NCBI GenBank assembly: GCA_021647685.1
Contig: JAKIUH010000001.1
Coordinates: forward strand, 1 to 52,156
From: Bacteroidales bacterium
GTDB lineage: Bacteria > Bacteroidota > Bacteroidia > Bacteroidales > NBLH01
Length of the DNA stretch: 52,156 nucleotides
Reading direction: 5' to 3'
In this document: one piece after another, positions 1 through 52,156 of the stretch
Numbering within the stretch: position 1 is the first letter of the stretch
Layout: each line of letters begins with the position of its first letter
Position numbers and translations under genes: made by a program
The notes under the pieces: model-generated
What the model was told of the DNA's origin: nothing
Database searches by the model: none
Seen by the model: the letters and a program-made list of their open reading frames with translations, nothing else

Positions 1-430
1 TGTCTGCTATTTTTTGAATTTTTTCGTTGTCGCAAGGGTTTCCGTAAACGTGAACAGGCAAAATTGCTGTTGTTTGCGGAGTGATAAGTGCTTCTATTTT
101 ATCGGGATTAAGATTTCCGTCTTCTTGACAAATATCGCAAAAAACAGGTTTTATTCCGTTCCAATGCAAAGAGTGTGTTGTTGCCACAAAACTGTATGGC
201 GTTGTAATTACTTCGCCTGTAATTCGGAGTGCCTGTAAGCCGACGATAAGTGCAAGTGTTCCGTTTGAAAAAAGCGAAATATATTCAACGCCAAGAAATT
301 CTGCGAGTTTTTGCTCTAATTCTTGATGAAATTTCCCGTTATTTGTCAGATGTTTGCTTTCCCAAAGTTCTTTTAACTTTTCAGTGAAGTCATCAAAATT
401 TGGAAGTGTCGGTTGGGTTACGTATATCAT
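1..430 (-). CDS. DegT/DnrJ/EryC1/StrS-family PLP-dependent sugar aminotransferase, N-terminal ~143 codons (gene runs off the left window edge)
   Basis: Missing from the ORF track because there is no stop inside the window. Hand translation of the minus strand from the ATG at 430-428 gives MIYVTQPTLPNFDDFTEKLKELWESKHLTNNGKFHQELEQKLAEFLGVEYISLFSNGTLALIVGLQALRITGEVITTPYSFVATTHSLHWNGIKPVFCDI..., a typical N-terminus for this family. The frame stays open to position 1. Confidence 0.8.
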   Translation of the reverse strand, partial: MIYVTQPTLPNFDDFTEKLKELWESKHLTNNGKFHQELEQKLAEFLGVEYISLFSNGTLALIVGLQALRITGEVITTPYSFVATTHSLHWNGIKPVFCDICQEDGNLNPDKIEALITPQTTAILPVHVYGNPCDNEKIQKIAD

Positions 431-435
431 TTGTT

Positions 436-1210
436 TCAAAAAATTTGATTTATATATTCTTTAAATAACAAAATTTGCTTTATATCAGACGGATTAAACA
501 GAAACGGTTGAACATCTTTACTTATTTCGGTTAGATTAAGTTTATTTATTTCTTGTAATACTCTGTTTTTTAAAGCAGTTTCATTATTTATTTTCAATTT
601 TTTGTTGTAAATAATCAAAATTCGGACGTGTTGATTTCATTAAAAAAATAATGTCGAAAAAATCTCGTCCTTTTTTTCGTTTTCGGTTAATAAGAGCATA
701 AAATTTTTGTGCCAACAAAATATCTTTCGGCGTTGTGTTTATCGAAGTAAATACATCAAATTTATTTAAAATTAATTTTTCAGGTTTGTATGTGAAATAT
801 TGTGGTTCGGTATCTAATTGAATTAATATTTTTTCTTCCTTGTGACCTGACAGCCCTTCGTTAAAAAGCAAGTTCGGAAATCTGACATAACAATGAAATG
901 CTCCTGCAAACACATTTTTGATGTCAATTTCGTATCCTTGTTTTGACAGTTGTTTTTCAATAATTACAGAAATGTCTTTAAAATCAGTTTCAGATAAGTC
1001 TAAATTATCAAAGTCTAAATCTTCTGAAAAGCGAGAGTTATTATGAACTATTCGCAAACAAGTCCCGCCAAGAAAACAAAGTTTATCTGCATATTCACTT
1101 TCAAAAATTATTTCAAGAATTTTATATTGCAGATATTCACGCAACATAAAATTTTTAAAAATGTGCAAATTTTCGGGATAATATTTTTTTATTTCATTCA
1201 GACTAATCAT
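436..1210 (-). pseudogene. abiEii: AbiEii/AbiGii-family nucleotidyltransferase toxin (DUF1814), split into two frames (584-1210 and 436-618)
   Basis: The 208-aa ORF (..CFLGGTCLRIVHNNSRFSEDLDFD.., RKRKKGRDFFDIIFL) looks like the AbiEii NTase core. The 60-aa ORF (..LTEISKDVQPFLFNPSDIKQILLFKEYI) looks like the family C-terminus in a different frame. The two frames meet at a 6-nt homopolymer (plus-strand T6, 598-603). The start overlaps the abiEi stop by 8 nt. Confidence 0.7.
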
Positions 1211-1817
1211 ACAGAAATTGATTTATTATTTTTACTTTTTTCAACAATATCTTTGAATTATACAAGGTTGCATAATCTGATAATTTTTGCATATTTAATT
1301 CTTTCAGTAATAATTCTTTGTTTAATCGCAAAGATATTATATCTTCAAAAGTTTTTAATGAATGCCGAAAATATAATAAATCTAACAATGCTTTTTCAAT
1401 TTCAGCAATTTTAAAGGTGTAATTTTCTTTTTGCACAAATTTATAAGCAAAAAAACAATTTGTTTTTATGTTTCTGTATGTATATAAATATTGACTATTT
1501 TTAAACTCTTTTGTTTTTAACGTTGTTACAGAATTTATTGAAAAAACTGCTTCCGGAATTACGCCGTAATAATATAATGCCGTTTCTAAACTTACGTAAG
1601 ACGGTTGGTAAATTTTATTTGCAATATAAAAAAGTCTTGTTTCGTCAATAATAGTATCTGAAAAACAATACCAAGAATTTCTAATTTTATGCAAGTATCC
1701 TTTTTTTTGCCAAGTCAGCAAATTCATTTTATTAAAATTCGGGTATAATTTATCTATTTCTTTTACAGAAAATACTATATACTTGTTAAACTGTTGTTTA
1801 AAGTTTAAAAATTGCAT
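1203..1817 (-). CDS. abiEi: AbiEi-family antitoxin / transcriptional regulator (type IV TA)
   Basis: 204-aa ORF. Its N-terminal part (..LLTWQKKGYLHKIRNSWYCF..) has a winged-helix-like AbiEi_4 pattern. It lies directly upstream of the NTase toxin gene and overlaps it, the canonical abiE operon layout. Confidence 0.7.
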   Translation of the reverse strand: MQFLNFKQQFNKYIVFSVKEIDKLYPNFNKMNLLTWQKKGYLHKIRNSWYCFSDTIIDETRLFYIANKIYQPSYVSLETALYYYGVIPEAVFSINSVTTLKTKEFKNSQYLYTYRNIKTNCFFAYKFVQKENYTFKIAEIEKALLDLLYFRHSLKTFEDIISLRLNKELLLKELNMQKLSDYATLYNSKILLKKVKIINQFLYD

Positions 1818-1836
1818 TTTTGTTTCTATTTATATG

Positions 1837-1844
1837 CAAATTTA
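1837..1844 (-). promoter_or_regulatory. Candidate Bacteroidota -7 promoter box (TAAATTTG on minus strand) for abiEi-abiEii
   Basis: Matches the TAnnTTTG consensus about 20 nt upstream of the abiEi ATG. Confidence 0.35.
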
Positions 1845-1904
1845 TATATTTTCAGAAATAAAACAAAAGGTTTAATATTTTTGTGAGCATTATTTATTTT
1901 AAAA

Positions 1905-1985
1905 ATGTGATTGTGTTTTTAAAATTCTTTTAATTTGTATGAATTTGTTAAAATTTTGTAAAGTTGGTTGGGTTATGTATATTGG
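1905..1985 (-). repeat. Decayed copy C of the aminotransferase 5' end / start-codon junction
   Basis: Hand alignment to 352-430 is roughly 70% identical, with a strong core (ttggttgggttatgtatat vs tcggttgggttacgtatat and aaaattcttttaat vs aaagttcttttaac). No start codon or intact reading frame remains. Confidence 0.6.
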
Positions 1986-2052
1986 TTTGTTCATATTTTT
2001 ATCTGATTTTTTCATAATAAAACAACAAATGTGCTGTTTAAATTTTTTATTT

Positions 2053-2298
2053 TAGGGTTTGCTGAAAAATGCTAAATATATTGTAATTCAACACTTTATA
2101 TTTGTATTTTTGTGATAAAGTGCAAGGTTTTTGAATGAAACATCTTGAAACCCATGTACTTATTTTGATAAAACTACTAAATTTTTGCCGCTCAGCTGCA
2201 CATCTCTTTTGTATTTTGTTCAATTTGAAGTATTTATATACATCTACATCTCACAAAATCCAAAATAGACGCACATCTGAGCTTTTCAGCAAGCCCTA
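2053..2298. repeat. Inverted-repeat-bounded 246-bp segment (candidate invertible promoter or MITE)
   Basis: Left arm tagggtttgctgaaaa (2053-2068). The right arm's reverse complement is tagggcttgctgaaaa (2283-2298), matching 15/16. A weaker match extends about 12 nt inward. Two overlapping TAnnTTTG boxes (TATATTTG 2097-2104, TATTTTTG 2105-2112) lie inside, on the plus strand. Confidence 0.55.
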
Positions 2299-2300
2299 TT

Positions 2301-3500
2301 TTACAGATTTTGTTTTTGAAGAAAATTTATTAAACTCAGATGTTTTATTCCGTTTTTATTATCAAATTGAACTTGGTCAAAACTAATAACATATTTATTG
2401 TAATTGTCGTTTATTTTTTCCAAATTTCCAAATTCTCTTTCAACAACTTTATTGTCTGTCAGCAAATAAGTTACTTGTATATAAATTTTATTATTATTTT
2501 TTTCTGCTATAAAATCTATTTCCAGGTTATTTATTTTTCCGATACTTACAGCATAGTCAATTGAAATTAAATGCGAATATACTACATTTTCCAGTATTTT
2601 ATTCATGTCTTGCGGCTTAAAACCTACAAGTGCATTCCGAATGCCTACGTCTGTGAAGTAAAATTTTTCGCCTATTTCCAAAAAACGTTTTCCTTGTAAA
2701 TCGTATCGTCGTATTTTATTTATAAAAAAAGCATTATTAATATAATTAAGATAATTAAGAACAACGGAATTTGAAATTTTAAGGTTCTGAGATTTAAGGA
2801 AGTCGGCAATTTTTTTTGCAGAAACGATACTTCCTGTATTATCTGCAAGAAATAACACAAGACGTTCGAGGAAATCAACATTTTTTAAATTGTATCTTGC
2901 AACTACATCTTTCAAAAGTATTGTTTGATAAATATTTTGCAGATATGTAAAAACAACTTCGTCATCGTTTAAGTCAAGATTTTTCAAATAAGGCATTCCG
3001 CCGAATTTAATATATAAATTAAGCGTTTTTTGATTTACAGATAGTTTGTGAAATTTACAAAATTCAGTAAAATTTAAAGGATTAATTTTAAACTGCACGT
3101 ATCTTCCCGAAAGTAACGTCGCAAGTTCTCCTGACAACAGCGATGAGTTACTGCCGGTTATATAAATATTGTAATTTTTAGAAAAGAAATGTCGAACTGC
3201 ATGCTCAAAGCCGTTAATTTCTTGTATTTCATCAATAAATAAGATATTTCCGGCAGATTTTGATTTTTTTTCTATATAGTTTACTAAATCATCGGCTGTG
3301 TTAATTGTTGAAAATTCAAACAATTCTAAATTAATATAAATAATATTAATGTCTGGTGTATGTTTTAAATAATCAGCTATCAACAGTTTAAGAAAAAAAC
3401 TTTTCCCAACCCTGCGTTGTCCTGTAATAACTTTAATAATTTCGTTATTTGCAAATTTAGAAATCTTGTTTAAATATTTATTGCGTTGTATTATTTTCAT
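2301..3500 (-). CDS. AAA-family ATPase with C-terminal DUF4143-type domain
   Basis: 399-aa ORF. Walker A is GQRRVGKS and Walker B-like is ILFIDEIQ. The C-terminal part (..LEIDFIAEKNNNKIYIQVTY..) resembles the restriction-endonuclease-like DUF4143 module common in Bacteroidota. Confidence 0.8.
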   Translation of the reverse strand: MKIIQRNKYLNKISKFANNEIIKVITGQRRVGKSFFLKLLIADYLKHTPDINIIYINLELFEFSTINTADDLVNYIEKKSKSAGNILFIDEIQEINGFEHAVRHFFSKNYNIYITGSNSSLLSGELATLLSGRYVQFKINPLNFTEFCKFHKLSVNQKTLNLYIKFGGMPYLKNLDLNDDEVVFTYLQNIYQTILLKDVVARYNLKNVDFLERLVLFLADNTGSIVSAKKIADFLKSQNLKISNSVVLNYLNYINNAFFINKIRRYDLQGKRFLEIGEKFYFTDVGIRNALVGFKPQDMNKILENVVYSHLISIDYAVSIGKINNLEIDFIAEKNNNKIYIQVTYLLTDNKVVEREFGNLEKINDNYNKYVISFDQVQFDNKNGIKHLSLINFLQKQNL

Positions 3501-3543
3501 ATATCAGCAAGTTACAAGGATATTAATAATTATTGCAATAATA

Positions 3544-3618
3544 CAAAAAAGATTTAAGTTTACTTACAGTTTTGCTAAAATAATCAAAAAGATTTAAGTT
3601 TACTTGCAATGTTTTGCT
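3544..3618. repeat. Two tandem direct repeats (~33 nt, period ~41 nt) upstream of the ATPase gene
   Basis: caaaaaagatttaagtttacttacagttttgct (3544-3576) and caaaaagatttaagtttacttgcaatgttttgct (3585-3618). They share a 20-nt identical core, aaaaagatttaagtttactt, and an identical ttttgct tail. Confidence 0.7.
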
Positions 3619-3629
3619 CCGGTTTCGGT

Positions 3630-3732
3630 GGAATTTACCCTTAATTGTTAAGTGTTTGCTTTCCCAGAGTTCTTTTAACTTTTCAGTGAAACTATTAAAA
3701 TCGGGGAGATTTGGTTGGGTTACGTATATTGT
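3630..3732 (-). pseudogene. Displaced copy B of the aminotransferase 5' end (first ~35 codons), start codon lost
   Basis: Ungapped hand alignment to 328-430 matches roughly four-fifths of ~103 positions. It translates as TIYVTQPNLPDFNSFTEKLKELWESKHLTIKGKFH, against MIYVTQPTLPNFDDFTEKLKELWESKHLTNNGKFH in the live gene. ACA replaces ATG, and the copy abuts the wzt stop codon (3733-3735). Confidence 0.75.
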
Positions 3733-4980
3733 TTATTTAAAATTTAAGATTTCAAATTTAGGATAATATATACCTTCATAATTTGCTGCAATTATTGCAA
3801 ATCGATCATCTTGCTCAATATCAAAAAGAGCAAAATGGTTTAGAAACATCATTTCAGGAACAATTCTGTCTTCAAATATTCCAACAGAAATAAAATATCT
3901 GCCGGGTATAAGTTTAAAATTATCAAGTTTGAATGTTATTTCATGTTTTCCTTTTGTGCCTTTTATAGAGTGCTTTTTATGGACAGAACTAATCACAAGA
4001 ACCCTTATATTTTGTTCATTATAAAAATGTAATGTAAAATCAATTTCACCAAGGTTTTGTTTTGTTTCAAATTTTAAGTTAAAAAAGATTTCTTCGAATG
4101 GGGTAAATACATTTTCTTTATATTTATTTTTTATATTAAAGCTGATAATTTTAATTTTATTATTTTCAATAGCTTCTTCTTTTTGATTTTCTGTAATTGT
4201 ATTATAAGTTTGAATACAACTTTCAACAGCTCCCTCAAAACTAATCATTCCCGATTTTAAAAGAATTCCTTTTTTACATAAATTTCTAATGCTTGTCATA
4301 TTATAACTAACAAAAAGCACAGTCCTCCCTCCTTGTGAAGAAACATCTTGCATTTTGCCGATTGCTTTTTTCTGAAATTCGGCATCGCCTACGGCAAGGA
4401 CTTCGTCAACTACTAAAATGTCGGGCTCTAAGTGTGCTGCTACTGCAAATGCAAGACGAACATACATTCCGCTGCTGTATCGCTTAACAGGCGTATCAAG
4501 GTATTTTGCCACTCCTGCAAAATCTACAATCTCATCAAGTTTCTTTTTTATTTCCCATTTTCGCATTCCGAGTATTGCTCCGTTAAGGAAAATATTTTCT
4601 CGTCCTGTAAGTTCGGGATGGAAACCTGTTCCTACTTCAAGTAAACTTGCAATTCTGCCTTTTACTTTTATTTGCCCGATACTGGGACCCGTAACCCGCG
4701 AAAGTAGTTTCAGTAAAGTGGATTTTCCTGCACCATTTTTACCGATAATGCCCAGCACTTCACCTTGTTTTACTTCCAAATTAATATCGCGCAAAGCCCA
4801 AACGTATTCACCTTCAACGGTATTTAATGCATTTGTAGAACCTATTTTCAGGGCAGGGTCTTCTTTGCCCCGCACACGATACCACCAACGTTGCAAATCG
4901 CCGCGCAGCGTTTGGCTGCCAACCGTACCCAAACGGTATTGCTTACCTATATTTTCAAGCTTGATTACTGTTTCAGACAC
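3733..4980 (-). CDS. wzt: Polysaccharide/O-antigen ABC exporter ATP-binding protein (Wzt/TagH type) with C-terminal extension
   Basis: GTG start. Walker A GKNGAGKST, signature YSSGM, Walker B ILVVDE. A TagH/Wzt-style N-terminus (LRGDLQRWWYRVRG..) is followed by about 160 extra C-terminal residues, consistent with a Wzt glycan-binding domain. Confidence 0.85.
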   Translation of the reverse strand: MSETVIKLENIGKQYRLGTVGSQTLRGDLQRWWYRVRGKEDPALKIGSTNALNTVEGEYVWALRDINLEVKQGEVLGIIGKNGAGKSTLLKLLSRVTGPSIGQIKVKGRIASLLEVGTGFHPELTGRENIFLNGAILGMRKWEIKKKLDEIVDFAGVAKYLDTPVKRYSSGMYVRLAFAVAAHLEPDILVVDEVLAVGDAEFQKKAIGKMQDVSSQGGRTVLFVSYNMTSIRNLCKKGILLKSGMISFEGAVESCIQTYNTITENQKEEAIENNKIKIISFNIKNKYKENVFTPFEEIFFNLKFETKQNLGEIDFTLHFYNEQNIRVLVISSVHKKHSIKGTKGKHEITFKLDNFKLIPGRYFISVGIFEDRIVPEMMFLNHFALFDIEQDDRFAIIAANYEGIYYPKFEILNFK

Positions 4981-5123
4981 CTCTTTTTGTTATTGCATTA
5001 CAAACGTAATAATTTAAGATTTATTTAAAGGACTTTATAAAAAGTATTCATTTTTTTTTATACAAAAATACAACATTTATCAGTTTAAGGATATCTTAAA
5101 ATAAAAATCCACAAAAGAATTAA

Positions 5124-5131
5124 TATATTTG
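5124..5131 (+). promoter_or_regulatory. Candidate -7 box TATATTTG for wzm
   Basis: TAnnTTTG match 19 nt upstream of the wzm ATG. A second match, TAATTTTG, lies at 5138-5145. Confidence 0.3.
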
Positions 5132-5149
5132 TCACAATAATTTTGATTT

Positions 5150-6019
5150 ATGAACAAAGAAGAAAAATTAGGAAACAGCACCGAAAACTGGTCAATGATT
5201 ATTCGTCCCAAAAGGCACTTGTTCGATGTTAATTTACAAGAAATTTGGTCTTATCGCGATTTAATCAAACTATTTGTTCGCAGAGATTTTGTAGCACGCT
5301 ATAAGCAAACAATTTTAGGTCCTTTGTGGTTTCTCATTCAGCCATTGTTTACAACGGTTATGTACACGATTGTTTTTGGAAATATAGCCAAAATATCTAC
5401 AGATGGATTACCCCAAATTTTGTTTTATATGTCGGGAATTGTTGGCTGGACTTATTTTTCTGCATGTCTTAATTCTACCTCCAATACTTTTGTTGCCAAT
5501 GCAGGAATTTTCGGGAAAGTATATTTCCCGCGCTTAACATTACCTATTTCAATAGTAATATCAAACCTTATTCAATTTACCATACAATTTTTTCTTCTTT
5601 TGGCATTTATGCTGTATTATCGAATAATCGGTGCTAACTTTCATACCAATATATATGTTCTTCTTTTACCGCTTTTAATTGTACTGATGGCCGGTTTAGG
5701 TTTGGGATTTGGCATTATGATATCCTCATTAACAACAAAATACAGAGATTTGACAAATCTGGTAAGTTTTGGAGTTCAGTTATGGATGTATGCTACGCCC
5801 ATAATCTATCCGCTATCCGAAATACCTGAAAAATACCGGCTGTTTGTATTGGCTAATCCGCTTACACCGATTATTGAAACTTTTCGTTTTGCACTACTCG
5901 GTGCAGGAACTGTTAATTGGATGCATCTGACTTATAGTTTTATATTTACGATTATCGTTCTGGCAATAGGTATTGTGTTATTCAATAAAGTAGAACAAAC
6001 TTTTATGGATACAGTTTAA
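5150..6019 (+). CDS. wzm: ABC-2 type polysaccharide export permease (Wzm/TagG type)
   Basis: 289 aa with 6 hydrophobic segments. The N-terminal motif (..LIKLFVRRDFVARYKQTILGPLWFLIQPL..) is characteristic of ABC-2 permeases. Confidence 0.8.
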   Translation: MNKEEKLGNSTENWSMIIRPKRHLFDVNLQEIWSYRDLIKLFVRRDFVARYKQTILGPLWFLIQPLFTTVMYTIVFGNIAKISTDGLPQILFYMSGIVGWTYFSACLNSTSNTFVANAGIFGKVYFPRLTLPISIVISNLIQFTIQFFLLLAFMLYYRIIGANFHTNIYVLLLPLLIVLMAGLGLGFGIMISSLTTKYRDLTNLVSFGVQLWMYATPIIYPLSEIPEKYRLFVLANPLTPIIETFRFALLGAGTVNWMHLTYSFIFTIIVLAIGIVLFNKVEQTFMDTV

Positions 6020-6187
6020 ATTTTACTTTACTGGAAATTACATGACATCTATCATTTTATTTAATGAATTATAAGCTATATTTGCATTGCTATTTTTATT
6101 TAATCTAAATTAACATAGAAAGTAAAAAATTTAAGCTTAGATATAATTTTAACGAATAAACATAAAATCTATATAAGAATAACCAAA

Positions 6188-7111
6188 ATGAAAAACGAAG
6201 AAACTACAAAAATATTAGCCGATGCAGTTCGTGCTCTTTCTGATTTCTCCTCTGAAACAATGGTATATGCACCAAAACACGGACGCAGTATGCCTTCAAT
6301 AGATGCTTTACACGAAATTAGTGAAAACCTTAGGAGTATTATTTTTCCGGGATATTTTGGAAAATCAAGAATTACCGCACAAAATTTACCTTATTATATA
6401 GGTGTGAATATTGATCGTACCTTTCATTTACTCTCCGAACAAATTGCACGCGGAATTTGTTTTGCACAATTAGAAAGCGAAAATGCAAATTGTGAGTTGA
6501 ATGAAATTACCGCACAAAAAATCACAGCACAGTTTTTTAAACATTTGCCTACAATCAGAGAACTCCTGATTTCTGATGTAAAATCAACCTATAACGGCGA
6601 CCCTGCTGCAAATTCATACGGTGCGATTATTTATAGTTATCCGGGCTTAAAAGCCACAACTAATTACCGTATAGCTAATGCACTATTACGATTAAATGTA
6701 CCGCTCATTCCACGTATTTTAACTGAAATGGCTCACTCTGAAACAGGTATTGACATAAATCCCGGCGCAGAAATCGGACATTCCTTTACAATGGATCACG
6801 GAACCGGTATTGTGATTGGTGAAACTTGTATTATTGGTAACAATGTTAAACTATATCAAGGAGTTACTCTTGGAGCCAAAAGTTTTCCTTGCGATAAAAA
6901 CGGAAATCCGATAAAAGGTATTCCTCGCCACCCGATTGTTGAAAATAATGTGGTAATATATGCACAAGCTACAATACTTGGAAGAATTACCATAGGTAAA
7001 AATTCAGTTATTGGTGGAAATGTTTGGGTTACTAAAAATGTTGCTCCCGATTCAAAAATATTGCAATCTGCTGTTAGGGACATGAGTTTTGAGAATGGTG
7101 CAGGAATTTAA
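6188..7111 (+). CDS. Serine O-acetyltransferase-like hexapeptide-repeat acetyltransferase (long EpsC/CysE type)
   Basis: Hexapeptide left-handed beta-helix region: GIDINPGAEIGHSFTMDHGTGIVIGETCIIGNNVKLYQGVTLGA. Confidence 0.7.
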   Translation: MKNEETTKILADAVRALSDFSSETMVYAPKHGRSMPSIDALHEISENLRSIIFPGYFGKSRITAQNLPYYIGVNIDRTFHLLSEQIARGICFAQLESENANCELNEITAQKITAQFFKHLPTIRELLISDVKSTYNGDPAANSYGAIIYSYPGLKATTNYRIANALLRLNVPLIPRILTEMAHSETGIDINPGAEIGHSFTMDHGTGIVIGETCIIGNNVKLYQGVTLGAKSFPCDKNGNPIKGIPRHPIVENNVVIYAQATILGRITIGKNSVIGGNVWVTKNVAPDSKILQSAVRDMSFENGAGI

Positions 7112-7126
7112 TCTAAAAAATAAATT

Positions 7127-8239
7127 ATGAAAATATTTATATTTTTACTTCTATTTTCCACAATTTTAACGGCATGCAATACAGCCGATAATAATAACCG
7201 TAAAGATGAATATGCTGTAATTGCTTATTACCACTCGGCAGATACCCTAATTGACGAAACAGGTATTCAGGCTCAAAAACTTACTCACATAAATTATGCA
7301 TTTGCTAATATTCTAGATGGAAAAATTACAGAAGGCTCAAAATATGATTCGCTAAATTTTATAAAATTAAATACTTTAAAAACAAAAAATCCGGACTTAA
7401 AAATCTTAATTTCAGTTGGCGGCTGGGCTTGGTCGGGTAATTTTTCCGATATGGCTTTAACAGATAGCAGCCGTAGCATTTTCATTAAAAGCTGTATCAA
7501 ATTCATCAACAAATACCGGCTTGATGGAATTGATTTAGACTGGGAATATCCGGCATTACCGGGAAACAATAACAAACACCGACCCGAAGATAAAACAAAT
7601 TTTACGGCATTGCTAAAAGAATTAAGACAAGCTTTGGACAATAATACTGAAAAAAACAAGAAAAAGTATTTACTGACAATAGCAGCCGGCGCATTTCCTG
7701 ATTATGTAGCAAATGTTGAACTAAAAAAAATAATTCAATACCTTGATTTTATTAATTTAATGACCTATGATTTTACCGGTGGCTGGAATAAAGAAACAGC
7801 CCACCACACAAATTTGTATATACAAGATACAATTAATGATAAAATTTCTGTAAAGAAAGCTGTAGATTCTTATTTACTAAATGATGTACCTACAAACAAA
7901 ATAGTAATAGGTGCAGCTTTTTATGGTCGTGGGTGGACAGGGGTAAATCCCGATAACAATGGCTTATATCAACCTGCTAAAAGCGGTTTAGAGTTCTCTT
8001 ACAAAGATTTGGTTGAAAACTATATTAATAAAAACAACTATATTTCATATTTTGATACCACTGCACAAGCTCCCTATTTGTGGAATCTAATTGACAGTGT
8101 ATTTATAACTTATGAAAATCCGCAATCTATAAAAGCAAAATGCGATTATGTTAAAGAAAATCAACTTTTAGGAATTATGTTTTGGCAATATACCGGTGAT
8201 TATAAAAATGAATTATTAAATGCAATATCTTTAAATTAA
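7127..8239 (+). CDS. Glycoside hydrolase family 18 (chitinase-like) lipoprotein
   Basis: GH18 catalytic motif DGIDLDWEYP. Lipoprotein signal MKIFIFLLLFSTILTAC. The MFWQY motif lies near the C-terminus. Confidence 0.8.
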   Translation: MKIFIFLLLFSTILTACNTADNNNRKDEYAVIAYYHSADTLIDETGIQAQKLTHINYAFANILDGKITEGSKYDSLNFIKLNTLKTKNPDLKILISVGGWAWSGNFSDMALTDSSRSIFIKSCIKFINKYRLDGIDLDWEYPALPGNNNKHRPEDKTNFTALLKELRQALDNNTEKNKKKYLLTIAAGAFPDYVANVELKKIIQYLDFINLMTYDFTGGWNKETAHHTNLYIQDTINDKISVKKAVDSYLLNDVPTNKIVIGAAFYGRGWTGVNPDNNGLYQPAKSGLEFSYKDLVENYINKNNYISYFDTTAQAPYLWNLIDSVFITYENPQSIKAKCDYVKENQLLGIMFWQYTGDYKNELLNAISLN

Positions 8240-8329
8240 ATTGAACGATTACATTTTTATCAGAGCAATATCAAAGATAGTAAGCAGATTTAAAAATTGA
8301 AATTTCCGTCATTAATTTAACAGACACAT

Positions 8330-8406
8330 TTAATATTCAACACTCAATACTAAACAATTATTTTTTATGCGTAATTATTATTTATTGAGTGTTGCTTATT
8401 GAATAT
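8330..8406. other. Imperfect hairpin (12 bp + 6 bp stem, ~33-nt loop) in the long GH18/fiber intergenic region
   Basis: aatattcaacactcaata pairs with tattgagtgttg(ctta)ttgaatatt. No T-run follows. Confidence 0.4.
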
Positions 8407-8585
8407 TTGTTCTTGCCCTTTCATGAAGATAGTTGGTAGATTATTCTCCTTATAATAAATTAGGTTATTATTACAATTAAGTCTTTTCTTCTTTATCCGG
8501 CTCGTTATTTACATCTACAAGCTGTACTTATCATAACTTGCGAATGCTAAATTAATAGTTTGCAGATTTAAGCGATTACTTCAAC

Positions 8586-8614
8586 TTATCAAGTAATTAT
8601 CAATACCTTATCAA
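8586..8614 (+). promoter_or_regulatory. Three TTATCAA direct repeats phased at exactly 11 bp
   Basis: TTATCAA occurs at 8586, 8597 and 8608. Related TAATCAA motifs occur at about 8629 and 8759. The array sits about 180 nt upstream of the fiber gene. Confidence 0.3.
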
Positions 8615-8791
8615 TTAGATTAGATATTTAATCAATAAAGACACCTTTGATGTTTAGATAATCCTTAATTTGCATCAAAAAAGAACAGAGAACAGCTAAA
8701 ACCTAAACCTAAATAATTGATTATTAAATAATTTATCATAATTAAAAAAGCAGCAAACTAATCAATCTATTAATTTAAAGAAAGTTAAGTT

Positions 8792-10651
8792 ATGAGAACA
8801 ACAAAGAGTTTTTTAATGTTTATTTTTATTTTTGTTTTTGCGGCAAATATTTTTGCACAAAAAGAAAAATCAACAAAGTCAGATCCAAACGTTCCAATTT
8901 TTGAAATTAAAAACGATTTAGGTCAAACAGTTTTTGCAGTCTATCCGGGCGGAGTAAAAATTTTTGTAGATAGTAAATTAAAAGCAGCCGGCGGCGGTTT
9001 TACCGTTGGAAGTTTAAGTACCGGTAAAGCGGCAGGCGGTGATATTTTATCTGTTAGTCCCGGAAATGTTAATATCTATATTGACACTTCATCAACTTTA
9101 AAAGCAGCCGGTGGCGGTTTTACTGTTGGAAGTTTAAGCACTGGTAAAAAAGCATTGGGCATTGCAGAGAACTATCTTACTGTGAGTCCTGATAGTACCA
9201 GAGTATATATTGATGAAAAAAGTACAGCTGGCTTTGCTGTTGGTAGGATTGGTACAACAGTTGGGATTCAAAACTTTATGCACTTAAAAAAAGATAATTA
9301 TTTCATCGGGCAAAAAAGTGGCGAAAAAACAACAGGTTTGTACAATCTTTTTTTAGGCTATGAAAGTGGATTTTCTAATACAAATGGAACAAGTAATACT
9401 TTTTTAGGATTTCAGACCGGTTACTCAAATACTTCCGGTAGCCGAAATATTTTTATAGGAGATAATTGCGGCTATTCAAATACATCAGGTAACTTTAATA
9501 CATTTGTAGGAACCAATGCCGGAGTTAAGAATACCACGGGTAGTTTCAGTACTTTTTTAGGTTATCAAGCAGGACGAGAAGTGCAAACCATTGGTTATAA
9601 CACTTGTATCGGATACAATAGTGGTGCAGGAGGTGCAAGCGGTAATAACCGTGCATTTTTAGGATACAGTTCAGGAGCAAGCAGCACAGGTGATGATAAT
9701 ACCTATTTAGGAGCCGAAGCCGGGTATTATAGTGCTGCCGGTGCAGGCAATGTTTATATTGGTACAGGTGCCGGTAGAGTAGGAACAGGAGATAATAACA
9801 TATTTATTGGAAAGTTTTCAGGATATAGTGCTCCCGGCTCAAATAATATTTTAATAGGACCCGGTGCAGGGTGGAGTCTGCAAAGGTCTAATATATTAAT
9901 TATTGATAATTCATCTGATACAATTAATCCTCTTATTATAGGCGATTTTGTTAACCAAAAATTAAGGTTTGGTGCTGATGTTAGTGTTGCTCAAAATTTA
10001 GGAATAAATAGGGAAGCATATACAAATGCATCATTAGGTGTTGATGGGGCCAATAATGGTTGGGGTGTATATTCTACAAAAGGAACTTCAACCGGCTATA
10101 ACTTTTTTGAAGGTAATCTTGCTATTGGAACAACAAGCAATGTGAGTTCTTATGAGCTTTCTGTTGAAGGAGATGGATATTTTTCTGGTAATCTCAATGT
10201 TACGGGTAATGTTAATGCTGCAAACTTTCCTGCACCATCGGATATTCGCTTCAAAAAAAACATCATAACAATCAATGGTGCTTTAAATAAAATACTTAGT
10301 ATCAGAGGAGTTTATTACGATTGGAAAGTTGATGAATTCAAAAACAGAGGCTTTACAAAAGACAAGCAAATTGGAGTTATTGCCCAAGAAGTAGAAAAAG
10401 TTTTACCGGAATTGGTTAAAACTGATGATGACGGATATAAAGCAGTTACTTATGATAAACTTACCGCTGTATTAATCGAAGCCGTAAAAGAACAACAAAA
10501 GCAAATTGAAGCCTTAAAATTAGAAAATCAGAAACTTACTCAAAAAACATCTGAGATTGATGAATTAAGAGCGGAACTTACCGAGCTCAAAAAATTAGTT
10601 CGTGACATTGCCGGACAGAATTTACAGGATAAAACAGAATCGGCTCAATAA
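8792..10651 (+). CDS. Secreted fiber-like protein: conserved N-module, beta-roll type repeats, peptidase-S74 intramolecular chaperone (tail-fiber) domain, C-terminal coiled coil
   Basis: Signal peptide present. The LKAAGGGFTVGSLSTGK motif is duplicated. There are many ~14-residue repeats (G-x-x-[AS]-G-x-x-N-T-x-G-x-x-N-x-F-[ILV]). The C-terminal region SDIRFKKNI...GVYYDWK...IGVIAQEVEKVLPELV...YDKLTAVLIEAVKEQQKQIE matches the endosialidase-chaperone type domain. Confidence 0.75.
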   Translation: MRTTKSFLMFIFIFVFAANIFAQKEKSTKSDPNVPIFEIKNDLGQTVFAVYPGGVKIFVDSKLKAAGGGFTVGSLSTGKAAGGDILSVSPGNVNIYIDTSSTLKAAGGGFTVGSLSTGKKALGIAENYLTVSPDSTRVYIDEKSTAGFAVGRIGTTVGIQNFMHLKKDNYFIGQKSGEKTTGLYNLFLGYESGFSNTNGTSNTFLGFQTGYSNTSGSRNIFIGDNCGYSNTSGNFNTFVGTNAGVKNTTGSFSTFLGYQAGREVQTIGYNTCIGYNSGAGGASGNNRAFLGYSSGASSTGDDNTYLGAEAGYYSAAGAGNVYIGTGAGRVGTGDNNIFIGKFSGYSAPGSNNILIGPGAGWSLQRSNILIIDNSSDTINPLIIGDFVNQKLRFGADVSVAQNLGINREAYTNASLGVDGANNGWGVYSTKGTSTGYNFFEGNLAIGTTSNVSSYELSVEGDGYFSGNLNVTGNVNAANFPAPSDIRFKKNIITINGALNKILSIRGVYYDWKVDEFKNRGFTKDKQIGVIAQEVEKVLPELVKTDDDGYKAVTYDKLTAVLIEAVKEQQKQIEALKLENQKLTQKTSEIDELRAELTELKKLVRDIAGQNLQDKTESAQ

Positions 10652-10678
10652 ATTTTATAATAACAAACTTTTATTATC

Positions 10679-11752
10679 ATGATAAAGCGATTATTCAAAT
10701 ACAGTTTATTATTGCAGGGCATACTTTTTTTATGTCCTACAATAAATGCTCAGCAAGTTATTGTTTCGGATGCTGCCGAATTTAATCTTGCCGTAGCAGG
10801 AACAGTGGATATTAATGCAGATTTGATTAATAATTCACCTAATGCGCTGCTCTTAGGAACATTTGCCTTTTCAGGAAATACCGAACATGAAATTGGTGGT
10901 ACGGCACCTATTGAATTTAACAATCTTTCAATTAATAATTCGGCAGGAATTCGTTTGTCCACCGATATTATGGTAACAGGAAATCTTGATTTAATTGCCG
11001 GTACCGTTAATTTATTAAACAGTAATGTTACTATTGGAAGTAATGCAAGCCTTTCCGGTAGTTTTTCGCCAAATGTAATGCTTATTGCTGATGGTTCAGG
11101 ACAACTTAAAAGAGAAATTGCCGGCTCGGGAACCTACTTATTTCCTGTTGGCGATACTTCTAATCTTACAGATTACTCTCCGGTTAGCCTAACCTTTAGC
11201 TCAGGAACATTTACCAATGCAGTAGTGGGGGTGAATTTAAAAAATGAAAAACATCCGGAAAACACAAGTGTTAATGATTATTTAAATAAATATTGGACCC
11301 TTAGCGGAAGCGGACTCTCCGATTTTTCTTGTACCGCAACTTTTACTTATAGTAATGAAGACATAGTTGGCTCAGAATCAAATCTTTGGGGAGCAAAATG
11401 GGACGGTAACCAATGGACTGTCCTCAATCAGGCTGCTATGAATACATTTAGCGGTACTATTAATAGTTTTTCAGACTTTACGGCTGGTGAAAAAAAAGTC
11501 CTATCTGTTGAAGATGAACTTTTGCCGGATGATGTAAAAATTACAGTTGAAGGAAACAATATTATTATACGCTCAGATGCTGTTAAATTAGAAAGGGCAG
11601 AGATTTATAATTTATCAGGACAATTAATTTATAGTAAAGATTTATCACAGAATACGGTCAATGAATTAAATTTCAATGCCCGCCCTAATTATTATATTGT
11701 TAAAGTATATTCCGACAAACAAACAATTAGTAAAAAAATCTTTAAAAACTAA
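10679..11752 (+). CDS. Secreted hypothetical protein with T9SS C-terminal sorting domain
   Basis: Signal peptide ..CPTINAQ. The C-terminal ~80 aa (..AEIYNLSGQLIYSKDL...YYIVKVYSDKQTISKKIFKN) fits the Por_Secre_tail pattern. Confidence 0.7.
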   Translation: MIKRLFKYSLLLQGILFLCPTINAQQVIVSDAAEFNLAVAGTVDINADLINNSPNALLLGTFAFSGNTEHEIGGTAPIEFNNLSINNSAGIRLSTDIMVTGNLDLIAGTVNLLNSNVTIGSNASLSGSFSPNVMLIADGSGQLKREIAGSGTYLFPVGDTSNLTDYSPVSLTFSSGTFTNAVVGVNLKNEKHPENTSVNDYLNKYWTLSGSGLSDFSCTATFTYSNEDIVGSESNLWGAKWDGNQWTVLNQAAMNTFSGTINSFSDFTAGEKKVLSVEDELLPDDVKITVEGNNIIIRSDAVKLERAEIYNLSGQLIYSKDLSQNTVNELNFNARPNYYIVKVYSDKQTISKKIFKN

Positions 11753-11756
11753 TGTC

Positions 11757-13589
11757 ATGAAAGCAACACTACACTTTATTTTTGTGCTTCTTTTTTTAAG
11801 TAGCACATTCATTGCTTATTCGCAGAATAAGGAAGACGCAGAAAGTTTAAAATCCGATCCCAACACGCCAATTTTTGAAATTAAGAATGATGCGGGACAA
11901 ACCGTATTTGCAGTTTATCCGGGAGGTGTAAAAATTTTTATTGATAGCAAATTAAAAGCTGCCGGCGGAGGTTTTACCGTGGGTAGTCTCAGCACCGGAA
12001 AAGCAGTAGGTGGTGATATTTTTTCGGTTAGTCCGGGAAATGTAAATGTTTATATTGATAATACTTTAAAAGCTGCAGGTGGAGGATTTACTGTTGGCTC
12101 ACTCAGCACCGGAAAAGCTGCCGGCGATACCATTAATTTTTTGGAAGTAACTCCGGATAGCACCAGAGTTTACATAAATGAGAATAGTAATGCAGGATTT
12201 GCGGTAGGTAAGCTGGGTGCTACCATCGGCAGGCAAAATTTTATGTATCTAAGAAAAGATAATTATTTTATTGGACATAATATTGGAAGTAAAACTACTG
12301 GTATTCGTAATGTTTTAATTGGATATGAAGCCGGTTCTAATAATACAATATGCTCTGATAATATTTTCTTAGGCTACCAAACCGGATATTTTAATACATA
12401 TGGCGAAAACAATATTTTTATTGGAACTAGAGCAGGGTACAATAATTCATCACAAGCAGAGAGCAACAACTTTGAAGCAGACAATAATGTTTTTATCGGT
12501 AATTTAAGTGGATATAATAATGTATTGGGTTTCCAAAATGTTGCTATTGGGGCTGAAAGTGGATATAATAACAATACCAATTATAATGTATATATTGGAT
12601 ACCAAGCCGGTAGAGCAAATGTTTCAGGAATTCAACAGGTTTTTATCGGAGAAACAGCCGGTCTTAAAACAACAGGCAGAATGAATACTTTTATAGGAAG
12701 TAGTGCTGGAAAAAATACTGTTTCAGGCACTGATAATTGCTTTATGGGAACATTAACAGGATGGGCTAGCAGAGAAAACAGCAGTCAAAATACTTTAATT
12801 GGCTCTCAATCAGATTGGAGAAATGGTACCACAGGAAATTACAATACTTTTTTAGGCTTTAAAGCAGGTGCGACTGACAACTGGAGTTCTAATGAAAATA
12901 TTGGTCAATACAATGTTTTATTAGGATATAAAGCAGGTGCCCGCAATGGAAATGACCTTGGAAATAATAATATTTTAATAGGTTATAATGCGGGGTATAA
13001 TATAACAGGAAGTAATAAATTATACATAAACTCAGGTAGTGGTATCCCACTAATCTATGGCGAGTTTGATAATAAACGTATAGCCATTAATACAACAAAT
13101 ACAAACAGTTACACTTTTTATGTAAACGGCTCTGCCGGAGGAACAGGTAATTGGAATGCCAGTAGTGATCGAAGATTAAAAACAAATATTACGTCTATTC
13201 CCGACCCTTTAAATAAAGTAAAAGCTCTTAATGGTGTTAATTTTTATTGGAAAGATAAAAAAACAAGAGGAAATAAAGCTCAAATTGGATTTATTGCTCA
13301 GGATGTAGAAAAAATACTTCCCGAAGTTGTAAACAAAAACGGAAAATACTACTCCATGCAATATGCGCCTATTACAGCACTACTTGTTGAAGCCATAAAA
13401 GAACAGCAAAAACAAATTGAAAAGCTTACAAATAAACTGGCTGAACTTGAAAACCAAAATAAAGACTTAAAAGTCCAAGTTTCTGACATACAAGATTTAA
13501 AATCAGAGGTAGAGGTTTTAAAAAATATGCTCAAACAAATACTGCCGGAAAACGAACAATTAAAGAACAAAGCAGAAACTGCGAGGTAG
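11757..13589 (+). CDS. Paralog of the 8792-10651 fiber-like protein (S74 chaperone domain, coiled coil)
   Basis: I place the start at ATG 11757 (MKATLHFIFVLLFLSSTFIAYSQ signal peptide). The tracked 11676 start overlaps the upstream gene. The N-module is nearly identical at protein level to the paralog. C-terminal region: SDRRLKTNI...GVNFYWK...IGFIAQDVEKILPEVV...LLVEAIKEQQKQIE. Confidence 0.75.
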   Translation: MKATLHFIFVLLFLSSTFIAYSQNKEDAESLKSDPNTPIFEIKNDAGQTVFAVYPGGVKIFIDSKLKAAGGGFTVGSLSTGKAVGGDIFSVSPGNVNVYIDNTLKAAGGGFTVGSLSTGKAAGDTINFLEVTPDSTRVYINENSNAGFAVGKLGATIGRQNFMYLRKDNYFIGHNIGSKTTGIRNVLIGYEAGSNNTICSDNIFLGYQTGYFNTYGENNIFIGTRAGYNNSSQAESNNFEADNNVFIGNLSGYNNVLGFQNVAIGAESGYNNNTNYNVYIGYQAGRANVSGIQQVFIGETAGLKTTGRMNTFIGSSAGKNTVSGTDNCFMGTLTGWASRENSSQNTLIGSQSDWRNGTTGNYNTFLGFKAGATDNWSSNENIGQYNVLLGYKAGARNGNDLGNNNILIGYNAGYNITGSNKLYINSGSGIPLIYGEFDNKRIAINTTNTNSYTFYVNGSAGGTGNWNASSDRRLKTNITSIPDPLNKVKALNGVNFYWKDKKTRGNKAQIGFIAQDVEKILPEVVNKNGKYYSMQYAPITALLVEAIKEQQKQIEKLTNKLAELENQNKDLKVQVSDIQDLKSEVEVLKNMLKQILPENEQLKNKAETAR

Positions 13590-13756
13590 TGTCTGTCCAT
13601 AAAGTTAAAAGATTTATAAAGTTCGAGTTCAAGACCTAAAAAAATGCAAGCCACAGTATACTAATGTGCTCGAAGATTTGCATCTTGTGCAACAACGCAG
13701 AAATCGGACTGTAGAGACAAACCCTAAGTAGATATTGTACTCAATCAGTAATTTTA

Positions 13757-13791
13757 AAGTCGTTAAGTTTTTTTAAACTTAGCGACTTTTT
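13757..13791 (+). terminator. Rho-independent terminator
   Basis: 14-bp stem (aagtcgttaagttt / aaacttagcgactt, one G-U pair), tttt loop, T-run after. Confidence 0.65.
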
Positions 13792-13952
13792 CCATAAAAA
13801 TAAATGCTTTTCCCAACAATAAATCAGATTGAAATATCAAAAAACACTATTTTTTTATCAAAAAAGGATTATTCTTAAAACTTATTCCATTATCTTTATG
13901 GATTAAAATAAATAGCATACTTTTTGTAGCTATTATATAACAAAAAATTATA

Positions 13953-16900
13953 ATGATGAACAAATTTTATCTGTTCTTTACACTATTTTTATTTCCGCTT
14001 TTTATTAAATCACAAATTAATAAAGACGGCTTACCCTTAGTTCAGATATATACAACTGACCAATATGAGGCACATGGCGAAAACTGGGCAATTGTTAGAG
14101 ATAATAAAGGCATTATGTATTTTGCCAATAATTACGGATTGTTACAATATAACGGTACTAATTGGAAACTATTTGAAAATCCATACAGTCCGTATATACG
14201 TTCATTAGAAGTTGATGATAAAGGAAGAGTATATTATGGTGCAGCAAATGATTTTGGAATGATTTTACCTGACTCTATAGGAAACTTAAAATATTTTTCA
14301 ATTTCAAAAGCATCAGCAGTAGATACACTTGGCTTCAATAATGTTTGGAATGTAAATATTGTTGGAAATTATATTTACTTTCAGGCATACGAAAATATTT
14401 TTAAATATAAACTACCCATTAATATTAAATCGCCGGACGAGATTAAAAAAAACATGAAAATATTTACGCCTAAAAGTTATTTTCATTGGTCTTTTAAGGT
14501 AAATAATAATTTTTATGTTCGCGAAGCTGATAAAGGCTTGTATATCGATAAAAATGACAGCTTAGTTTTTATCAAAGGAAGTGAGCTTTTTGCAAATCAA
14601 AAAATTTACGTAATGCTTCCTTATAAAGACGATGCATTACTTATAGTAACCCGCGAAACCGGTATTTATATATATGAGCCGGGAAATAAAGAAACACCTT
14701 TTAACTTAATGGATTGGGATGTTAATGAAACATTGATTAACAGCTATATATACGGAGGAGTTTCCATAGCAAAAAATTTATATGCAATTTATACATTAGC
14801 AAATGGTATCATTATTTTTAATGACCAAGGAGATATTATCAATCATTATACTCAAAATAATTGTTTACCACACGCTACAATACTTTCAATAAATTATGAT
14901 GATAAGGAAGGTTTATTGTGGTTTACAAGTAATAAAGAAATTGGAAATATTAATCTTGCCAGCCCCATCAGACAATGGTTACCATCAACAGGACTACAAG
15001 GAATTGTTTATGATGTAATTCGTTTTAATAATTACTTCTATGCAGCAACTAATAATGGTATTTATTTTTATGATGTAAATAATGAAGGCTACGCAGCCTT
15101 TAAAAAAATACAGGGTCTAGATATTCGTGTTCGGGATTTAGAAATATTTCACGGTGAAAGTTCCGATAAACTGTTAGCGGCAGCAGAAGGTGCTGTTTTT
15201 GAAATTACCGGCGAACAAGCAAAAATGATTGATAATTCAGGAATTGTTCAAAAATTAAAACAATCTCAAATAAATCCCAATTTGGTTTATATAGGCTATC
15301 TTAATGGATTTGCTTATGCTGAATATGATACTGAAAACTGGACACTTAAAGAAAAAAACCCTTATATAAAAAATTCGATAATTGATATCTACGAAGATAA
15401 TCAATCTGAAATATATTTGGGTAGTGAAGTTGGGGGTATTATTAAATTAAAAAACCCATTAGATTCTATAATTATTATTGACTCAGCCAGAGGTTTACCC
15501 ATAGAAGGTTCACAATTTAAAATTTTTAATGTAAATAATGATTTAATTGTTGCCGCCTATAAAGGTTTGTTTAAAATTAATAAAGAAACAAATTATGCCG
15601 AGCCTTACAAAAAATTAGGTACTGAATTTACAATGGGAAATTATGGCATATTTAATATTAGTGAAGACAACGAAGCTATCTGGTTAGGAGCATATTCTAA
15701 TGATTTAAGCCAAAGTAAATGGCAAGGAATTATTAAATTAAAAAAAAACGATTCAGAGAAGTTTATAAAAGAGCAAAATCCATATAATATTCTTCCTCCA
15801 AAAGTTCCGTATGTATTATTTACAGAAAAAAATTATTTATGGGTAGCTAATGCAAAAGGTTTTTTTAAACTCAATAAGAAAAAAGAAAAAAATTACTCAT
15901 TAAAATTTTATACCGTTATAAGTAAAGTTACCACCGGCGCAAACGATTCTTTGTTGTTTGCAGGTAATTATACCGGAGATAGTGTTTTTTACATACAATC
16001 AGAACAAGAAGTTCCTGTTTTAGCATTTAAACATAATCAAATGACCTTTGAATATGCTGCCGGATTTTATGAACAAGAAGAAAAAACTCAATACAGTTAC
16101 CGTTTACTTGGATTTAACAATCAATGGTCAAAATGGACCACCGAGCATAAGTTTACCTACACAAATATACATGAAGGCGATTACACATTTCAAGTTAGAG
16201 CAAAAAATATTTACCAAACAGAAAGCGAAATTGCAAATTATAAGTTTACAATTTTACCTCCATGGTACAGAACCCCATGGGCTTATATATCATATGCAGT
16301 AAGTGCATTTTTACTTATATGGCTAATTGTAAAATACAATACCAAACGTTTAAAAGAAGAAAAAATACGTTTGGAACTTCTGGTTGCTGAACGTACACGT
16401 GAAATTAAAGCACAACATGATAAAATTGCAGAATTGCATAAAAATATTATGGACAGCATTTTTTATGCACGTCGCATTCAAGAAGCACTTATGCCACCCA
16501 AAGAATTTTTGCACGAATTATTGCCCGAGCATTTTGTGTTATTCAAGCCGCGCGATATTGTAAGCGGTGATTTTTATTGGGCAACAAAACACGATGGTAA
16601 AGCCATATTAGTAGCAGCAGACTGTACAGGACATGGTGTTCCCGGTGCTTTTATGAGTATGTTGGGCATATCTTTTTTAAATGAAATTGTAAATAAAATC
16701 GAGGATCTGGAAGCTCATAAAATATCAAATGAATTACGTGCAAACGTAAAAAAATCATTACGCCAAACGGGTAAAGAAAATGAAGCTAAAGATGGAATGG
16801 ATATAGCACTTTGTATTATTGACTATGAAAATATGCAAATGGAATATTCAGGTGCTTTTAATTCCTTATACCTAATTCGCAAGGGAGAGCTTATAAAATA

Positions 16901-17216
16901 TGATGCAGACCGTATGCCAATAGGTATTTATATTCGTGAAAAAGAAAGCTTTACAAAGCATATTGTCCAACTCCAAAAAGGTGATAGTTTTTACATCTTT
17001 TCCGATGGCTTTGTAGATCAATTCGGAGGTCCAAAAGGCTCTAAATTAATGACCAAACGATTTAAAGAGTTACTTCTAAATAATTATGAAAAATCAATGG
17101 ACGAACAAAAGAAAATTTTAGATGATTTTCTTACCCAATGGCAGTCCTACACTAATGAAAAAGGTGAAAAGTACCGACAGATTGATGATATTTTAGTTAT
17201 AGGTGTGCGTGTTTAA
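13953..17216 (+). CDS. Membrane sensor: periplasmic two-component-regulator beta-propeller + Y_Y_Y domain, TM helix, cytoplasmic PP2C/SpoIIE-family Ser/Thr phosphatase
   Basis: Signal peptide present. The Y_Y_Y-like segment is YSYRLLGFNNQWSKWTTEHKFTYTNIHEGDYTFQVRAKN and the TM helix is WAYISYAVSAFLLIWLIV. PP2C motifs: SGDFYW, VAADCTGHGVPGAFMS, DGMDIALC, FSDGFVDQFGG. Confidence 0.75.
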   Translation: MMNKFYLFFTLFLFPLFIKSQINKDGLPLVQIYTTDQYEAHGENWAIVRDNKGIMYFANNYGLLQYNGTNWKLFENPYSPYIRSLEVDDKGRVYYGAANDFGMILPDSIGNLKYFSISKASAVDTLGFNNVWNVNIVGNYIYFQAYENIFKYKLPINIKSPDEIKKNMKIFTPKSYFHWSFKVNNNFYVREADKGLYIDKNDSLVFIKGSELFANQKIYVMLPYKDDALLIVTRETGIYIYEPGNKETPFNLMDWDVNETLINSYIYGGVSIAKNLYAIYTLANGIIIFNDQGDIINHYTQNNCLPHATILSINYDDKEGLLWFTSNKEIGNINLASPIRQWLPSTGLQGIVYDVIRFNNYFYAATNNGIYFYDVNNEGYAAFKKIQGLDIRVRDLEIFHGESSDKLLAAAEGAVFEITGEQAKMIDNSGIVQKLKQSQINPNLVYIGYLNGFAYAEYDTENWTLKEKNPYIKNSIIDIYEDNQSEIYLGSEVGGIIKLKNPLDSIIIIDSARGLPIEGSQFKIFNVNNDLIVAAYKGLFKINKETNYAEPYKKLGTEFTMGNYGIFNISEDNEAIWLGAYSNDLSQSKWQGIIKLKKNDSEKFIKEQNPYNILPPKVPYVLFTEKNYLWVANAKGFFKLNKKKEKNYSLKFYTVISKVTTGANDSLLFAGNYTGDSVFYIQSEQEVPVLAFKHNQMTFEYAAGFYEQEEKTQYSYRLLGFNNQWSKWTTEHKFTYTNIHEGDYTFQVRAKNIYQTESEIANYKFTILPPWYRTPWAYISYAVSAFLLIWLIVKYNTKRLKEEKIRLELLVAERTREIKAQHDKIAELHKNIMDSIFYARRIQEALMPPKEFLHELLPEHFVLFKPRDIVSGDFYWATKHDGKAILVAADCTGHGVPGAFMSMLGISFLNEIVNKIEDLEAHKISNELRANVKKSLRQTGKENEAKDGMDIALCIIDYENMQMEYSGAFNSLYLIRKGELIKYDADRMPIGIYIREKESFTKHIVQLQKGDSFYIFSDGFVDQFGGPKGSKLMTKRFKELLLNNYEKSMDEQKKILDDFLTQWQSYTNEKGEKYRQIDDILVIGVRV

Positions 17217-17281
17217 AATTTAATTGTTTTCTTAAATCATAAAAAAAATTAAATTTTATTTGGACAATTAAAAATTATATC

Positions 17282-17289
17282 TATCTTTG
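17282..17289 (+). promoter_or_regulatory. Candidate -7 box TATCTTTG for the TetR gene
   Basis: TAnnTTTG match 32 nt upstream of ATG 17321. Confidence 0.35.
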
Positions 17290-17320
17290 CACCGAAAATC
17301 AAAATTGGTCGAAAAGTTTA

Positions 17321-17917
17321 ATGTGTGCTAAATATGACATACAAGATGATGTAAGAAAGATGTTGTTATCAGCAGCCAGTGGAATATTTGCACGCTACGG
17401 TTATCAAAAAACAACAGTCGATGATTTAGCTAAATCAGCAGGTAAAGGAAAAAGTACTTTTTACTATTACTACAAAAGTAAAGAAGAAATTTTCAGGGAT
17501 GTAATTGAGAAAGAAGCCCAAATTTTACGTATGAAGCTCATTGAGTCGATTAGCATTAAAGGTGATGCCTTGAAAAAAATGAAAAACTATGTCATCACGC
17601 GCCTGAGTTCTTTTGATAGTTTGGTAAACTTTTACAGTGCACTTAGAGATGAGGCTCTGGAGCATTTTGATTTTATTGAAAATATTCGTTCAAAATACGA
17701 TGCAGAACAAGTAAATATCATTAAAATGATTTTTCTGGAAGGAATCAAAAATAATGTTATTGAGCTGGAAGATATTGATATGGCAGCAGAATCATTGGCT
17801 GTGGTATTAAAAGGCTTGGAGTATCACCTTATTTTTGATAAAAACAGCGAACGAGTAAATGAGCAAAGAATTAATAAAATTATTGATTTAATATTTAAGG
17901 GCTTGGCAAAAAAATAA
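17321..17917 (+). CDS. TetR/AcrR-family transcriptional regulator
   Basis: N-terminal HTH: ..AASGIFARYGYQKTTVDDLAKSAGKGKSTFYYYYKSKEEIF. Size and position upstream of the RND operon fit. Confidence 0.8.
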   Translation: MCAKYDIQDDVRKMLLSAASGIFARYGYQKTTVDDLAKSAGKGKSTFYYYYKSKEEIFRDVIEKEAQILRMKLIESISIKGDALKKMKNYVITRLSSFDSLVNFYSALRDEALEHFDFIENIRSKYDAEQVNIIKMIFLEGIKNNVIELEDIDMAAESLAVVLKGLEYHLIFDKNSERVNEQRINKIIDLIFKGLAKK

Positions 17918-17952
17918 TATTTTTTTATAAATAATTCGACTAAAATACTTAA

Positions 17953-17969
17953 TTAGTCTAATAGACTAA
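17953..17969. promoter_or_regulatory. 17-bp perfect palindrome TTAGTCTA-A-TAGACTAA, candidate TetR operator
   Basis: Lies between the TetR gene and the efflux operon. A half-site-like atagtctaa recurs at about 18098. A second hairpin (gccggcagaatt/aattctgtcggc) lies at about 18024-18047. Confidence 0.4.
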
Positions 17970-18125
17970 ATTCTAATATTTGGTTAATAGTAGTTTCATA
18001 ATTAATAGGTTGTTAAAGTGAGAGCCGGCAGAATTAATTCTGTCGGCTTAATTGAGTGAAAGTATTTTTTTACACTATAATCGACCTAATAACTAAAATA
18101 GTCTAAAAATACAAATTTAATAAAG

Positions 18126-19154
18126 ATGAAAAAAACAGTTTATTATTTAATGAGTGCTTTATTATTGGTTTCATGTTCAAAAAATTCAAAAAATTACGAA
18201 AGTTCATTAAAACCGGAGCAGCTTAAATTGGAAACACAAAAAGTGAAAACGGCTGCTAATAAATTAGTGCTAAAATACAGTGGCACAATAGAAGCATGGA
18301 AAAGCATTCCGGTAAGTTTTCAAACCAATGGAACAGTTGCCCAAATTTATGCTGATGAAGGGCAGTACGTGAAAAAAAATCAATTATTAGCTTCATTAGA
18401 CAAAAGTGATGCACAAAATTCTTATCAAATAGCTAAAGCAAAAGAAGAGCAAGCACAAGACGCTTACAAGCGCCTTAAAACAGTACACGATCAAGGCAGT
18501 TTGCCGGAAATAAAGTGGGTGGAAATACTCACAAATTTAAAACAAGCACAGTCAATGGCACAAATATCCAAATCAAACTTGCAAAAGTGTGAGCTACGTG
18601 CACCGGTAAGCGGATACATTGGAAAACGCAATGTAGAAATAGGTATGTCTGCTTTGCGTGCCAATGTGCCTTTTGAGCTGGTTGAAATACAAAAAGTGTA
18701 TATAAAAATCCCTGTTCCTGAAAATGAAATCGGTATATTAAAGAAAGATATGAATGCTCAAATTACCGTTAGTGCTTTAAACAACAAAGAATTTACAGGG
18801 ACTATTAAACAAATAGGAATTGTAGCAAATACATTTTCTCGTACTTATGATGTTAAAATATTAGTAAACAATCCGGATTTATTATTGAAACCGGGTATGG
18901 TATGTGATGTCAAAATTGATGCAGGCAAACAAAAACAAAAGATTTTAATAGCTACAAAATCAGTAAGTGTGGACGACAAAGGAAAAACTTTTGTTTACCT
19001 TATCAAAGATAACAATACTATAGTAAAACAACCGGTTAAAACCGGTGCTTACGCAAATAACAAAGTGGAAATATTGGAAGGTTTAAAACAAGGAGATTTA
19101 ATTGTGGTTTCAGGACAACAAAAAATCAATTCTTACACAATAAAAAAACTATAA
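18126..19154 (+). CDS. RND efflux periplasmic adaptor (membrane fusion protein), lipoprotein
   Basis: Lipobox LLVSCS. HlyD_D23-type layout, including ..LRAPVSGYIGKRNVEIG.. and a C-terminal beta-barrel region. Confidence 0.85.
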   Translation: MKKTVYYLMSALLLVSCSKNSKNYESSLKPEQLKLETQKVKTAANKLVLKYSGTIEAWKSIPVSFQTNGTVAQIYADEGQYVKKNQLLASLDKSDAQNSYQIAKAKEEQAQDAYKRLKTVHDQGSLPEIKWVEILTNLKQAQSMAQISKSNLQKCELRAPVSGYIGKRNVEIGMSALRANVPFELVEIQKVYIKIPVPENEIGILKKDMNAQITVSALNNKEFTGTIKQIGIVANTFSRTYDVKILVNNPDLLLKPGMVCDVKIDAGKQKQKILIATKSVSVDDKGKTFVYLIKDNNTIVKQPVKTGAYANNKVEILEGLKQGDLIVVSGQQKINSYTIKKL

Positions 19155-19236
19155 GCTATAATATTAATGCATTGATTATCTGTTAATTATATTTTTCAGA
19201 CAGCAATAGGTGTGTCTAAAATTTAAATCTGATAAA

Positions 19237-22200
19237 ATGGAAAAAAGAAAAATAAATATATATGAGTCGGTAATGAAGCATCCGCAAATAGCCTTTTTGC
19301 TGACAAGTATTTTACTGATTTTTGGTGTGTATGCACTTATTAAGATGCCGCGACAAGAATTTCCTGAATTTACCATTCGTCAAGGACTGGTTATCGGAAT
19401 TTATCCCGGTGCAAGTGCGGCGGAAGTAGAAGACCAATTGACCCGTAAAGTTGAAAATTTTATTTTTGGATACGAAGAGGTAAATAAAGCCAAAACCTAT
19501 TCGATATCAAAAGAAGGGGTAATGATTATGTTCGTTGAACTGAACGATAAAATTAAAGACTCGGATAAGTTTTGGTCAAAATTAAAACACGGATTAAACG
19601 AGTTAAAACCAACACTTCCGGCTGGTGTATTAATGCTTAAAGGCGATAATGACTTTGGAAACACTTCGGCAGTATTGATTTCTTTATCGGCAAAAGACAA
19701 AACATATAAAGACCTGAAAAATGCTTTAGACGATTTGGAAGCCGATATTCGTAAAATCGAATCGGTTTCTAAAATTAAGCATTACGGCATTCAGCATGAA
19801 GAATATGCAGTACACGTACAACAAGAAAAATTAAACCAATACAATATCAAGTCTTTAAGTTTGTTTACCGCTTTCCGCTCTGACGGAATGGTTAATTATG
19901 CCGGCGATTTGGATAATGGCGAACTGATTTTGCCGGTACATCTGCCTCCGCGCTTTGAAAATATCGATGATTTAAAACAACAAATTATCTATGCCGATCC
20001 GCACGGTGATATTATCCGTTTAAAAGATGTAGCTCAAATTGAACGTAAGTATAAAGATTTTGACCGCTATATAAAATACAACAGAGATAAAGCAGTGGTT
20101 TTATCTTTAGAAATGCAAAACGGTAATAATATCGTGGATTTTGGAAAAGAAGTAGATAAAGTATTGGATAAATTTTCAGCAAAACATCCTGATATTACCA
20201 TAAGCAAAATTTCAAATGCTCCACAAGTAGTGGACAAAGCAATCAGTCATTTTTTGCAAGAATTTGCCATTGCCATTATAGCGGTAATTATAGTGATTAT
20301 GCTACTTTTACCTTTTAGAGTTGCCGGTGTAGCTGCTGTAACTATTCCTATTTCCGTGTTAATGACCTTATCGGGATTATATCTTTGGGGAGTTGAGCTG
20401 CATACTGTTTCCTTAGCTGCATTGATTGTAACATTGGGGATGATTGTTGATAATTCCATAGTGATTATTGACAATCATATTGAAAAACTCGATGAAGGAG
20501 AAACAGCTTGGAATGCTGCTTGGAAAAGTGTTTCAGAATTGTTTTTACCTGTTTTTGTAGCCACTTTGGCAATTTTTTCCGCTTATTTTCCCACAGCACT
20601 CTATATGCACGGCACCGTAGGTGACTTTACCGAAACATTTCCTGTTGCAATAGGAATGGCATTGTTTGCTTCCTTGCTGGTTGCAGGTTTTTTGGTTCCC
20701 GTCATCTCCTATACTTTTATTAAAAAAGGTTTAAAAACAAAAAAATCAAAAGAAACTAAATTTAATTTGTTAGATGTATTGCAAAATTTCTTTAATAAAA
20801 GTTTAGATAAAGCTTTTCACAAACAAAGCTTAACAATATGGGTGGGTATTTTATCAATTGTTTTAGGCATTTATTTCTTTACACAAGTAAAACAACAGCT
20901 TTTCCCAAAAGTAGAACGCAATCAGTTTGCCGTAGAAATATATTTACCCGAAGGATATACCTTAGACAATACGGCATCGGTGATGGATTCTTTGGAAACG
21001 GCTCTTTTGCAAGATAAGCGTGTAGTGAATGTAACAAGTTTTGTAGGAACAAGTTCTCCGCGTTTTCATACGGTTTATGCCCCTAATATTCCGGCAAAAA
21101 ACTACGGACAAATGATTGTAAATACCATTTCGGACGAAGCAACTATTGAAGTTTTAGATGAATTTAACAGGCGATACAAAGATGCTTTCCCCGAGGCACA
21201 TATAAAATGGAAACAATTAGATATGCAATCTACACCGCCCATTGAAATACGCATCTCAGGCGATGATATTGAAAAACTAAAAACCGTTGCTTATCAGGTA
21301 GAAGATATCTTAGAAAATACCGAAGGTACCGAATGGGTACGAAACGATTGGAAAGAAAAACGTCAAACAATTTCTGTAAAAATGGATAAAGATAAAGCCA
21401 ACCGCTTGGGTTTTAACAAAAGTATTGTCTCTACAAGTTTGGCTATTTATCTGAAAGGATTGCCCTTAACCACCGTTTGGGAAGGCGATTACCCGGTAGA
21501 TGTAGTACTTACCGGCGAAAAAGATGAAAAAAACAGCATCGAGGATTTAAAAAATATGTATATTACCTCTCCCGCCACATTTTCAGCAATCCCTTTACGC
21601 GCCATAGCGCAATTATATCCCGAGTGGCAAGAAGGGCAGATTGTTCGCCGTAACGGAGTACGTACCGTAAGTGTAATTGCCGATGTGGGAAGAACAGTAA
21701 TTGCAAACGATGTATTAAACAAAGCAAGACCCTTAATTAATAAAATTAATTTACCTAAAGGTGTAAGCCTTACTTATGGTGGCGAATATGAACACTCCAT
21801 TGAAAATTATATCCCTATGGGATATGCCCTCTTGACAAGTATTGTATTGATATTTTTAATTTTAGTATTTCAATTTAAAGAAATAAAGAAAGCAATTTTA
21901 ATAATGCTTACCATGCCTTTGAGCTTGTTAGGTGCATCTTTGGGTCTTTACCTTACAGGATATCCTTTTGGAATAACTGCTTTTCTTGGAGTAATAAGTT
22001 TAGCAGGTATTGTGGTGCGTAACGGTATTATTTTAATCGATTACGCCATCCAATTATCAGAAAAAGAAGGCTTATCGGTAAGCGAAGCTGCAAAAGCAGC
22101 AGGAAAAAGGCGTATGCGTCCTATTTTTTTAACATCGGCTGCTGCTGCCGTGGGAGTCATTCCTATGATTATCAGTGGTTCGCCACTTTGGGGTCCTTTG

Positions 22201-22287
22201 GGTACGGTTATTTGCTTTGGTTTAATAATTTCAATGGTGCTTACGCTTTACGTATTGCCTGTTTTGTATGCAAAAATGTTTGATTAA
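19237..22287 (+). CDS. RND efflux permease (AcrB/AcrD/AcrF family)
   Basis: About 1016 aa from ATG 19237 (the tracked GTG 19210 is less likely). It has a 12-TM architecture and conserved ..GMIVDNSIVIIDN.. and ..GIVVRNGILLIDY.. motifs. Confidence 0.9.
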   Translation: MEKRKINIYESVMKHPQIAFLLTSILLIFGVYALIKMPRQEFPEFTIRQGLVIGIYPGASAAEVEDQLTRKVENFIFGYEEVNKAKTYSISKEGVMIMFVELNDKIKDSDKFWSKLKHGLNELKPTLPAGVLMLKGDNDFGNTSAVLISLSAKDKTYKDLKNALDDLEADIRKIESVSKIKHYGIQHEEYAVHVQQEKLNQYNIKSLSLFTAFRSDGMVNYAGDLDNGELILPVHLPPRFENIDDLKQQIIYADPHGDIIRLKDVAQIERKYKDFDRYIKYNRDKAVVLSLEMQNGNNIVDFGKEVDKVLDKFSAKHPDITISKISNAPQVVDKAISHFLQEFAIAIIAVIIVIMLLLPFRVAGVAAVTIPISVLMTLSGLYLWGVELHTVSLAALIVTLGMIVDNSIVIIDNHIEKLDEGETAWNAAWKSVSELFLPVFVATLAIFSAYFPTALYMHGTVGDFTETFPVAIGMALFASLLVAGFLVPVISYTFIKKGLKTKKSKETKFNLLDVLQNFFNKSLDKAFHKQSLTIWVGILSIVLGIYFFTQVKQQLFPKVERNQFAVEIYLPEGYTLDNTASVMDSLETALLQDKRVVNVTSFVGTSSPRFHTVYAPNIPAKNYGQMIVNTISDEATIEVLDEFNRRYKDAFPEAHIKWKQLDMQSTPPIEIRISGDDIEKLKTVAYQVEDILENTEGTEWVRNDWKEKRQTISVKMDKDKANRLGFNKSIVSTSLAIYLKGLPLTTVWEGDYPVDVVLTGEKDEKNSIEDLKNMYITSPATFSAIPLRAIAQLYPEWQEGQIVRRNGVRTVSVIADVGRTVIANDVLNKARPLINKINLPKGVSLTYGGEYEHSIENYIPMGYALLTSIVLIFLILVFQFKEIKKAILIMLTMPLSLLGASLGLYLTGYPFGITAFLGVISLAGIVVRNGIILIDYAIQLSEKEGLSVSEAAKAAGKRRMRPIFLTSAAAAVGVIPMIISGSPLWGPLGTVICFGLIISMVLTLYVLPVLYAKMFD

Positions 22288-22339
22288 AAATTGATGACCG
22301 CTTAACAAAAATCAAAAAACATTGTAAAAAATTCAGAAA

Positions 22340-23683
22340 ATGAAAAAAATATCAATTATAATAATCTTATTTTTAATGCCTTATATGCTTTTTGCACAAG
22401 AATTAAGTCTTGATTCGTGCAGGAGTTTAACTTTACAAAATAATAAACAATTACTTCATGCGAAATTAGAAGTAAAGGCAGCCGAACAAGTAAAAAAAGA
22501 GGCATTTACCAATTATTTTCCAAAAATAAGTGCACAAGGCTTTGCTATGCGGGCAAGTGATTACATGATTAAAGAGGAAATTCCTGAAGCCAATTTGCCG
22601 GTATATGACGGTAATCCTTTAAACTTATTACAACCAACACAGTTTGCTTATTTTCCGGGCATGCAGATTGAAACTTTTGATTATACAAATATAGCTGCCC
22701 TTACCGCTATACAACCCATTTTTACAGGGGGCAGAATAATCAACGGAAATAAACTGGCAAAAATTGGTATGGAAGTCAGTGAAGAACAACTGGAAATAAA
22801 AAAAGAAGAGTTAATATTAAAAACCGAAAATTACTATTGGCAAATTGTTATGCTGCAAGAAAAACAACAAACTTTAAACGCTTATTTACAAATGCTGCAA
22901 AGTTTATATAAAGATGTTTCAGTAGCATATCAATCAGGTTTAGTACAAAAAAGCGATTTACTGAAAGTTCAATTAAAACTAAATGACGTTGAAGTGAAAA
23001 AATATCGCTTAGAAAACGGTATTGAAATCTTAAAAATGGCATTTTGTCAACATATGGGTATTGAATACTCCGGTAATTTTCAATTAAGCGACAGTCTCAC
23101 ACTGATTGAAACTCCCGAAACGGTATATGTAAATCATCAACAAGCCTTATATAATCGAAAAGAATACGATATGCTGCAAAAATCATTGAAAGCAGAAAAG
23201 TTGAAAAAACGAATGATCCTCGGTGAAAACTTACCGCAAATATCCCTTGGCGTTCAAGGCTTGTATTTGGATGCATTTGATAAACAAAACTCATATGGAA
23301 TTGCTTTTGCTACGGTATCTATACCTATTTCCGGATGGTGGGGTGCAGCACATAAACTTTCAGAACACAAAATTAAAGAAGAAATAGCTCAAACTGAATT
23401 ACAAGAAAAATCAGAATTGATGCTTTTACAAATGGAAAAAGCTTATAAAGATTTAAATGAAAGCTACCGGCAAATAAAAATTGCCGAAATATCTGTTAAA
23501 CAAGCCAAAGAACATTTAAAAATTGTTTCGGACAATTATAAAGCCGGTGTGGTAAATACCTCCGATATGCTGGAAGCACAAGCGGCTTTACTCGAAGAAG
23601 AAAATAAATTATCCGAAGCAAAAAGCAATTATAAAATGAAAGTTTTAAACTACAAAAGAGTAGTAGCAGTTGATTTACAATAA
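22340..23683 (+). CDS. TolC-family outer membrane efflux protein
   Basis: Signal peptide and two repeated OEP-like halves. Last gene of the MFP-RND-OMP operon. Confidence 0.85.
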   Translation: MKKISIIIILFLMPYMLFAQELSLDSCRSLTLQNNKQLLHAKLEVKAAEQVKKEAFTNYFPKISAQGFAMRASDYMIKEEIPEANLPVYDGNPLNLLQPTQFAYFPGMQIETFDYTNIAALTAIQPIFTGGRIINGNKLAKIGMEVSEEQLEIKKEELILKTENYYWQIVMLQEKQQTLNAYLQMLQSLYKDVSVAYQSGLVQKSDLLKVQLKLNDVEVKKYRLENGIEILKMAFCQHMGIEYSGNFQLSDSLTLIETPETVYVNHQQALYNRKEYDMLQKSLKAEKLKKRMILGENLPQISLGVQGLYLDAFDKQNSYGIAFATVSIPISGWWGAAHKLSEHKIKEEIAQTELQEKSELMLLQMEKAYKDLNESYRQIKIAEISVKQAKEHLKIVSDNYKAGVVNTSDMLEAQAALLEEENKLSEAKSNYKMKVLNYKRVVAVDLQ

Positions 23684-23726
23684 TTTATAAAGTTTATTGA
23701 TTTTTTTTAATATACTGAATATCAAG

Positions 23727-23794
23727 TCAATCAATAGCCCCGACTTTTAAGTCGGGGAGAATGTATTTATGCTGATTTAGTGGGCTTTAGCCCT
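23727..23794 (+). repeat. Two-hairpin ~68-nt intergenic element, copy 1
   Basis: aatcaatagCCCCGACTTttAAGTCGGGG...tGGGCTttAGCCC. Homologous to the reverse complement of 45366-45433. Located 44 nt after the tolC-like stop, in the same orientation as the gene. Confidence 0.6.
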
Positions 23795-23861
23795 CAACAG
23801 CTTTCTAACAATAAAAAAGTATCAAATGATTATTAAATATAACAATTAAAAATTTTAAAAA

Positions 23862-24470
23862 ATGAAAACAATGAAAATGAGAACAATTAGTTTATTAGTA
23901 GCTTTAATGCTAACAGTAGGTGCTATGGCACAAGAGTTTCACTATGGTGTAAATGCAGGTACAAACCTTGCCGTACAATCAGAATTAACTGATTATTACA
24001 ATAATGACCAAATCAGAGCCGGATTACACGCAGGCTTAACCGGCAGATTGGAATGGCAAAACGGATTTGAACTGCAAACAGAACTGAACTATGAACAAAA
24101 AGGGAGCAAAAGTGATACTTATACTGCTAAGTATGACTATATTAGCTTACCTGTTTTAGCAAAATACTCATTGGGTAAGAGTGATCACACAGCTTTGCGC
24201 TTTAATATCAATGCAGGACCCTTTGTTTCGTATTTAGTTAATTCAGAAATTGAGATGAATGATGAAATTGGCGGTAATTCAATTGATATGAAAGACCGAA
24301 GCAAAGATTTTGAAATGGGCGGTATTTTAGGTTTTGGTATGGCTTATCCTTTAAGTTCAGGAAACTTAACTTTCGATGTACGTTTAGGTTTGGGGTTTAC
24401 TGCCTATGACGATGCCGATAATAACCCAAAAAACAAATACGTGGGTTTTAGCATTGGGTATGAGTTTTAG
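23862..24470 (+). CDS. Small outer-membrane beta-barrel protein (porin-family / OMP_b-brl_2-like)
   Basis: Signal peptide, alternating beta-strand pattern, and a terminal ..GFSIGYEF aromatic residue. Confidence 0.65.
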   Translation: MKTMKMRTISLLVALMLTVGAMAQEFHYGVNAGTNLAVQSELTDYYNNDQIRAGLHAGLTGRLEWQNGFELQTELNYEQKGSKSDTYTAKYDYISLPVLAKYSLGKSDHTALRFNINAGPFVSYLVNSEIEMNDEIGGNSIDMKDRSKDFEMGGILGFGMAYPLSSGNLTFDVRLGLGFTAYDDADNNPKNKYVGFSIGYEF

Positions 24471-24486
24471 TTAAAAACTAAAATAA

Positions 24487-24580
24487 TTAGTGCATATCTA
24501 TAAAGTACCTGATTTTTGAAAATTTAAAATTCATCAAAAAGATAAATTTTCAACTCAATGACTTTATGGACAGGCACTAA
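24487..24580. repeat. 94-bp element bounded by 20-nt imperfect inverted repeats (TTAGTGC.T.TC.ATAAAGT)
   Basis: Arm 1 is ttagtgcatatctataaagt (24487-24506). The reverse complement of arm 2 (24561-24580) is ttagtgcctgtccataaagt, matching 17/20. A third copy of the motif, tagtgtctgtccataaagt, lies at 13587-13605. Confidence 0.5.
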
Positions 24581-24590
24581 TTAATTCGGT

Positions 24591-24625
24591 AAGGATTTCA
24601 CATTATGTGAAATCCTTATTTCTTT
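24591..24625 (+). terminator. Rho-independent terminator
   Basis: Perfect 12-bp stem aaggatttcaca / tgtgaaatcctt, 3-nt loop, T-rich tail. Confidence 0.7.
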
Positions 24626-24687
24626 GAAAAAAGTAAGTATATTTGTTCTAAGAAATCAAATTAACATATAGACTAAACTCGAAAACT

Positions 24688-25455
24688 ATGAAAAAAACCT
24701 ACCTTTTCCTAAGCTTAATACTATTATTAGGCATTTACAATACCACACAAGCCCAAACCAATGTATATACAACCTCCGGAGGTGAATTTATTTTTTCTTG
24801 GGGACAATTGGAATATACACAAAAATTTATGAATGATTATCCCGATGCACAAATTATTGATAATCCGGTACGTTTCACCGTATTTTTCCATTTTCAACAA
24901 TTAATCCATATGGACTTAACGGATAATATAGGTATTTTTAGTGGAATAGGAATGCGAAATATTGGTTTAATTTCTGACGAACGTCTTCCTGAAAACTACA
25001 ATACACTAAATCCCGGATATTTCAATGCAAAAATTATTCGCAGAACTTATACATTAGGCTTACCCCTTGCTTTAAAATTAGGTTCGTTTAAAAACAATTT
25101 TTATTTATACGGTGGGGCTGAAATAGAATGGGCTTTTCATTCAAAAGAAAAATGGTGGCCCAATCTTGACCATAGCGGAGCTAAAGTTAAAACAAGATAC
25201 TGGTGGCCCGATAACATAAATACCTGGATGCCCTCTTATTTTGTAGGAATACAATTTCCCGAAGGGACAAATGTTAAATTCAGATATTATAGTGATGATT
25301 TCTTCAACCATTCGTTTGGATTTACCAATGCAACCAACCGTAATGATGTAGTTTCTGATTTAACAAAGTATGCAAAAAGTAAAATGGTATATCTCTCACT
25401 ATCTTATCAAATTAATACAATGAAAGCTCTTCACGGAGAATTTGAGGATTATTAA
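24688..25455 (+). CDS. Hypothetical secreted / outer-membrane protein
   Basis: Signal peptide ..NTTQAQ. Composition is rich in beta-strands and aromatic residues. I recognise no family. Confidence 0.5.
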   Translation: MKKTYLFLSLILLLGIYNTTQAQTNVYTTSGGEFIFSWGQLEYTQKFMNDYPDAQIIDNPVRFTVFFHFQQLIHMDLTDNIGIFSGIGMRNIGLISDERLPENYNTLNPGYFNAKIIRRTYTLGLPLALKLGSFKNNFYLYGGAEIEWAFHSKEKWWPNLDHSGAKVKTRYWWPDNINTWMPSYFVGIQFPEGTNVKFRYYSDDFFNHSFGFTNATNRNDVVSDLTKYAKSKMVYLSLSYQINTMKALHGEFEDY

Positions 25456-25475
25456 TAGGCAAAAAAACGCACAAA

Positions 25476-25510
25476 AAGGGTTTTACTTTGGGTAAAGCCC
25501 TTTTTTGTTT
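25476..25510 (+). terminator. Rho-independent terminator
   Basis: 11-bp stem aagggttttac / gtaaagccctt (one G-U pair), followed by a T-run. Confidence 0.6.
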
Positions 25511-25540
25511 AATTTTGAACTTTTATTCAAGATACAGTTT

Positions 25541-28477
25541 ATGCAGAGTATTTCAAAATCAATAATTTATATACTATTTATAAGTTTTATTTTTGCATTA
25601 TTTTATTCTTGTGCACAAGTAGGTAATATTTCGGGCGGCGATAAAGATACTGTTCCGCCTGTTTTATTATACAGTGAGCCTCCAATGGCTGATACCGGCT
25701 TTACCGGAAACCGTATAAAAATTACTTTTAATGAATATTTTGTAATTGAAGATATAAATCAAGAATTCATTAGCTCTCCTCCTTTAAAAGAATTTCCAAA
25801 AATTCATTGGAAAAAGCATTCATTAATTGTAGATATTAAAGATACACTCAAAAAACCCGAAACTTATACACTTTATTTTGGTAATGCCATTAAAGATTTG
25901 AATGAAAAAAATGTTCTGGAAAATTTTAAATTTATATTTTCAACCGGAAGCGTAGTGGACTCTTTTGCAATTTCCGGTCGTTTAAAAAATGCCGAAAATC
26001 TTAAAGTGCCGGAAAATACACTCGTTTTTGCTTATCGGGAAACCGGAGATTCGGTACCCTTTTTATACAGACCTGATTATTTAAGTAAAATAGATACATC
26101 GGGTAATTTTTCCATATCCAATATACAAGGTGGTGCTTATAAAATATTTGCTTTTCAGGATTTGAACGGCGACTTAATGCTTAACCCTACCGAAGCGCGT
26201 GCTTTTCTTGATTCAGTTATTATACCTCAAAGGGAAATAATTGTAAACGTTGACTCGCTAAAAGCCGGTACTATTTTACATGATATTAACGATACTACTT
26301 ATGCCGACACTTTACAAAGAGATATGGTGATTATTAGCGAACAGCATTTTACTTATCCGAATAATATTTATTTGTACTTATTTCCTGAAATAAAACACAA
26401 ACAAAGAATATCGGGTTATGTACGCGAAAAGCGTGGAAAAGTAAACTTTACATTTGATATACCCTTAAGCAATAAATATCAAATGAAACCTTTAAACTTT
26501 AATTTGACCAAAGAAAACTATTTGTTGGAATTTAATCCTGAAAAAGATAGTATAATTTACTGGTTTAGCGATACATTGGTACAAAATATTGATACTTTAA
26601 AGTTTGAAATTACTTTTGCCACGATTGACTCGCTGGATATGCCCATTGTACAAACCGATACTGTTTTGGTTGAATTTAGAGAAAAAAAGGATAAAGATGC
26701 ATGGAAAAAAGAAAAAAACAAAGATAGCTCATCAATAAAACCTATTGAGTATCTAAATTTTACATTTGATTTAGAGAAAAATAAATTAGATTTAAAACAA
26801 AATTTACAATTTGAAGTTTCAGAACCACTATTAAATATCGACACAGCCAAAATACATCTTTTTGAAATTATTGATACCAATACCATTGATACCAAGGAAC
26901 AAAAAATTCTTCGTGCAATACGAGTTTCTGAAAAAGATATTTTTATCCAATTTCGCCGGCCTATTGTCAATGAATTACAATTTACATTATTCGGCAACCG
27001 GCAAAAGAAAGACTGGTACATAAAAGTTAATCAGGCAGATAGTACTTCGTACTATTTTACCATTACCGATGATGAAATCATGAAAACCGATACCTTAAGA
27101 TTATTGGTTGATTTTGATAATGATTTTTTCCTTAATCAAATTGAAGAACTGCAAGATACAATAAAATTGGCGCTTACAGCACAAAAATTAAAATCAAAAA
27201 GTAGAGGAAAAGATAATTTTATGGAATTAAGCTTTAAAAAGCCCATGCAAAATAAACTTGATGTACAGCTCTTAAATTATCCTGAAAAAACAAAGAGTTT
27301 ACGCTTACAACAAAATTTATTGAAAGACAGTTTGAGAATATATATTCGCGATAAAGAATTAGTGATGCAGGATACATTAAAATTATCTTTAAAAAGCTTA
27401 GACTATATTAATATTAAGGGCGACAGTATTTTTTATACCGACACAGTTACTATGGTATATCATGAAAAACAACAATATTTATCATCCTGCCAACGTAGTG
27501 AAGCCGATAAGATAAATCTTGTTTTTAATAAAAGCCTGTCCGGTAAATTAGATATACAAATAGCTGATACAAATGCAATTAACCGGAGCAAACTAAAATA
27601 TAATGCAACAAAAGATTCTGTTGAAATTAGCATTACAGATAAAAACATCAGTAAAAAAGATACATTAAAACTTATTATTAACTATACCGATAAAAACAGG
27701 CACGGTAATGTTTCAGAATTTTCAGACAGCATATTAATTACCAATAATAAACCCATTGAGTTAAAAAAGAAAGAAATTTATAAACAAATAAAAGAAGAAA
27801 TAAAACCCCAAACGGTTCATATTTATTATCCTCTTGAATATAAATTAAATAGAGACAGCAGTTTATTGCGCAAATACAGTATTTCAACAAAATGGAAAGA
27901 AGACACAAAATACCGGATAAAAATAGATTCAATGGCTTTTACAGGATTTTTAAATCATTACAATCAGTTTTTTCAACAAGATTTTTCTACGCAAAAAGAA
28001 GATTATTATGCTTTGCTGAATGTGAATATCAAAAATATTTATCCTGATTTTTCAAAAACTATTATTGATACTCTTGCGGCTGATAGCACAGCTATTGATA
28101 CAATTATCAAAACAAAACCCGTTATTTATTCTAACTTCTTAAAACAAAGAGTAGCAAATGTAATTGATAACGGACAAGTAATTATTCAATTAGTGAAGAT
28201 TGATAAAGAAGAAAATGAAGAAGTTTTTAAAGAATATCACCTAAAAGATGATAAAAGCATGAAAATTGACTATATTATACCGGGAACTTATCGCTTAAAA
28301 GTAATTTTTGATAAAAACAGTAATGGAAAATGGGATACAGGAAATTACCTAAAACATATTCATCCTGAAAAAGTACTTTATTTTCCGAAAAAATTTGAGA
28401 TGAAAGAAGCTTGGGAAATGAATCTTGATTGGGATATTGGTAAAACATTAATAAAATCCTTAGAAAAAGGAGATTAA
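25541..28477 (+). CDS. Large lipoprotein with N-terminal Ig-like (SbsA/Big_5-type) domain
   Basis: I place the start at ATG 25541 (the tracked TTG 25505 is less likely). Lipobox LFYSCAQ is followed by GGDKDTVPP, typical of this Bacteroidota lipoprotein family. The rest is unassigned. Confidence 0.55.
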   Translation: MQSISKSIIYILFISFIFALFYSCAQVGNISGGDKDTVPPVLLYSEPPMADTGFTGNRIKITFNEYFVIEDINQEFISSPPLKEFPKIHWKKHSLIVDIKDTLKKPETYTLYFGNAIKDLNEKNVLENFKFIFSTGSVVDSFAISGRLKNAENLKVPENTLVFAYRETGDSVPFLYRPDYLSKIDTSGNFSISNIQGGAYKIFAFQDLNGDLMLNPTEARAFLDSVIIPQREIIVNVDSLKAGTILHDINDTTYADTLQRDMVIISEQHFTYPNNIYLYLFPEIKHKQRISGYVREKRGKVNFTFDIPLSNKYQMKPLNFNLTKENYLLEFNPEKDSIIYWFSDTLVQNIDTLKFEITFATIDSLDMPIVQTDTVLVEFREKKDKDAWKKEKNKDSSSIKPIEYLNFTFDLEKNKLDLKQNLQFEVSEPLLNIDTAKIHLFEIIDTNTIDTKEQKILRAIRVSEKDIFIQFRRPIVNELQFTLFGNRQKKDWYIKVNQADSTSYYFTITDDEIMKTDTLRLLVDFDNDFFLNQIEELQDTIKLALTAQKLKSKSRGKDNFMELSFKKPMQNKLDVQLLNYPEKTKSLRLQQNLLKDSLRIYIRDKELVMQDTLKLSLKSLDYINIKGDSIFYTDTVTMVYHEKQQYLSSCQRSEADKINLVFNKSLSGKLDIQIADTNAINRSKLKYNATKDSVEISITDKNISKKDTLKLIINYTDKNRHGNVSEFSDSILITNNKPIELKKKEIYKQIKEEIKPQTVHIYYPLEYKLNRDSSLLRKYSISTKWKEDTKYRIKIDSMAFTGFLNHYNQFFQQDFSTQKEDYYALLNVNIKNIYPDFSKTIIDTLAADSTAIDTIIKTKPVIYSNFLKQRVANVIDNGQVIIQLVKIDKEENEEVFKEYHLKDDKSMKIDYIIPGTYRLKVIFDKNSNGKWDTGNYLKHIHPEKVLYFPKKFEMKEAWEMNLDWDIGKTLIKSLEKGD

Positions 28478-28510
28478 AGAAGAATAAAATATTTCTAAAA
28501 TCATAAAGCC

Positions 28511-28822
28511 ATGTCAGTACTTTTAGAGTTTGCAATGTTTCCTACCGATAAAGGAACCAGTGTCAGCAAAGATGTAAGCAAAATAATAGCCATGATTCGC
28601 GAAAGCGGAATCCCATACAAACTTACACCTATGGGAACAATTATTGAAACGGAAGAAATGCCGGAAGCACTTGATATAATTCAAAAATCATACGATTTAT
28701 TAAAAGATGATTCAAAAAGGATTTACGCTACATTAACTTTTGATATACAAAAAGGAAAAAATAAGCGTTTAATTTCCAAAGTACAATCAATTGAAGACAA
28801 AATTGGAAAAGTGGAAAAATAA
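28511..28822 (+). CDS. MTH1187/YkoF-family (DUF77) thiamine-binding-like protein
   Basis: 103 aa. The pattern ..EFAMFPTDKGTSVSKDVSKIIAMIRESGIPYKLTPMGTIIE.. matches the family. Confidence 0.7.
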   Translation: MSVLLEFAMFPTDKGTSVSKDVSKIIAMIRESGIPYKLTPMGTIIETEEMPEALDIIQKSYDLLKDDSKRIYATLTFDIQKGKNKRLISKVQSIEDKIGKVEK

Positions 28823-29639
28823 TCTTTTTATTAAGCGATTACTCATTGTGCTGATAATATCAGGTATGTATTATCCTGCCGATGCACAGTGCAAACCGGT
28901 AATTCAAGCATTTCAAAACGGCGAAGAATTATATTATGATGTAGTATATAATTGGGGTTTTATATGGGTAAATGCAGGCAAAGTTAAGTTTAAAGTGCAA
29001 AAGGAAAATTTTAGAGGGCAAGTAGTTTATCATTTTACGGGAACCGGAAAATCACTTGAAAAATACGATTGGATGTATCGTGTCCGTGATTATTACCACT
29101 CTTGGGCAACGATAACTGATTTAAAGCCTTTAAAATATATCAGGAATACATCCGAAGGAAAACAAAAAACGTATAATGTATATGAGTTTGATTATCAAAA
29201 AAATAAAATATATACAGATACTTGGAACACTCAAAAAGCACAGAAATTTGATACGCTGAATTTACAAAATTGCTTGTTTGATATAATGACTGCCGTATAT
29301 TATGTGCGTACATTGGACTTATCGAAATATAAAATCAATGAAAAAATTCCCATATCAATGATTATTGATAATGAAATTTATAATCTTTACGGCAGATATT
29401 TGGGAAAAGAAACATTAGAAACACATGAGGGTAAAAAATACGAAACATTAAAATTTTCAATATTATTGGTTGAAGGTACTATATTTAAAGGCGGTGAAGA
29501 TTTATTGGTTTGGGTTACAGCAGATAAAAACAGAGTACCTATTTTAGTAGATGCAAAAATATTGGTGGGCACAGTAAAGGCAAGTTTTAAACATGCAGTT
29601 AATTTAAAATATCCATTAAAATTTAAAAAGATAGAATAG
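28791..29639 (+). CDS. DUF3108-like secreted protein (start codon uncertain)
   Basis: GEELYYDVVYNWGFIWVNAGKVKFKV.. resembles the DUF3108 N-terminus. The tracked start is TTG and overlaps the previous gene by 32 nt. An in-frame TTG at 28803 is an alternative. Confidence 0.55.
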   Translation: MKTKLEKWKNNLFIKRLLIVLIISGMYYPADAQCKPVIQAFQNGEELYYDVVYNWGFIWVNAGKVKFKVQKENFRGQVVYHFTGTGKSLEKYDWMYRVRDYYHSWATITDLKPLKYIRNTSEGKQKTYNVYEFDYQKNKIYTDTWNTQKAQKFDTLNLQNCLFDIMTAVYYVRTLDLSKYKINEKIPISMIIDNEIYNLYGRYLGKETLETHEGKKYETLKFSILLVEGTIFKGGEDLLVWVTADKNRVPILVDAKILVGTVKASFKHAVNLKYPLKFKKIE

Positions 29640-29641
29640 TG

Positions 29642-30964
29642 ATGAAGAAAATTGCAGTAGTTTTGTTTTTGTGGAATATTTATCTTTTAAGCAATGCACA
29701 AAGTTTTGTTTACAGTGCCAATATTTCAAACGATAGTCTGGAATGTTTACAAAATATTTCGGTATATCGTGAGTTTAAGAAAATGAAACTTACCGATAAC
29801 GCCATTGAAACATGGAAAAAAGTATATAATAACTGCCCGGGATATAAAAAAATTATTTATCAAGACGGCGCACGATTTCTAATACAAAGTATTAAAAATG
29901 AACAAAATACAAAAATAAAGGAGAAACTTGTTGACAGTTTAATGCTCTTATACGCAAAGCGAATTAAATATTTTGGCGAAAAAGATTATATCAATGGCAG
30001 AATGGGTTTAAACTTGTACATCTACAATAAAGAAAAAACAGAAGATGCCTACAAATTAATGTTAAACTCAGTTCAAAAACTTAATGATAAAAGCAATTTA
30101 AGTGTTATTAATGCCCTAATGACCGCAAGTGCCGATTTATTTAAAAGTTCAAAGATAACATTAGAACAGTTCATAGATAATTATTTACTATGTTATCAAA
30201 TCACTAATAAAAAACTACAAATACTAACAGCATCCCCAAAAAGCAAAAAAATCTTATATACTGCCCAATCAATAAAAAAGATATTTGCTGCAAACACAAA
30301 AAAACAATGCAAACAAATTCTTGAAATTTTACATAAGCGTTTAGCTGCAAAACCCAATGATATAGAGGTAATTAAAAATGTAAACATTGTTTTGCAAGCC
30401 GGAAATTGCATACAATCCGCTTTGTTTTATCAAACAGCTTTAAAAATAGATAAAATTAAACCCGATGCTGAAACAGCCTATCTTTTAGCAGGAATTGAAC
30501 TGGAAAAAAATCATTACGATAAAGCAGAAGCATATTTCCGAAAAGCCATCCGCTTTGAAAATATAAATTATTTAAAATCAAAATATTGTGTTGATTTAGC
30601 CATTATGCAATATACACGCCTGCATCGTTTTGACGCTGCACAAAAATCTTTTGAAGCATCCTTACGTTATACAAACAATCCTGCAAAAAATTATTATTTC
30701 ATGGCTGAAATGTATGCTGCCTATCATAATAATTTCAGTAAAAAAGATTTAGAATACAATGCTTTTTTATGGCTAAGTATTGATTATTATTTAAAAGCAA
30801 AAAATACGCATCAAAAAATAGCAAAAAAAGCCGGTGAAAAAATTGCCTATTACAGAACTTATTTACCTACCAAAGAAGATATTTTCTTTTTCGGTTTAAA
30901 ACCCGGACAAAAATATACTATTGGCGATTGGGTAAATAAAACCACTACGGTTAGGGTACGCTAG
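29642..30964 (+). CDS. Secreted helical-repeat (TPR-like) hypothetical protein
   Basis: Signal peptide MKKIAVVLFLWNIYLLSNAQ from ATG 29642. TPR-like segment: ..AYLLAGIELEKNHYDKAEAYFRKAIRF.. Confidence 0.5.
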   Translation: MKKIAVVLFLWNIYLLSNAQSFVYSANISNDSLECLQNISVYREFKKMKLTDNAIETWKKVYNNCPGYKKIIYQDGARFLIQSIKNEQNTKIKEKLVDSLMLLYAKRIKYFGEKDYINGRMGLNLYIYNKEKTEDAYKLMLNSVQKLNDKSNLSVINALMTASADLFKSSKITLEQFIDNYLLCYQITNKKLQILTASPKSKKILYTAQSIKKIFAANTKKQCKQILEILHKRLAAKPNDIEVIKNVNIVLQAGNCIQSALFYQTALKIDKIKPDAETAYLLAGIELEKNHYDKAEAYFRKAIRFENINYLKSKYCVDLAIMQYTRLHRFDAAQKSFEASLRYTNNPAKNYYFMAEMYAAYHNNFSKKDLEYNAFLWLSIDYYLKAKNTHQKIAKKAGEKIAYYRTYLPTKEDIFFFGLKPGQKYTIGDWVNKTTTVRVR

Positions 30965-31127
30965 TGTCATGTCAAGTGTGTTGTGTCGTATAATATATTG
31001 AAGTTATTTTTGTGTAGAACAAGGCAAAAATTTTCAGCATAGCAGTAATTATGGTTAAAGTTTTTAACAAAATTCTATGTAAAATGAACGAAACTTGATA
31101 CAACTAAAATATACTGACATGACTCTA
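30962..31127. repeat. Whole convergent intergenic region is an imperfect long palindrome with 13-nt terminal inverted repeats
   Basis: tagtgtcatgtca (30962-30974) against the reverse complement of 31115-31127, tagagtcatgtca (12/13). Both arms include the TAG stop of the flanking gene. Further imperfect pairing inside: gttgtgtc/gttgtatc, aagtt, attttt.tgtagaa/atttta.catagaa. Confidence 0.5.
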
Positions 31128-32477
31128 TATATTATTTAAGCTAATAACAAATTCCGTACGCTCACTATCCGATTTTTTTAGAATAATATCTCCGTTCATT
31201 TGTAAAAGTATTTGCTTGCAAAGGCTTAAACCAATGCCCGAACCGCTTTCTTTGGTACTGTAAAAAGGCACAAATATCTGATTTTTTATCTCCTGAGGAA
31301 TAACAGCTCCATTGTTTGAAATTTCTATTTCAAGTGCAGTAGTTGTTTTTCTTAATTTAATCTCTATAATCGGGGTATTTTCATGTACAACTGCTTCATA
31401 AGCATTTTTGAGTACATTGATTATCACTTGTGAAATAAGCTTTTCGTCAGTATAAAATTGAATACCCAAAGGGATATGTTTTATAATCTGTATTTTATCT
31501 GATTCGGGATAGGTTTCAATGGCAATTACGCAATTGTTAATAATTTCTGAAATATCAGTATTTTGTAATTTAGGTTCTGGTAATTTGGTAAATTTACGGT
31601 AGTTTTGAACAAAGTTCATCAATGCAATACTTCGCTCCTCAATAACTTTTAATCCTTTGATGGTTTTAAAAATGGTATTTTCATCAAGCTTATCCGTATC
31701 AATAATTTGCTTATTTTTTATATAGTAGCCTGATATTACTTGCGATAAAGTAGTTATTGGAGTAATATTGTTCATTATCTCATGCGAAAGGGTGCGTGCC
31801 AATTTAATCCATGCATCCACCTCGCGACTGTCCAACTCTTTGGTAATATCGTTTACAGCCACCAGTATGTATAGGTTATTTTCTATATTAATTTCCGATA
31901 AACTGAAATTTAGTTTTTGTCCAAATCTGTTTTCAAATATTGCCGATTGCTGTTTACCTATTTTATAATTTAAAATAAAACCAGGCAGTGTTTTATCAAT
32001 ACTTGAAAGCGAATTGATATGAAAATACTCTTGCAGGTTTGTTAGTTTTGAGCCTGCAGGATTGATGTTTTCAATACGTCCGTTTTTGTTTACCGAAAAA
32101 AGTCCTGTTACCGATTTGTTAATTATGGAGCGATAGTAATACTCTTTGGTACTAATCTCAAATTTAGTTTTTTGTAACAATTTATTTAATTTTTCAACTC
32201 CTAGATAAAGCCTGTCTACATTTTTATTGCCTGATTTTTCAGGTATTTTCAAACTAGTATCTTCATTTTCTATTCCACTGATAAAAAAACTCATCCAACG
32301 ATTAATTCTGTTAAAATAATTGATAATATTGATAGCCGATAACACAATGGCAACCAATACTACCCAAAGAAAAGTTGATGATTTATCGGTGATATAAACA
32401 TAAGTTCCCCCGACACTTAATATAGAAAAAATAAGCAAACGAATGATTATTGAAAGATAAAAATGTTTATAAACCAT
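31125..32477 (-). CDS. Sensor histidine kinase (two closely spaced TM helices, PAS-like, HisKA, HATPase_c)
   Basis: H-box LARTLSHEIMNNITP and G-boxes ..STKESGSGIGLSLCKQI... TM1 spans about aa 7-29 and TM2 about aa 36-55, with only a ~6-residue outside loop (TDKSST). Confidence 0.85.
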   Translation of the reverse strand: MVYKHFYLSIIIRLLIFSILSVGGTYVYITDKSSTFLWVVLVAIVLSAINIINYFNRINRWMSFFISGIENEDTSLKIPEKSGNKNVDRLYLGVEKLNKLLQKTKFEISTKEYYYRSIINKSVTGLFSVNKNGRIENINPAGSKLTNLQEYFHINSLSSIDKTLPGFILNYKIGKQQSAIFENRFGQKLNFSLSEINIENNLYILVAVNDITKELDSREVDAWIKLARTLSHEIMNNITPITTLSQVISGYYIKNKQIIDTDKLDENTIFKTIKGLKVIEERSIALMNFVQNYRKFTKLPEPKLQNTDISEIINNCVIAIETYPESDKIQIIKHIPLGIQFYTDEKLISQVIINVLKNAYEAVVHENTPIIEIKLRKTTTALEIEISNNGAVIPQEIKNQIFVPFYSTKESGSGIGLSLCKQILLQMNGDIILKKSDSERTEFVISLNNI

Positions 32478-33828
32478 ATTTTTTCAATTTATTGTATAAT
32501 GTTTGCCTTGTGATACCCAAATTTTTGGCAACAGCACTCATATTCCCTTTTTCTTTATCAATATTTACCAAAATCATATTTTTTTCCATTTCTTCAAGGG
32601 TGAGATTATCCAAATTGTTTTGTTTTACGGCAATTTGCTGATTTAATGAAAAACTATTTTCATCAAGTATATGATTTTCAGCAAGAATCACTGCTTTTTC
32701 AATACAATGTTGCAGCTCTCTGACATTTCCTGGCCATTGATAATTCAATAACTTATGCTTTGCTTTATTAGAAATTTTCAAAGCTTTTTTTTGGTATTTT
32801 TCAACATATTGATGTAAATAATATTCAGCAAGTAAAATTATATCGTTATCCCGTTCTCTCAGAGGTGGTATTTCGATACTTATAGTATTGATACGATAAA
32901 ACAGGTCTTCACGAAAACTCCCCTCTTCAATCATCTTGGAGATATCTCTATTGGTGGCAGATACAAGCCGGATATCAACAGGTATCTGTTTATTACCGCC
33001 CAAAGGCGTGATACAGCGATTTTGCAGTGCCGACAAAATTTTTGCCTGTAAAGACAAAGATAAATTTGCTATTTCATCAAGAAAAAGTGTTCCTTTATCA
33101 GCTAATTCAAACTTTCCGGTTCGGTCTTCCTTGGCATCGGTAAAAGCACCTTTTACATGACCAAACAGCTCGCTTTCAAACAGTGTTTCACTAAGTGAGC
33201 CCATGTCCACATTTAAAAATATCTCGTTTTTCCGTTTTGAATACCGGTGAATTTCTTGTGCAATAAGTTGTTTCCCCGTTCCGTTTTCGCCGGTTATTAA
33301 AATATTGGCATCGGTTTGAGCAACTTTCTGCACAATTTTCATTAAGGTAGTTATTGCTTTTGATTTCCCGATAATTTTATATTCAGGAACGATAATGTTT
33401 TGTAAAGTATTTGTTTTTTCTCGTAGTTTTAAATTCTCAGCTTTACTTTTCCGCAATTTTGCGGCAGCACTTACCGTGCTTAACAGTTTATTGTTGTCCC
33501 AAGGTTTCAGAATAAAATCAAATGCTCCATCTCTTACGGCTTTTACCGCCAATTCAATATCACCAAAAGCTGTAATCATTATTACACTAATAGTATCATC
33601 AAGTTTTTTAATTTCGTTAAGCCAAAAAATACCCTCGTTACCGGTATTAAGTCCCGCTTTAAAATTCATATCTAACAAAACAATATCAATTTGGTGCTGG
33701 CGAATGCTTGAAATTAAATTATTGGAATTTGACAAAACAAAAACTTCTCTATACTTGGTTTGCAAAAGCATTTCAAGAGCCGTCAAAACACTTTTATTAT
33801 CATCAACAATAAGTATTTTACTTTCCAT
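32467..33828 (-). CDS. Sigma-54-dependent response regulator (NtrC family: REC + AAA+ EBP + Fis-type HTH)
   Basis: REC domain with DIVLLDMNF, Walker A GENGTGKQ, GAFTDA loop, ESELFGH, and C-terminal HTH ..AVAKNLGITRQTLYNKLKKYGL. Overlaps the HK gene by 11 nt. Confidence 0.9.
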   Translation of the reverse strand: MESKILIVDDNKSVLTALEMLLQTKYREVFVLSNSNNLISSIRQHQIDIVLLDMNFKAGLNTGNEGIFWLNEIKKLDDTISVIMITAFGDIELAVKAVRDGAFDFILKPWDNNKLLSTVSAAAKLRKSKAENLKLREKTNTLQNIIVPEYKIIGKSKAITTLMKIVQKVAQTDANILITGENGTGKQLIAQEIHRYSKRKNEIFLNVDMGSLSETLFESELFGHVKGAFTDAKEDRTGKFELADKGTLFLDEIANLSLSLQAKILSALQNRCITPLGGNKQIPVDIRLVSATNRDISKMIEEGSFREDLFYRINTISIEIPPLRERDNDIILLAEYYLHQYVEKYQKKALKISNKAKHKLLNYQWPGNVRELQHCIEKAVILAENHILDENSFSLNQQIAVKQNNLDNLTLEEMEKNMILVNIDKEKGNMSAVAKNLGITRQTLYNKLKKYGL

Positions 33829-33967
33829 TAGGTAAATTTTATCCTTAAATCAAAAGTAAACAAACGTAAAATATTTTAACACCTGTTGTCAAATATTTTT
33901 ACACTTTTTTGATTAAATATCTATATTTCTACCTGTATAATACTCATAATCAAGCCAATGTAGTTTT

Positions 33968-33983
33968 CGGCATATAGATTGAC
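33968..33983 (+). promoter_or_regulatory. Weak candidate sigma-54 (-24/-12) promoter cGGCATatagaTTGAc
   Basis: The GG-to-TTG spacing equals the TGGCAC-N5-TTGC consensus, but the -12 element reads GA instead of GC. It lies 40 nt upstream of the HlyD ATG. A partial palindrome TGTCAAATATTTTTACA about 80 nt upstream (33888-33904) could be a UAS. Confidence 0.3.
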
Positions 33984-34021
33984 AATAGATATAAAAAAAT
34001 AAAGATTGATATTGATAAATT

Positions 34022-35272
34022 ATGGATATACCTATTGAAAAGAAAAAAGGAATAAGACCAAAGCATATTTATATTAGTATTGCGCTATTGTTATTTCTGT
34101 TCTTGATTTTTGAAGCTTTTTTTGCAACGAACAAGTCTACCTATCGTGTAGCTTTTCAAAAAATAAGTATTGATACTGTTCACGAAGGAATATTTCACGA
34201 TTATATCAGTGTAACCGGAAACCTTGAACCCATAGCAACCATTTATCTTGATGCACTTGAAGGAGGAAGAGTTGAGGAAAAATTAATCGAAGAAGGTTCA
34301 ATAGTAAAAAAAGGCGATATTATTTTAAAATTAAGCAATCCCGATTTAGATTTAAGCATCTTAAACAGTGAAGCACAACTTGCCGAAAAAAGCAACTTTT
34401 TGCGTAATACGATGGTAGTAATGGAGCAAGAAAAATTACGTATTAAAAGAGAGCTTTTAAATTTGGAGTTTGATATAAAACGTAAAAAACGCAAATACGA
34501 ACAAAATAAGGTTTTGTATCAATCAGCACTTATATCAAAAGAAGATTTTTTGGTCTCAGAAGAAGACTATCAGTTTGCTCAACAAAGCTATAAGCTCTAT
34601 TTAGAACGTCAAAAGCAAGATTCAATTTACAGGTCTATTCAAGTCAAACAGATGAAAATGAGTTTGCATAATATGGATTTAAACCTGCAATTGGTTCGTA
34701 AAAGAAAAGAAAACCTGAATGTTAAAGCGCCTGTTAACGGTCAGTTAAGCAGTCTTGATGTGGAGTTGGGACAATCTGTTCCTAAAGGTAACCGGATTGG
34801 TAAAATAGATGTGCTTACATCGTTTAAAGTTGTAGCAAAAATTGACGAACATTATATTGATAAAGTAAGGCCCGGGCTAATTGCTCTGCTTAAACGCAAC
34901 GGGAAAGAGTATAAACTGAAAATACGCAAAGTATTGCCCGATGTTAAAAACGGACAGTTTACCGTTGAAATGATTTTTATCAGTGATAAACCTGAAAACA
35001 TGCGTACCGGACAAACTTATTACACACGATTACAATTGGGTAATCCCAAAACAGCTTTGCTTTTACCGCGGGGCAGCTTTTTTCAAAAAACCGGCGGACA
35101 ATGGATTTTTGTTTTATCGCTCGATGGCAAAACCGCCGAAAAGCGAAATATAAAAATAGGGAAACAAAACCCGAGATACTATGAAGTTGTAAGTGGTTTA
35201 AATGCCAGTGATGTAGTAGTAACATCCGGTTATGATAATTTTGGAGAAAACGAACAATTGGAATTCAAATAA
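34022..35272 (+). CDS. HlyD/MacA-type periplasmic adaptor with N-terminal TM anchor
   Basis: TM helix IYISIALLLFLFLIFEAFF, coiled-coil middle region, and ..VKAPVNGQLSSLDVELGQSV.. barrel-sandwich motif. Confidence 0.8.
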   Translation: MDIPIEKKKGIRPKHIYISIALLLFLFLIFEAFFATNKSTYRVAFQKISIDTVHEGIFHDYISVTGNLEPIATIYLDALEGGRVEEKLIEEGSIVKKGDIILKLSNPDLDLSILNSEAQLAEKSNFLRNTMVVMEQEKLRIKRELLNLEFDIKRKKRKYEQNKVLYQSALISKEDFLVSEEDYQFAQQSYKLYLERQKQDSIYRSIQVKQMKMSLHNMDLNLQLVRKRKENLNVKAPVNGQLSSLDVELGQSVPKGNRIGKIDVLTSFKVVAKIDEHYIDKVRPGLIALLKRNGKEYKLKIRKVLPDVKNGQFTVEMIFISDKPENMRTGQTYYTRLQLGNPKTALLLPRGSFFQKTGGQWIFVLSLDGKTAEKRNIKIGKQNPRYYEVVSGLNASDVVVTSGYDNFGENEQLEFK

Positions 35273-35281
35273 AAATGAATT

Positions 35282-37603
35282 ATGATGCTGAATAATTTCA
35301 AACCTTTTATTAAACACCTAATAAACAATAAAGTATATACTTTTATTACCATAATAGGCTTTGCCGTATCATTAGCTTTTGTACTACTGTTAAGTGTATA
35401 TATTAAACATGAATTATCTGTAAACAACAAACAAAAAAACAAAGAACGGATATACCGTTTATGCAGTGATAAAGCAGACACCTTCGCTCCACCGATAGGT
35501 GAATGGGTACAAAATACAGTTCCTGAAGTTGAATCATATACTCGCGTATCTGACGAGGGTGGAATATTAAGCACAGATAATAATAAAAAATACAAATTTA
35601 AATTTTTGCTTGCTGATTCTACCTTCTTTAATATTTTTACATTTAACTTGTTCGAGGGAGATAAAGAAACAGCACTAAAAGCAGAAAACTCTGTTGTTTT
35701 AACCAAAGAATTTGCCAAAAAGCTGTTCGGAAATCAATCACCTATTGGCAAACAGCTGATACTCAATCTGAATACTCCTTGTACGGTAACCGGAGTAGTT
35801 GAAGATATTTCAGAAAAATCGTTTTTCAAAAAATACGATGCAATTATCAATTTCAGATTGATAAAAAAACTTTGGGGATGGGATGAATTATTGAGAAACC
35901 CAAACTCTTGCTCATTTGGTTTTTATTTTTTGGCAAAGCCCAATGCTGACTTGCGCATAAAAGAACCCGAAATATTAAAGATATTCAAAAAAGACTTCTG
36001 GGTTTACAAACAAGGAGTTTTTAAAACTGTTCGTTTTGAGCCCTTAGACGATGTTTATTTTAGCACAATTATCAGTAATGGAGAAATTAATCAAAACAGC
36101 AAAAAGAAAATAGCCATACTATCAGTTATTGTAGTGCTAATTCTTATTCTTGCTATTATTAATTATTTGAATTTAACCATTGCCCAATCAAGCTTTCGTG
36201 TAAAAGAAATTGCTATAAAAAAGTTACACGGCAGTTCAAGAAAAAGGTTAATTCTTCAACATATATTCGAAACGCTTATTTTATGCATAGTCGCTTTTTT
36301 TGTGGCAATATTTCTTAGTTTCCTAGTCGAACCTGTTTTTAATAAATTATTGGGGACAAGCATTAACTTAAATGATGAGTTTATTTCTATTAATGTGATG
36401 ATATTTCTTATTTTTATACTGCTTATCGGAATGTTTTCAGGAATTGTTCCCGCATTAATAATTACACGCCTTAAAGCGGTTGATGTATTGAAAGGTGGCT
36501 TTACCTTTAAAACCAAAACCAGCTTCTCTAAAATACTTATTATTTTTCAATATACTGTTGTTATAACTCTTATTTCGGCAAGTATAATTATTAATCAACA
36601 AACTAAATTTTTATTAAATAAAAATTTGGGATTTCATTCAAAAAACATACTTATGTTGGATAATAATATTGATATAAACCAAAAAGAAGCACTACGTGAT
36701 GAATTTTTAAAAATTCCCGGCATTAAAGCAGTTTCTTTTGTAGCAGGAACACCGGTTGACGGAGGAAATAACAATACATTCACATACAATAATAAACCAG
36801 TAAGTTTTCAGATTTTTGTTGTTGACTCGGCTTTTTGGAAAATGACCGGTTTAAAATCAAAACCAACCGGAACAGCCTACACACAAGACGGAATATGGAT
36901 TAACAAAGAAGCAATCCGCGAACTAGAACTTGATTCTTTACCACAAGTACTTAAAATTGGTAAAAATAACTGGAATATTTTGGGCATTGTAAACGATTTT
37001 AATTTTCGCCCTTTGCATCAAAAAATAGGTGCTGCTATGATAAAACAGATGAACAAGAATGATTACCCTTGGAATATTTTGTTACAAATAGAAGGGAATA
37101 ATCAAACTGAAACCATAAATAGATTGAAAGAAGTATATCTGAATTTTACCGGAGGAATACCTTTCGATTATGAATTTTTTGATACTACACTTCAAAAATG
37201 GTACGAAAAAGAGCAGAAAACATCAAAAATTGTAGAATATTTTGCAATGCTGGCTATTACTATTTCGGTAATGGGAATTTTTGCCATGTCAATGTTTTAC
37301 AATCAGCAAAAATCAAAAGAGATAGGCATACGCAGAGTAAACGGAGCAACGGTAAATCAAATCATTAAAATGCTCAGTTTTGAATTTCTTAAACTGGTTA
37401 TTACTGCATTCATCTTATCTGTACCCATTGCATACTACTTAATGAACCGATGGCTCGAAAACTTTGCCTATAAAATCAATTTGAGTTGGTGGATATTTAT
37501 TTTAGCGAGATTGATTGCCGCTTGGGTAGCCTTAACAACAGTCAGTTGGCAAATATTCAGTACGGCACGTAAAAATCCTGCTTTGATTTTAAGATACGAA
37601 TAA
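35282..37603 (+). CDS. Double-FtsX (MacB-like) ABC transporter permease, paralog 1
   Basis: 773 aa with two MacB_PCD + FtsX 4-TM modules. GxR(K/R) loops (HGSSRKRL, IGIRRVNGAT) and C-terminal ..ARKNPALILRYE. Confidence 0.85.
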   Translation: MMLNNFKPFIKHLINNKVYTFITIIGFAVSLAFVLLLSVYIKHELSVNNKQKNKERIYRLCSDKADTFAPPIGEWVQNTVPEVESYTRVSDEGGILSTDNNKKYKFKFLLADSTFFNIFTFNLFEGDKETALKAENSVVLTKEFAKKLFGNQSPIGKQLILNLNTPCTVTGVVEDISEKSFFKKYDAIINFRLIKKLWGWDELLRNPNSCSFGFYFLAKPNADLRIKEPEILKIFKKDFWVYKQGVFKTVRFEPLDDVYFSTIISNGEINQNSKKKIAILSVIVVLILILAIINYLNLTIAQSSFRVKEIAIKKLHGSSRKRLILQHIFETLILCIVAFFVAIFLSFLVEPVFNKLLGTSINLNDEFISINVMIFLIFILLIGMFSGIVPALIITRLKAVDVLKGGFTFKTKTSFSKILIIFQYTVVITLISASIIINQQTKFLLNKNLGFHSKNILMLDNNIDINQKEALRDEFLKIPGIKAVSFVAGTPVDGGNNNTFTYNNKPVSFQIFVVDSAFWKMTGLKSKPTGTAYTQDGIWINKEAIRELELDSLPQVLKIGKNNWNILGIVNDFNFRPLHQKIGAAMIKQMNKNDYPWNILLQIEGNNQTETINRLKEVYLNFTGGIPFDYEFFDTTLQKWYEKEQKTSKIVEYFAMLAITISVMGIFAMSMFYNQQKSKEIGIRRVNGATVNQIIKMLSFEFLKLVITAFILSVPIAYYLMNRWLENFAYKINLSWWIFILARLIAAWVALTTVSWQIFSTARKNPALILRYE

Positions 37604-37622
37604 TTTAATCCTTATATATACC

Positions 37623-39986
37623 ATGATACGTTCGATAAAACATATTTTCAGAAATTTCAAAAAAAACCCGGTCTTATTATTTGTCAATATTCCCGGATTG
37701 AGCCTCGGATTATCCGCATTTTTATTATTGATGTTTTTACTAATTCATGAACTTAGCTTTGATAAAGTTTTTCCCAATAAAGAGCGTATAGTCAGGCTAT
37801 ATAATATTTTAACCGAAAAAAACACTGTTGATGCATTGCCTATTTGCTTACGCGAAGCCTATACTGAGCTACCCTCACAAGTACCAGAAATTGAATCTAC
37901 CGTACAAATATATCGTGGTTGGAAGACAAATATAAATTACAAGCAGACAAAAATTTTATCGCAAGATCTGCTTTATGCCGACAGTACTTTTTTTAAAGTT
38001 TTCGGCTTAAATCTTTTGTCGGGTAATGTAGAAACTGCTTTAAAGGATAAATATTCGGCTGTAATTACGCAAAATTTAGCGCAAAAACTTTTTGGAAACA
38101 ATCCGGCTATCGGAAAACATATTAAAGTGGATGATGAAAATTATACCGTTACCAGAATTATTAAAAAACTGCCTGCAACCACTCATTTTAATTTTGATGT
38201 ACTTACTTCTATGAGCTCAACAAATCTAGATATACTGCAAGGTTTAGAATTTTTTACCTATTATCTGCTTAAAAAAGAAACTGACAGACAAGCAGCTTAT
38301 GATAAAATTACACAATTAAACAATAAAATTGTAAAAGATAAATTTAAAGATTTTGAACTGTCTTTAAAGGTAAATTCAGGAGTAGAATCGCTAAAACAAA
38401 TTCACTTACACACGGTTGCCGATTTTGATTTATCAAAAAAAGGAAATCCAAAAGTAATTTATATAATTGCTTTTCTTGCATTTTTTATTCTCTTAATAGC
38501 CATTGTAAACCACATAAACCTGTTTGTTCTGCATGGTGAAAAACGTTTTAAAGAGATAGGAATACGAAAAACTTTAGGTGCCGGAAAGTCAAGTCTTGTA
38601 AGTATGTTTTATCTCGAAACAGTTGTAATTACAGCAATCTCTTTTATATTGGCATTTTTACTCAGTCGCATTGCATTACCGTATTTTGCACTATTGATGA
38701 ATAAAAAGCTGATTTTTTCGGAGATGATGAGTTTTTATACTGTTGCAAGTATGCTGATTTTTATGCTGATACTTGTGATTGTAAGTGGTGCATATCCGGC
38801 TTTATATCTTTCAAAACTAAAAATAATAAGTGCCGTTAAAGGCGATATGCAAAGCATAAAACGTAAAAAAATGCTGCCGGTTATATCTGTTTTGGTGCAG
38901 TTTTCAATAAGTATATTTCTAATATTCAATTTATTGATTATGTATTATCAAATATCTTTTTTAAAGAATATTCCTTTGGGTTTTTCGCCCGATAATATTA
39001 TTGCTGTAAGCGGATTTGGCGAAACCATTAATAAAAAATCAATATCAATAGTTAATGAGTTAAAAAAATTACCCTTTGTAAATAATGTTGCAAGTTCCAC
39101 ACATGCAATGGGTGGAGGATGCAGCGGACAGTTAATTACAGAATACGGAAAAGCCGAAGACGATGATTGGCAAAGCATTAATGAATACAGAGTGCAAGCC
39201 GGCTTTTGTAAAACCATGAAAATGCATTTGATTTCAGGAAGATTCTTTAATAATACAGAGGCTGATAAAAGCAGTATTATTTTAAATGAGGCAGCAGTTA
39301 AAATGCTTAATCTGAAAGACCCTATCGGAAAAAAAATGATTATGTTTGACGAACCGCTGACTATTATCGGTATTATTAAAAATTTTTATTATACCGGTAA
39401 TTCGGGCGAAAAAATAGCTCCTTTGGTTTTAACAAATTATTCCGATTGGGTAAATAATTTTTATCTGCGCACAAAACACCAACTCTCAAACAATGAAATG
39501 CAGCAAATCAAAAATATCTTTAACGGATTTGACCCTGAATATCAATTTTATACCTATCGCTTAAAAGATAGTTACCTGAGAAAGTTCAATAACGAGGACA
39601 GGGTAGTTAAGCTGTTGTTTTATGCCACATTGTTGGCTGTATTTCTGTGTATAACGGGCATGTTTGCTTTGGCAGTTTTTAATGTGGAACGGCGTATTAA
39701 AGAAATAGGTATTCGCAAAGTTTTGGGAGCATCATCAAAGCTAATATTAACTTTACTTTTAACAAAAATGCTCCAGTGGGTTGTGTGGGCAATGATACCT
39801 TCCTTGCTAATCGGCTATATTTTAATGAATGACTGGTTGCAAAATTTTACGAACAAAATAAACATTAACATACTGTATTTTATTATATCCGGTGGTTTGG
39901 CTGTGATTATTGCTATTGTAGCCGTTTCGGCACAAAGCATATGGGCAGCTACACGCAATCCGGTAGATAGTTTAAGATATGAATAA
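37623..39986 (+). CDS. Double-FtsX (MacB-like) ABC transporter permease, paralog 2
   Basis: 787 aa with the same architecture. IGIRKTLGAGK, IGIRKVLGAS, and C-terminal ..ATRNPVDSLRYE. Confidence 0.85.
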   Translation: MIRSIKHIFRNFKKNPVLLFVNIPGLSLGLSAFLLLMFLLIHELSFDKVFPNKERIVRLYNILTEKNTVDALPICLREAYTELPSQVPEIESTVQIYRGWKTNINYKQTKILSQDLLYADSTFFKVFGLNLLSGNVETALKDKYSAVITQNLAQKLFGNNPAIGKHIKVDDENYTVTRIIKKLPATTHFNFDVLTSMSSTNLDILQGLEFFTYYLLKKETDRQAAYDKITQLNNKIVKDKFKDFELSLKVNSGVESLKQIHLHTVADFDLSKKGNPKVIYIIAFLAFFILLIAIVNHINLFVLHGEKRFKEIGIRKTLGAGKSSLVSMFYLETVVITAISFILAFLLSRIALPYFALLMNKKLIFSEMMSFYTVASMLIFMLILVIVSGAYPALYLSKLKIISAVKGDMQSIKRKKMLPVISVLVQFSISIFLIFNLLIMYYQISFLKNIPLGFSPDNIIAVSGFGETINKKSISIVNELKKLPFVNNVASSTHAMGGGCSGQLITEYGKAEDDDWQSINEYRVQAGFCKTMKMHLISGRFFNNTEADKSSIILNEAAVKMLNLKDPIGKKMIMFDEPLTIIGIIKNFYYTGNSGEKIAPLVLTNYSDWVNNFYLRTKHQLSNNEMQQIKNIFNGFDPEYQFYTYRLKDSYLRKFNNEDRVVKLLFYATLLAVFLCITGMFALAVFNVERRIKEIGIRKVLGASSKLILTLLLTKMLQWVVWAMIPSLLIGYILMNDWLQNFTNKININILYFIISGGLAVIIAIVAVSAQSIWAATRNPVDSLRYE

Positions 39987-40000
39987 TAAAAAAATTAATT

Positions 40001-42325
40001 ATGATAAAACATATTTATTCCGGCTTTATAAAATATACGCTTTCTCTATTTTTAAACATATTGAGTTTGACCATCGCCTTTTCCGGTATTATAACGATTC
40101 TTCTTTATATATCGTATCAAAAAAGTTTTGACAAGCATAACATTCATTACTCAACCGTTTATCAGTTACAAATAGACAATGAGGAGTCAACTTTACCGGC
40201 AGTTATTAGCCCTATTTTAAGAAAAAATGTATCGGATATAGTTGCAATCACTCCAGTTTGGTTTAATCCCGGAATAATCTCAATAAATAAACAATCAAAG
40301 TATAGTTTTTATGCTTCGTCATTTTATGCAAATAATGATATTTTTAAGATTTTTAGTTTTGACATAATAAACGGATCTGCCAAAGATGCGCTTAAACAAC
40401 CTTTAAGTATTGTTCTAACACAAAGTTTGGCAAAAAAACTATACGAAAATGAAAATCCCATCGGAAAACAAGTAAATCTTAACGGACATAATTATACCTG
40501 CACTGCAGTAATTAAAGACTTACCGGAAACCTCATCTATTCAAACAGAATGTATCGTTTCTTTTGAAACTTTATTACAACAAGACAATTCCTTTGCAAAA
40601 AAATGGTCGGAATGGAGTTTCAGAACTTTTCTAAGAATAAATTCAAAAGATAATTATAATCATGTACTTAAAGCCATCAATAGTATTGATGAAATTAATA
40701 ATGTTTTGCATGAAGATTTAGCAGAAAAATCAGCAAATGATTCATATCTGAGTTTACAAGCTTTAAGCAAATTACATTTTACCGAAAGTGGACAATACAA
40801 AACAATTAACCCTATTGTCATCAATATTTTAATACTTCTCGCAATTATTTTAGCAGTAATGGGAATTGTTAATTTTGTAAACCTGCTAACTTCGCAAGCA
40901 ATTCAAAGAGCAAAGGTCTTTTCAATAAAACGCATATTGGGTGCCGGCGAAACACAATTACTCATTCAAATAATTGTTGAGTCAATAATTATTTCCCTAA
41001 TAGCGCTGGCTATTGCATTGATTATACATTCATACCTTTATCCATATATCGAAAAAATACTACAAATAAAAGGTTTAAGTTTCCAAAACAGAAATTATTG
41101 GTATGTATATTTTGTTTTAATGACCATTATTTATAGTATTATTGCAAGTATTTATCCTGCAAAATATATTACCTCTGTTAATATAATACAAACTGTTAAA
41201 GGAACTTATCGCTTTTCAGGAAAAGGAAGATTTATAAGGAATTTTTTACTGACACTACAATTTTCATTTACAATTCTCCTTATTATTGCTTCTATATCCA
41301 TAAAAAAGCAAATAAATTTTTGGCATAACTTTGATATAGGAATACAAAAAGAAAATATTGTTTACATACGAACTTCATCAAATATCATTAAACACAAAGA
41401 TGCATTTGTCAAAGAATTACTTAACAACCCTCATATAACAGAATATACATATAGTTCTTTTGTTCCCGGCGGTGTTGGTATGATGTGGGGGCGAACTATT
41501 AATAATCAGCAAATAAATATTTATTGCTGGCCTGTTGATCAACATTTTATTGATTTTTTTGGAATCAAAATAAAAAAAGGACGCAAATTTTCTTCCCTTA
41601 AAGCCGATATGAATAGTTTTATTATAAATGAAAAAGCAGTTGAAAAATATCATTGGGACAAACCTTTGGAAATAATAATGCAAGGCTTTGACTTTGAAGG
41701 ACCAATAATTGGGGTAACAGAAAATTTTAATTTTTCTTCATTAAAAGAACAAATACCTCCAATGCAATTATGGCTAACCGATACAAGACCTTATGTTCTA
41801 CTATTAAAATTAGCCGGTGGAAATACAAGTACCGTAATGGAACATATAAAAAATATATGGGGAAAATTTGAACCTGGGCTAGATATTGATATTAATTTTT
41901 TAGATGAACACCTGAATAATCTATATCAAAAAGAAGAAAAAATAGCGTATTTTATTGAGGCTGTATCCCTTTGGACTATTCTACTCTCTTTAACGGGACT
42001 CCTTGGTTTAACACTTTTTACAGCTCGTCAGAGAACAAAAGAAATTGCCGTAAGAAGAGTTAACGGAGCAACTGTTATAGAGATAATCAATTTATTTAAT
42101 CGTGAATTTATAAAGTGGATAATCTTGGCATTTCTTATAGCGACACCTATTGCATATTATTCAATAGCAAATTGGATTCAAAACTTTGCATATAAAATGT
42201 CAATCAGCTGGTGGATTTTTGCTCTATCAGGTATTTTCTTGTTGATAGTCACAACTATTTCAGTTAGTATTCAAACACTTATAATTGCACGAAAAAATCC
42301 TACGGAATCTTTACGTTACGAATAA
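40001..42325 (+). CDS. Double-FtsX (MacB-like) ABC transporter permease, paralog 3
   Basis: 774 aa with the same architecture. IKRILGAGE, IAVRRVNGAT, and C-terminal ..ARKNPTESLRYE. Confidence 0.85.
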   Translation: MIKHIYSGFIKYTLSLFLNILSLTIAFSGIITILLYISYQKSFDKHNIHYSTVYQLQIDNEESTLPAVISPILRKNVSDIVAITPVWFNPGIISINKQSKYSFYASSFYANNDIFKIFSFDIINGSAKDALKQPLSIVLTQSLAKKLYENENPIGKQVNLNGHNYTCTAVIKDLPETSSIQTECIVSFETLLQQDNSFAKKWSEWSFRTFLRINSKDNYNHVLKAINSIDEINNVLHEDLAEKSANDSYLSLQALSKLHFTESGQYKTINPIVINILILLAIILAVMGIVNFVNLLTSQAIQRAKVFSIKRILGAGETQLLIQIIVESIIISLIALAIALIIHSYLYPYIEKILQIKGLSFQNRNYWYVYFVLMTIIYSIIASIYPAKYITSVNIIQTVKGTYRFSGKGRFIRNFLLTLQFSFTILLIIASISIKKQINFWHNFDIGIQKENIVYIRTSSNIIKHKDAFVKELLNNPHITEYTYSSFVPGGVGMMWGRTINNQQINIYCWPVDQHFIDFFGIKIKKGRKFSSLKADMNSFIINEKAVEKYHWDKPLEIIMQGFDFEGPIIGVTENFNFSSLKEQIPPMQLWLTDTRPYVLLLKLAGGNTSTVMEHIKNIWGKFEPGLDIDINFLDEHLNNLYQKEEKIAYFIEAVSLWTILLSLTGLLGLTLFTARQRTKEIAVRRVNGATVIEIINLFNREFIKWIILAFLIATPIAYYSIANWIQNFAYKMSISWWIFALSGIFLLIVTTISVSIQTLIIARKNPTESLRYE

Positions 42326-42341
42326 TTAAATAAAAAATATC

Positions 42342-43019
42342 ATGATTAAAACAGAAAATTTAACAAAAGTATTTAAAACCGATGAGGTACAAACTTATGC
42401 CCTTAACGATGTTGATATTAATGCTAAAAAAGGTGAATTTATTGCCATTATGGGACCATCGGGCTGTGGAAAATCTACATTATTAAATATTATTGGATTA
42501 TTGGACAATCCAACGCAAGGAAAATACATCTTTGACGGTGTAGATGTATCAAAAATGAAAGAAAAAGACCGTACTCAATTTCGTAAAGGACGTATAGGCT
42601 TTGTTTTTCAAAGTTTTAACCTCATTGACGAACTCAATGTGTATGAAAATATTGAATTACCTTTGGTTTATTTGAACATGAAAGCATCAGAGCGTAAAAA
42701 ACGTATCAATGAGGTATTGCAAAGGATGAAAATAGGTCATCGTGCAAAACATTTTCCGCAACAACTCTCAGGAGGACAGCAACAAAGGGTTGCTTTTGCA
42801 CGTGCCGTTGTTGCCAATCCCGAACTTATTCTTGCTGATGAGCCTACCGGAAATTTGGACTCAAAAAACGGCAGTGAAGTGATGAACCTTTTAACAGAGT
42901 TAAATCAAGATGGAACCACTATTGTTATGGTAACCCATTCGGAGCGTGACGCAAGCTATGCTCACCGTATTGTTAATTTACTTGATGGAAAAGTGATTAC
43001 GGAAACAATTAATGCATAA
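42342..43019 (+). CDS. ABC transporter ATP-binding protein (MacB/LolD-type NBD)
   Basis: Walker [10 protein letters not shown], signature LSGGQQQRV, Walker [13 protein letters not shown]. Confidence 0.9.
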
Positions 43020-43038
43020 AAAAAATTTAAAACTTGAA

Positions 43039-43159
43039 TAGTGTTTATAAAAAAACGCTAATAACTGTGATATGCCAGTCAATAAATTGGTCATTTACAA
43101 AAAGTAAATTCCCAATTTATTAACTTCGCAGCCTTGTTGTTAAATTTTTATAAACACTA
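43039..43159. repeat. 121-bp nested palindromic element between convergent genes
   Basis: The outer inverted repeat is a perfect 15 nt: tagtgtttataaaaa (43039-43053) / tttttataaacacta (43145-43159). The inner hairpin is aataaattgg-tc-atttac-aaaaa-gtaaat-tc-ccaatttatt. Confidence 0.55.
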
Positions 43160-43178
43160 CAAAAACTAATAGTTTTCT

Positions 43179-43212
43179 AAAAAAAATGGCTGTTTACGAT
43201 ATCGAACAGCCA
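43179..43212 (-). terminator. Rho-independent terminator for pruA
   Basis: 8-bp stem tggctgtt / aacagcca, with a CGATATCG palindrome in the loop. On the minus strand it is followed by T8. Located 31 nt after the pruA stop. Confidence 0.6.
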
Positions 43213-43242
43213 ATTATTGAATCAAACAAAACCTGTACTATA

Positions 43243-44871
43243 TTATTCTTCCATATATGGATATTTAAAATCCTGCGCAGGCATAAATGTTTCTTTTATG
43301 GTACGCGGGCTAACCCAACGTAACAAATTCATGTTTCCGCCTGCTTTATCATTGGTTCCGGAAGCTCTTGAACCACCAAAAGGCTGTAAACCAACCATTG
43401 CTCCTGTGGGTTTGTCATTGATGTAGAAATTTCCGGCTGCATAGCGTAAAACCTTGCAGGCTTTAACCATTGCGTACTTATCATTTGAAAATATTGCTCC
43501 TGTCAATGCATAGGGTGAGGTTTTATTACATAGTTCTAATGTTTGTTCAAAATCGTTGTCTTCATAAACAAAAATAGTCATTACCGGACCAAATATTTCC
43601 TCTTCCATTGTAACAAAATGAGGATCTTTTGTCAAAATAATTGTTGGTTGAATAAAATAGCCAACAGATTTATCGCCGGTTCCACCGGTAATTATTTCAC
43701 AAGAATCCGACTTCTTAGCCAATTCAATATAACTCATAATATTATCAAATGCTTTTTCGTCAATAACCGCATTCATAAAATTTGAAAAATCACTTACATC
43801 CCCTACTTTTATCTGAGCAACTTGCTCTTGTAAATGTTTTTTAGTTGCTTCCCATAAGGATTTCGGGATATATGCCCTTGATGCAGCCGAACATTTTTGT
43901 CCTTGATATTCAAATGCTCCGCGTGTTATAGCAGTTGCTACTTCAATAGGATTTGCCGATTGATGCACAAAAATAAAATCTTTACCACCGGTTTCGCCAA
44001 CTAATTTAGGATACGAAACATAGTTATTCAAATTATCCGAAACGGAACGCCATAAAGAGTTAAACGTTGCGTTTGAACCGGTAAAATGGATACCTGCCAA
44101 ATCTTTATGTTTCAAAACTTCCTTACCAATCATGGCACCGGAGCCCGGAACAAAATTAATTACTCCATCAGGTAAACCAGCTTCTTTAAAAACTTGCATT
44201 AAATAGTAACTTGAAAGTAATGAGGTGGTTGCCGGTTTCCAAATCGTTGTATTGCCCATAAGTACAACCGACATATTCAAATTTGAAGCTATTGCTGTAA
44301 AATTAAAAGGTGTTACCGTGAAAACAAATCCTTCAAGAGCACGATATTCCATACGGTTAAGTTGTTCAAACTCAGATTCAGGCTGCTCATTGTATATTTT
44401 AGATGCAAAATAAACATTATAGCGCAAATAATCAATCACTTCACAAGCAGCATCAATTTCTGCCTGATAAACACTCTTATCTTGTCCAAGCATTGTAGCT
44501 GCCACAATCAGGTAACGATATTTTTTTGATAATAATTCTGCTGCCCGTAACATAATTGACGAGCGTTCAATCCACGAAATACTTTCCCATTCTTTTTTGG
44601 CTTTCAGTGCGGCTTCAATTCCCATTTGTACTTCCTTTTCGCCTGCTTGGTGATAAGTTGCCAATACATGAGCATGATTATGAGGCATGACCACATTTCC
44701 GGTTTTCCCTGTTTTTATCTCTTTACCACCGATAATGATCGGTATTTCAATCTGTAAATTACTTTGTCTGTCTAATTCTTTTTTTAACAAATCCCTTTCT
44801 TTACTATTCTGTTCGTATTGCAAAATAGCTTCATTTTGAGGGCGTTTAAATGAAAAAATTGCATTATTCAT
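43243..44871 (-). CDS. pruA: L-glutamate gamma-semialdehyde (1-pyrroline-5-carboxylate) dehydrogenase
   Basis: Aldehyde dehydrogenase fold (..VGETGGKDF.., catalytic ..GQKCSAASR..) with a PruA-type N-terminus, MNNAIFSFKRPQNE... I place the start at ATG 44871, not the tracked 44955. Confidence 0.85.
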   Translation of the reverse strand: MNNAIFSFKRPQNEAILQYEQNSKERDLLKKELDRQSNLQIEIPIIIGGKEIKTGKTGNVVMPHNHAHVLATYHQAGEKEVQMGIEAALKAKKEWESISWIERSSIMLRAAELLSKKYRYLIVAATMLGQDKSVYQAEIDAACEVIDYLRYNVYFASKIYNEQPESEFEQLNRMEYRALEGFVFTVTPFNFTAIASNLNMSVVLMGNTTIWKPATTSLLSSYYLMQVFKEAGLPDGVINFVPGSGAMIGKEVLKHKDLAGIHFTGSNATFNSLWRSVSDNLNNYVSYPKLVGETGGKDFIFVHQSANPIEVATAITRGAFEYQGQKCSAASRAYIPKSLWEATKKHLQEQVAQIKVGDVSDFSNFMNAVIDEKAFDNIMSYIELAKKSDSCEIITGGTGDKSVGYFIQPTIILTKDPHFVTMEEEIFGPVMTIFVYEDNDFEQTLELCNKTSPYALTGAIFSNDKYAMVKACKVLRYAAGNFYINDKPTGAMVGLQPFGGSRASGTNDKAGGNMNLLRWVSPRTIKETFMPAQDFKYPYMEE

Positions 44872-44897
44872 ATTTGATTTTTTTAAATTTACATTAG

Positions 44898-44921
44898 CGA
44901 ATCGCAAAATTTTGCGATTCG
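44898..44921. promoter_or_regulatory. 24-bp perfect palindrome CGAATCGCAAAATTTTGCGATTCG in the pruA leader/promoter
   Basis: Perfect dyad, flanked by an outer complementary pair tttacatt (44887-44894) / aatgtaaa (44927-44934). On the minus strand, a TACATTTG -7 box (44926-44933) lies just upstream of the dyad. The dyad ends 27 nt from the ATG. Confidence 0.45.
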
Positions 44922-45169
44922 GTTGCAAATGTAAAACAATTTTATTGATTGGCAAGTAGCTTATTTTTTATTTTAGGAAAACATTGTTCAATCTTATAGT
45001 GCCAAACTATGGATAGAATATACAGAAATAAATAATATATCGCTATAAAACATATAATTACAATACAAATATCAATTTATTGTGCATTAGTTATGCGGAG
45101 TTTAAAAGATGACTTTTATCTTTATTTTTAAAAAAATCAAATAATATTTGATAATTAATAAAAAAATAT

Positions 45170-45177
45170 TAATTTTG
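45170..45177 (+). promoter_or_regulatory. Candidate -7 box TAATTTTG for the tRNA gene
   Basis: TAnnTTTG match 40 nt upstream of the tRNA 5' end. Confidence 0.35.
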
Positions 45178-45216
45178 CAGTCGCTAAAACAAAAACTCAT
45201 AGTTCTAAATATATAT

Positions 45217-45290
<74 letters not shown>

Positions 45291-45293
45291 TAT

Positions 45294-45322
45294 AAAGCCT
45301 TGAAAATTTTCAAGGCTTTTTT
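45294..45322 (+). terminator. Rho-independent terminator after the tRNA
   Basis: Perfect 26-nt palindrome AAAGCCTTGAAAATTTTCAAGGCTTT followed by a T-run. Confidence 0.7.
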
Positions 45323-45365
45323 ATTTATTAATAGTTTGGTACTTTTTTATTTGCATAAAATCGTT

Positions 45366-45433
45366 TTGGGCTAAAGCCCATAAAACTATGAAAATACACT
45401 AACCTGGACTTAAAAGCCCGGGCTATTGATTAA
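45366..45433 (-). repeat. Two-hairpin ~68-nt intergenic element, copy 2
   Basis: The reverse complement, aatcaatagCCCGGGCTTttAAGTCCAGG...tGGGCTttAGCCC, aligns with 23727-23794. It lies 68 nt after the stop of the minus-strand peptidase/CTD ORF, again co-oriented with that gene. Confidence 0.6.
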
Positions 45434-45500
45434 ACTAAAATACGGAATATTAAAAAAACTTAATGAACTATATTGATTTATATAATCTGCCTGCACCAAG

Positions 45501-45890
45501 CTAATTTTTCATAAACTTCTTTATAATTTTATTTGATTTTGCATCAATTATTATAAAAAAAATTCCTTGCTTCAAGTCTTTTAAATCAAGTTCAAACTTA
45601 CGTGGATTTTCTATATTATCAAACCACCGTAATTTTTTACCATTTATATCAAAGATACTTGCATTTATAGAGCTATCCGAAAGGTTTGTCAATACAAGAA
45701 GTTTATCTTTTACAGGGTTAGGAGCAAGAGTAATATCATTAGCTTCGGGAGTTTTATAGTGAATTATTTGAGCAGGGCGGGTGATAATCCAAATATCCGG
45801 ATCAAAGATTATATTTTTTACTTTAAAATCAATATCGAAAATAAACTCTTGATTATTTTCTGTATTATTAAAGTAGATAATATTATCTTT
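45501..45890 (-). pseudogene. Detached C-terminal region of the M1 peptidase, including the T9SS sorting domain, in frame behind a TGA
   Basis: 129 codons are open in the same frame as the peptidase, directly after TGA (45893-45891): KDNIIYFNNTENNQEFIFDIDFKVKNIIFDPDIWII...LAPNPVKDKLLVLTNL...ASIFDINGKKL...GIFFIIIDAKSNKIIKKFMKN. This is a Por_Secre_tail pattern. Confidence 0.7.
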
Positions 45891-47354
45891 TCACCCTCCT
45901 GATAATAGAACAGGAATATTTAACTCAAAAAAATCAACAGACGAATGGGATTGTTTTTGTTTTACTTCCATGTAAAAAGAATTATCACTATTTTGTCCCC
46001 AGCTTAATGTATAAGTAGGATATCCTTGACCATAAACCCAATCATTAAACAGCTCCGATAGGTCTTTACCTCTTGTTTGCTCAAAATGTAAACGTAAATC
46101 CTTTGTTGAAGCATATCCATTTTGCAGTTTAGGGTCATTCAAATAGTTTCTGATTCCGCTAAAAAAAGCCTCATCACCAATTTGCCCCCTAATCAAGTGT
46201 AAAACCATTGCACCTTTAGCATAGCTAAGTCTTCCATCAAAAATTGTGTTTTCATTACTAATATCCGTAACATATACCGAACCTCCCGATTCAGAAGTAA
46301 CATAATCTATTTTATCAGCCAGCCAAGTTTTCCAGTTTTGTCCACCTAAACCATTTTCATAACATAGACCTTCACAGTAGGTAGCAAAACCTTCATTAAG
46401 CCATATATCGTGCCAACCGGCACATGTGATATAATCACCAAACCACTGATGTGCTAATTCATGAGCAATAATAGAATAACTAAAACTTCCCATAAAACTC
46501 ATGGTCTGGTGCTCCATTCCTCCGCCCCAGCCAAATTGAGCATGTCCGTATTTTTCATTTTTAAAGGGATAATCAATAAATTTTTTACTGAAAAATTCAA
46601 TAATTTCAGGAGTAACCGCTGTTTGCGTTTTAATATAATCAACATTTTCAGGATAAATATAATTTAATATTTCAACTGAATCACCATTTTCAAGCTGTGC
46701 ATAATGTGAGTAACTCTCATAATTAGTTACAGCTATGGCAATTAAATAGGCAGCAATAGCATGGCGATGTTTCCAATGGGTTGTAATATTATCACCGGTA
46801 AGCGTTTCAGAAATTAACAAGCCGTTTGAAGCAGCTTTATACTCTTTAGGATGCGTAATGTAAACATCTATAGAGTCAGCTTTATCATCAAGACTTTGTT
46901 TGCAGGGCCACCAATCTTTGGCTCCATAAGGCTCAGACAAAGTCCACATAACCGGTACATTATTATGAGTAGAAACAGTAAACGAACCAAACCCATCACT
47001 TTCAGGAGCTCCTTGATAATAAATACTTAAAGAATCAATTGTGCCGGTAACTAATTGTCCGGGCAGTTGCACTATTAAAATATTATTGGATTTTGTGCTT
47101 TGTAACTTGTTGCCTTTGTATAATATTGAATCGACACCAATACCCGTTCCCATATCAAAACTTAAAGTGCTAGTATTATTTTTGATTTCAAAATAAAAAG
47201 TGATGATACCTTTTATATATTTAACCGCCGGATCAACTTCAAACTCCAAACGTAAATATTTCTGGTCATAATTAACACCTGCAACATTTTGAGCAGATAA
47301 ACTTATAGAAAGGATTAAAAAAAAAGTCAGTATAAATGTTTTTAAAGATTTCAT
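45891..47354 (-). CDS. M1-family zinc aminopeptidase (gluzincin), truncated before its T9SS CTD
   Basis: Signal peptide present. GGMEH exopeptidase-like motif, HELAHQWFGD zinc site, and downstream WLNEGFATY glutamate. Confidence 0.85.
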   Translation of the reverse strand: MKSLKTFILTFFLILSISLSAQNVAGVNYDQKYLRLEFEVDPAVKYIKGIITFYFEIKNNTSTLSFDMGTGIGVDSILYKGNKLQSTKSNNILIVQLPGQLVTGTIDSLSIYYQGAPESDGFGSFTVSTHNNVPVMWTLSEPYGAKDWWPCKQSLDDKADSIDVYITHPKEYKAASNGLLISETLTGDNITTHWKHRHAIAAYLIAIAVTNYESYSHYAQLENGDSVEILNYIYPENVDYIKTQTAVTPEIIEFFSKKFIDYPFKNEKYGHAQFGWGGGMEHQTMSFMGSFSYSIIAHELAHQWFGDYITCAGWHDIWLNEGFATYCEGLCYENGLGGQNWKTWLADKIDYVTSESGGSVYVTDISNENTIFDGRLSYAKGAMVLHLIRGQIGDEAFFSGIRNYLNDPKLQNGYASTKDLRLHFEQTRGKDLSELFNDWVYGQGYPTYTLSWGQNSDNSFYMEVKQKQSHSSVDFFELNIPVLLSGG

Positions 47355-47474
47355 TTTAGATTATTTTATAGTTATAAGTTACCGCTTATTTAACACAAAA
47401 CTAACTGATTTTATTATATGTATCTACAATAAATAAAATTTATACTTAATTTTGTATGCTAAAAATAATCAGAT

Positions 47475-47906
47475 ATGGAAAATCCGGATAAACGCATTAT
47501 AGATTTTATAAATGAACACCACGTATTGACATTAGCAACTTCAAAAAACAACAAAGCCTATTGTGCTAATTGTTTTTATGCTTATATTCCTGATGAGAAC
47601 TGTTTTGTATTTACCTCTGATTTGGAAACCAAACATGCCCAAGATGCAATGGAAAACAGTTATGTTGCAGCATCAATTGTTTTAGAAACCAAAACAGTTG
47701 GTAAAATACAAGGTATTCAACTCACCGGAAAAATGTACCGTCCGGACAATGAATTACAAAAATTAGCCAAAAAAGCATATTTGAAGGCTTTTCCTTATGC
47801 CGCTTTAATGAAAACTACACTTTGGATATTAAAACCAAATTTTATTAAAATGACACATAATACTTTAGGCTTTGGCAAGAAACTTATTTGGGGGAGTTTA
47901 GATTAA
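47475..47906 (+). CDS. Pyridoxamine 5'-phosphate oxidase-like FMN-binding fold protein (YhbP/UPF0306-like)
   Basis: 143 aa. ..HHVLTLATSKNNKAYCANCFYAY..FVFTSDLETKH.. and ..IQGIQLTG.. fit the split-barrel family. Confidence 0.6.
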   Translation: MENPDKRIIDFINEHHVLTLATSKNNKAYCANCFYAYIPDENCFVFTSDLETKHAQDAMENSYVAASIVLETKTVGKIQGIQLTGKMYRPDNELQKLAKKAYLKAFPYAALMKTTLWILKPNFIKMTHNTLGFGKKLIWGSLD

Positions 47907-48178
47907 AATATTTTTTTACTAACTTGGATATATTACTCATCAAAGCTAAAATTCAATTATTTTACATAAAGGTATTGATTTTTAAATATTTTTTGTAATT
48001 TTGTAAACAATACATAACATTTTGTTTCTGCTACTTATAAATGGCATTGAATTTGAAGTAATGATAATAAAATCTGGTATATCAGGTTTTATTTAATATA
48101 ATGTTAATCATAGATTATAAAACAGTATTTTCAGATACGCCCGGTTCTATTAAACATTTGACAATAAAAAATTTACAA

Positions 48179-49330
48179 ATGAAGCTTGACCAATACATAA
48201 AAGAACTCCTAATTGAAAAGGACAGTCTCATAATAAAAGACTTTGGTGCTTTTGAAAAGGTACTTCAATCTGCTGAAATTGATGAAGATTCAGGAGAAAT
48301 AAAACCCCCACATGTAACACTTAAGTTTGACCCGTCTTTAAAAATTGACAGTGGAACTTTAAGTAAATATATTGCCTTAAAAGAAGGTTTTTCAGAGGAA
48401 GAAGCTGTAAAAAAAATTGCGGAACAAGTTAAAATATGGGAAAATGAATTAAAAGAAGGTAAAAGTATTCATTTAGCAGGTATTGGCTTCATCAAATTAG
48501 ATAATAAAGGAACAAAAATATTTAATGCTAAAATTTCGCAAGGAACTTTTCCCGATATGTATGGGCTTCCGGTTATTACCGTAGAAAAAAATAAAGAAAA
48601 AGTTGATTTAAGAAAACAGCCAATAAGAAAGGAACCACCTAAAAAGAAAGAGTCCATAAAAGAAAAAAAAACAGAAGAGAAGAAAATAACGGAAAAGAAA
48701 GCACCGGTAAAAAAGAAACCTATCAAAAAGGAAGCTCCTAAAAAAATGACTAAAGAGGAAAGTGAAAAAGCTTTTAAAAAATTAATACTAACACTATTAA
48801 TAGTCATACCGATAATTGTAATTGGTGTTTTAGTTGCTTTAAATTTTGATTTGGTTAAAGAGAAATTTAATTCAGGCTCGGAATATGTAAGTGGCTTACT
48901 TTCAGGAGAAGAACAAAAAGAAGATAATAATATTGCTACTGATGAAATAAATAATTCCGACACGAACAAAATAGCTGAAATAGATAATTTAGACTCAACA
49001 ATTACAGAAGAAAATGAAACACAAAAAATATTAGAAAACTATACGGTAATTAACGGACAAACAAATCAAACCGTTTCATCGGAAGAACAAATTTCAGAAA
49101 CAGCAAATATTGAAATAATAGCAGGAAGTTTTTCAAGGCTGCAAAATGCAAAACGTTATAGAAATCAATTAAAAAATAAAGGATTTTCAGCAAAAGTTCT
49201 GCCAAAAGCTAATGGGCTATACAGAGTTTCAATTGGCTCATTTAACGACTTAAAAGCAGCAGGCTCTGAAATAGAAAACCTACATGAAATAGACCCAACA
49301 CTCAATGTTTGGATATTATTAAATAAATAA
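48179..49330 (+). CDS. HU-like N-terminal domain / TM / SPOR-domain protein
   Basis: I place the start at ATG 48179. The N-terminal part, MKLDQYIKELLIEKDSLIIKDFGAFEKV.., is like the bacterial HU-CCDC81 domain. It continues with a K/E-rich linker, the TM helix LILTLLIVIPIIVIGVLVALNF, and a C-terminal SPOR repeat (IEIIAGSFSRLQNAKRYRNQLKNKGF..YRVSIGSF). Confidence 0.7.
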   Translation: MKLDQYIKELLIEKDSLIIKDFGAFEKVLQSAEIDEDSGEIKPPHVTLKFDPSLKIDSGTLSKYIALKEGFSEEEAVKKIAEQVKIWENELKEGKSIHLAGIGFIKLDNKGTKIFNAKISQGTFPDMYGLPVITVEKNKEKVDLRKQPIRKEPPKKKESIKEKKTEEKKITEKKAPVKKKPIKKEAPKKMTKEESEKAFKKLILTLLIVIPIIVIGVLVALNFDLVKEKFNSGSEYVSGLLSGEEQKEDNNIATDEINNSDTNKIAEIDNLDSTITEENETQKILENYTVINGQTNQTVSSEEQISETANIEIIAGSFSRLQNAKRYRNQLKNKGFSAKVLPKANGLYRVSIGSFNDLKAAGSEIENLHEIDPTLNVWILLNK

Positions 49331-49351
49331 CAATAAAATTTTAAAAAAGAA

Positions 49352-49390
49352 AAGCCGGACTTGTTTTGTCAGTCCGGCTTTATTGTTTTC
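49352..49390. terminator. Bidirectional rho-independent terminator between convergent genes
   Basis: 10-bp GC-rich stem aagccggact / agtccggctt. An A-run lies before it and a T-rich tail after. Confidence 0.65.
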
Positions 49391-49504
49391 AACTCTTTAT
49401 AAGTTAAAACCCAAAACTTGCTCTTTTAACACAGTACAAAAATACACTAAATACTTGTTAAAATTCATTAAAAAAACTTAAAGAATGTTAAAATCCTTTC
49501 TAAA

Positions 49505-49535
49505 GTGAGCAGATGACTTTAAGTCATCAGCTCAC
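49505..49535 (-). terminator. Hairpin 9 nt after the thioredoxin-like gene stop
   Basis: 15-bp stem with one mismatch (gtgagcagatgactt / aagtcatcagctcac). The T-tail on the minus strand is weak. Confidence 0.45.
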
Positions 49536-49543
49536 TCAAGCAC

Positions 49544-50062
49544 TCACTGTTTTTTTACAATTTCCAGCATATCAGCTTCCAAACTTTTTTTCGGACTTTC
49601 AATAATCCTTCCAAGTTCTTTATTTGCACGATAAAATATAAATAGAGGAACTCGCGTAATATTTAGTTCATCAACATTAGTTCCCTGTGCTTTTTTATCG
49701 GTATCTACACAAATAACTGTTAAATCCTTTGTATTATATTCAAGATGATCCAATATTTTATAAAATCGAGGTACCTCTCTCCTACTATCGCTACACCAAG
49801 TACCCAAAACAATTGTGATTTTAATATTTTTCCTGAAATCACCTTTGTCAATCAGTTTTAATATGGAATCGTTTACTTGATAATGTTTGTATCCCGGGGT
49901 AAACCATTCATGGAAGGGTTCCATTTTTAAGCCCTCACGGTTCACATAACCAATTAAAACATTATCACTGGCTTTTTCATCAAATTTTGTTTTATTTATT
50001 TTTGTATTATCACAATTCGTTAATAATAAAATAAATGTTAATAAAAAAAATACAGGTTTCAT
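49544..50062 (-). CDS. Thioredoxin-fold lipoprotein with a WCxxS motif
   Basis: I place the start at ATG 50062 (MKPVFFLLTFILLLTNC lipobox). The active-site region GTWCSDSRREVP has Ser where the resolving Cys would be. TGA stop. Confidence 0.7.
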   Translation of the reverse strand: MKPVFFLLTFILLLTNCDNTKINKTKFDEKASDNVLIGYVNREGLKMEPFHEWFTPGYKHYQVNDSILKLIDKGDFRKNIKITIVLGTWCSDSRREVPRFYKILDHLEYNTKDLTVICVDTDKKAQGTNVDELNITRVPLFIFYRANKELGRIIESPKKSLEADMLEIVKKQ

Positions 50063-50166
50063 CGTTATATATTTAAATTTAAAAATGTTTCGGTACAAAT
50101 TTATGTCTAAAATATAAATTTATTTGCTAATATTGTATTTAATGTGTTGTGAAAAATAATAATAAA

Positions 50167-51729
50167 ATGAATAAAATATATTTCTTATTAATAATTGCTT
50201 TTCTTTTTCTTAACATCAAACTTGTAAATGCACAAGCTAATAAAATAAATCCAAACGGTTATAATAAGTTTTATTACGGAAACGGACAAATATCCAGCGA
50301 AGGAATGATGCGCAACGGAAAACCCGATGGTTATTGGAAAACCTATTACGTAAACGGACAATTAAAATCCGAAGGTTTACGTAAAAATTGGGAACTGGAC
50401 AGCACTTGGGTTTTTTATGATGAAAAAGGAAACATCACTAAAAAAATTAATTATAAATACGGTAAAAAAAACGGATATTATATTGTTTATAAATTAATTA
50501 AAGATACGGTAGATCGAAATATAATTAAATCAAAAGAATTATATGTGAATGATTTACGTCAAGGAGTATCCGAATATTATTATGACAACGGAAAAATTCA
50601 CCTGAAAATCAACTATGTTGATAATCAAAAACAAGGCGATGGAATTGAATACGATGAAAACGGAAGAATTATCACATTATATAAATACCGGCACGATATA
50701 ACGGTTGCCAAAGAACGTATAAACAGATATACAAAAGACGGCAAAAAAAACGGAACATGGAAAGAATTTTATCCGAATGGGAAAATTAAAAAAGAAAGTT
50801 ATTATAAAAACGGTTATCTGCATGGCTATGTAAAAGAATATGATCAAAGAGGAAAGCTTTTAAAATCAGAACGTTATGTAAACGGTAAATTATATGTTGA
50901 ACCCAAAACCGAAAAGAAAAAAGTAGATTTCAGAAAAAAATATTATTCAAACGGAAAACTTAAAGAAACCGGAGCGTACCGAAATAATAAACCGGTGGGT
51001 GTTCATCGTGAATATAATAAAAACGGGAAAGTTATTGCTGCCAAAACATACAGCTCATCGGGTTGGGTTATGGCAGAAGGTATTGTTGACCGTAAAGGCA
51101 AACGACAAGGAAAATGGACTTACTATTATAAAAGCGGCAAAATAAAAGTAAACGGAAATTACCGGAACAGCCGTAGAGTAGGCGATTGGAAATTCTTTTA
51201 CGAAAACGGAAATGTAGAACAAGAGGGAACTTATAACAGCAAAGGTCGCCCGGATGGATTGTGGAAATGGTATTATCCAAACGGTGTTTTATTACGCGAA
51301 GAAGAACTTACCAATGGTAAATTAGACGGTAAATACGTTGAATATTCAGACGATGGAACCATTGTGGCAAAAGGACAATATATTGATGGAATGAAAGAAG
51401 GAGCTTGGTATTATCATATCGGAGATATTATTGAAGAAGGTAATTACAAAGCTGATTTAAAAGATGGTGAATGGGTAAATTATTACGAAAATAAGCAAAA
51501 ACAATTTGTTGGCAGCTATGTAGATGGCGAAGAGAACGGAAAACATATTTATTTTTATCCGAACGGGAAAATAAAAATGCAAGGTGAATATTCAATGGGT
51601 AAACGTCATAATACTTGGGAATTTTATGACGAAGACGGTATTTTGCGTACCACCATAACCTACCGCCTTGGCGAAGAAATTAAAATTGACGGTCGATTAA
51701 TTGAGAAATCAAAGAAAAAAGAAAATTAA
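50167..51729 (+). CDS. MORN-variant (YwqK-like) repeat protein, secreted
   Basis: ATG 50167 followed by a signal peptide. About 20 repeats of the G-x-x-x-G-x-W-x-x-Y-Y-x-N-G-x-x-K-x-E-G type. Confidence 0.7.
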   Translation: MNKIYFLLIIAFLFLNIKLVNAQANKINPNGYNKFYYGNGQISSEGMMRNGKPDGYWKTYYVNGQLKSEGLRKNWELDSTWVFYDEKGNITKKINYKYGKKNGYYIVYKLIKDTVDRNIIKSKELYVNDLRQGVSEYYYDNGKIHLKINYVDNQKQGDGIEYDENGRIITLYKYRHDITVAKERINRYTKDGKKNGTWKEFYPNGKIKKESYYKNGYLHGYVKEYDQRGKLLKSERYVNGKLYVEPKTEKKKVDFRKKYYSNGKLKETGAYRNNKPVGVHREYNKNGKVIAAKTYSSSGWVMAEGIVDRKGKRQGKWTYYYKSGKIKVNGNYRNSRRVGDWKFFYENGNVEQEGTYNSKGRPDGLWKWYYPNGVLLREEELTNGKLDGKYVEYSDDGTIVAKGQYIDGMKEGAWYYHIGDIIEEGNYKADLKDGEWVNYYENKQKQFVGSYVDGEENGKHIYFYPNGKIKMQGEYSMGKRHNTWEFYDEDGILRTTITYRLGEEIKIDGRLIEKSKKKEN

Positions 51730-52156
51730 TACAAAAACCCAAACAGCCAAAGCGGTATTTTATTGCCAAAACCTTGTTCAATATCATCAGCTGCAATAAA
51801 AGAATTTGCTTTGCCGGCTATTTGATGATAATCTTTATTTTTCCCGCCAATTTCAAAAATATATTTTCCGTCAACAATAAAATCTCCTTTATTGCTTGTA
51901 CTGATGCTGTGCTTATACGATAATTGATTGGCAAAAAAAGTTTCTCTTAAATTGCCTTTGTTATGCACATGTTGGGTAAAAACATAAATTAAATTCGGAT
52001 GATGTAAATAAACTTTTTCGGGTTTTGCCAATGCACTTATTCCTTTGGCCTTTGGATACACTATATTAATAATTTTTGCTTTATGCAATGAGTGTAAATA
52101 GTGAATAACCGATTGCCACGATACATTTATTGCCGATGCCAAAGCAGAAATATTAG
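51726..52156 (-). CDS. C-terminal part of a second AAA ATPase / DUF4143 protein (gene runs off the right window edge)
   Basis: The frame stays open to the window edge (..NISALASAINVSWQSVIHYLHSLHKAKII..). The C-terminal GDFIVDGKYIFEIGGKNK is a typical DUF4143 endonuclease-like motif. Confidence 0.75.
   Translation of the reverse strand, partial: NISALASAINVSWQSVIHYLHSLHKAKIINIVYPKAKGISALAKPEKVYLHHPNLIYVFTQHVHNKGNLRETFFANQLSYKHSISTSNKGDFIVDGKYIFEIGGKNKDYHQIAGKANSFIAADDIEQGFGNKIPLWLFGFLY

Follow-up and report, generated by a model that had tools for sequence, protein, structure and literature searches.

Why should the start of one gene lie three times, in the same orientation, between that gene and its upstream neighbour? 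The gene encodes a DegT sugar aminotransferase, the neighbour is wzt, and the stretch analysed (the window) is a Bacteroidales contig of 52,156 nt. On the minus strand the order is wzt, copy B of the DegT 5′ end, an ATPase gene, copy C, the AbiEi and AbiEii genes and copy A, as the initial annotation had it (Table 1). Copy A had also been correctly taken, to judge from the Pfam match, for the start of the live gene. This gene is truncated by the contig end in the window and is complete in a second metagenome-assembled contig, L001 (13071-14168, 365 aa). The ATPase matches the PADLOC candidate PDC-S01 (E = 1e-144), and its regulatory region contains the motif GTAAGTAAACTTA twice. Both cassettes are small and of anti-phage type. 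The AbiEii toxin gene is frameshifted near 596-603, around codon 205 by comparison with its 257-aa homologue in locus L096. The spacer between the ATPase stop codon and copy C did not recur, either elsewhere in the window or among 100 loci.

Table 1. Coordinates of the features between the contig end and wzm
Feature	Position	Strand	Remarks
DegT/DnrJ/EryC1 sugar aminotransferase, 5′ part	1-430	-	Pfam PF01041, E = 5.5e-40
Copy A	327-440	-	Live DegT 5′ end, -10 to about +104
AbiE cassette unit	434-1866	-	About 49 nt promoter region, AbiEi and AbiEii
AbiEii	1210-584, plus out-of-frame tail 618-436	-	PADLOC E = 1e-89
AbiEi	1817-1203	-	PADLOC E = 7e-58
Copy C	1893-1998	-	Decayed DegT 5′-end stub, closest to L003-type allele
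Spacer between ATPase stop and stub C	1999-2300	-	Holds 29-nt inverted repeats 2040-2068 and 2283-2311
ATPase cassette unit	2301-3614	-	About 114 nt regulatory region and ATPase gene
AAA_14/DUF4143 ATPase	3500-2301	-	Pfam AAA_14 E = 3.6e-32, DUF4143 E = 1.8e-17
Copy B	3612-3742	-	Stub of a putative diverged DegT allele, ACA for ATG, overlaps wzt stop
wzt, O-antigen/glycan ABC-transporter ATPase	3733-4980	-	Pfam ABC_tran, Wzt_C
wzm, ABC-2 permease	5150-6019	+	Divergent from wzt

All three copies exceed dinucleotide-shuffle expectation by far. A (327-440) and B (3629-3742) are 81% identical over 114 nt without gaps, which agrees with the four-fifths first reported, and a single indel extends the match to about 3612 in B and to about +120 of DegT in A. 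The local alignment score is 70, the maximum of 300 dinucleotide shuffles being 16, and the counterpart of this pair in L001 gives a BLASTN E of 4e-27. Identity is uneven: the central 38 nt reach 92%, the 5′ flank 76% and the 3′ flank 57%, and there are exact runs of 17 and 23 nt. Copy C, rightly described as decayed, is 68-75% identical to A and B and has a 2-nt deletion. Its best local scores (33-36; shuffle mean 14.5, sd 1.6, max 21) correspond to z = 12-14, so AT-richness, which had been named as the possible undoing of the repeat, cannot account for it. The inserts do have a low GC content (0.19-0.30), in line with the AT-richness noticed in the initial annotation, but the tract runs from about 450 to about 4300 and includes the Wzt C-terminal domain, so the shift does not mark the insert boundaries.

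An artefact, whether chance similarity of AT-rich DNA or a chimeric or mis-assembled contig, is scarcely credible. The window contig does end 430 nt into DegT, a related contig also ends at DegT, and wzt is suspiciously duplicated in L056. However, the shuffle z-scores are 12-36, the copies differ by 18-32%, which makes collapsed repeats impossible, and the same architecture is found in unrelated NCBI, ENA, JGI and Logan assemblies. Moreover, two contigs with different flanks share the same 4.7-kb arrangement with one SNP: there is a single mismatch between window positions 1-4678 and L001. The next segment (4679-4980) contains 97 mismatches (32% diverged), the contigs are unrelated further upstream, and the wzm genes are only about 72% identical. 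The identity break lies inside wzt, between 4678 and 4679, and its sharpness would indicate a block exchange with the crossover in the conserved wzt nucleotide-binding domain. Alternatively, the breakpoint could be a chimera of metagenome assembly, both contigs ending near DegT.

L001 was the sole relative found with this locus, and its arrangement is identical; no empty-site or single-cassette variant was recovered among the relatives compared. The 'hotspot' of the initial annotation is unproven in the population sense, and its overall interpretation is partly supported. The ancestral layout that it proposed, wzt followed directly by DegT, is plausible, since direct abutment is a natural layout, present in L079 (wzt 1411-2655, DegT from 2657) and similarly in L060.

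The reading frames of the stubs point to their origin. B starts across the wzt TAA (3733-3735) and has ACA at the site of A's ATG, as had been claimed; its frame, said to end soon, stays open for about 70 codons. C has its own ATG at 1994 and reads MNKPIYITQPTLQNF... through 31 codons. Over about 35 codons, eight of the differences between A and B are synonymous only and six are non-synonymous; for A and L002, two live alleles, the ratio is 8:4. Copy C matches the L003 allele, from a Chlorobiota metagenome assembly, at 78% identity, and A and B at 68-69%. The preponderance of synonymous A/B changes and the L003 affinity of C suggest that the stubs diverged mainly as functional alleles elsewhere. 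Both B and C thus resemble alleles, foreign or earlier, that were displaced, and not products of random decay; for B the initial annotation had likewise preferred a diverged allele to random decay.

These affinities bear on the idea of a long target-site duplication made in situ by a transposition-like mechanism, with slow divergence of the non-coding copy. Such an event would leave direct repeats of the target on both sides of the insert, as seen here, and a dN/dS of about 0.5; the observed value of roughly 0.3 is not far off for about 35 codons. We consider it highly improbable. It is weakly refuted by the allele affinities, C being nearer to an allele in a metagenome assembly from another phylum than to A or B. 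The A/B divergence (about 18%) is similar to that of A vs L002/L003 between lineages, and the frame of B is still open and protein-like. The length of the repeats differs greatly from one locus to another and is frequently zero, and no transposase was found.

Cassettes bracketed by stubs recur across genomes, and the pattern is real. Cassettes of these families, with the same ends, also occur in other glycan operons, and the adjoining host genes are unrelated (DegT, GT4, a GT2-type gene and a 385-aa gene without annotation). DNA homology of the AbiE unit with L096, L092 and L094 starts at 1862-1866 and stops at 434-440 in every context, and the unit ends agree within 4 nt in the window and these three loci. 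The homology of the ATPase unit to L084 covers exactly window positions 3614 to 2304, with its start at the edge of the stub; past the ATPase stop codon, L084, L088 and L096 have 16-25 nt before another feature begins. In L096 the start of the downstream gene occurs in three 106-nt copies around AbiE and ATPase cassettes; the locus also has a 49-nt PglD-like stub ahead of a Schlafen/AlbA_2 gene, and a 66-nt stub that is the persisting 5′ end of a cassette itself. Four GT2 5′ stubs lie between AbiE, DUF433/DUF5615 and ATPase cassettes in L084 and L087, and two WecE-like stubs surround Schlafen and AbiE in L101, where one stub junction falls in a microhomology patch. In L001 a 62-nt repeat of an upstream region surrounds DUF6922-AbiEii, and in L013 the 3′ end of a gene forms a 99-nt repeat. 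Among 15 junctions surveyed, significant stubs of the gene now downstream occur at five, nine have no stub, and at L084 the stubs belong to a gene no longer there. Stubs, found at ~40% of the junctions, are 8 to about 390 nt long and show a striking preference for the first 40-140 nt of the gene that lies downstream. Their presence at some junctions but not others fits an imprecise process.

The initial annotation left open whether an att-like site was served by a recombinase in trans. Phage 21 and e14 in icd, tRNA-targeting islands, tycheposon arrays and cis-mobilisable elements are integrative elements bearing a replacement gene end, and in icd the incoming copy restores the target gene. Integrase-less elements of this sort (cis-mobilisable elements, tycheposon satellites, integron cassettes) might have used the DegT 5′ end as attB, with the recombinase encoded elsewhere and tandem accretion giving three att copies. 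The tandem array, the repeated sequence at each cassette boundary and the exact A/B runs of 17 and 23 nt agree with this. So does restoration of the gene by the incoming copy, the displaced end persisting as a diverged direct repeat and accretion yielding n+1 repeats. Chromosomal integron arrays typically contain toxin-antitoxin cassettes; like those arrays and CALINs, this locus has small co-oriented cassettes, toxin-antitoxin genes included, with repeats of about 60-140 nt, alike within the array, between them.

We nevertheless consider this origin improbable, refuted by the want of a conserved core or recombinase. No integrase or transposase was found among the window ORFs of at least 120 aa, as the initial annotation had stated, or in the Pfam tables covering 5-6 kb around L084, L087, L092, L094, L096 and L001. 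The sequences next to the AbiE and ATPase cassettes are unrelated between loci, so a common core is absent, and the A/B similarity runs past both sides of any candidate core. Unlike the elements with replacement ends, the locus has no fixed target; the repeats vary in length and many insertions are stub-less. Unlike integron arrays, the repeats are coding 5′ ends of a host gene, each cassette has a promoter of its own and IntI is missing. Folding of the copies as DNA (z-scores -2.2 to +1.7) revealed no attC-like fold and no fold common to them, and no inverted repeats were found within the stubs. Of the options listed in the initial annotation, homology-driven stacking is the one that fits.

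Stacking by homology could take the form of Campbell-type hopping, in which RecA loops out a cassette between two stubs and the circle, once transferred, re-enters any homologous gene start by a single crossover that restores the duplication. Stubs would then function as homing arms, and the arrays would amount to a recombinase-free analogue of integrons. In L096 copy 1 is a mosaic (left 52 nt as copy 2, right 33 nt as copy 3), as crossovers inside repeats would give; the patchy A/B identity and the recurrence of the same families as discrete co-oriented cassettes point the same way. Even so we find hopping unlikely. The repeats, only 74-91% identical and with exact A/B runs of at most 17-23 nt, are poor RecA substrates, and over half of the junctions lack a stub. 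The occurrence of the same cassette beside unrelated genes needs an illegitimate founding event, and neither a circular junction nor an empty site was observed. In T4-type phages small accessory genes lie between short promoter-containing repeats (PeSLs), which are presumed to promote their shuffling by general recombination. PeSLs, however, are dedicated regulatory stem-loops of phage genomes, whereas the repeats described here are starts of host genes.

The copies are most readily understood as scars left by ordinary recombination rather than as a new type of mobile element. We favour, with a probability of about 0.6, serial displacement by homology-anchored and illegitimate recombination, after which homologous recombination would have exchanged the array as a whole. 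The ancestral operon would have had the wzt stop next to the DegT start. DNA of other lineages would have brought a self-contained cassette (one or more genes with their own promoter, up to the stop codon) and, after it, the DegT of the donor lineage. Pairing in DegT or genes downstream may have anchored integration, while the non-homologous cassette end was presumably joined illegitimately, or via very short stretches of homology, to a point between a few dozen and about 140 nt into the resident DegT. The old 5′ end would thus have been severed and left as a dead stub, the incoming allele providing a working start. At least two such events, in this lineage or in a donor, with C as the older and more decayed scar, would give B-[ATPase]-C-[AbiE]-A. 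A dedicated recombinase would be unnecessary. Here we infer the order of events, the illegitimate left-hand joins and the route of DNA entry, which may have been natural transformation or an equivalent.

The 5′ bias of the stubs, which random illegitimate joins do not obviously predict, speaks against serial displacement; anchor proximity, selection for an intact upstream gene or instability of long repeats may be responsible. The failure to recover an empty-site or single-cassette variant of this locus also counts against it. The coincident cassette ends could reflect a defined mobile unit, or functional constraint and deletion.

Gene remnants serve as recombination scars in O-antigen clusters (PMC3715488). 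As in those O-antigen and capsule loci, a mosaic polysaccharide locus here has conserved genes as crossover points and dead fragments that mark replacements (PMC3715488). Their remnants, however, are mostly decayed whole genes or IS/H-repeat fragments, whereas in the present locus one 5′ end occurs three times around non-glycan defence cassettes. A parallel may also be drawn with Rhs C-terminal displacement, cdiA-CT/cdiI orphans and the T6SS effector-immunity arrays of Vibrio cholerae: in these too new modules displace the old end of a gene, which remains, and what builds up is a co-oriented series of units, every one retaining a short segment with homology to the constant gene. The present case is a mirror image, the constant part being the downstream gene and the displaced pieces upstream 5′ stubs. 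These stubs are functionless, whereas orphan toxin tips and immunity genes stay useful. Whole orphan arrays are swapped by homologous recombination in conserved flanks (PMC5361080); likewise, the composite array, once built, would move as a block by homologous recombination in conserved flanking genes. Serial displacement with array exchange would mirror these orphan arrays, but with a cargo of unrelated defence or toxin-antitoxin cassettes inside a Bacteroidota operon for glycan export and biosynthesis.

One strand of the window carries three copies of the 5′ end of the DegT-family aminotransferase gene (A, B and C), each spanning about −10 to +80/+140 of the gene. A is the start of the live gene, B and C are stubs, i.e. 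dead copies of a gene's 5′ end. Alignment confirmed the three copies described in the initial annotation. An ungapped 114-nt alignment of A with B shows 81% identity (BLASTN E = 4e-27); the local score of the pair is 70, and dinucleotide shuffles reach at most 16. C is 68-75% identical to A and B with a 2-nt deletion. Its local score of 33-36 is far over that of the shuffles (mean 14.5, maximum 21; z = 12-14), so AT-richness, which had been named as a possible source of spurious alignment, does not explain C, and all copies stayed significant. B spans the wzt stop codon at its start and has ACA in place of ATG; C has its own ATG and its peptide reads MNKPIYITQPTLQNF... The copies form a stack of co-oriented displaced ends of one gene, each homologous to the constant part of the live gene. 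The inserted DNA had also been described as AT-rich. GC content is indeed low (0.19-0.30) from ~450, but the tract extends to ~4300 and includes the Wzt C-terminal domain, so composition cannot delimit the inserts.

Features of the array and its surroundings in the window (complete MAG contig labelled 'Bacteroidales bacterium', 52,156 nt; locus tags L3J74_); L-numbers denote related loci in other contigs
Feature	Position	Strand	Assignment
wzm	5150-6019	+	other strand
wzt	4980-3733	-	ABC_tran + Wzt_C (Pfam)
Copy B	3742-3612	-	stub of DegT start
AAA_14/DUF4143 ATPase	3500-2301	-	PADLOC PDC-S01
Spacer, ~300 nt, between ATPase stop and stub C	1999-2300	-	
Copy C	1998-1893	-	stub of DegT start
AbiEi	1817-1203	-	PADLOC
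AbiEii	1210-584, frameshifted tail to 436	-	PADLOC, Pfam PF08843
DegT-family aminotransferase, live start = copy A	430-1	-	cut by contig end
TGTAAGTAAACTTACA-like motif regions 5′ of ATPase	window 3505-3614; L084 5887-6000; L088 2005-2105; L098 2121-2241; L100 194-279		

The origin of the stubs was assessed in a set of 80 fetched DegT relatives. The alleles closest to A, B and C belong to an Acetofilamentum MAG (L002) and a Chlorobiota MAG (L003). Over positions −12 to +80, A is 82% identical to B and 78% to the L002 allele; C is 78% identical to the L003 allele, 68% to A and 69% to B. A and B differ by 8 synonymous-only and 6 non-synonymous codons (over only ~35 codons), and the corresponding ratio between the live alleles A and L002 is 8:4. 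An N-terminal MNKP extension is common to C, L002 and L003 and is absent from A. These affinities, drawn from only ~35 codons, favour B and C being displaced functional alleles rather than products of in-situ duplication, and serial insertion that left behind displaced 5′ ends of foreign alleles, as originally proposed, is the best reading. C is AT-enriched and frame-broken, which suggests that it is the older scar. Tandem DegT paralogues were rejected as the origin of the copies, because A, B and C all fall within the narrow A/L002/L003 allele group. The same affinities speak against a transposon that duplicated its target site. Such an origin is unlikely also because the repeats are 68-91% identical rather than identical, their lengths vary and no transposase was found.

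Pfam matches to PF01061 (ABC-2 permease), PF00005 and PF14524 (Wzt_C carbohydrate-binding domain) assign wzm and wzt to a predicted ABC-transporter-dependent glycan export system. Between wzt and DegT lie two cassettes, each consisting of accessory gene(s) with an own promoter and ending at a stop codon. The ATPase matches PADLOC family PDC-S01 (model PDLC04787, E = 1e-144) end to end over residues 1-397, and is thus a predicted full-length member (AAA_14 + DUF4143) of this candidate defence system. In the second cassette a COG5340-type AbiEi antitoxin gene (PADLOC E = 7e-58) precedes an AbiEii nucleotidyltransferase toxin gene (PADLOC E = 1e-89; PF08843 E = 2.7e-19), the predicted layout of an AbiE type IV toxin-antitoxin/abortive-infection system. 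The AbiEii frame is not intact: compared with the homologue in L096 it is broken near codon 205 of ~257. The split lies in an A-rich run (584-618) and leaves 208 aa plus a 60-aa tail, versus 257 aa in homologues; L001, a locus carrying the same array, is identical. The frameshift could be a real pseudogene mutation or a homopolymer error.

The spacer following the ATPase gene contains 29-nt inverted repeats (2040-2068, 2283-2311) and a 58-aa ORF without Pfam match. Its candidacy as a MITE was dropped, since a second copy is absent from the window and from the 100 fetched loci. Rfam and tRNA scans detected no RNA gene near the array (the sole match was a tRNA-Met at 45217), and a terminator scan found no minus-strand terminator between wzt and DegT. 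Elsewhere in the window (8792-13589) two paralogues of ~620-640 aa, with C-terminal Peptidase_S74 (endosialidase chaperone) domains and common repeated 51-nt units, adjoin a GH18 gene. They are tail-fibre-like proteins in a non-prophage context.

The limits of the cassettes were compared between loci. DNA homology of the AbiE unit to three independent loci (L096, L092 and L094) extends from window 1862-1866 to 434-440, that is, from ~49 nt 5′ of the ATG through the stop codon. Homology of the ATPase unit to L084 begins at 3614, at the border of stub B, and continues to 2304, at the stop codon. In the alignments upstream conservation ends at the edge of a promoter/operator region with a TAnnTTTG-type box and a repeated GTAAGTAAACTTA motif. 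Since conservation ends there and at the stop codon, the coincident ends can be explained by function combined with loss of unconstrained DNA, and the idea of a defined mobile end was dropped as unnecessary. Two to three copies of a palindrome resembling TGTAAGTAAACTTACA, spaced by ~40 nt, precede the PDC-S01 ATPase genes. Kept across loci with different neighbours, this palindrome is probably an operator of the cassette's own promoter.

An integron cassette array or CALIN would be recognizable by attC sites or by the IntI/attI/Pc set, and neither was found. The stubs contain no imperfect-palindrome attC hairpins and no inverted repeats, and the repeats show no attC-like fold (DNA fold z-scores from −2.2 to +1.7, no structure in common). 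No integrase was found, and the cassettes bear conserved TAnnTTTG-type promoter regions, whereas integron cassettes are promoterless.

Scans with the ATPase and with AbiEi found no viral contig carrying either gene, and the metagenome scan with the ATPase returned 4 loci only. In the plasmid collection ATPase homologues were all below 50% identity (220 records) and AbiEi homologues below 40% (2 records), and no vehicle for the cassettes was identified there. The 220 plasmids carry AAA_14/DUF4143 ATPases at 39-49% identity, and 172 of them are from Acinetobacter; the family is frequently on mobile DNA.

Most of the cassette homologues whose context was looked up lie within polysaccharide operons; they point the same way as the operon and frequently co-occur. 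L096 has the same architecture as the window, but the cassette order is reversed and the host gene is different: the start of a 385-aa gene is present in three 106-nt copies (74-81%) that bracket AbiE and the ATPase. The same locus contains a 49-nt stub of the start of a PglD-like gene before a Schlafen/AlbA_2 gene, and a 66-nt remnant of an AbiE cassette's own 5′ end persists. In L084 and L087 AbiE, DUF433/DUF5615 and ATPase cassettes are separated by four GT2-type start stubs (PKLSIITVNLN...), the last of which is fused to a GT10 gene. In L101 Schlafen and AbiE cassettes are bracketed by two WecE-like stubs. In L001 a DUF6922-AbiEii pair lies between copies of a 62-nt repeat (89%) that covers the cysC promoter and start. 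A similar pair in L013 has on either side a 99-nt repeat (78%) corresponding to the 3′ end of the upstream gene; most differences between the repeats are synonymous. In L094 (1500-6400) a GT4 gene is preceded by four consecutive toxin-antitoxin-type pairs without detectable stubs: an unannotated 100-aa gene with AbiEii, a short AbiEi-like gene with AbiEii, MNT/HepT, and AbiEi/AbiEii.

Among 15 cassette-to-host junctions surveyed, 5 carried a significant stub of the gene now lying downstream (z = 6-35) and 9 carried no such stub. Stub length ranges from 8 to ~390 nt across loci, and the stubs mainly cover the 5′-most 40-140 nt of the gene that follows. This bias may be attributed to illegitimate joins near the edge of the homologous anchor, to selection against harm to the tightly abutting upstream gene, and to instability of long repeats. 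At L101 4955-5282 the 21 codons of the second WecE-like stub continue in frame into a truncated ATPase copy, of which the last third remains. The fusion point lies in a stretch alike in both parents, CACAAT[T/C]ATATTTCA, and is a clear microhomology junction. Microhomology amounts to only ~4 nt at the junction between B and the cassette in the window.

A dedicated site-specific system, such as an integrative element, a cis-mobilisable element or a tycheposon-like satellite, is unlikely to have assembled these arrays. In agreement with the initial annotation, Pfam scans of all window ORFs of at least 120 aa found no integrase or transposase, and no tyrosine or serine recombinase; precomputed Pfam tables list no integrase or transposase within 5-6 kb of related arrays. 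The AbiE unit adjoins four unrelated genes across loci and the ATPase unit at least four, and with one cassette standing beside unrelated sequences there is no common core. Variable and often missing stubs, and repeats without an attC-like fold, point the same way. Of the two mechanisms that had been offered, an att-like site is thus disfavoured (no core, no recombinase, stubs often absent) and homology-driven stacking is preferred.

L001 (contig JAJRUH010000018.1) has the same array arrangement. Window positions 1-4678 differ from it by one mismatch (at 4305), positions 4679-4980 by 97 mismatches (32%), and further upstream the two are unrelated in gene order and orientation. Identity breaks off just past the Walker A region of wzt, as would be expected had the whole array recently been exchanged by homologous recombination, and on this comparison the array appears transferable as a unit through homologous recombination between conserved flanking sequences. 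A chimeric assembly joined at a conserved k-mer is a possible alternative source of the breakpoint: each of the two contigs ends at or within DegT, and a single study may have produced both MAGs. The window wzm is only ~72% identical to that of L001. In the window (3733-6019) wzt (-) and wzm (+) are divergent with a 170-nt gap; they are co-directional in L001, L003 and L079. A Schlafen-type gene lies between wzm and wzt in L001, with no wzt stub beside it. In L056 (6310-11101; a Lentimicrobiaceae MAG) wzt is duplicated, the first 593 nt being 99.8% identical and the C-terminal domains different; the copies are separated by a sulfotransferase-like gene and a DegT 5′ fragment of 363 nt (89%). 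Either one-sided recombination has been caught in progress here, or the assembly has mixed strains.

The direct abutment of wzt and DegT, postulated as the ancestral layout, does occur in L079 (wzt 1411-2655, DegT from 2657) and in L060, but these are distant lineages whose DegT is 62-65% identical. An exact look-up of the window Wzt and a search with its C-terminal 179 aa gave no match, so no close wzt relatives were retrieved for empty-site inspection. Neither an empty-site nor a single-cassette form was found among close relatives, and population variants do not demonstrate the 'hotspot' claimed for this locus.

The data fit serial displacement by homology-anchored and illegitimate recombination. 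Incoming DNA would consist of a cassette and a foreign allele of the downstream gene. It would pair homologously in the downstream gene or beyond, its non-homologous end would be joined illegitimately just inside the resident gene, and the resident start would be left as a stub; the composite array would then spread by ordinary homologous recombination. A displacement model has been proposed for the T6SS effector-immunity arrays of V. cholerae and for Rhs/CDI orphan modules (PMC5361080), and in O-antigen clusters gene remnants are recognized as scars of recombination (PMC3715488). The array in the window is the mirror image of the Rhs/CDI/T6SS arrays, a new form of known displacement arrays with recurring defence-type cargo in glycan operons.

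Besides serial displacement, stub-flanked cassettes may loop out and re-enter by single crossover. Copy 1 of L096 is a mosaic, its left part identical to copy 2 and its right part to copy 3, and identity between A and B is patchy; the repeats therefore do recombine. We consider it improbable that the AbiE, PDC-S01 ATPase and Schlafen/AlbA_2 cassettes of Bacteroidota glycan operons constitute a recombinase-free, integron-like system with stubs as homing arms. In such a system each cassette would move together with a decoy of the 5′ end of its downstream gene; host recombination would use this stub to re-insert the cassette at any gene start homologous to it, the stub would also supply the replacement start, and arrays could expand, contract and jump from one surface-glycan locus to another.

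Loci for surface glycans are also loci for phage receptors, and few regions of bacterial genomes are as recombinogenic. In Bacteroidota and neighbouring phyla such operons appear to have taken up anti-phage and toxin-antitoxin cassettes repeatedly, and the events are recorded there in a legible stack of gene-start stubs; entire arrays appear to move when wzt or another conserved gene serves as the crossover site. One exchangeable block thereby links variation of the receptor with defence inside the cell, and the stubs provide a simple sequence signature to date and order acquisitions without mobile-element genes. Should the stubs guide insertion, defence arrays could be built by a route that needs no recombinase; otherwise the arrays are a clear mirror-image case of the Rhs, CDI and T6SS displacement arrays.

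Follow-up and report, generated by a model that had tools for sequence, protein, structure and literature searches.

In the stretch of Bacteroidales DNA analysed here (the window, 52,156 nucleotides in length), a segment of about a quarter of a kilobase lies between an abiE cassette and an ATPase gene, is bounded by short inverted repeats and carries promoter-like boxes that point in one direction. The question is whether such a segment is a switch that belongs to this locus or a copy of something that moves. Bacteroidales invertons, promoters that invertases turn around and that PhaseFinder-type read mapping can detect, likewise have short inverted repeats around a few hundred base pairs with a one-directional −7-like box. 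The inverted repeats of invertons are locus-specific recombination sites, whereas the unit in the window turns out to be a dispersed transposon with target-site duplications.

Anatomy of the segment and its surroundings

Re-reading of the sequence bears out the inverted repeat from which an earlier note on this DNA started. Positions 2053–2068 of the window read TAGGGTTTGCTGAAAA and the reverse complement of 2283–2298 reads TAGGGCTTGCTGAAAA; these two 16-nt arms match at 15 of 16 positions and are separated by 214 nt, and the whole unit measures 246 bp (2053–2298, core 2055–2296). A repeat search stretches the arm pairing to 29 nt at 76% (2040–2068 with 2283–2311). The right arm does lie 2 nt from the stop codon of the ATPase gene (stop at 2301–2303), again as the earlier note had it. 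Around the GGGC..GCCC core there is an exact 7-bp direct repeat, TATTTTA, with a left copy at 2048–2054 and a right copy at 2297–2303. In the left copy, the final TA doubles as the start of the terminal repeat as it is written here; the right copy includes the stop codon of the ATPase gene (2301–2303, read as TAA on the minus strand).

Inside the left terminal inverted repeat (2053–2068, plus strand; family consensus TAGGGCTTGCTGAAAA) comes a less conserved, non-coding left interior (2069–2189, plus strand), where most substitutions among copies of the element fall. It contains two overlapping TAnnTTTG −7-like boxes, TATATTTG and TATTTTTG (2097–2112, plus strand), which were found by a motif scan and point to the right end. 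A 93-nt imperfect hairpin, GCUCAG...CUGAGC on the minus strand (2190–2282), is defined by the fold and by pairing across copies, and is followed by the right terminal inverted repeat on the minus strand (2283–2298). Pfam scans of the 58-aa and 83-aa ORFs inside the segment gave no match, and Rfam, searched at permissive E-values over positions 1–6000 of the window, has no family matching the segment. No reading frame is common to the subfamilies described below; the stop-free frames differ between them in strand and in length, and therefore the element encodes nothing.

The neighbouring genes lie outside the element and serve as context only. To the right, an AAA_14/DUF4143 ATPase gene occupies 2301–3500 on the minus strand (PF13173, 3.6e-32; PF13635, 1.8e-17). 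To the left, a two-gene cassette on the minus strand (584–1817) consists of an AbiEii toxin gene (584–1210; PF08843, 2.7e-19) and, upstream of it, a gene for a 204-aa protein (1203–1817) without a Pfam match, the product of which is presumed to be the AbiEi partner. The start of this cassette is 235 nt from the left end of the segment.

Dispersed copies and subfamilies

The earlier note had proposed a comparison of the unit with the full genome, and this comparison uncovers dozens of dispersed copies. BLAST searches with the unit and with the family consensus against the window's own MAG (G000; 515 contigs, 4.24 Mb, 32.7% G+C) returned 44 full-length copies, together with about 25 that are partial, cut by a contig end or internally deleted. 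A second MAG, GCA_024277895.1 (“Bacteroidetes bacterium Dive96_bin10.164”, here G310), holds at least 40 copies of the subfamily to which the window copy belongs, 91–96% identical to the window copy. The boundaries are the same as those of the window's inverted repeat in every copy, with TAGGGCTTGCTGAAAA at the start and its complement at the end, and the terminal repeats are near-perfect in the family consensus. Since one genome has at least 44 and the other at least 40 units with precisely the same ends, the inverted repeat is far beyond chance. Most copies are 246–247 bp long, and a subgroup of 255–257 bp in G000 has a 10-bp insert. All but one of 42 full copies in G000 overlap no long ORF, that is, 41 are intergenic, and across the family the right half is far better conserved than the left.

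No copy in G000 diverges further from the consensus than the window copy, with 82.6% identity as against 87–96% for the others. In G310, copies are 94–99% identical to the consensus of that genome, and the window copy is 97.2% identical to the same consensus. From its divergence in the one genome and its closeness to the consensus of the other, it follows that the family has at least two subfamilies, each specific to a species, with about 82% identity between them and dozens of copies per genome. Many copies in both MAGs sit at contig ends, and because of this the family can be seen to help break up these assemblies.

Target-site duplications and the promoter-like box

Duplications were scored outside the GGGC..GCCC core, as exact 6- or 7-bp direct repeats of the form TANN(N)TA. 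By this measure they accompany 27 of 47 copies in G000 and 17 of 29 in G310. Most of the G000 copies without an exact duplication are one base off; still, the absence of an exact duplication from about 40% of copies counts against a MITE. Whether the TA is taken as part of the element, which gives a duplication of 2–3 bp, or as part of the target, which gives one of 6–7 bp, the same empty site is predicted. Neither the filled junction nor the empty site so predicted turned up in scans of metagenomes, and in the single other assembly of the locus, that of G310, the site is filled and identical; a further point against a MITE is that, with no empty site found, it is only the duplications that speak for mobility. 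The right copy of the duplication in the window contains the stop codon of the AAA_14/DUF4143 ATPase gene, so the element landed on that stop codon and its duplication restored it.

These duplications bear on the reading that the earlier note had favoured, an inverton in which a recombinase encoded elsewhere flips the 214-bp interior and so turns a putative promoter towards abiEi–abiEii. The geometry agrees with it, given the short inverted repeats, the 214-bp interior and the presence of TAnnTTTG on one strand only: our motif scan places the boxes where they had been reported, at 2097 and 2105 in the plus direction, and finds none on the minus strand of the segment. The same repeats, however, bound dozens of copies in two genomes, and an invertase would also recombine between these copies, while the target-site duplications point to transposition. 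In the G000 subfamily the box occurs at family position 45 in 25 of 42 copies, and in the G310 subfamily at position 53 in 16 of 29 copies and at position 45 in 3 of 29; a box on the minus strand is found in 9 of 42 G000 copies and in neither the G310 subfamily nor the window copy. Since it is present across many copies of both subfamilies, the −7-like box is a family trait of the left, IRL-like part and is not peculiar to this locus; it may be what remains of the promoter of the parent's transposase.

The box, moreover, comes without a −33 TTTG, which is absent 17–23 nt upstream of the box in 42 of 42 G000 copies and at both boxes in the window, and the box itself is missing from about 40–45% of copies, both of which argue against an inverton. 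Scans for sigma-70 promoters and intrinsic terminators stayed at the background of shuffled sequence. Of those larger ORFs in the first 7 kb that went into the scan, none matches a recombinase family, and the G310 assembly of the locus has the segment in the same orientation and 100% identical, in a comparison of two assemblies that may not be independent. Because the inverted repeats are dispersed transposon ends, present in dozens of copies with target-site duplications, and not a locus-specific recombination site, an inverton is very improbable here. The preference of the earlier note is thus reversed: its inverton finds no support, and the MITE that it had given as the alternative gains from the dispersed copies, from the TANN(N)TA duplications counted above and from termini that are common to IS5-family ISs. 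This removes a false lead, since control of the abiE and ATPase cassettes by a phase-variable promoter is very unlikely.

Shared ends with IS5-family elements

More than 119 stretches of a collection of species-representative genomes contain the exact 16-mer TAGGGCTTGCTGAAAA; Cyanobacteria and Bacteroidota stand out among the matches, which extend to Ignavibacteria, Spirochaetes and others. A partner repeat lies 196–310 bp away at 18 of the 16-mer loci that were fetched, 11 of which have an exact TANN(N)TA duplication. These MITE-like pairs of 196–310 bp come from Cyanobacteria (Okeania, Calothrix, Trichodesmium, Nostocales) and Bacteroidota (loci L024–L103), and the letter-for-letter conservation of transposon ends across phyla is a notable observation in its own right.

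A link to a transposase comes from a cyanobacterial locus (L064), where a 478-aa ORF with the Pfam domains DUF772 and DDE_Tnp_1_2 lies inside the repeat, adjoining an exact 16-mer; the Pfam scan covered this one related transposase. With the L064 protein as query, a search of 300 genomes of the window's order recovered full elements of 1.62–1.81 kb (L143, L144, L145, L148, L149, L151 and L154). Each has terminal repeats of the type TAGGG[CT][TC]TGCTGA[AGT]AA and one transposase of 470–560 aa. For two of the transposases the scores on the NCBIfam IS5-family model NF033578, 342 and 427 bits, exceed its cut-off of 275. An exact TA-NNN-TA duplication is seen in two of the five ISs for which both flanks can be read (L143 and L154). 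At its transposase-proximal end, the L149 element has exactly bases 1–18 of the MITE consensus, and GCTCAG, subterminal at the right end of the MITE, resembles AAGTCAG at the transposase-distal ends of the L144, L149 and L154 ISs. By comparison with these sequences, the left terminal repeat (2053–2068) would be an IRL-like end and the right one (2283–2298) an IRR-like end.

Only the 13–18 terminal bases are clearly common to the MITE and the ISs. When the interior of the MITE is aligned with the 5′ regions of the ISs, homology is marginal: the best alignment has a z of 3.1, and 3 of 500 shuffles did as well. This weighs against descent from an IS5-family parent, as does the finding that an intact parent IS is in neither MAG. 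In G000 there is no pair of terminal repeats more than 300 bp apart, that is, no parent IS, and no transposase is reached from a solo end at C477:25879; G310 has no match to NF033578. The sole tblastn match in G000, at C60:16058–17760, is a decayed IS5-family IS of about 1.7 kb. This element was rejected as the parent of the MITE, being degenerate and having a different terminal repeat, TAGGGTCTGCCTRAAAA. Its transposase frame holds an in-frame TAG, and a histidine-kinase-like gene is apparently interrupted by it.

The same ends also occur around other sequences. In a genome of the same genus (G007), elements of 288–437 bp (L020–L022) have the same terminal repeats and similar subterminal bases (AAAAGTCAGAGGTGCAT, AAAACGCCTAAGCC), with interiors unrelated to that of the window MITE, and the same ends have therefore captured different cargo. 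In the window itself, a lone match to the terminal repeat at 21580–21595 (TTTTCAGCAATCCCTT), with two mismatches and without a partner, is probably due to chance.

Identity of the element and comparison with known MITEs

The segment has the features by which MITEs are known, namely a length of 246 bp in a class that spans about 50–1000 bp, the lack of coding capacity, terminal inverted repeats, duplications and many dispersed copies, and autonomous elements with the same terminal repeats are found in other genomes of the same order and in neither MAG. We conclude with high confidence that positions 2053–2298 of the window are a copy of a non-autonomous MITE with IS5-family-type ends, as opposed to a locus-specific invertible promoter switch. 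The terminal repeat TAGGGCTTGCTGAAAA and the target TANN(N)TA now define the MITE family.

How such an element would spread can be proposed from these features. The non-coding element would be moved in trans by an IS5-family DDE transposase of the NF033578 type, with DUF772 and DDE_Tnp_1_2 domains, which would recognise the 16-bp terminal repeats TAGGGCTTGCTGAAAA and some subterminal bases. Insertion would take place at AT-rich TANN(N)TA sites, where a staggered cut of the target would duplicate 6–7 bp or, if the TA is counted in the element instead, only the central 2–3 bp. The expected parent would be 1.6–1.8 kb long, with TAGGGCTTGCTGAAAA ends and subterminal GCTCAGATGTGC.

A literature search for the terminal repeat returned unrelated primer matches only and no relevant context. 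The closest parallels in kind are MITE239, MITE464/PgRS and BrickBuilt of Porphyromonas gingivalis, which are Bacteroidota MITEs derived from the IS5 family (PMC4596501). Like the window element they are small, non-coding, intergenic and multicopy, with termini that match IS5-family ISs, and some copies have promoter-like activity (PMC4596501). Their termini, GAGACC... or ACGTCA..., are unrelated to the TAGGGCTTGCTGAAAA of the window element (PMC4596501), which, unlike them, has no internal tandem repeats, and the duplication is a regular TANN(N)TA in the window family whereas it is variable in the P. gingivalis elements. The window element is thus an IS5-family-type MITE of the same kind as the P. 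gingivalis MITEs, with unrelated terminal repeats. The NF033578 ISs (L143, L144, L149, L151 and L154; 1.6–1.8 kb) share with it 13–18 terminal bases and the TA-NNN-TA duplication. They differ in being autonomous, with a transposase of 470–560 aa, in the absence of a long hairpin at the transposase-distal end and in an interior with marginal homology to that of the MITE.

In Cyanobacteria, described MITEs include Nezha, an Anabaena MITE of about 224 bp and the MaeMITEs (PMC3184786). The cyanobacterial element pairs of 196–280 bp found here have exactly the same 16-mer and the same TANN(N)TA duplication as the window family.

The right-half hairpin

The 93-nt hairpin at 2190–2282 lies directly inside the right terminal repeat and is the best conserved part of the family. 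The element as a whole folds far better than shuffled sequence, with z values of −5.9 to −6.9, as would be expected of a structured non-coding RNA with a gene of its own, or of a REP-like host repeat that needs no transposase to spread. However, no Rfam family matches it, no full promoter is conserved, the left half evolves freely, and the dispersal is explained by the terminal repeats, the duplications and the identical ends on IS5-family elements. We consider an RNA gene or REP-like repeat of this sort extremely unlikely, and return to the hairpin as part of a MITE.

Pairing in the hairpin was tested on 67 distinct right halves from both subfamilies, with 35 pairs defined on the minus strand. 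Canonical pairs make up 98% of cells on the minus strand and, for the same set of pairs, 87% on the plus strand, a difference that is favoured by the definition of the pairs on the minus strand. There are 278 G.U cells and 16 A.C cells, counts that are not independent events given that MITE copies share ancestry. When variant types are counted instead, G.U exceeds A.C by 26 to 11 (p 0.02), and by 16 to 3 among types found in at least two copies (p 0.004), while the split among singletons is even, at 10 to 8. A double AU<->GC change distinguishes the two subfamilies at one hairpin pair.

The surroundings of the copies have a polarity of their own. The right end faces the stop codon of a gene in 23 of 26 G310 copies and 25 of 40 G000 copies, and the left end does so in 19 of 29 and 20 of 39, respectively; the contrast between the two ends is weak (Fisher's test on pooled counts, p about 0.07, a rough estimate). 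The window copy follows the pattern, with the ATPase stop codon 2 nt from its right end. This orientation fits a role for the right half as a 3′-UTR hairpin, or at least tolerance of it as one.

From the strand preference and the conservation we infer, tentatively, that this hairpin may function on the minus strand as a fold of single-stranded nucleic acid, probably RNA. One form that this could take is co-option of the MITE, with the minus-strand hairpin in the 3′ UTR of the upstream gene, here that of the ATPase, serving as a terminator, an insulator or an mRNA stabiliser. Such roles have been proposed for the hairpins of Correia, ERIC and REP elements. Co-option would add to the MITE explanation and is compatible with MITE identity, and it would account for pairing that is kept far better on the minus than on the plus strand, for the excess of G.U-type over A.C-type variants, for the right ends placed at gene stops and for the superior conservation of the right half. 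Against it, the hairpin is followed by no U-tract on the minus strand and the terminator scan finds nothing there, the right-versus-left difference in orientation is weak, the definition of the pairs biases the test towards the minus strand and the shared ancestry of copies keeps the cell counts from being independent. UGUG-type sequence and the four ACATCT motifs (AGATGT on the minus strand), which lie in the same direction in the hairpin region (window 2199–2277), could moreover yield G.U pairs without any role in RNA, for instance through transposase binding; the four motifs could be subterminal transposase-binding repeats. On this balance co-option is possible but doubtful. Put more broadly, the hairpin may be selected as a single-stranded fold of minus polarity, either as a 3′-UTR module for the gene that reads into the right end or as a fold needed for the spread of the element, a suggestion that we make only tentatively and think rather unlikely. 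The ISs in hand have no comparable hairpin at their transposase-distal ends.

If true, either role of the hairpin would make the element a MITE with structured, functional cargo, carried between terminal repeats that are letter-for-letter the same from Bacteroidota to Cyanobacteria. The strand-biased hairpin and the orientation bias together make a small and testable case for asking whether selection acts on the interiors of MITEs as RNA or as single-strand folds. Correia elements (NEMIS) of Neisseria and ERIC elements of enterobacteria are gene-adjacent MITEs that are co-transcribed, with long hairpins that can affect the fate of mRNA, and Correia elements insert at TA (reviewed in part in PMC3184786). 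The window element has no sequence relationship to either, and the role at the RNA level that is demonstrated for them is, for it, only putative.

Origin of the left 4.7 kb of the window

A look-up with the ATPase and the 204-aa protein led to the same locus in GCA_024277895.1, with a MITE and flanking sequence that match the window at 100% identity and in the same orientation. Positions 1–4678 of the window are identical but for one base to contig C176 of that genome (JAJRUH010000018.1), and identity drops to about 70% at 4679, inside the N-terminal part of wzt. Neither the rest of this contig nor 29 other G310 loci have a match in G000, and window positions 5000–13000 match G310 only at wzm, at 72%. 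As a further observation, the segment is inverted relative to wzm when compared with G310, which places wzt and wzm head to head. Because positions 1–4678 are near-identical and nothing else was found to be shared at high identity, two origins come into question for the left 4.7 kb: an artefact, in the form of a chimeric contig or mis-bin, or a transfer that happened very recently, with its crossover in wzt. Under either origin the MITE copy came along with this DNA. It was the subfamily of this MITE copy that exposed the left 4.7 kb as identical to the genome of another organism, and species-specific subfamilies of this kind are useful for repeat masking, for explaining contig breaks in MAGs and for spotting foreign or mis-binned DNA.

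The 5′ end of a DegT aminotransferase gene occurs three times in the window (309–451, 1925–1998 and 3612–3752), as one live start and two relics at 78% and 74% identity. The relics flank the abiE cassette and the cassette formed by the MITE and the ATPase gene, and this triplication around both cassettes suggests that insertion or recombination took place serially, immediately upstream of the aminotransferase gene.
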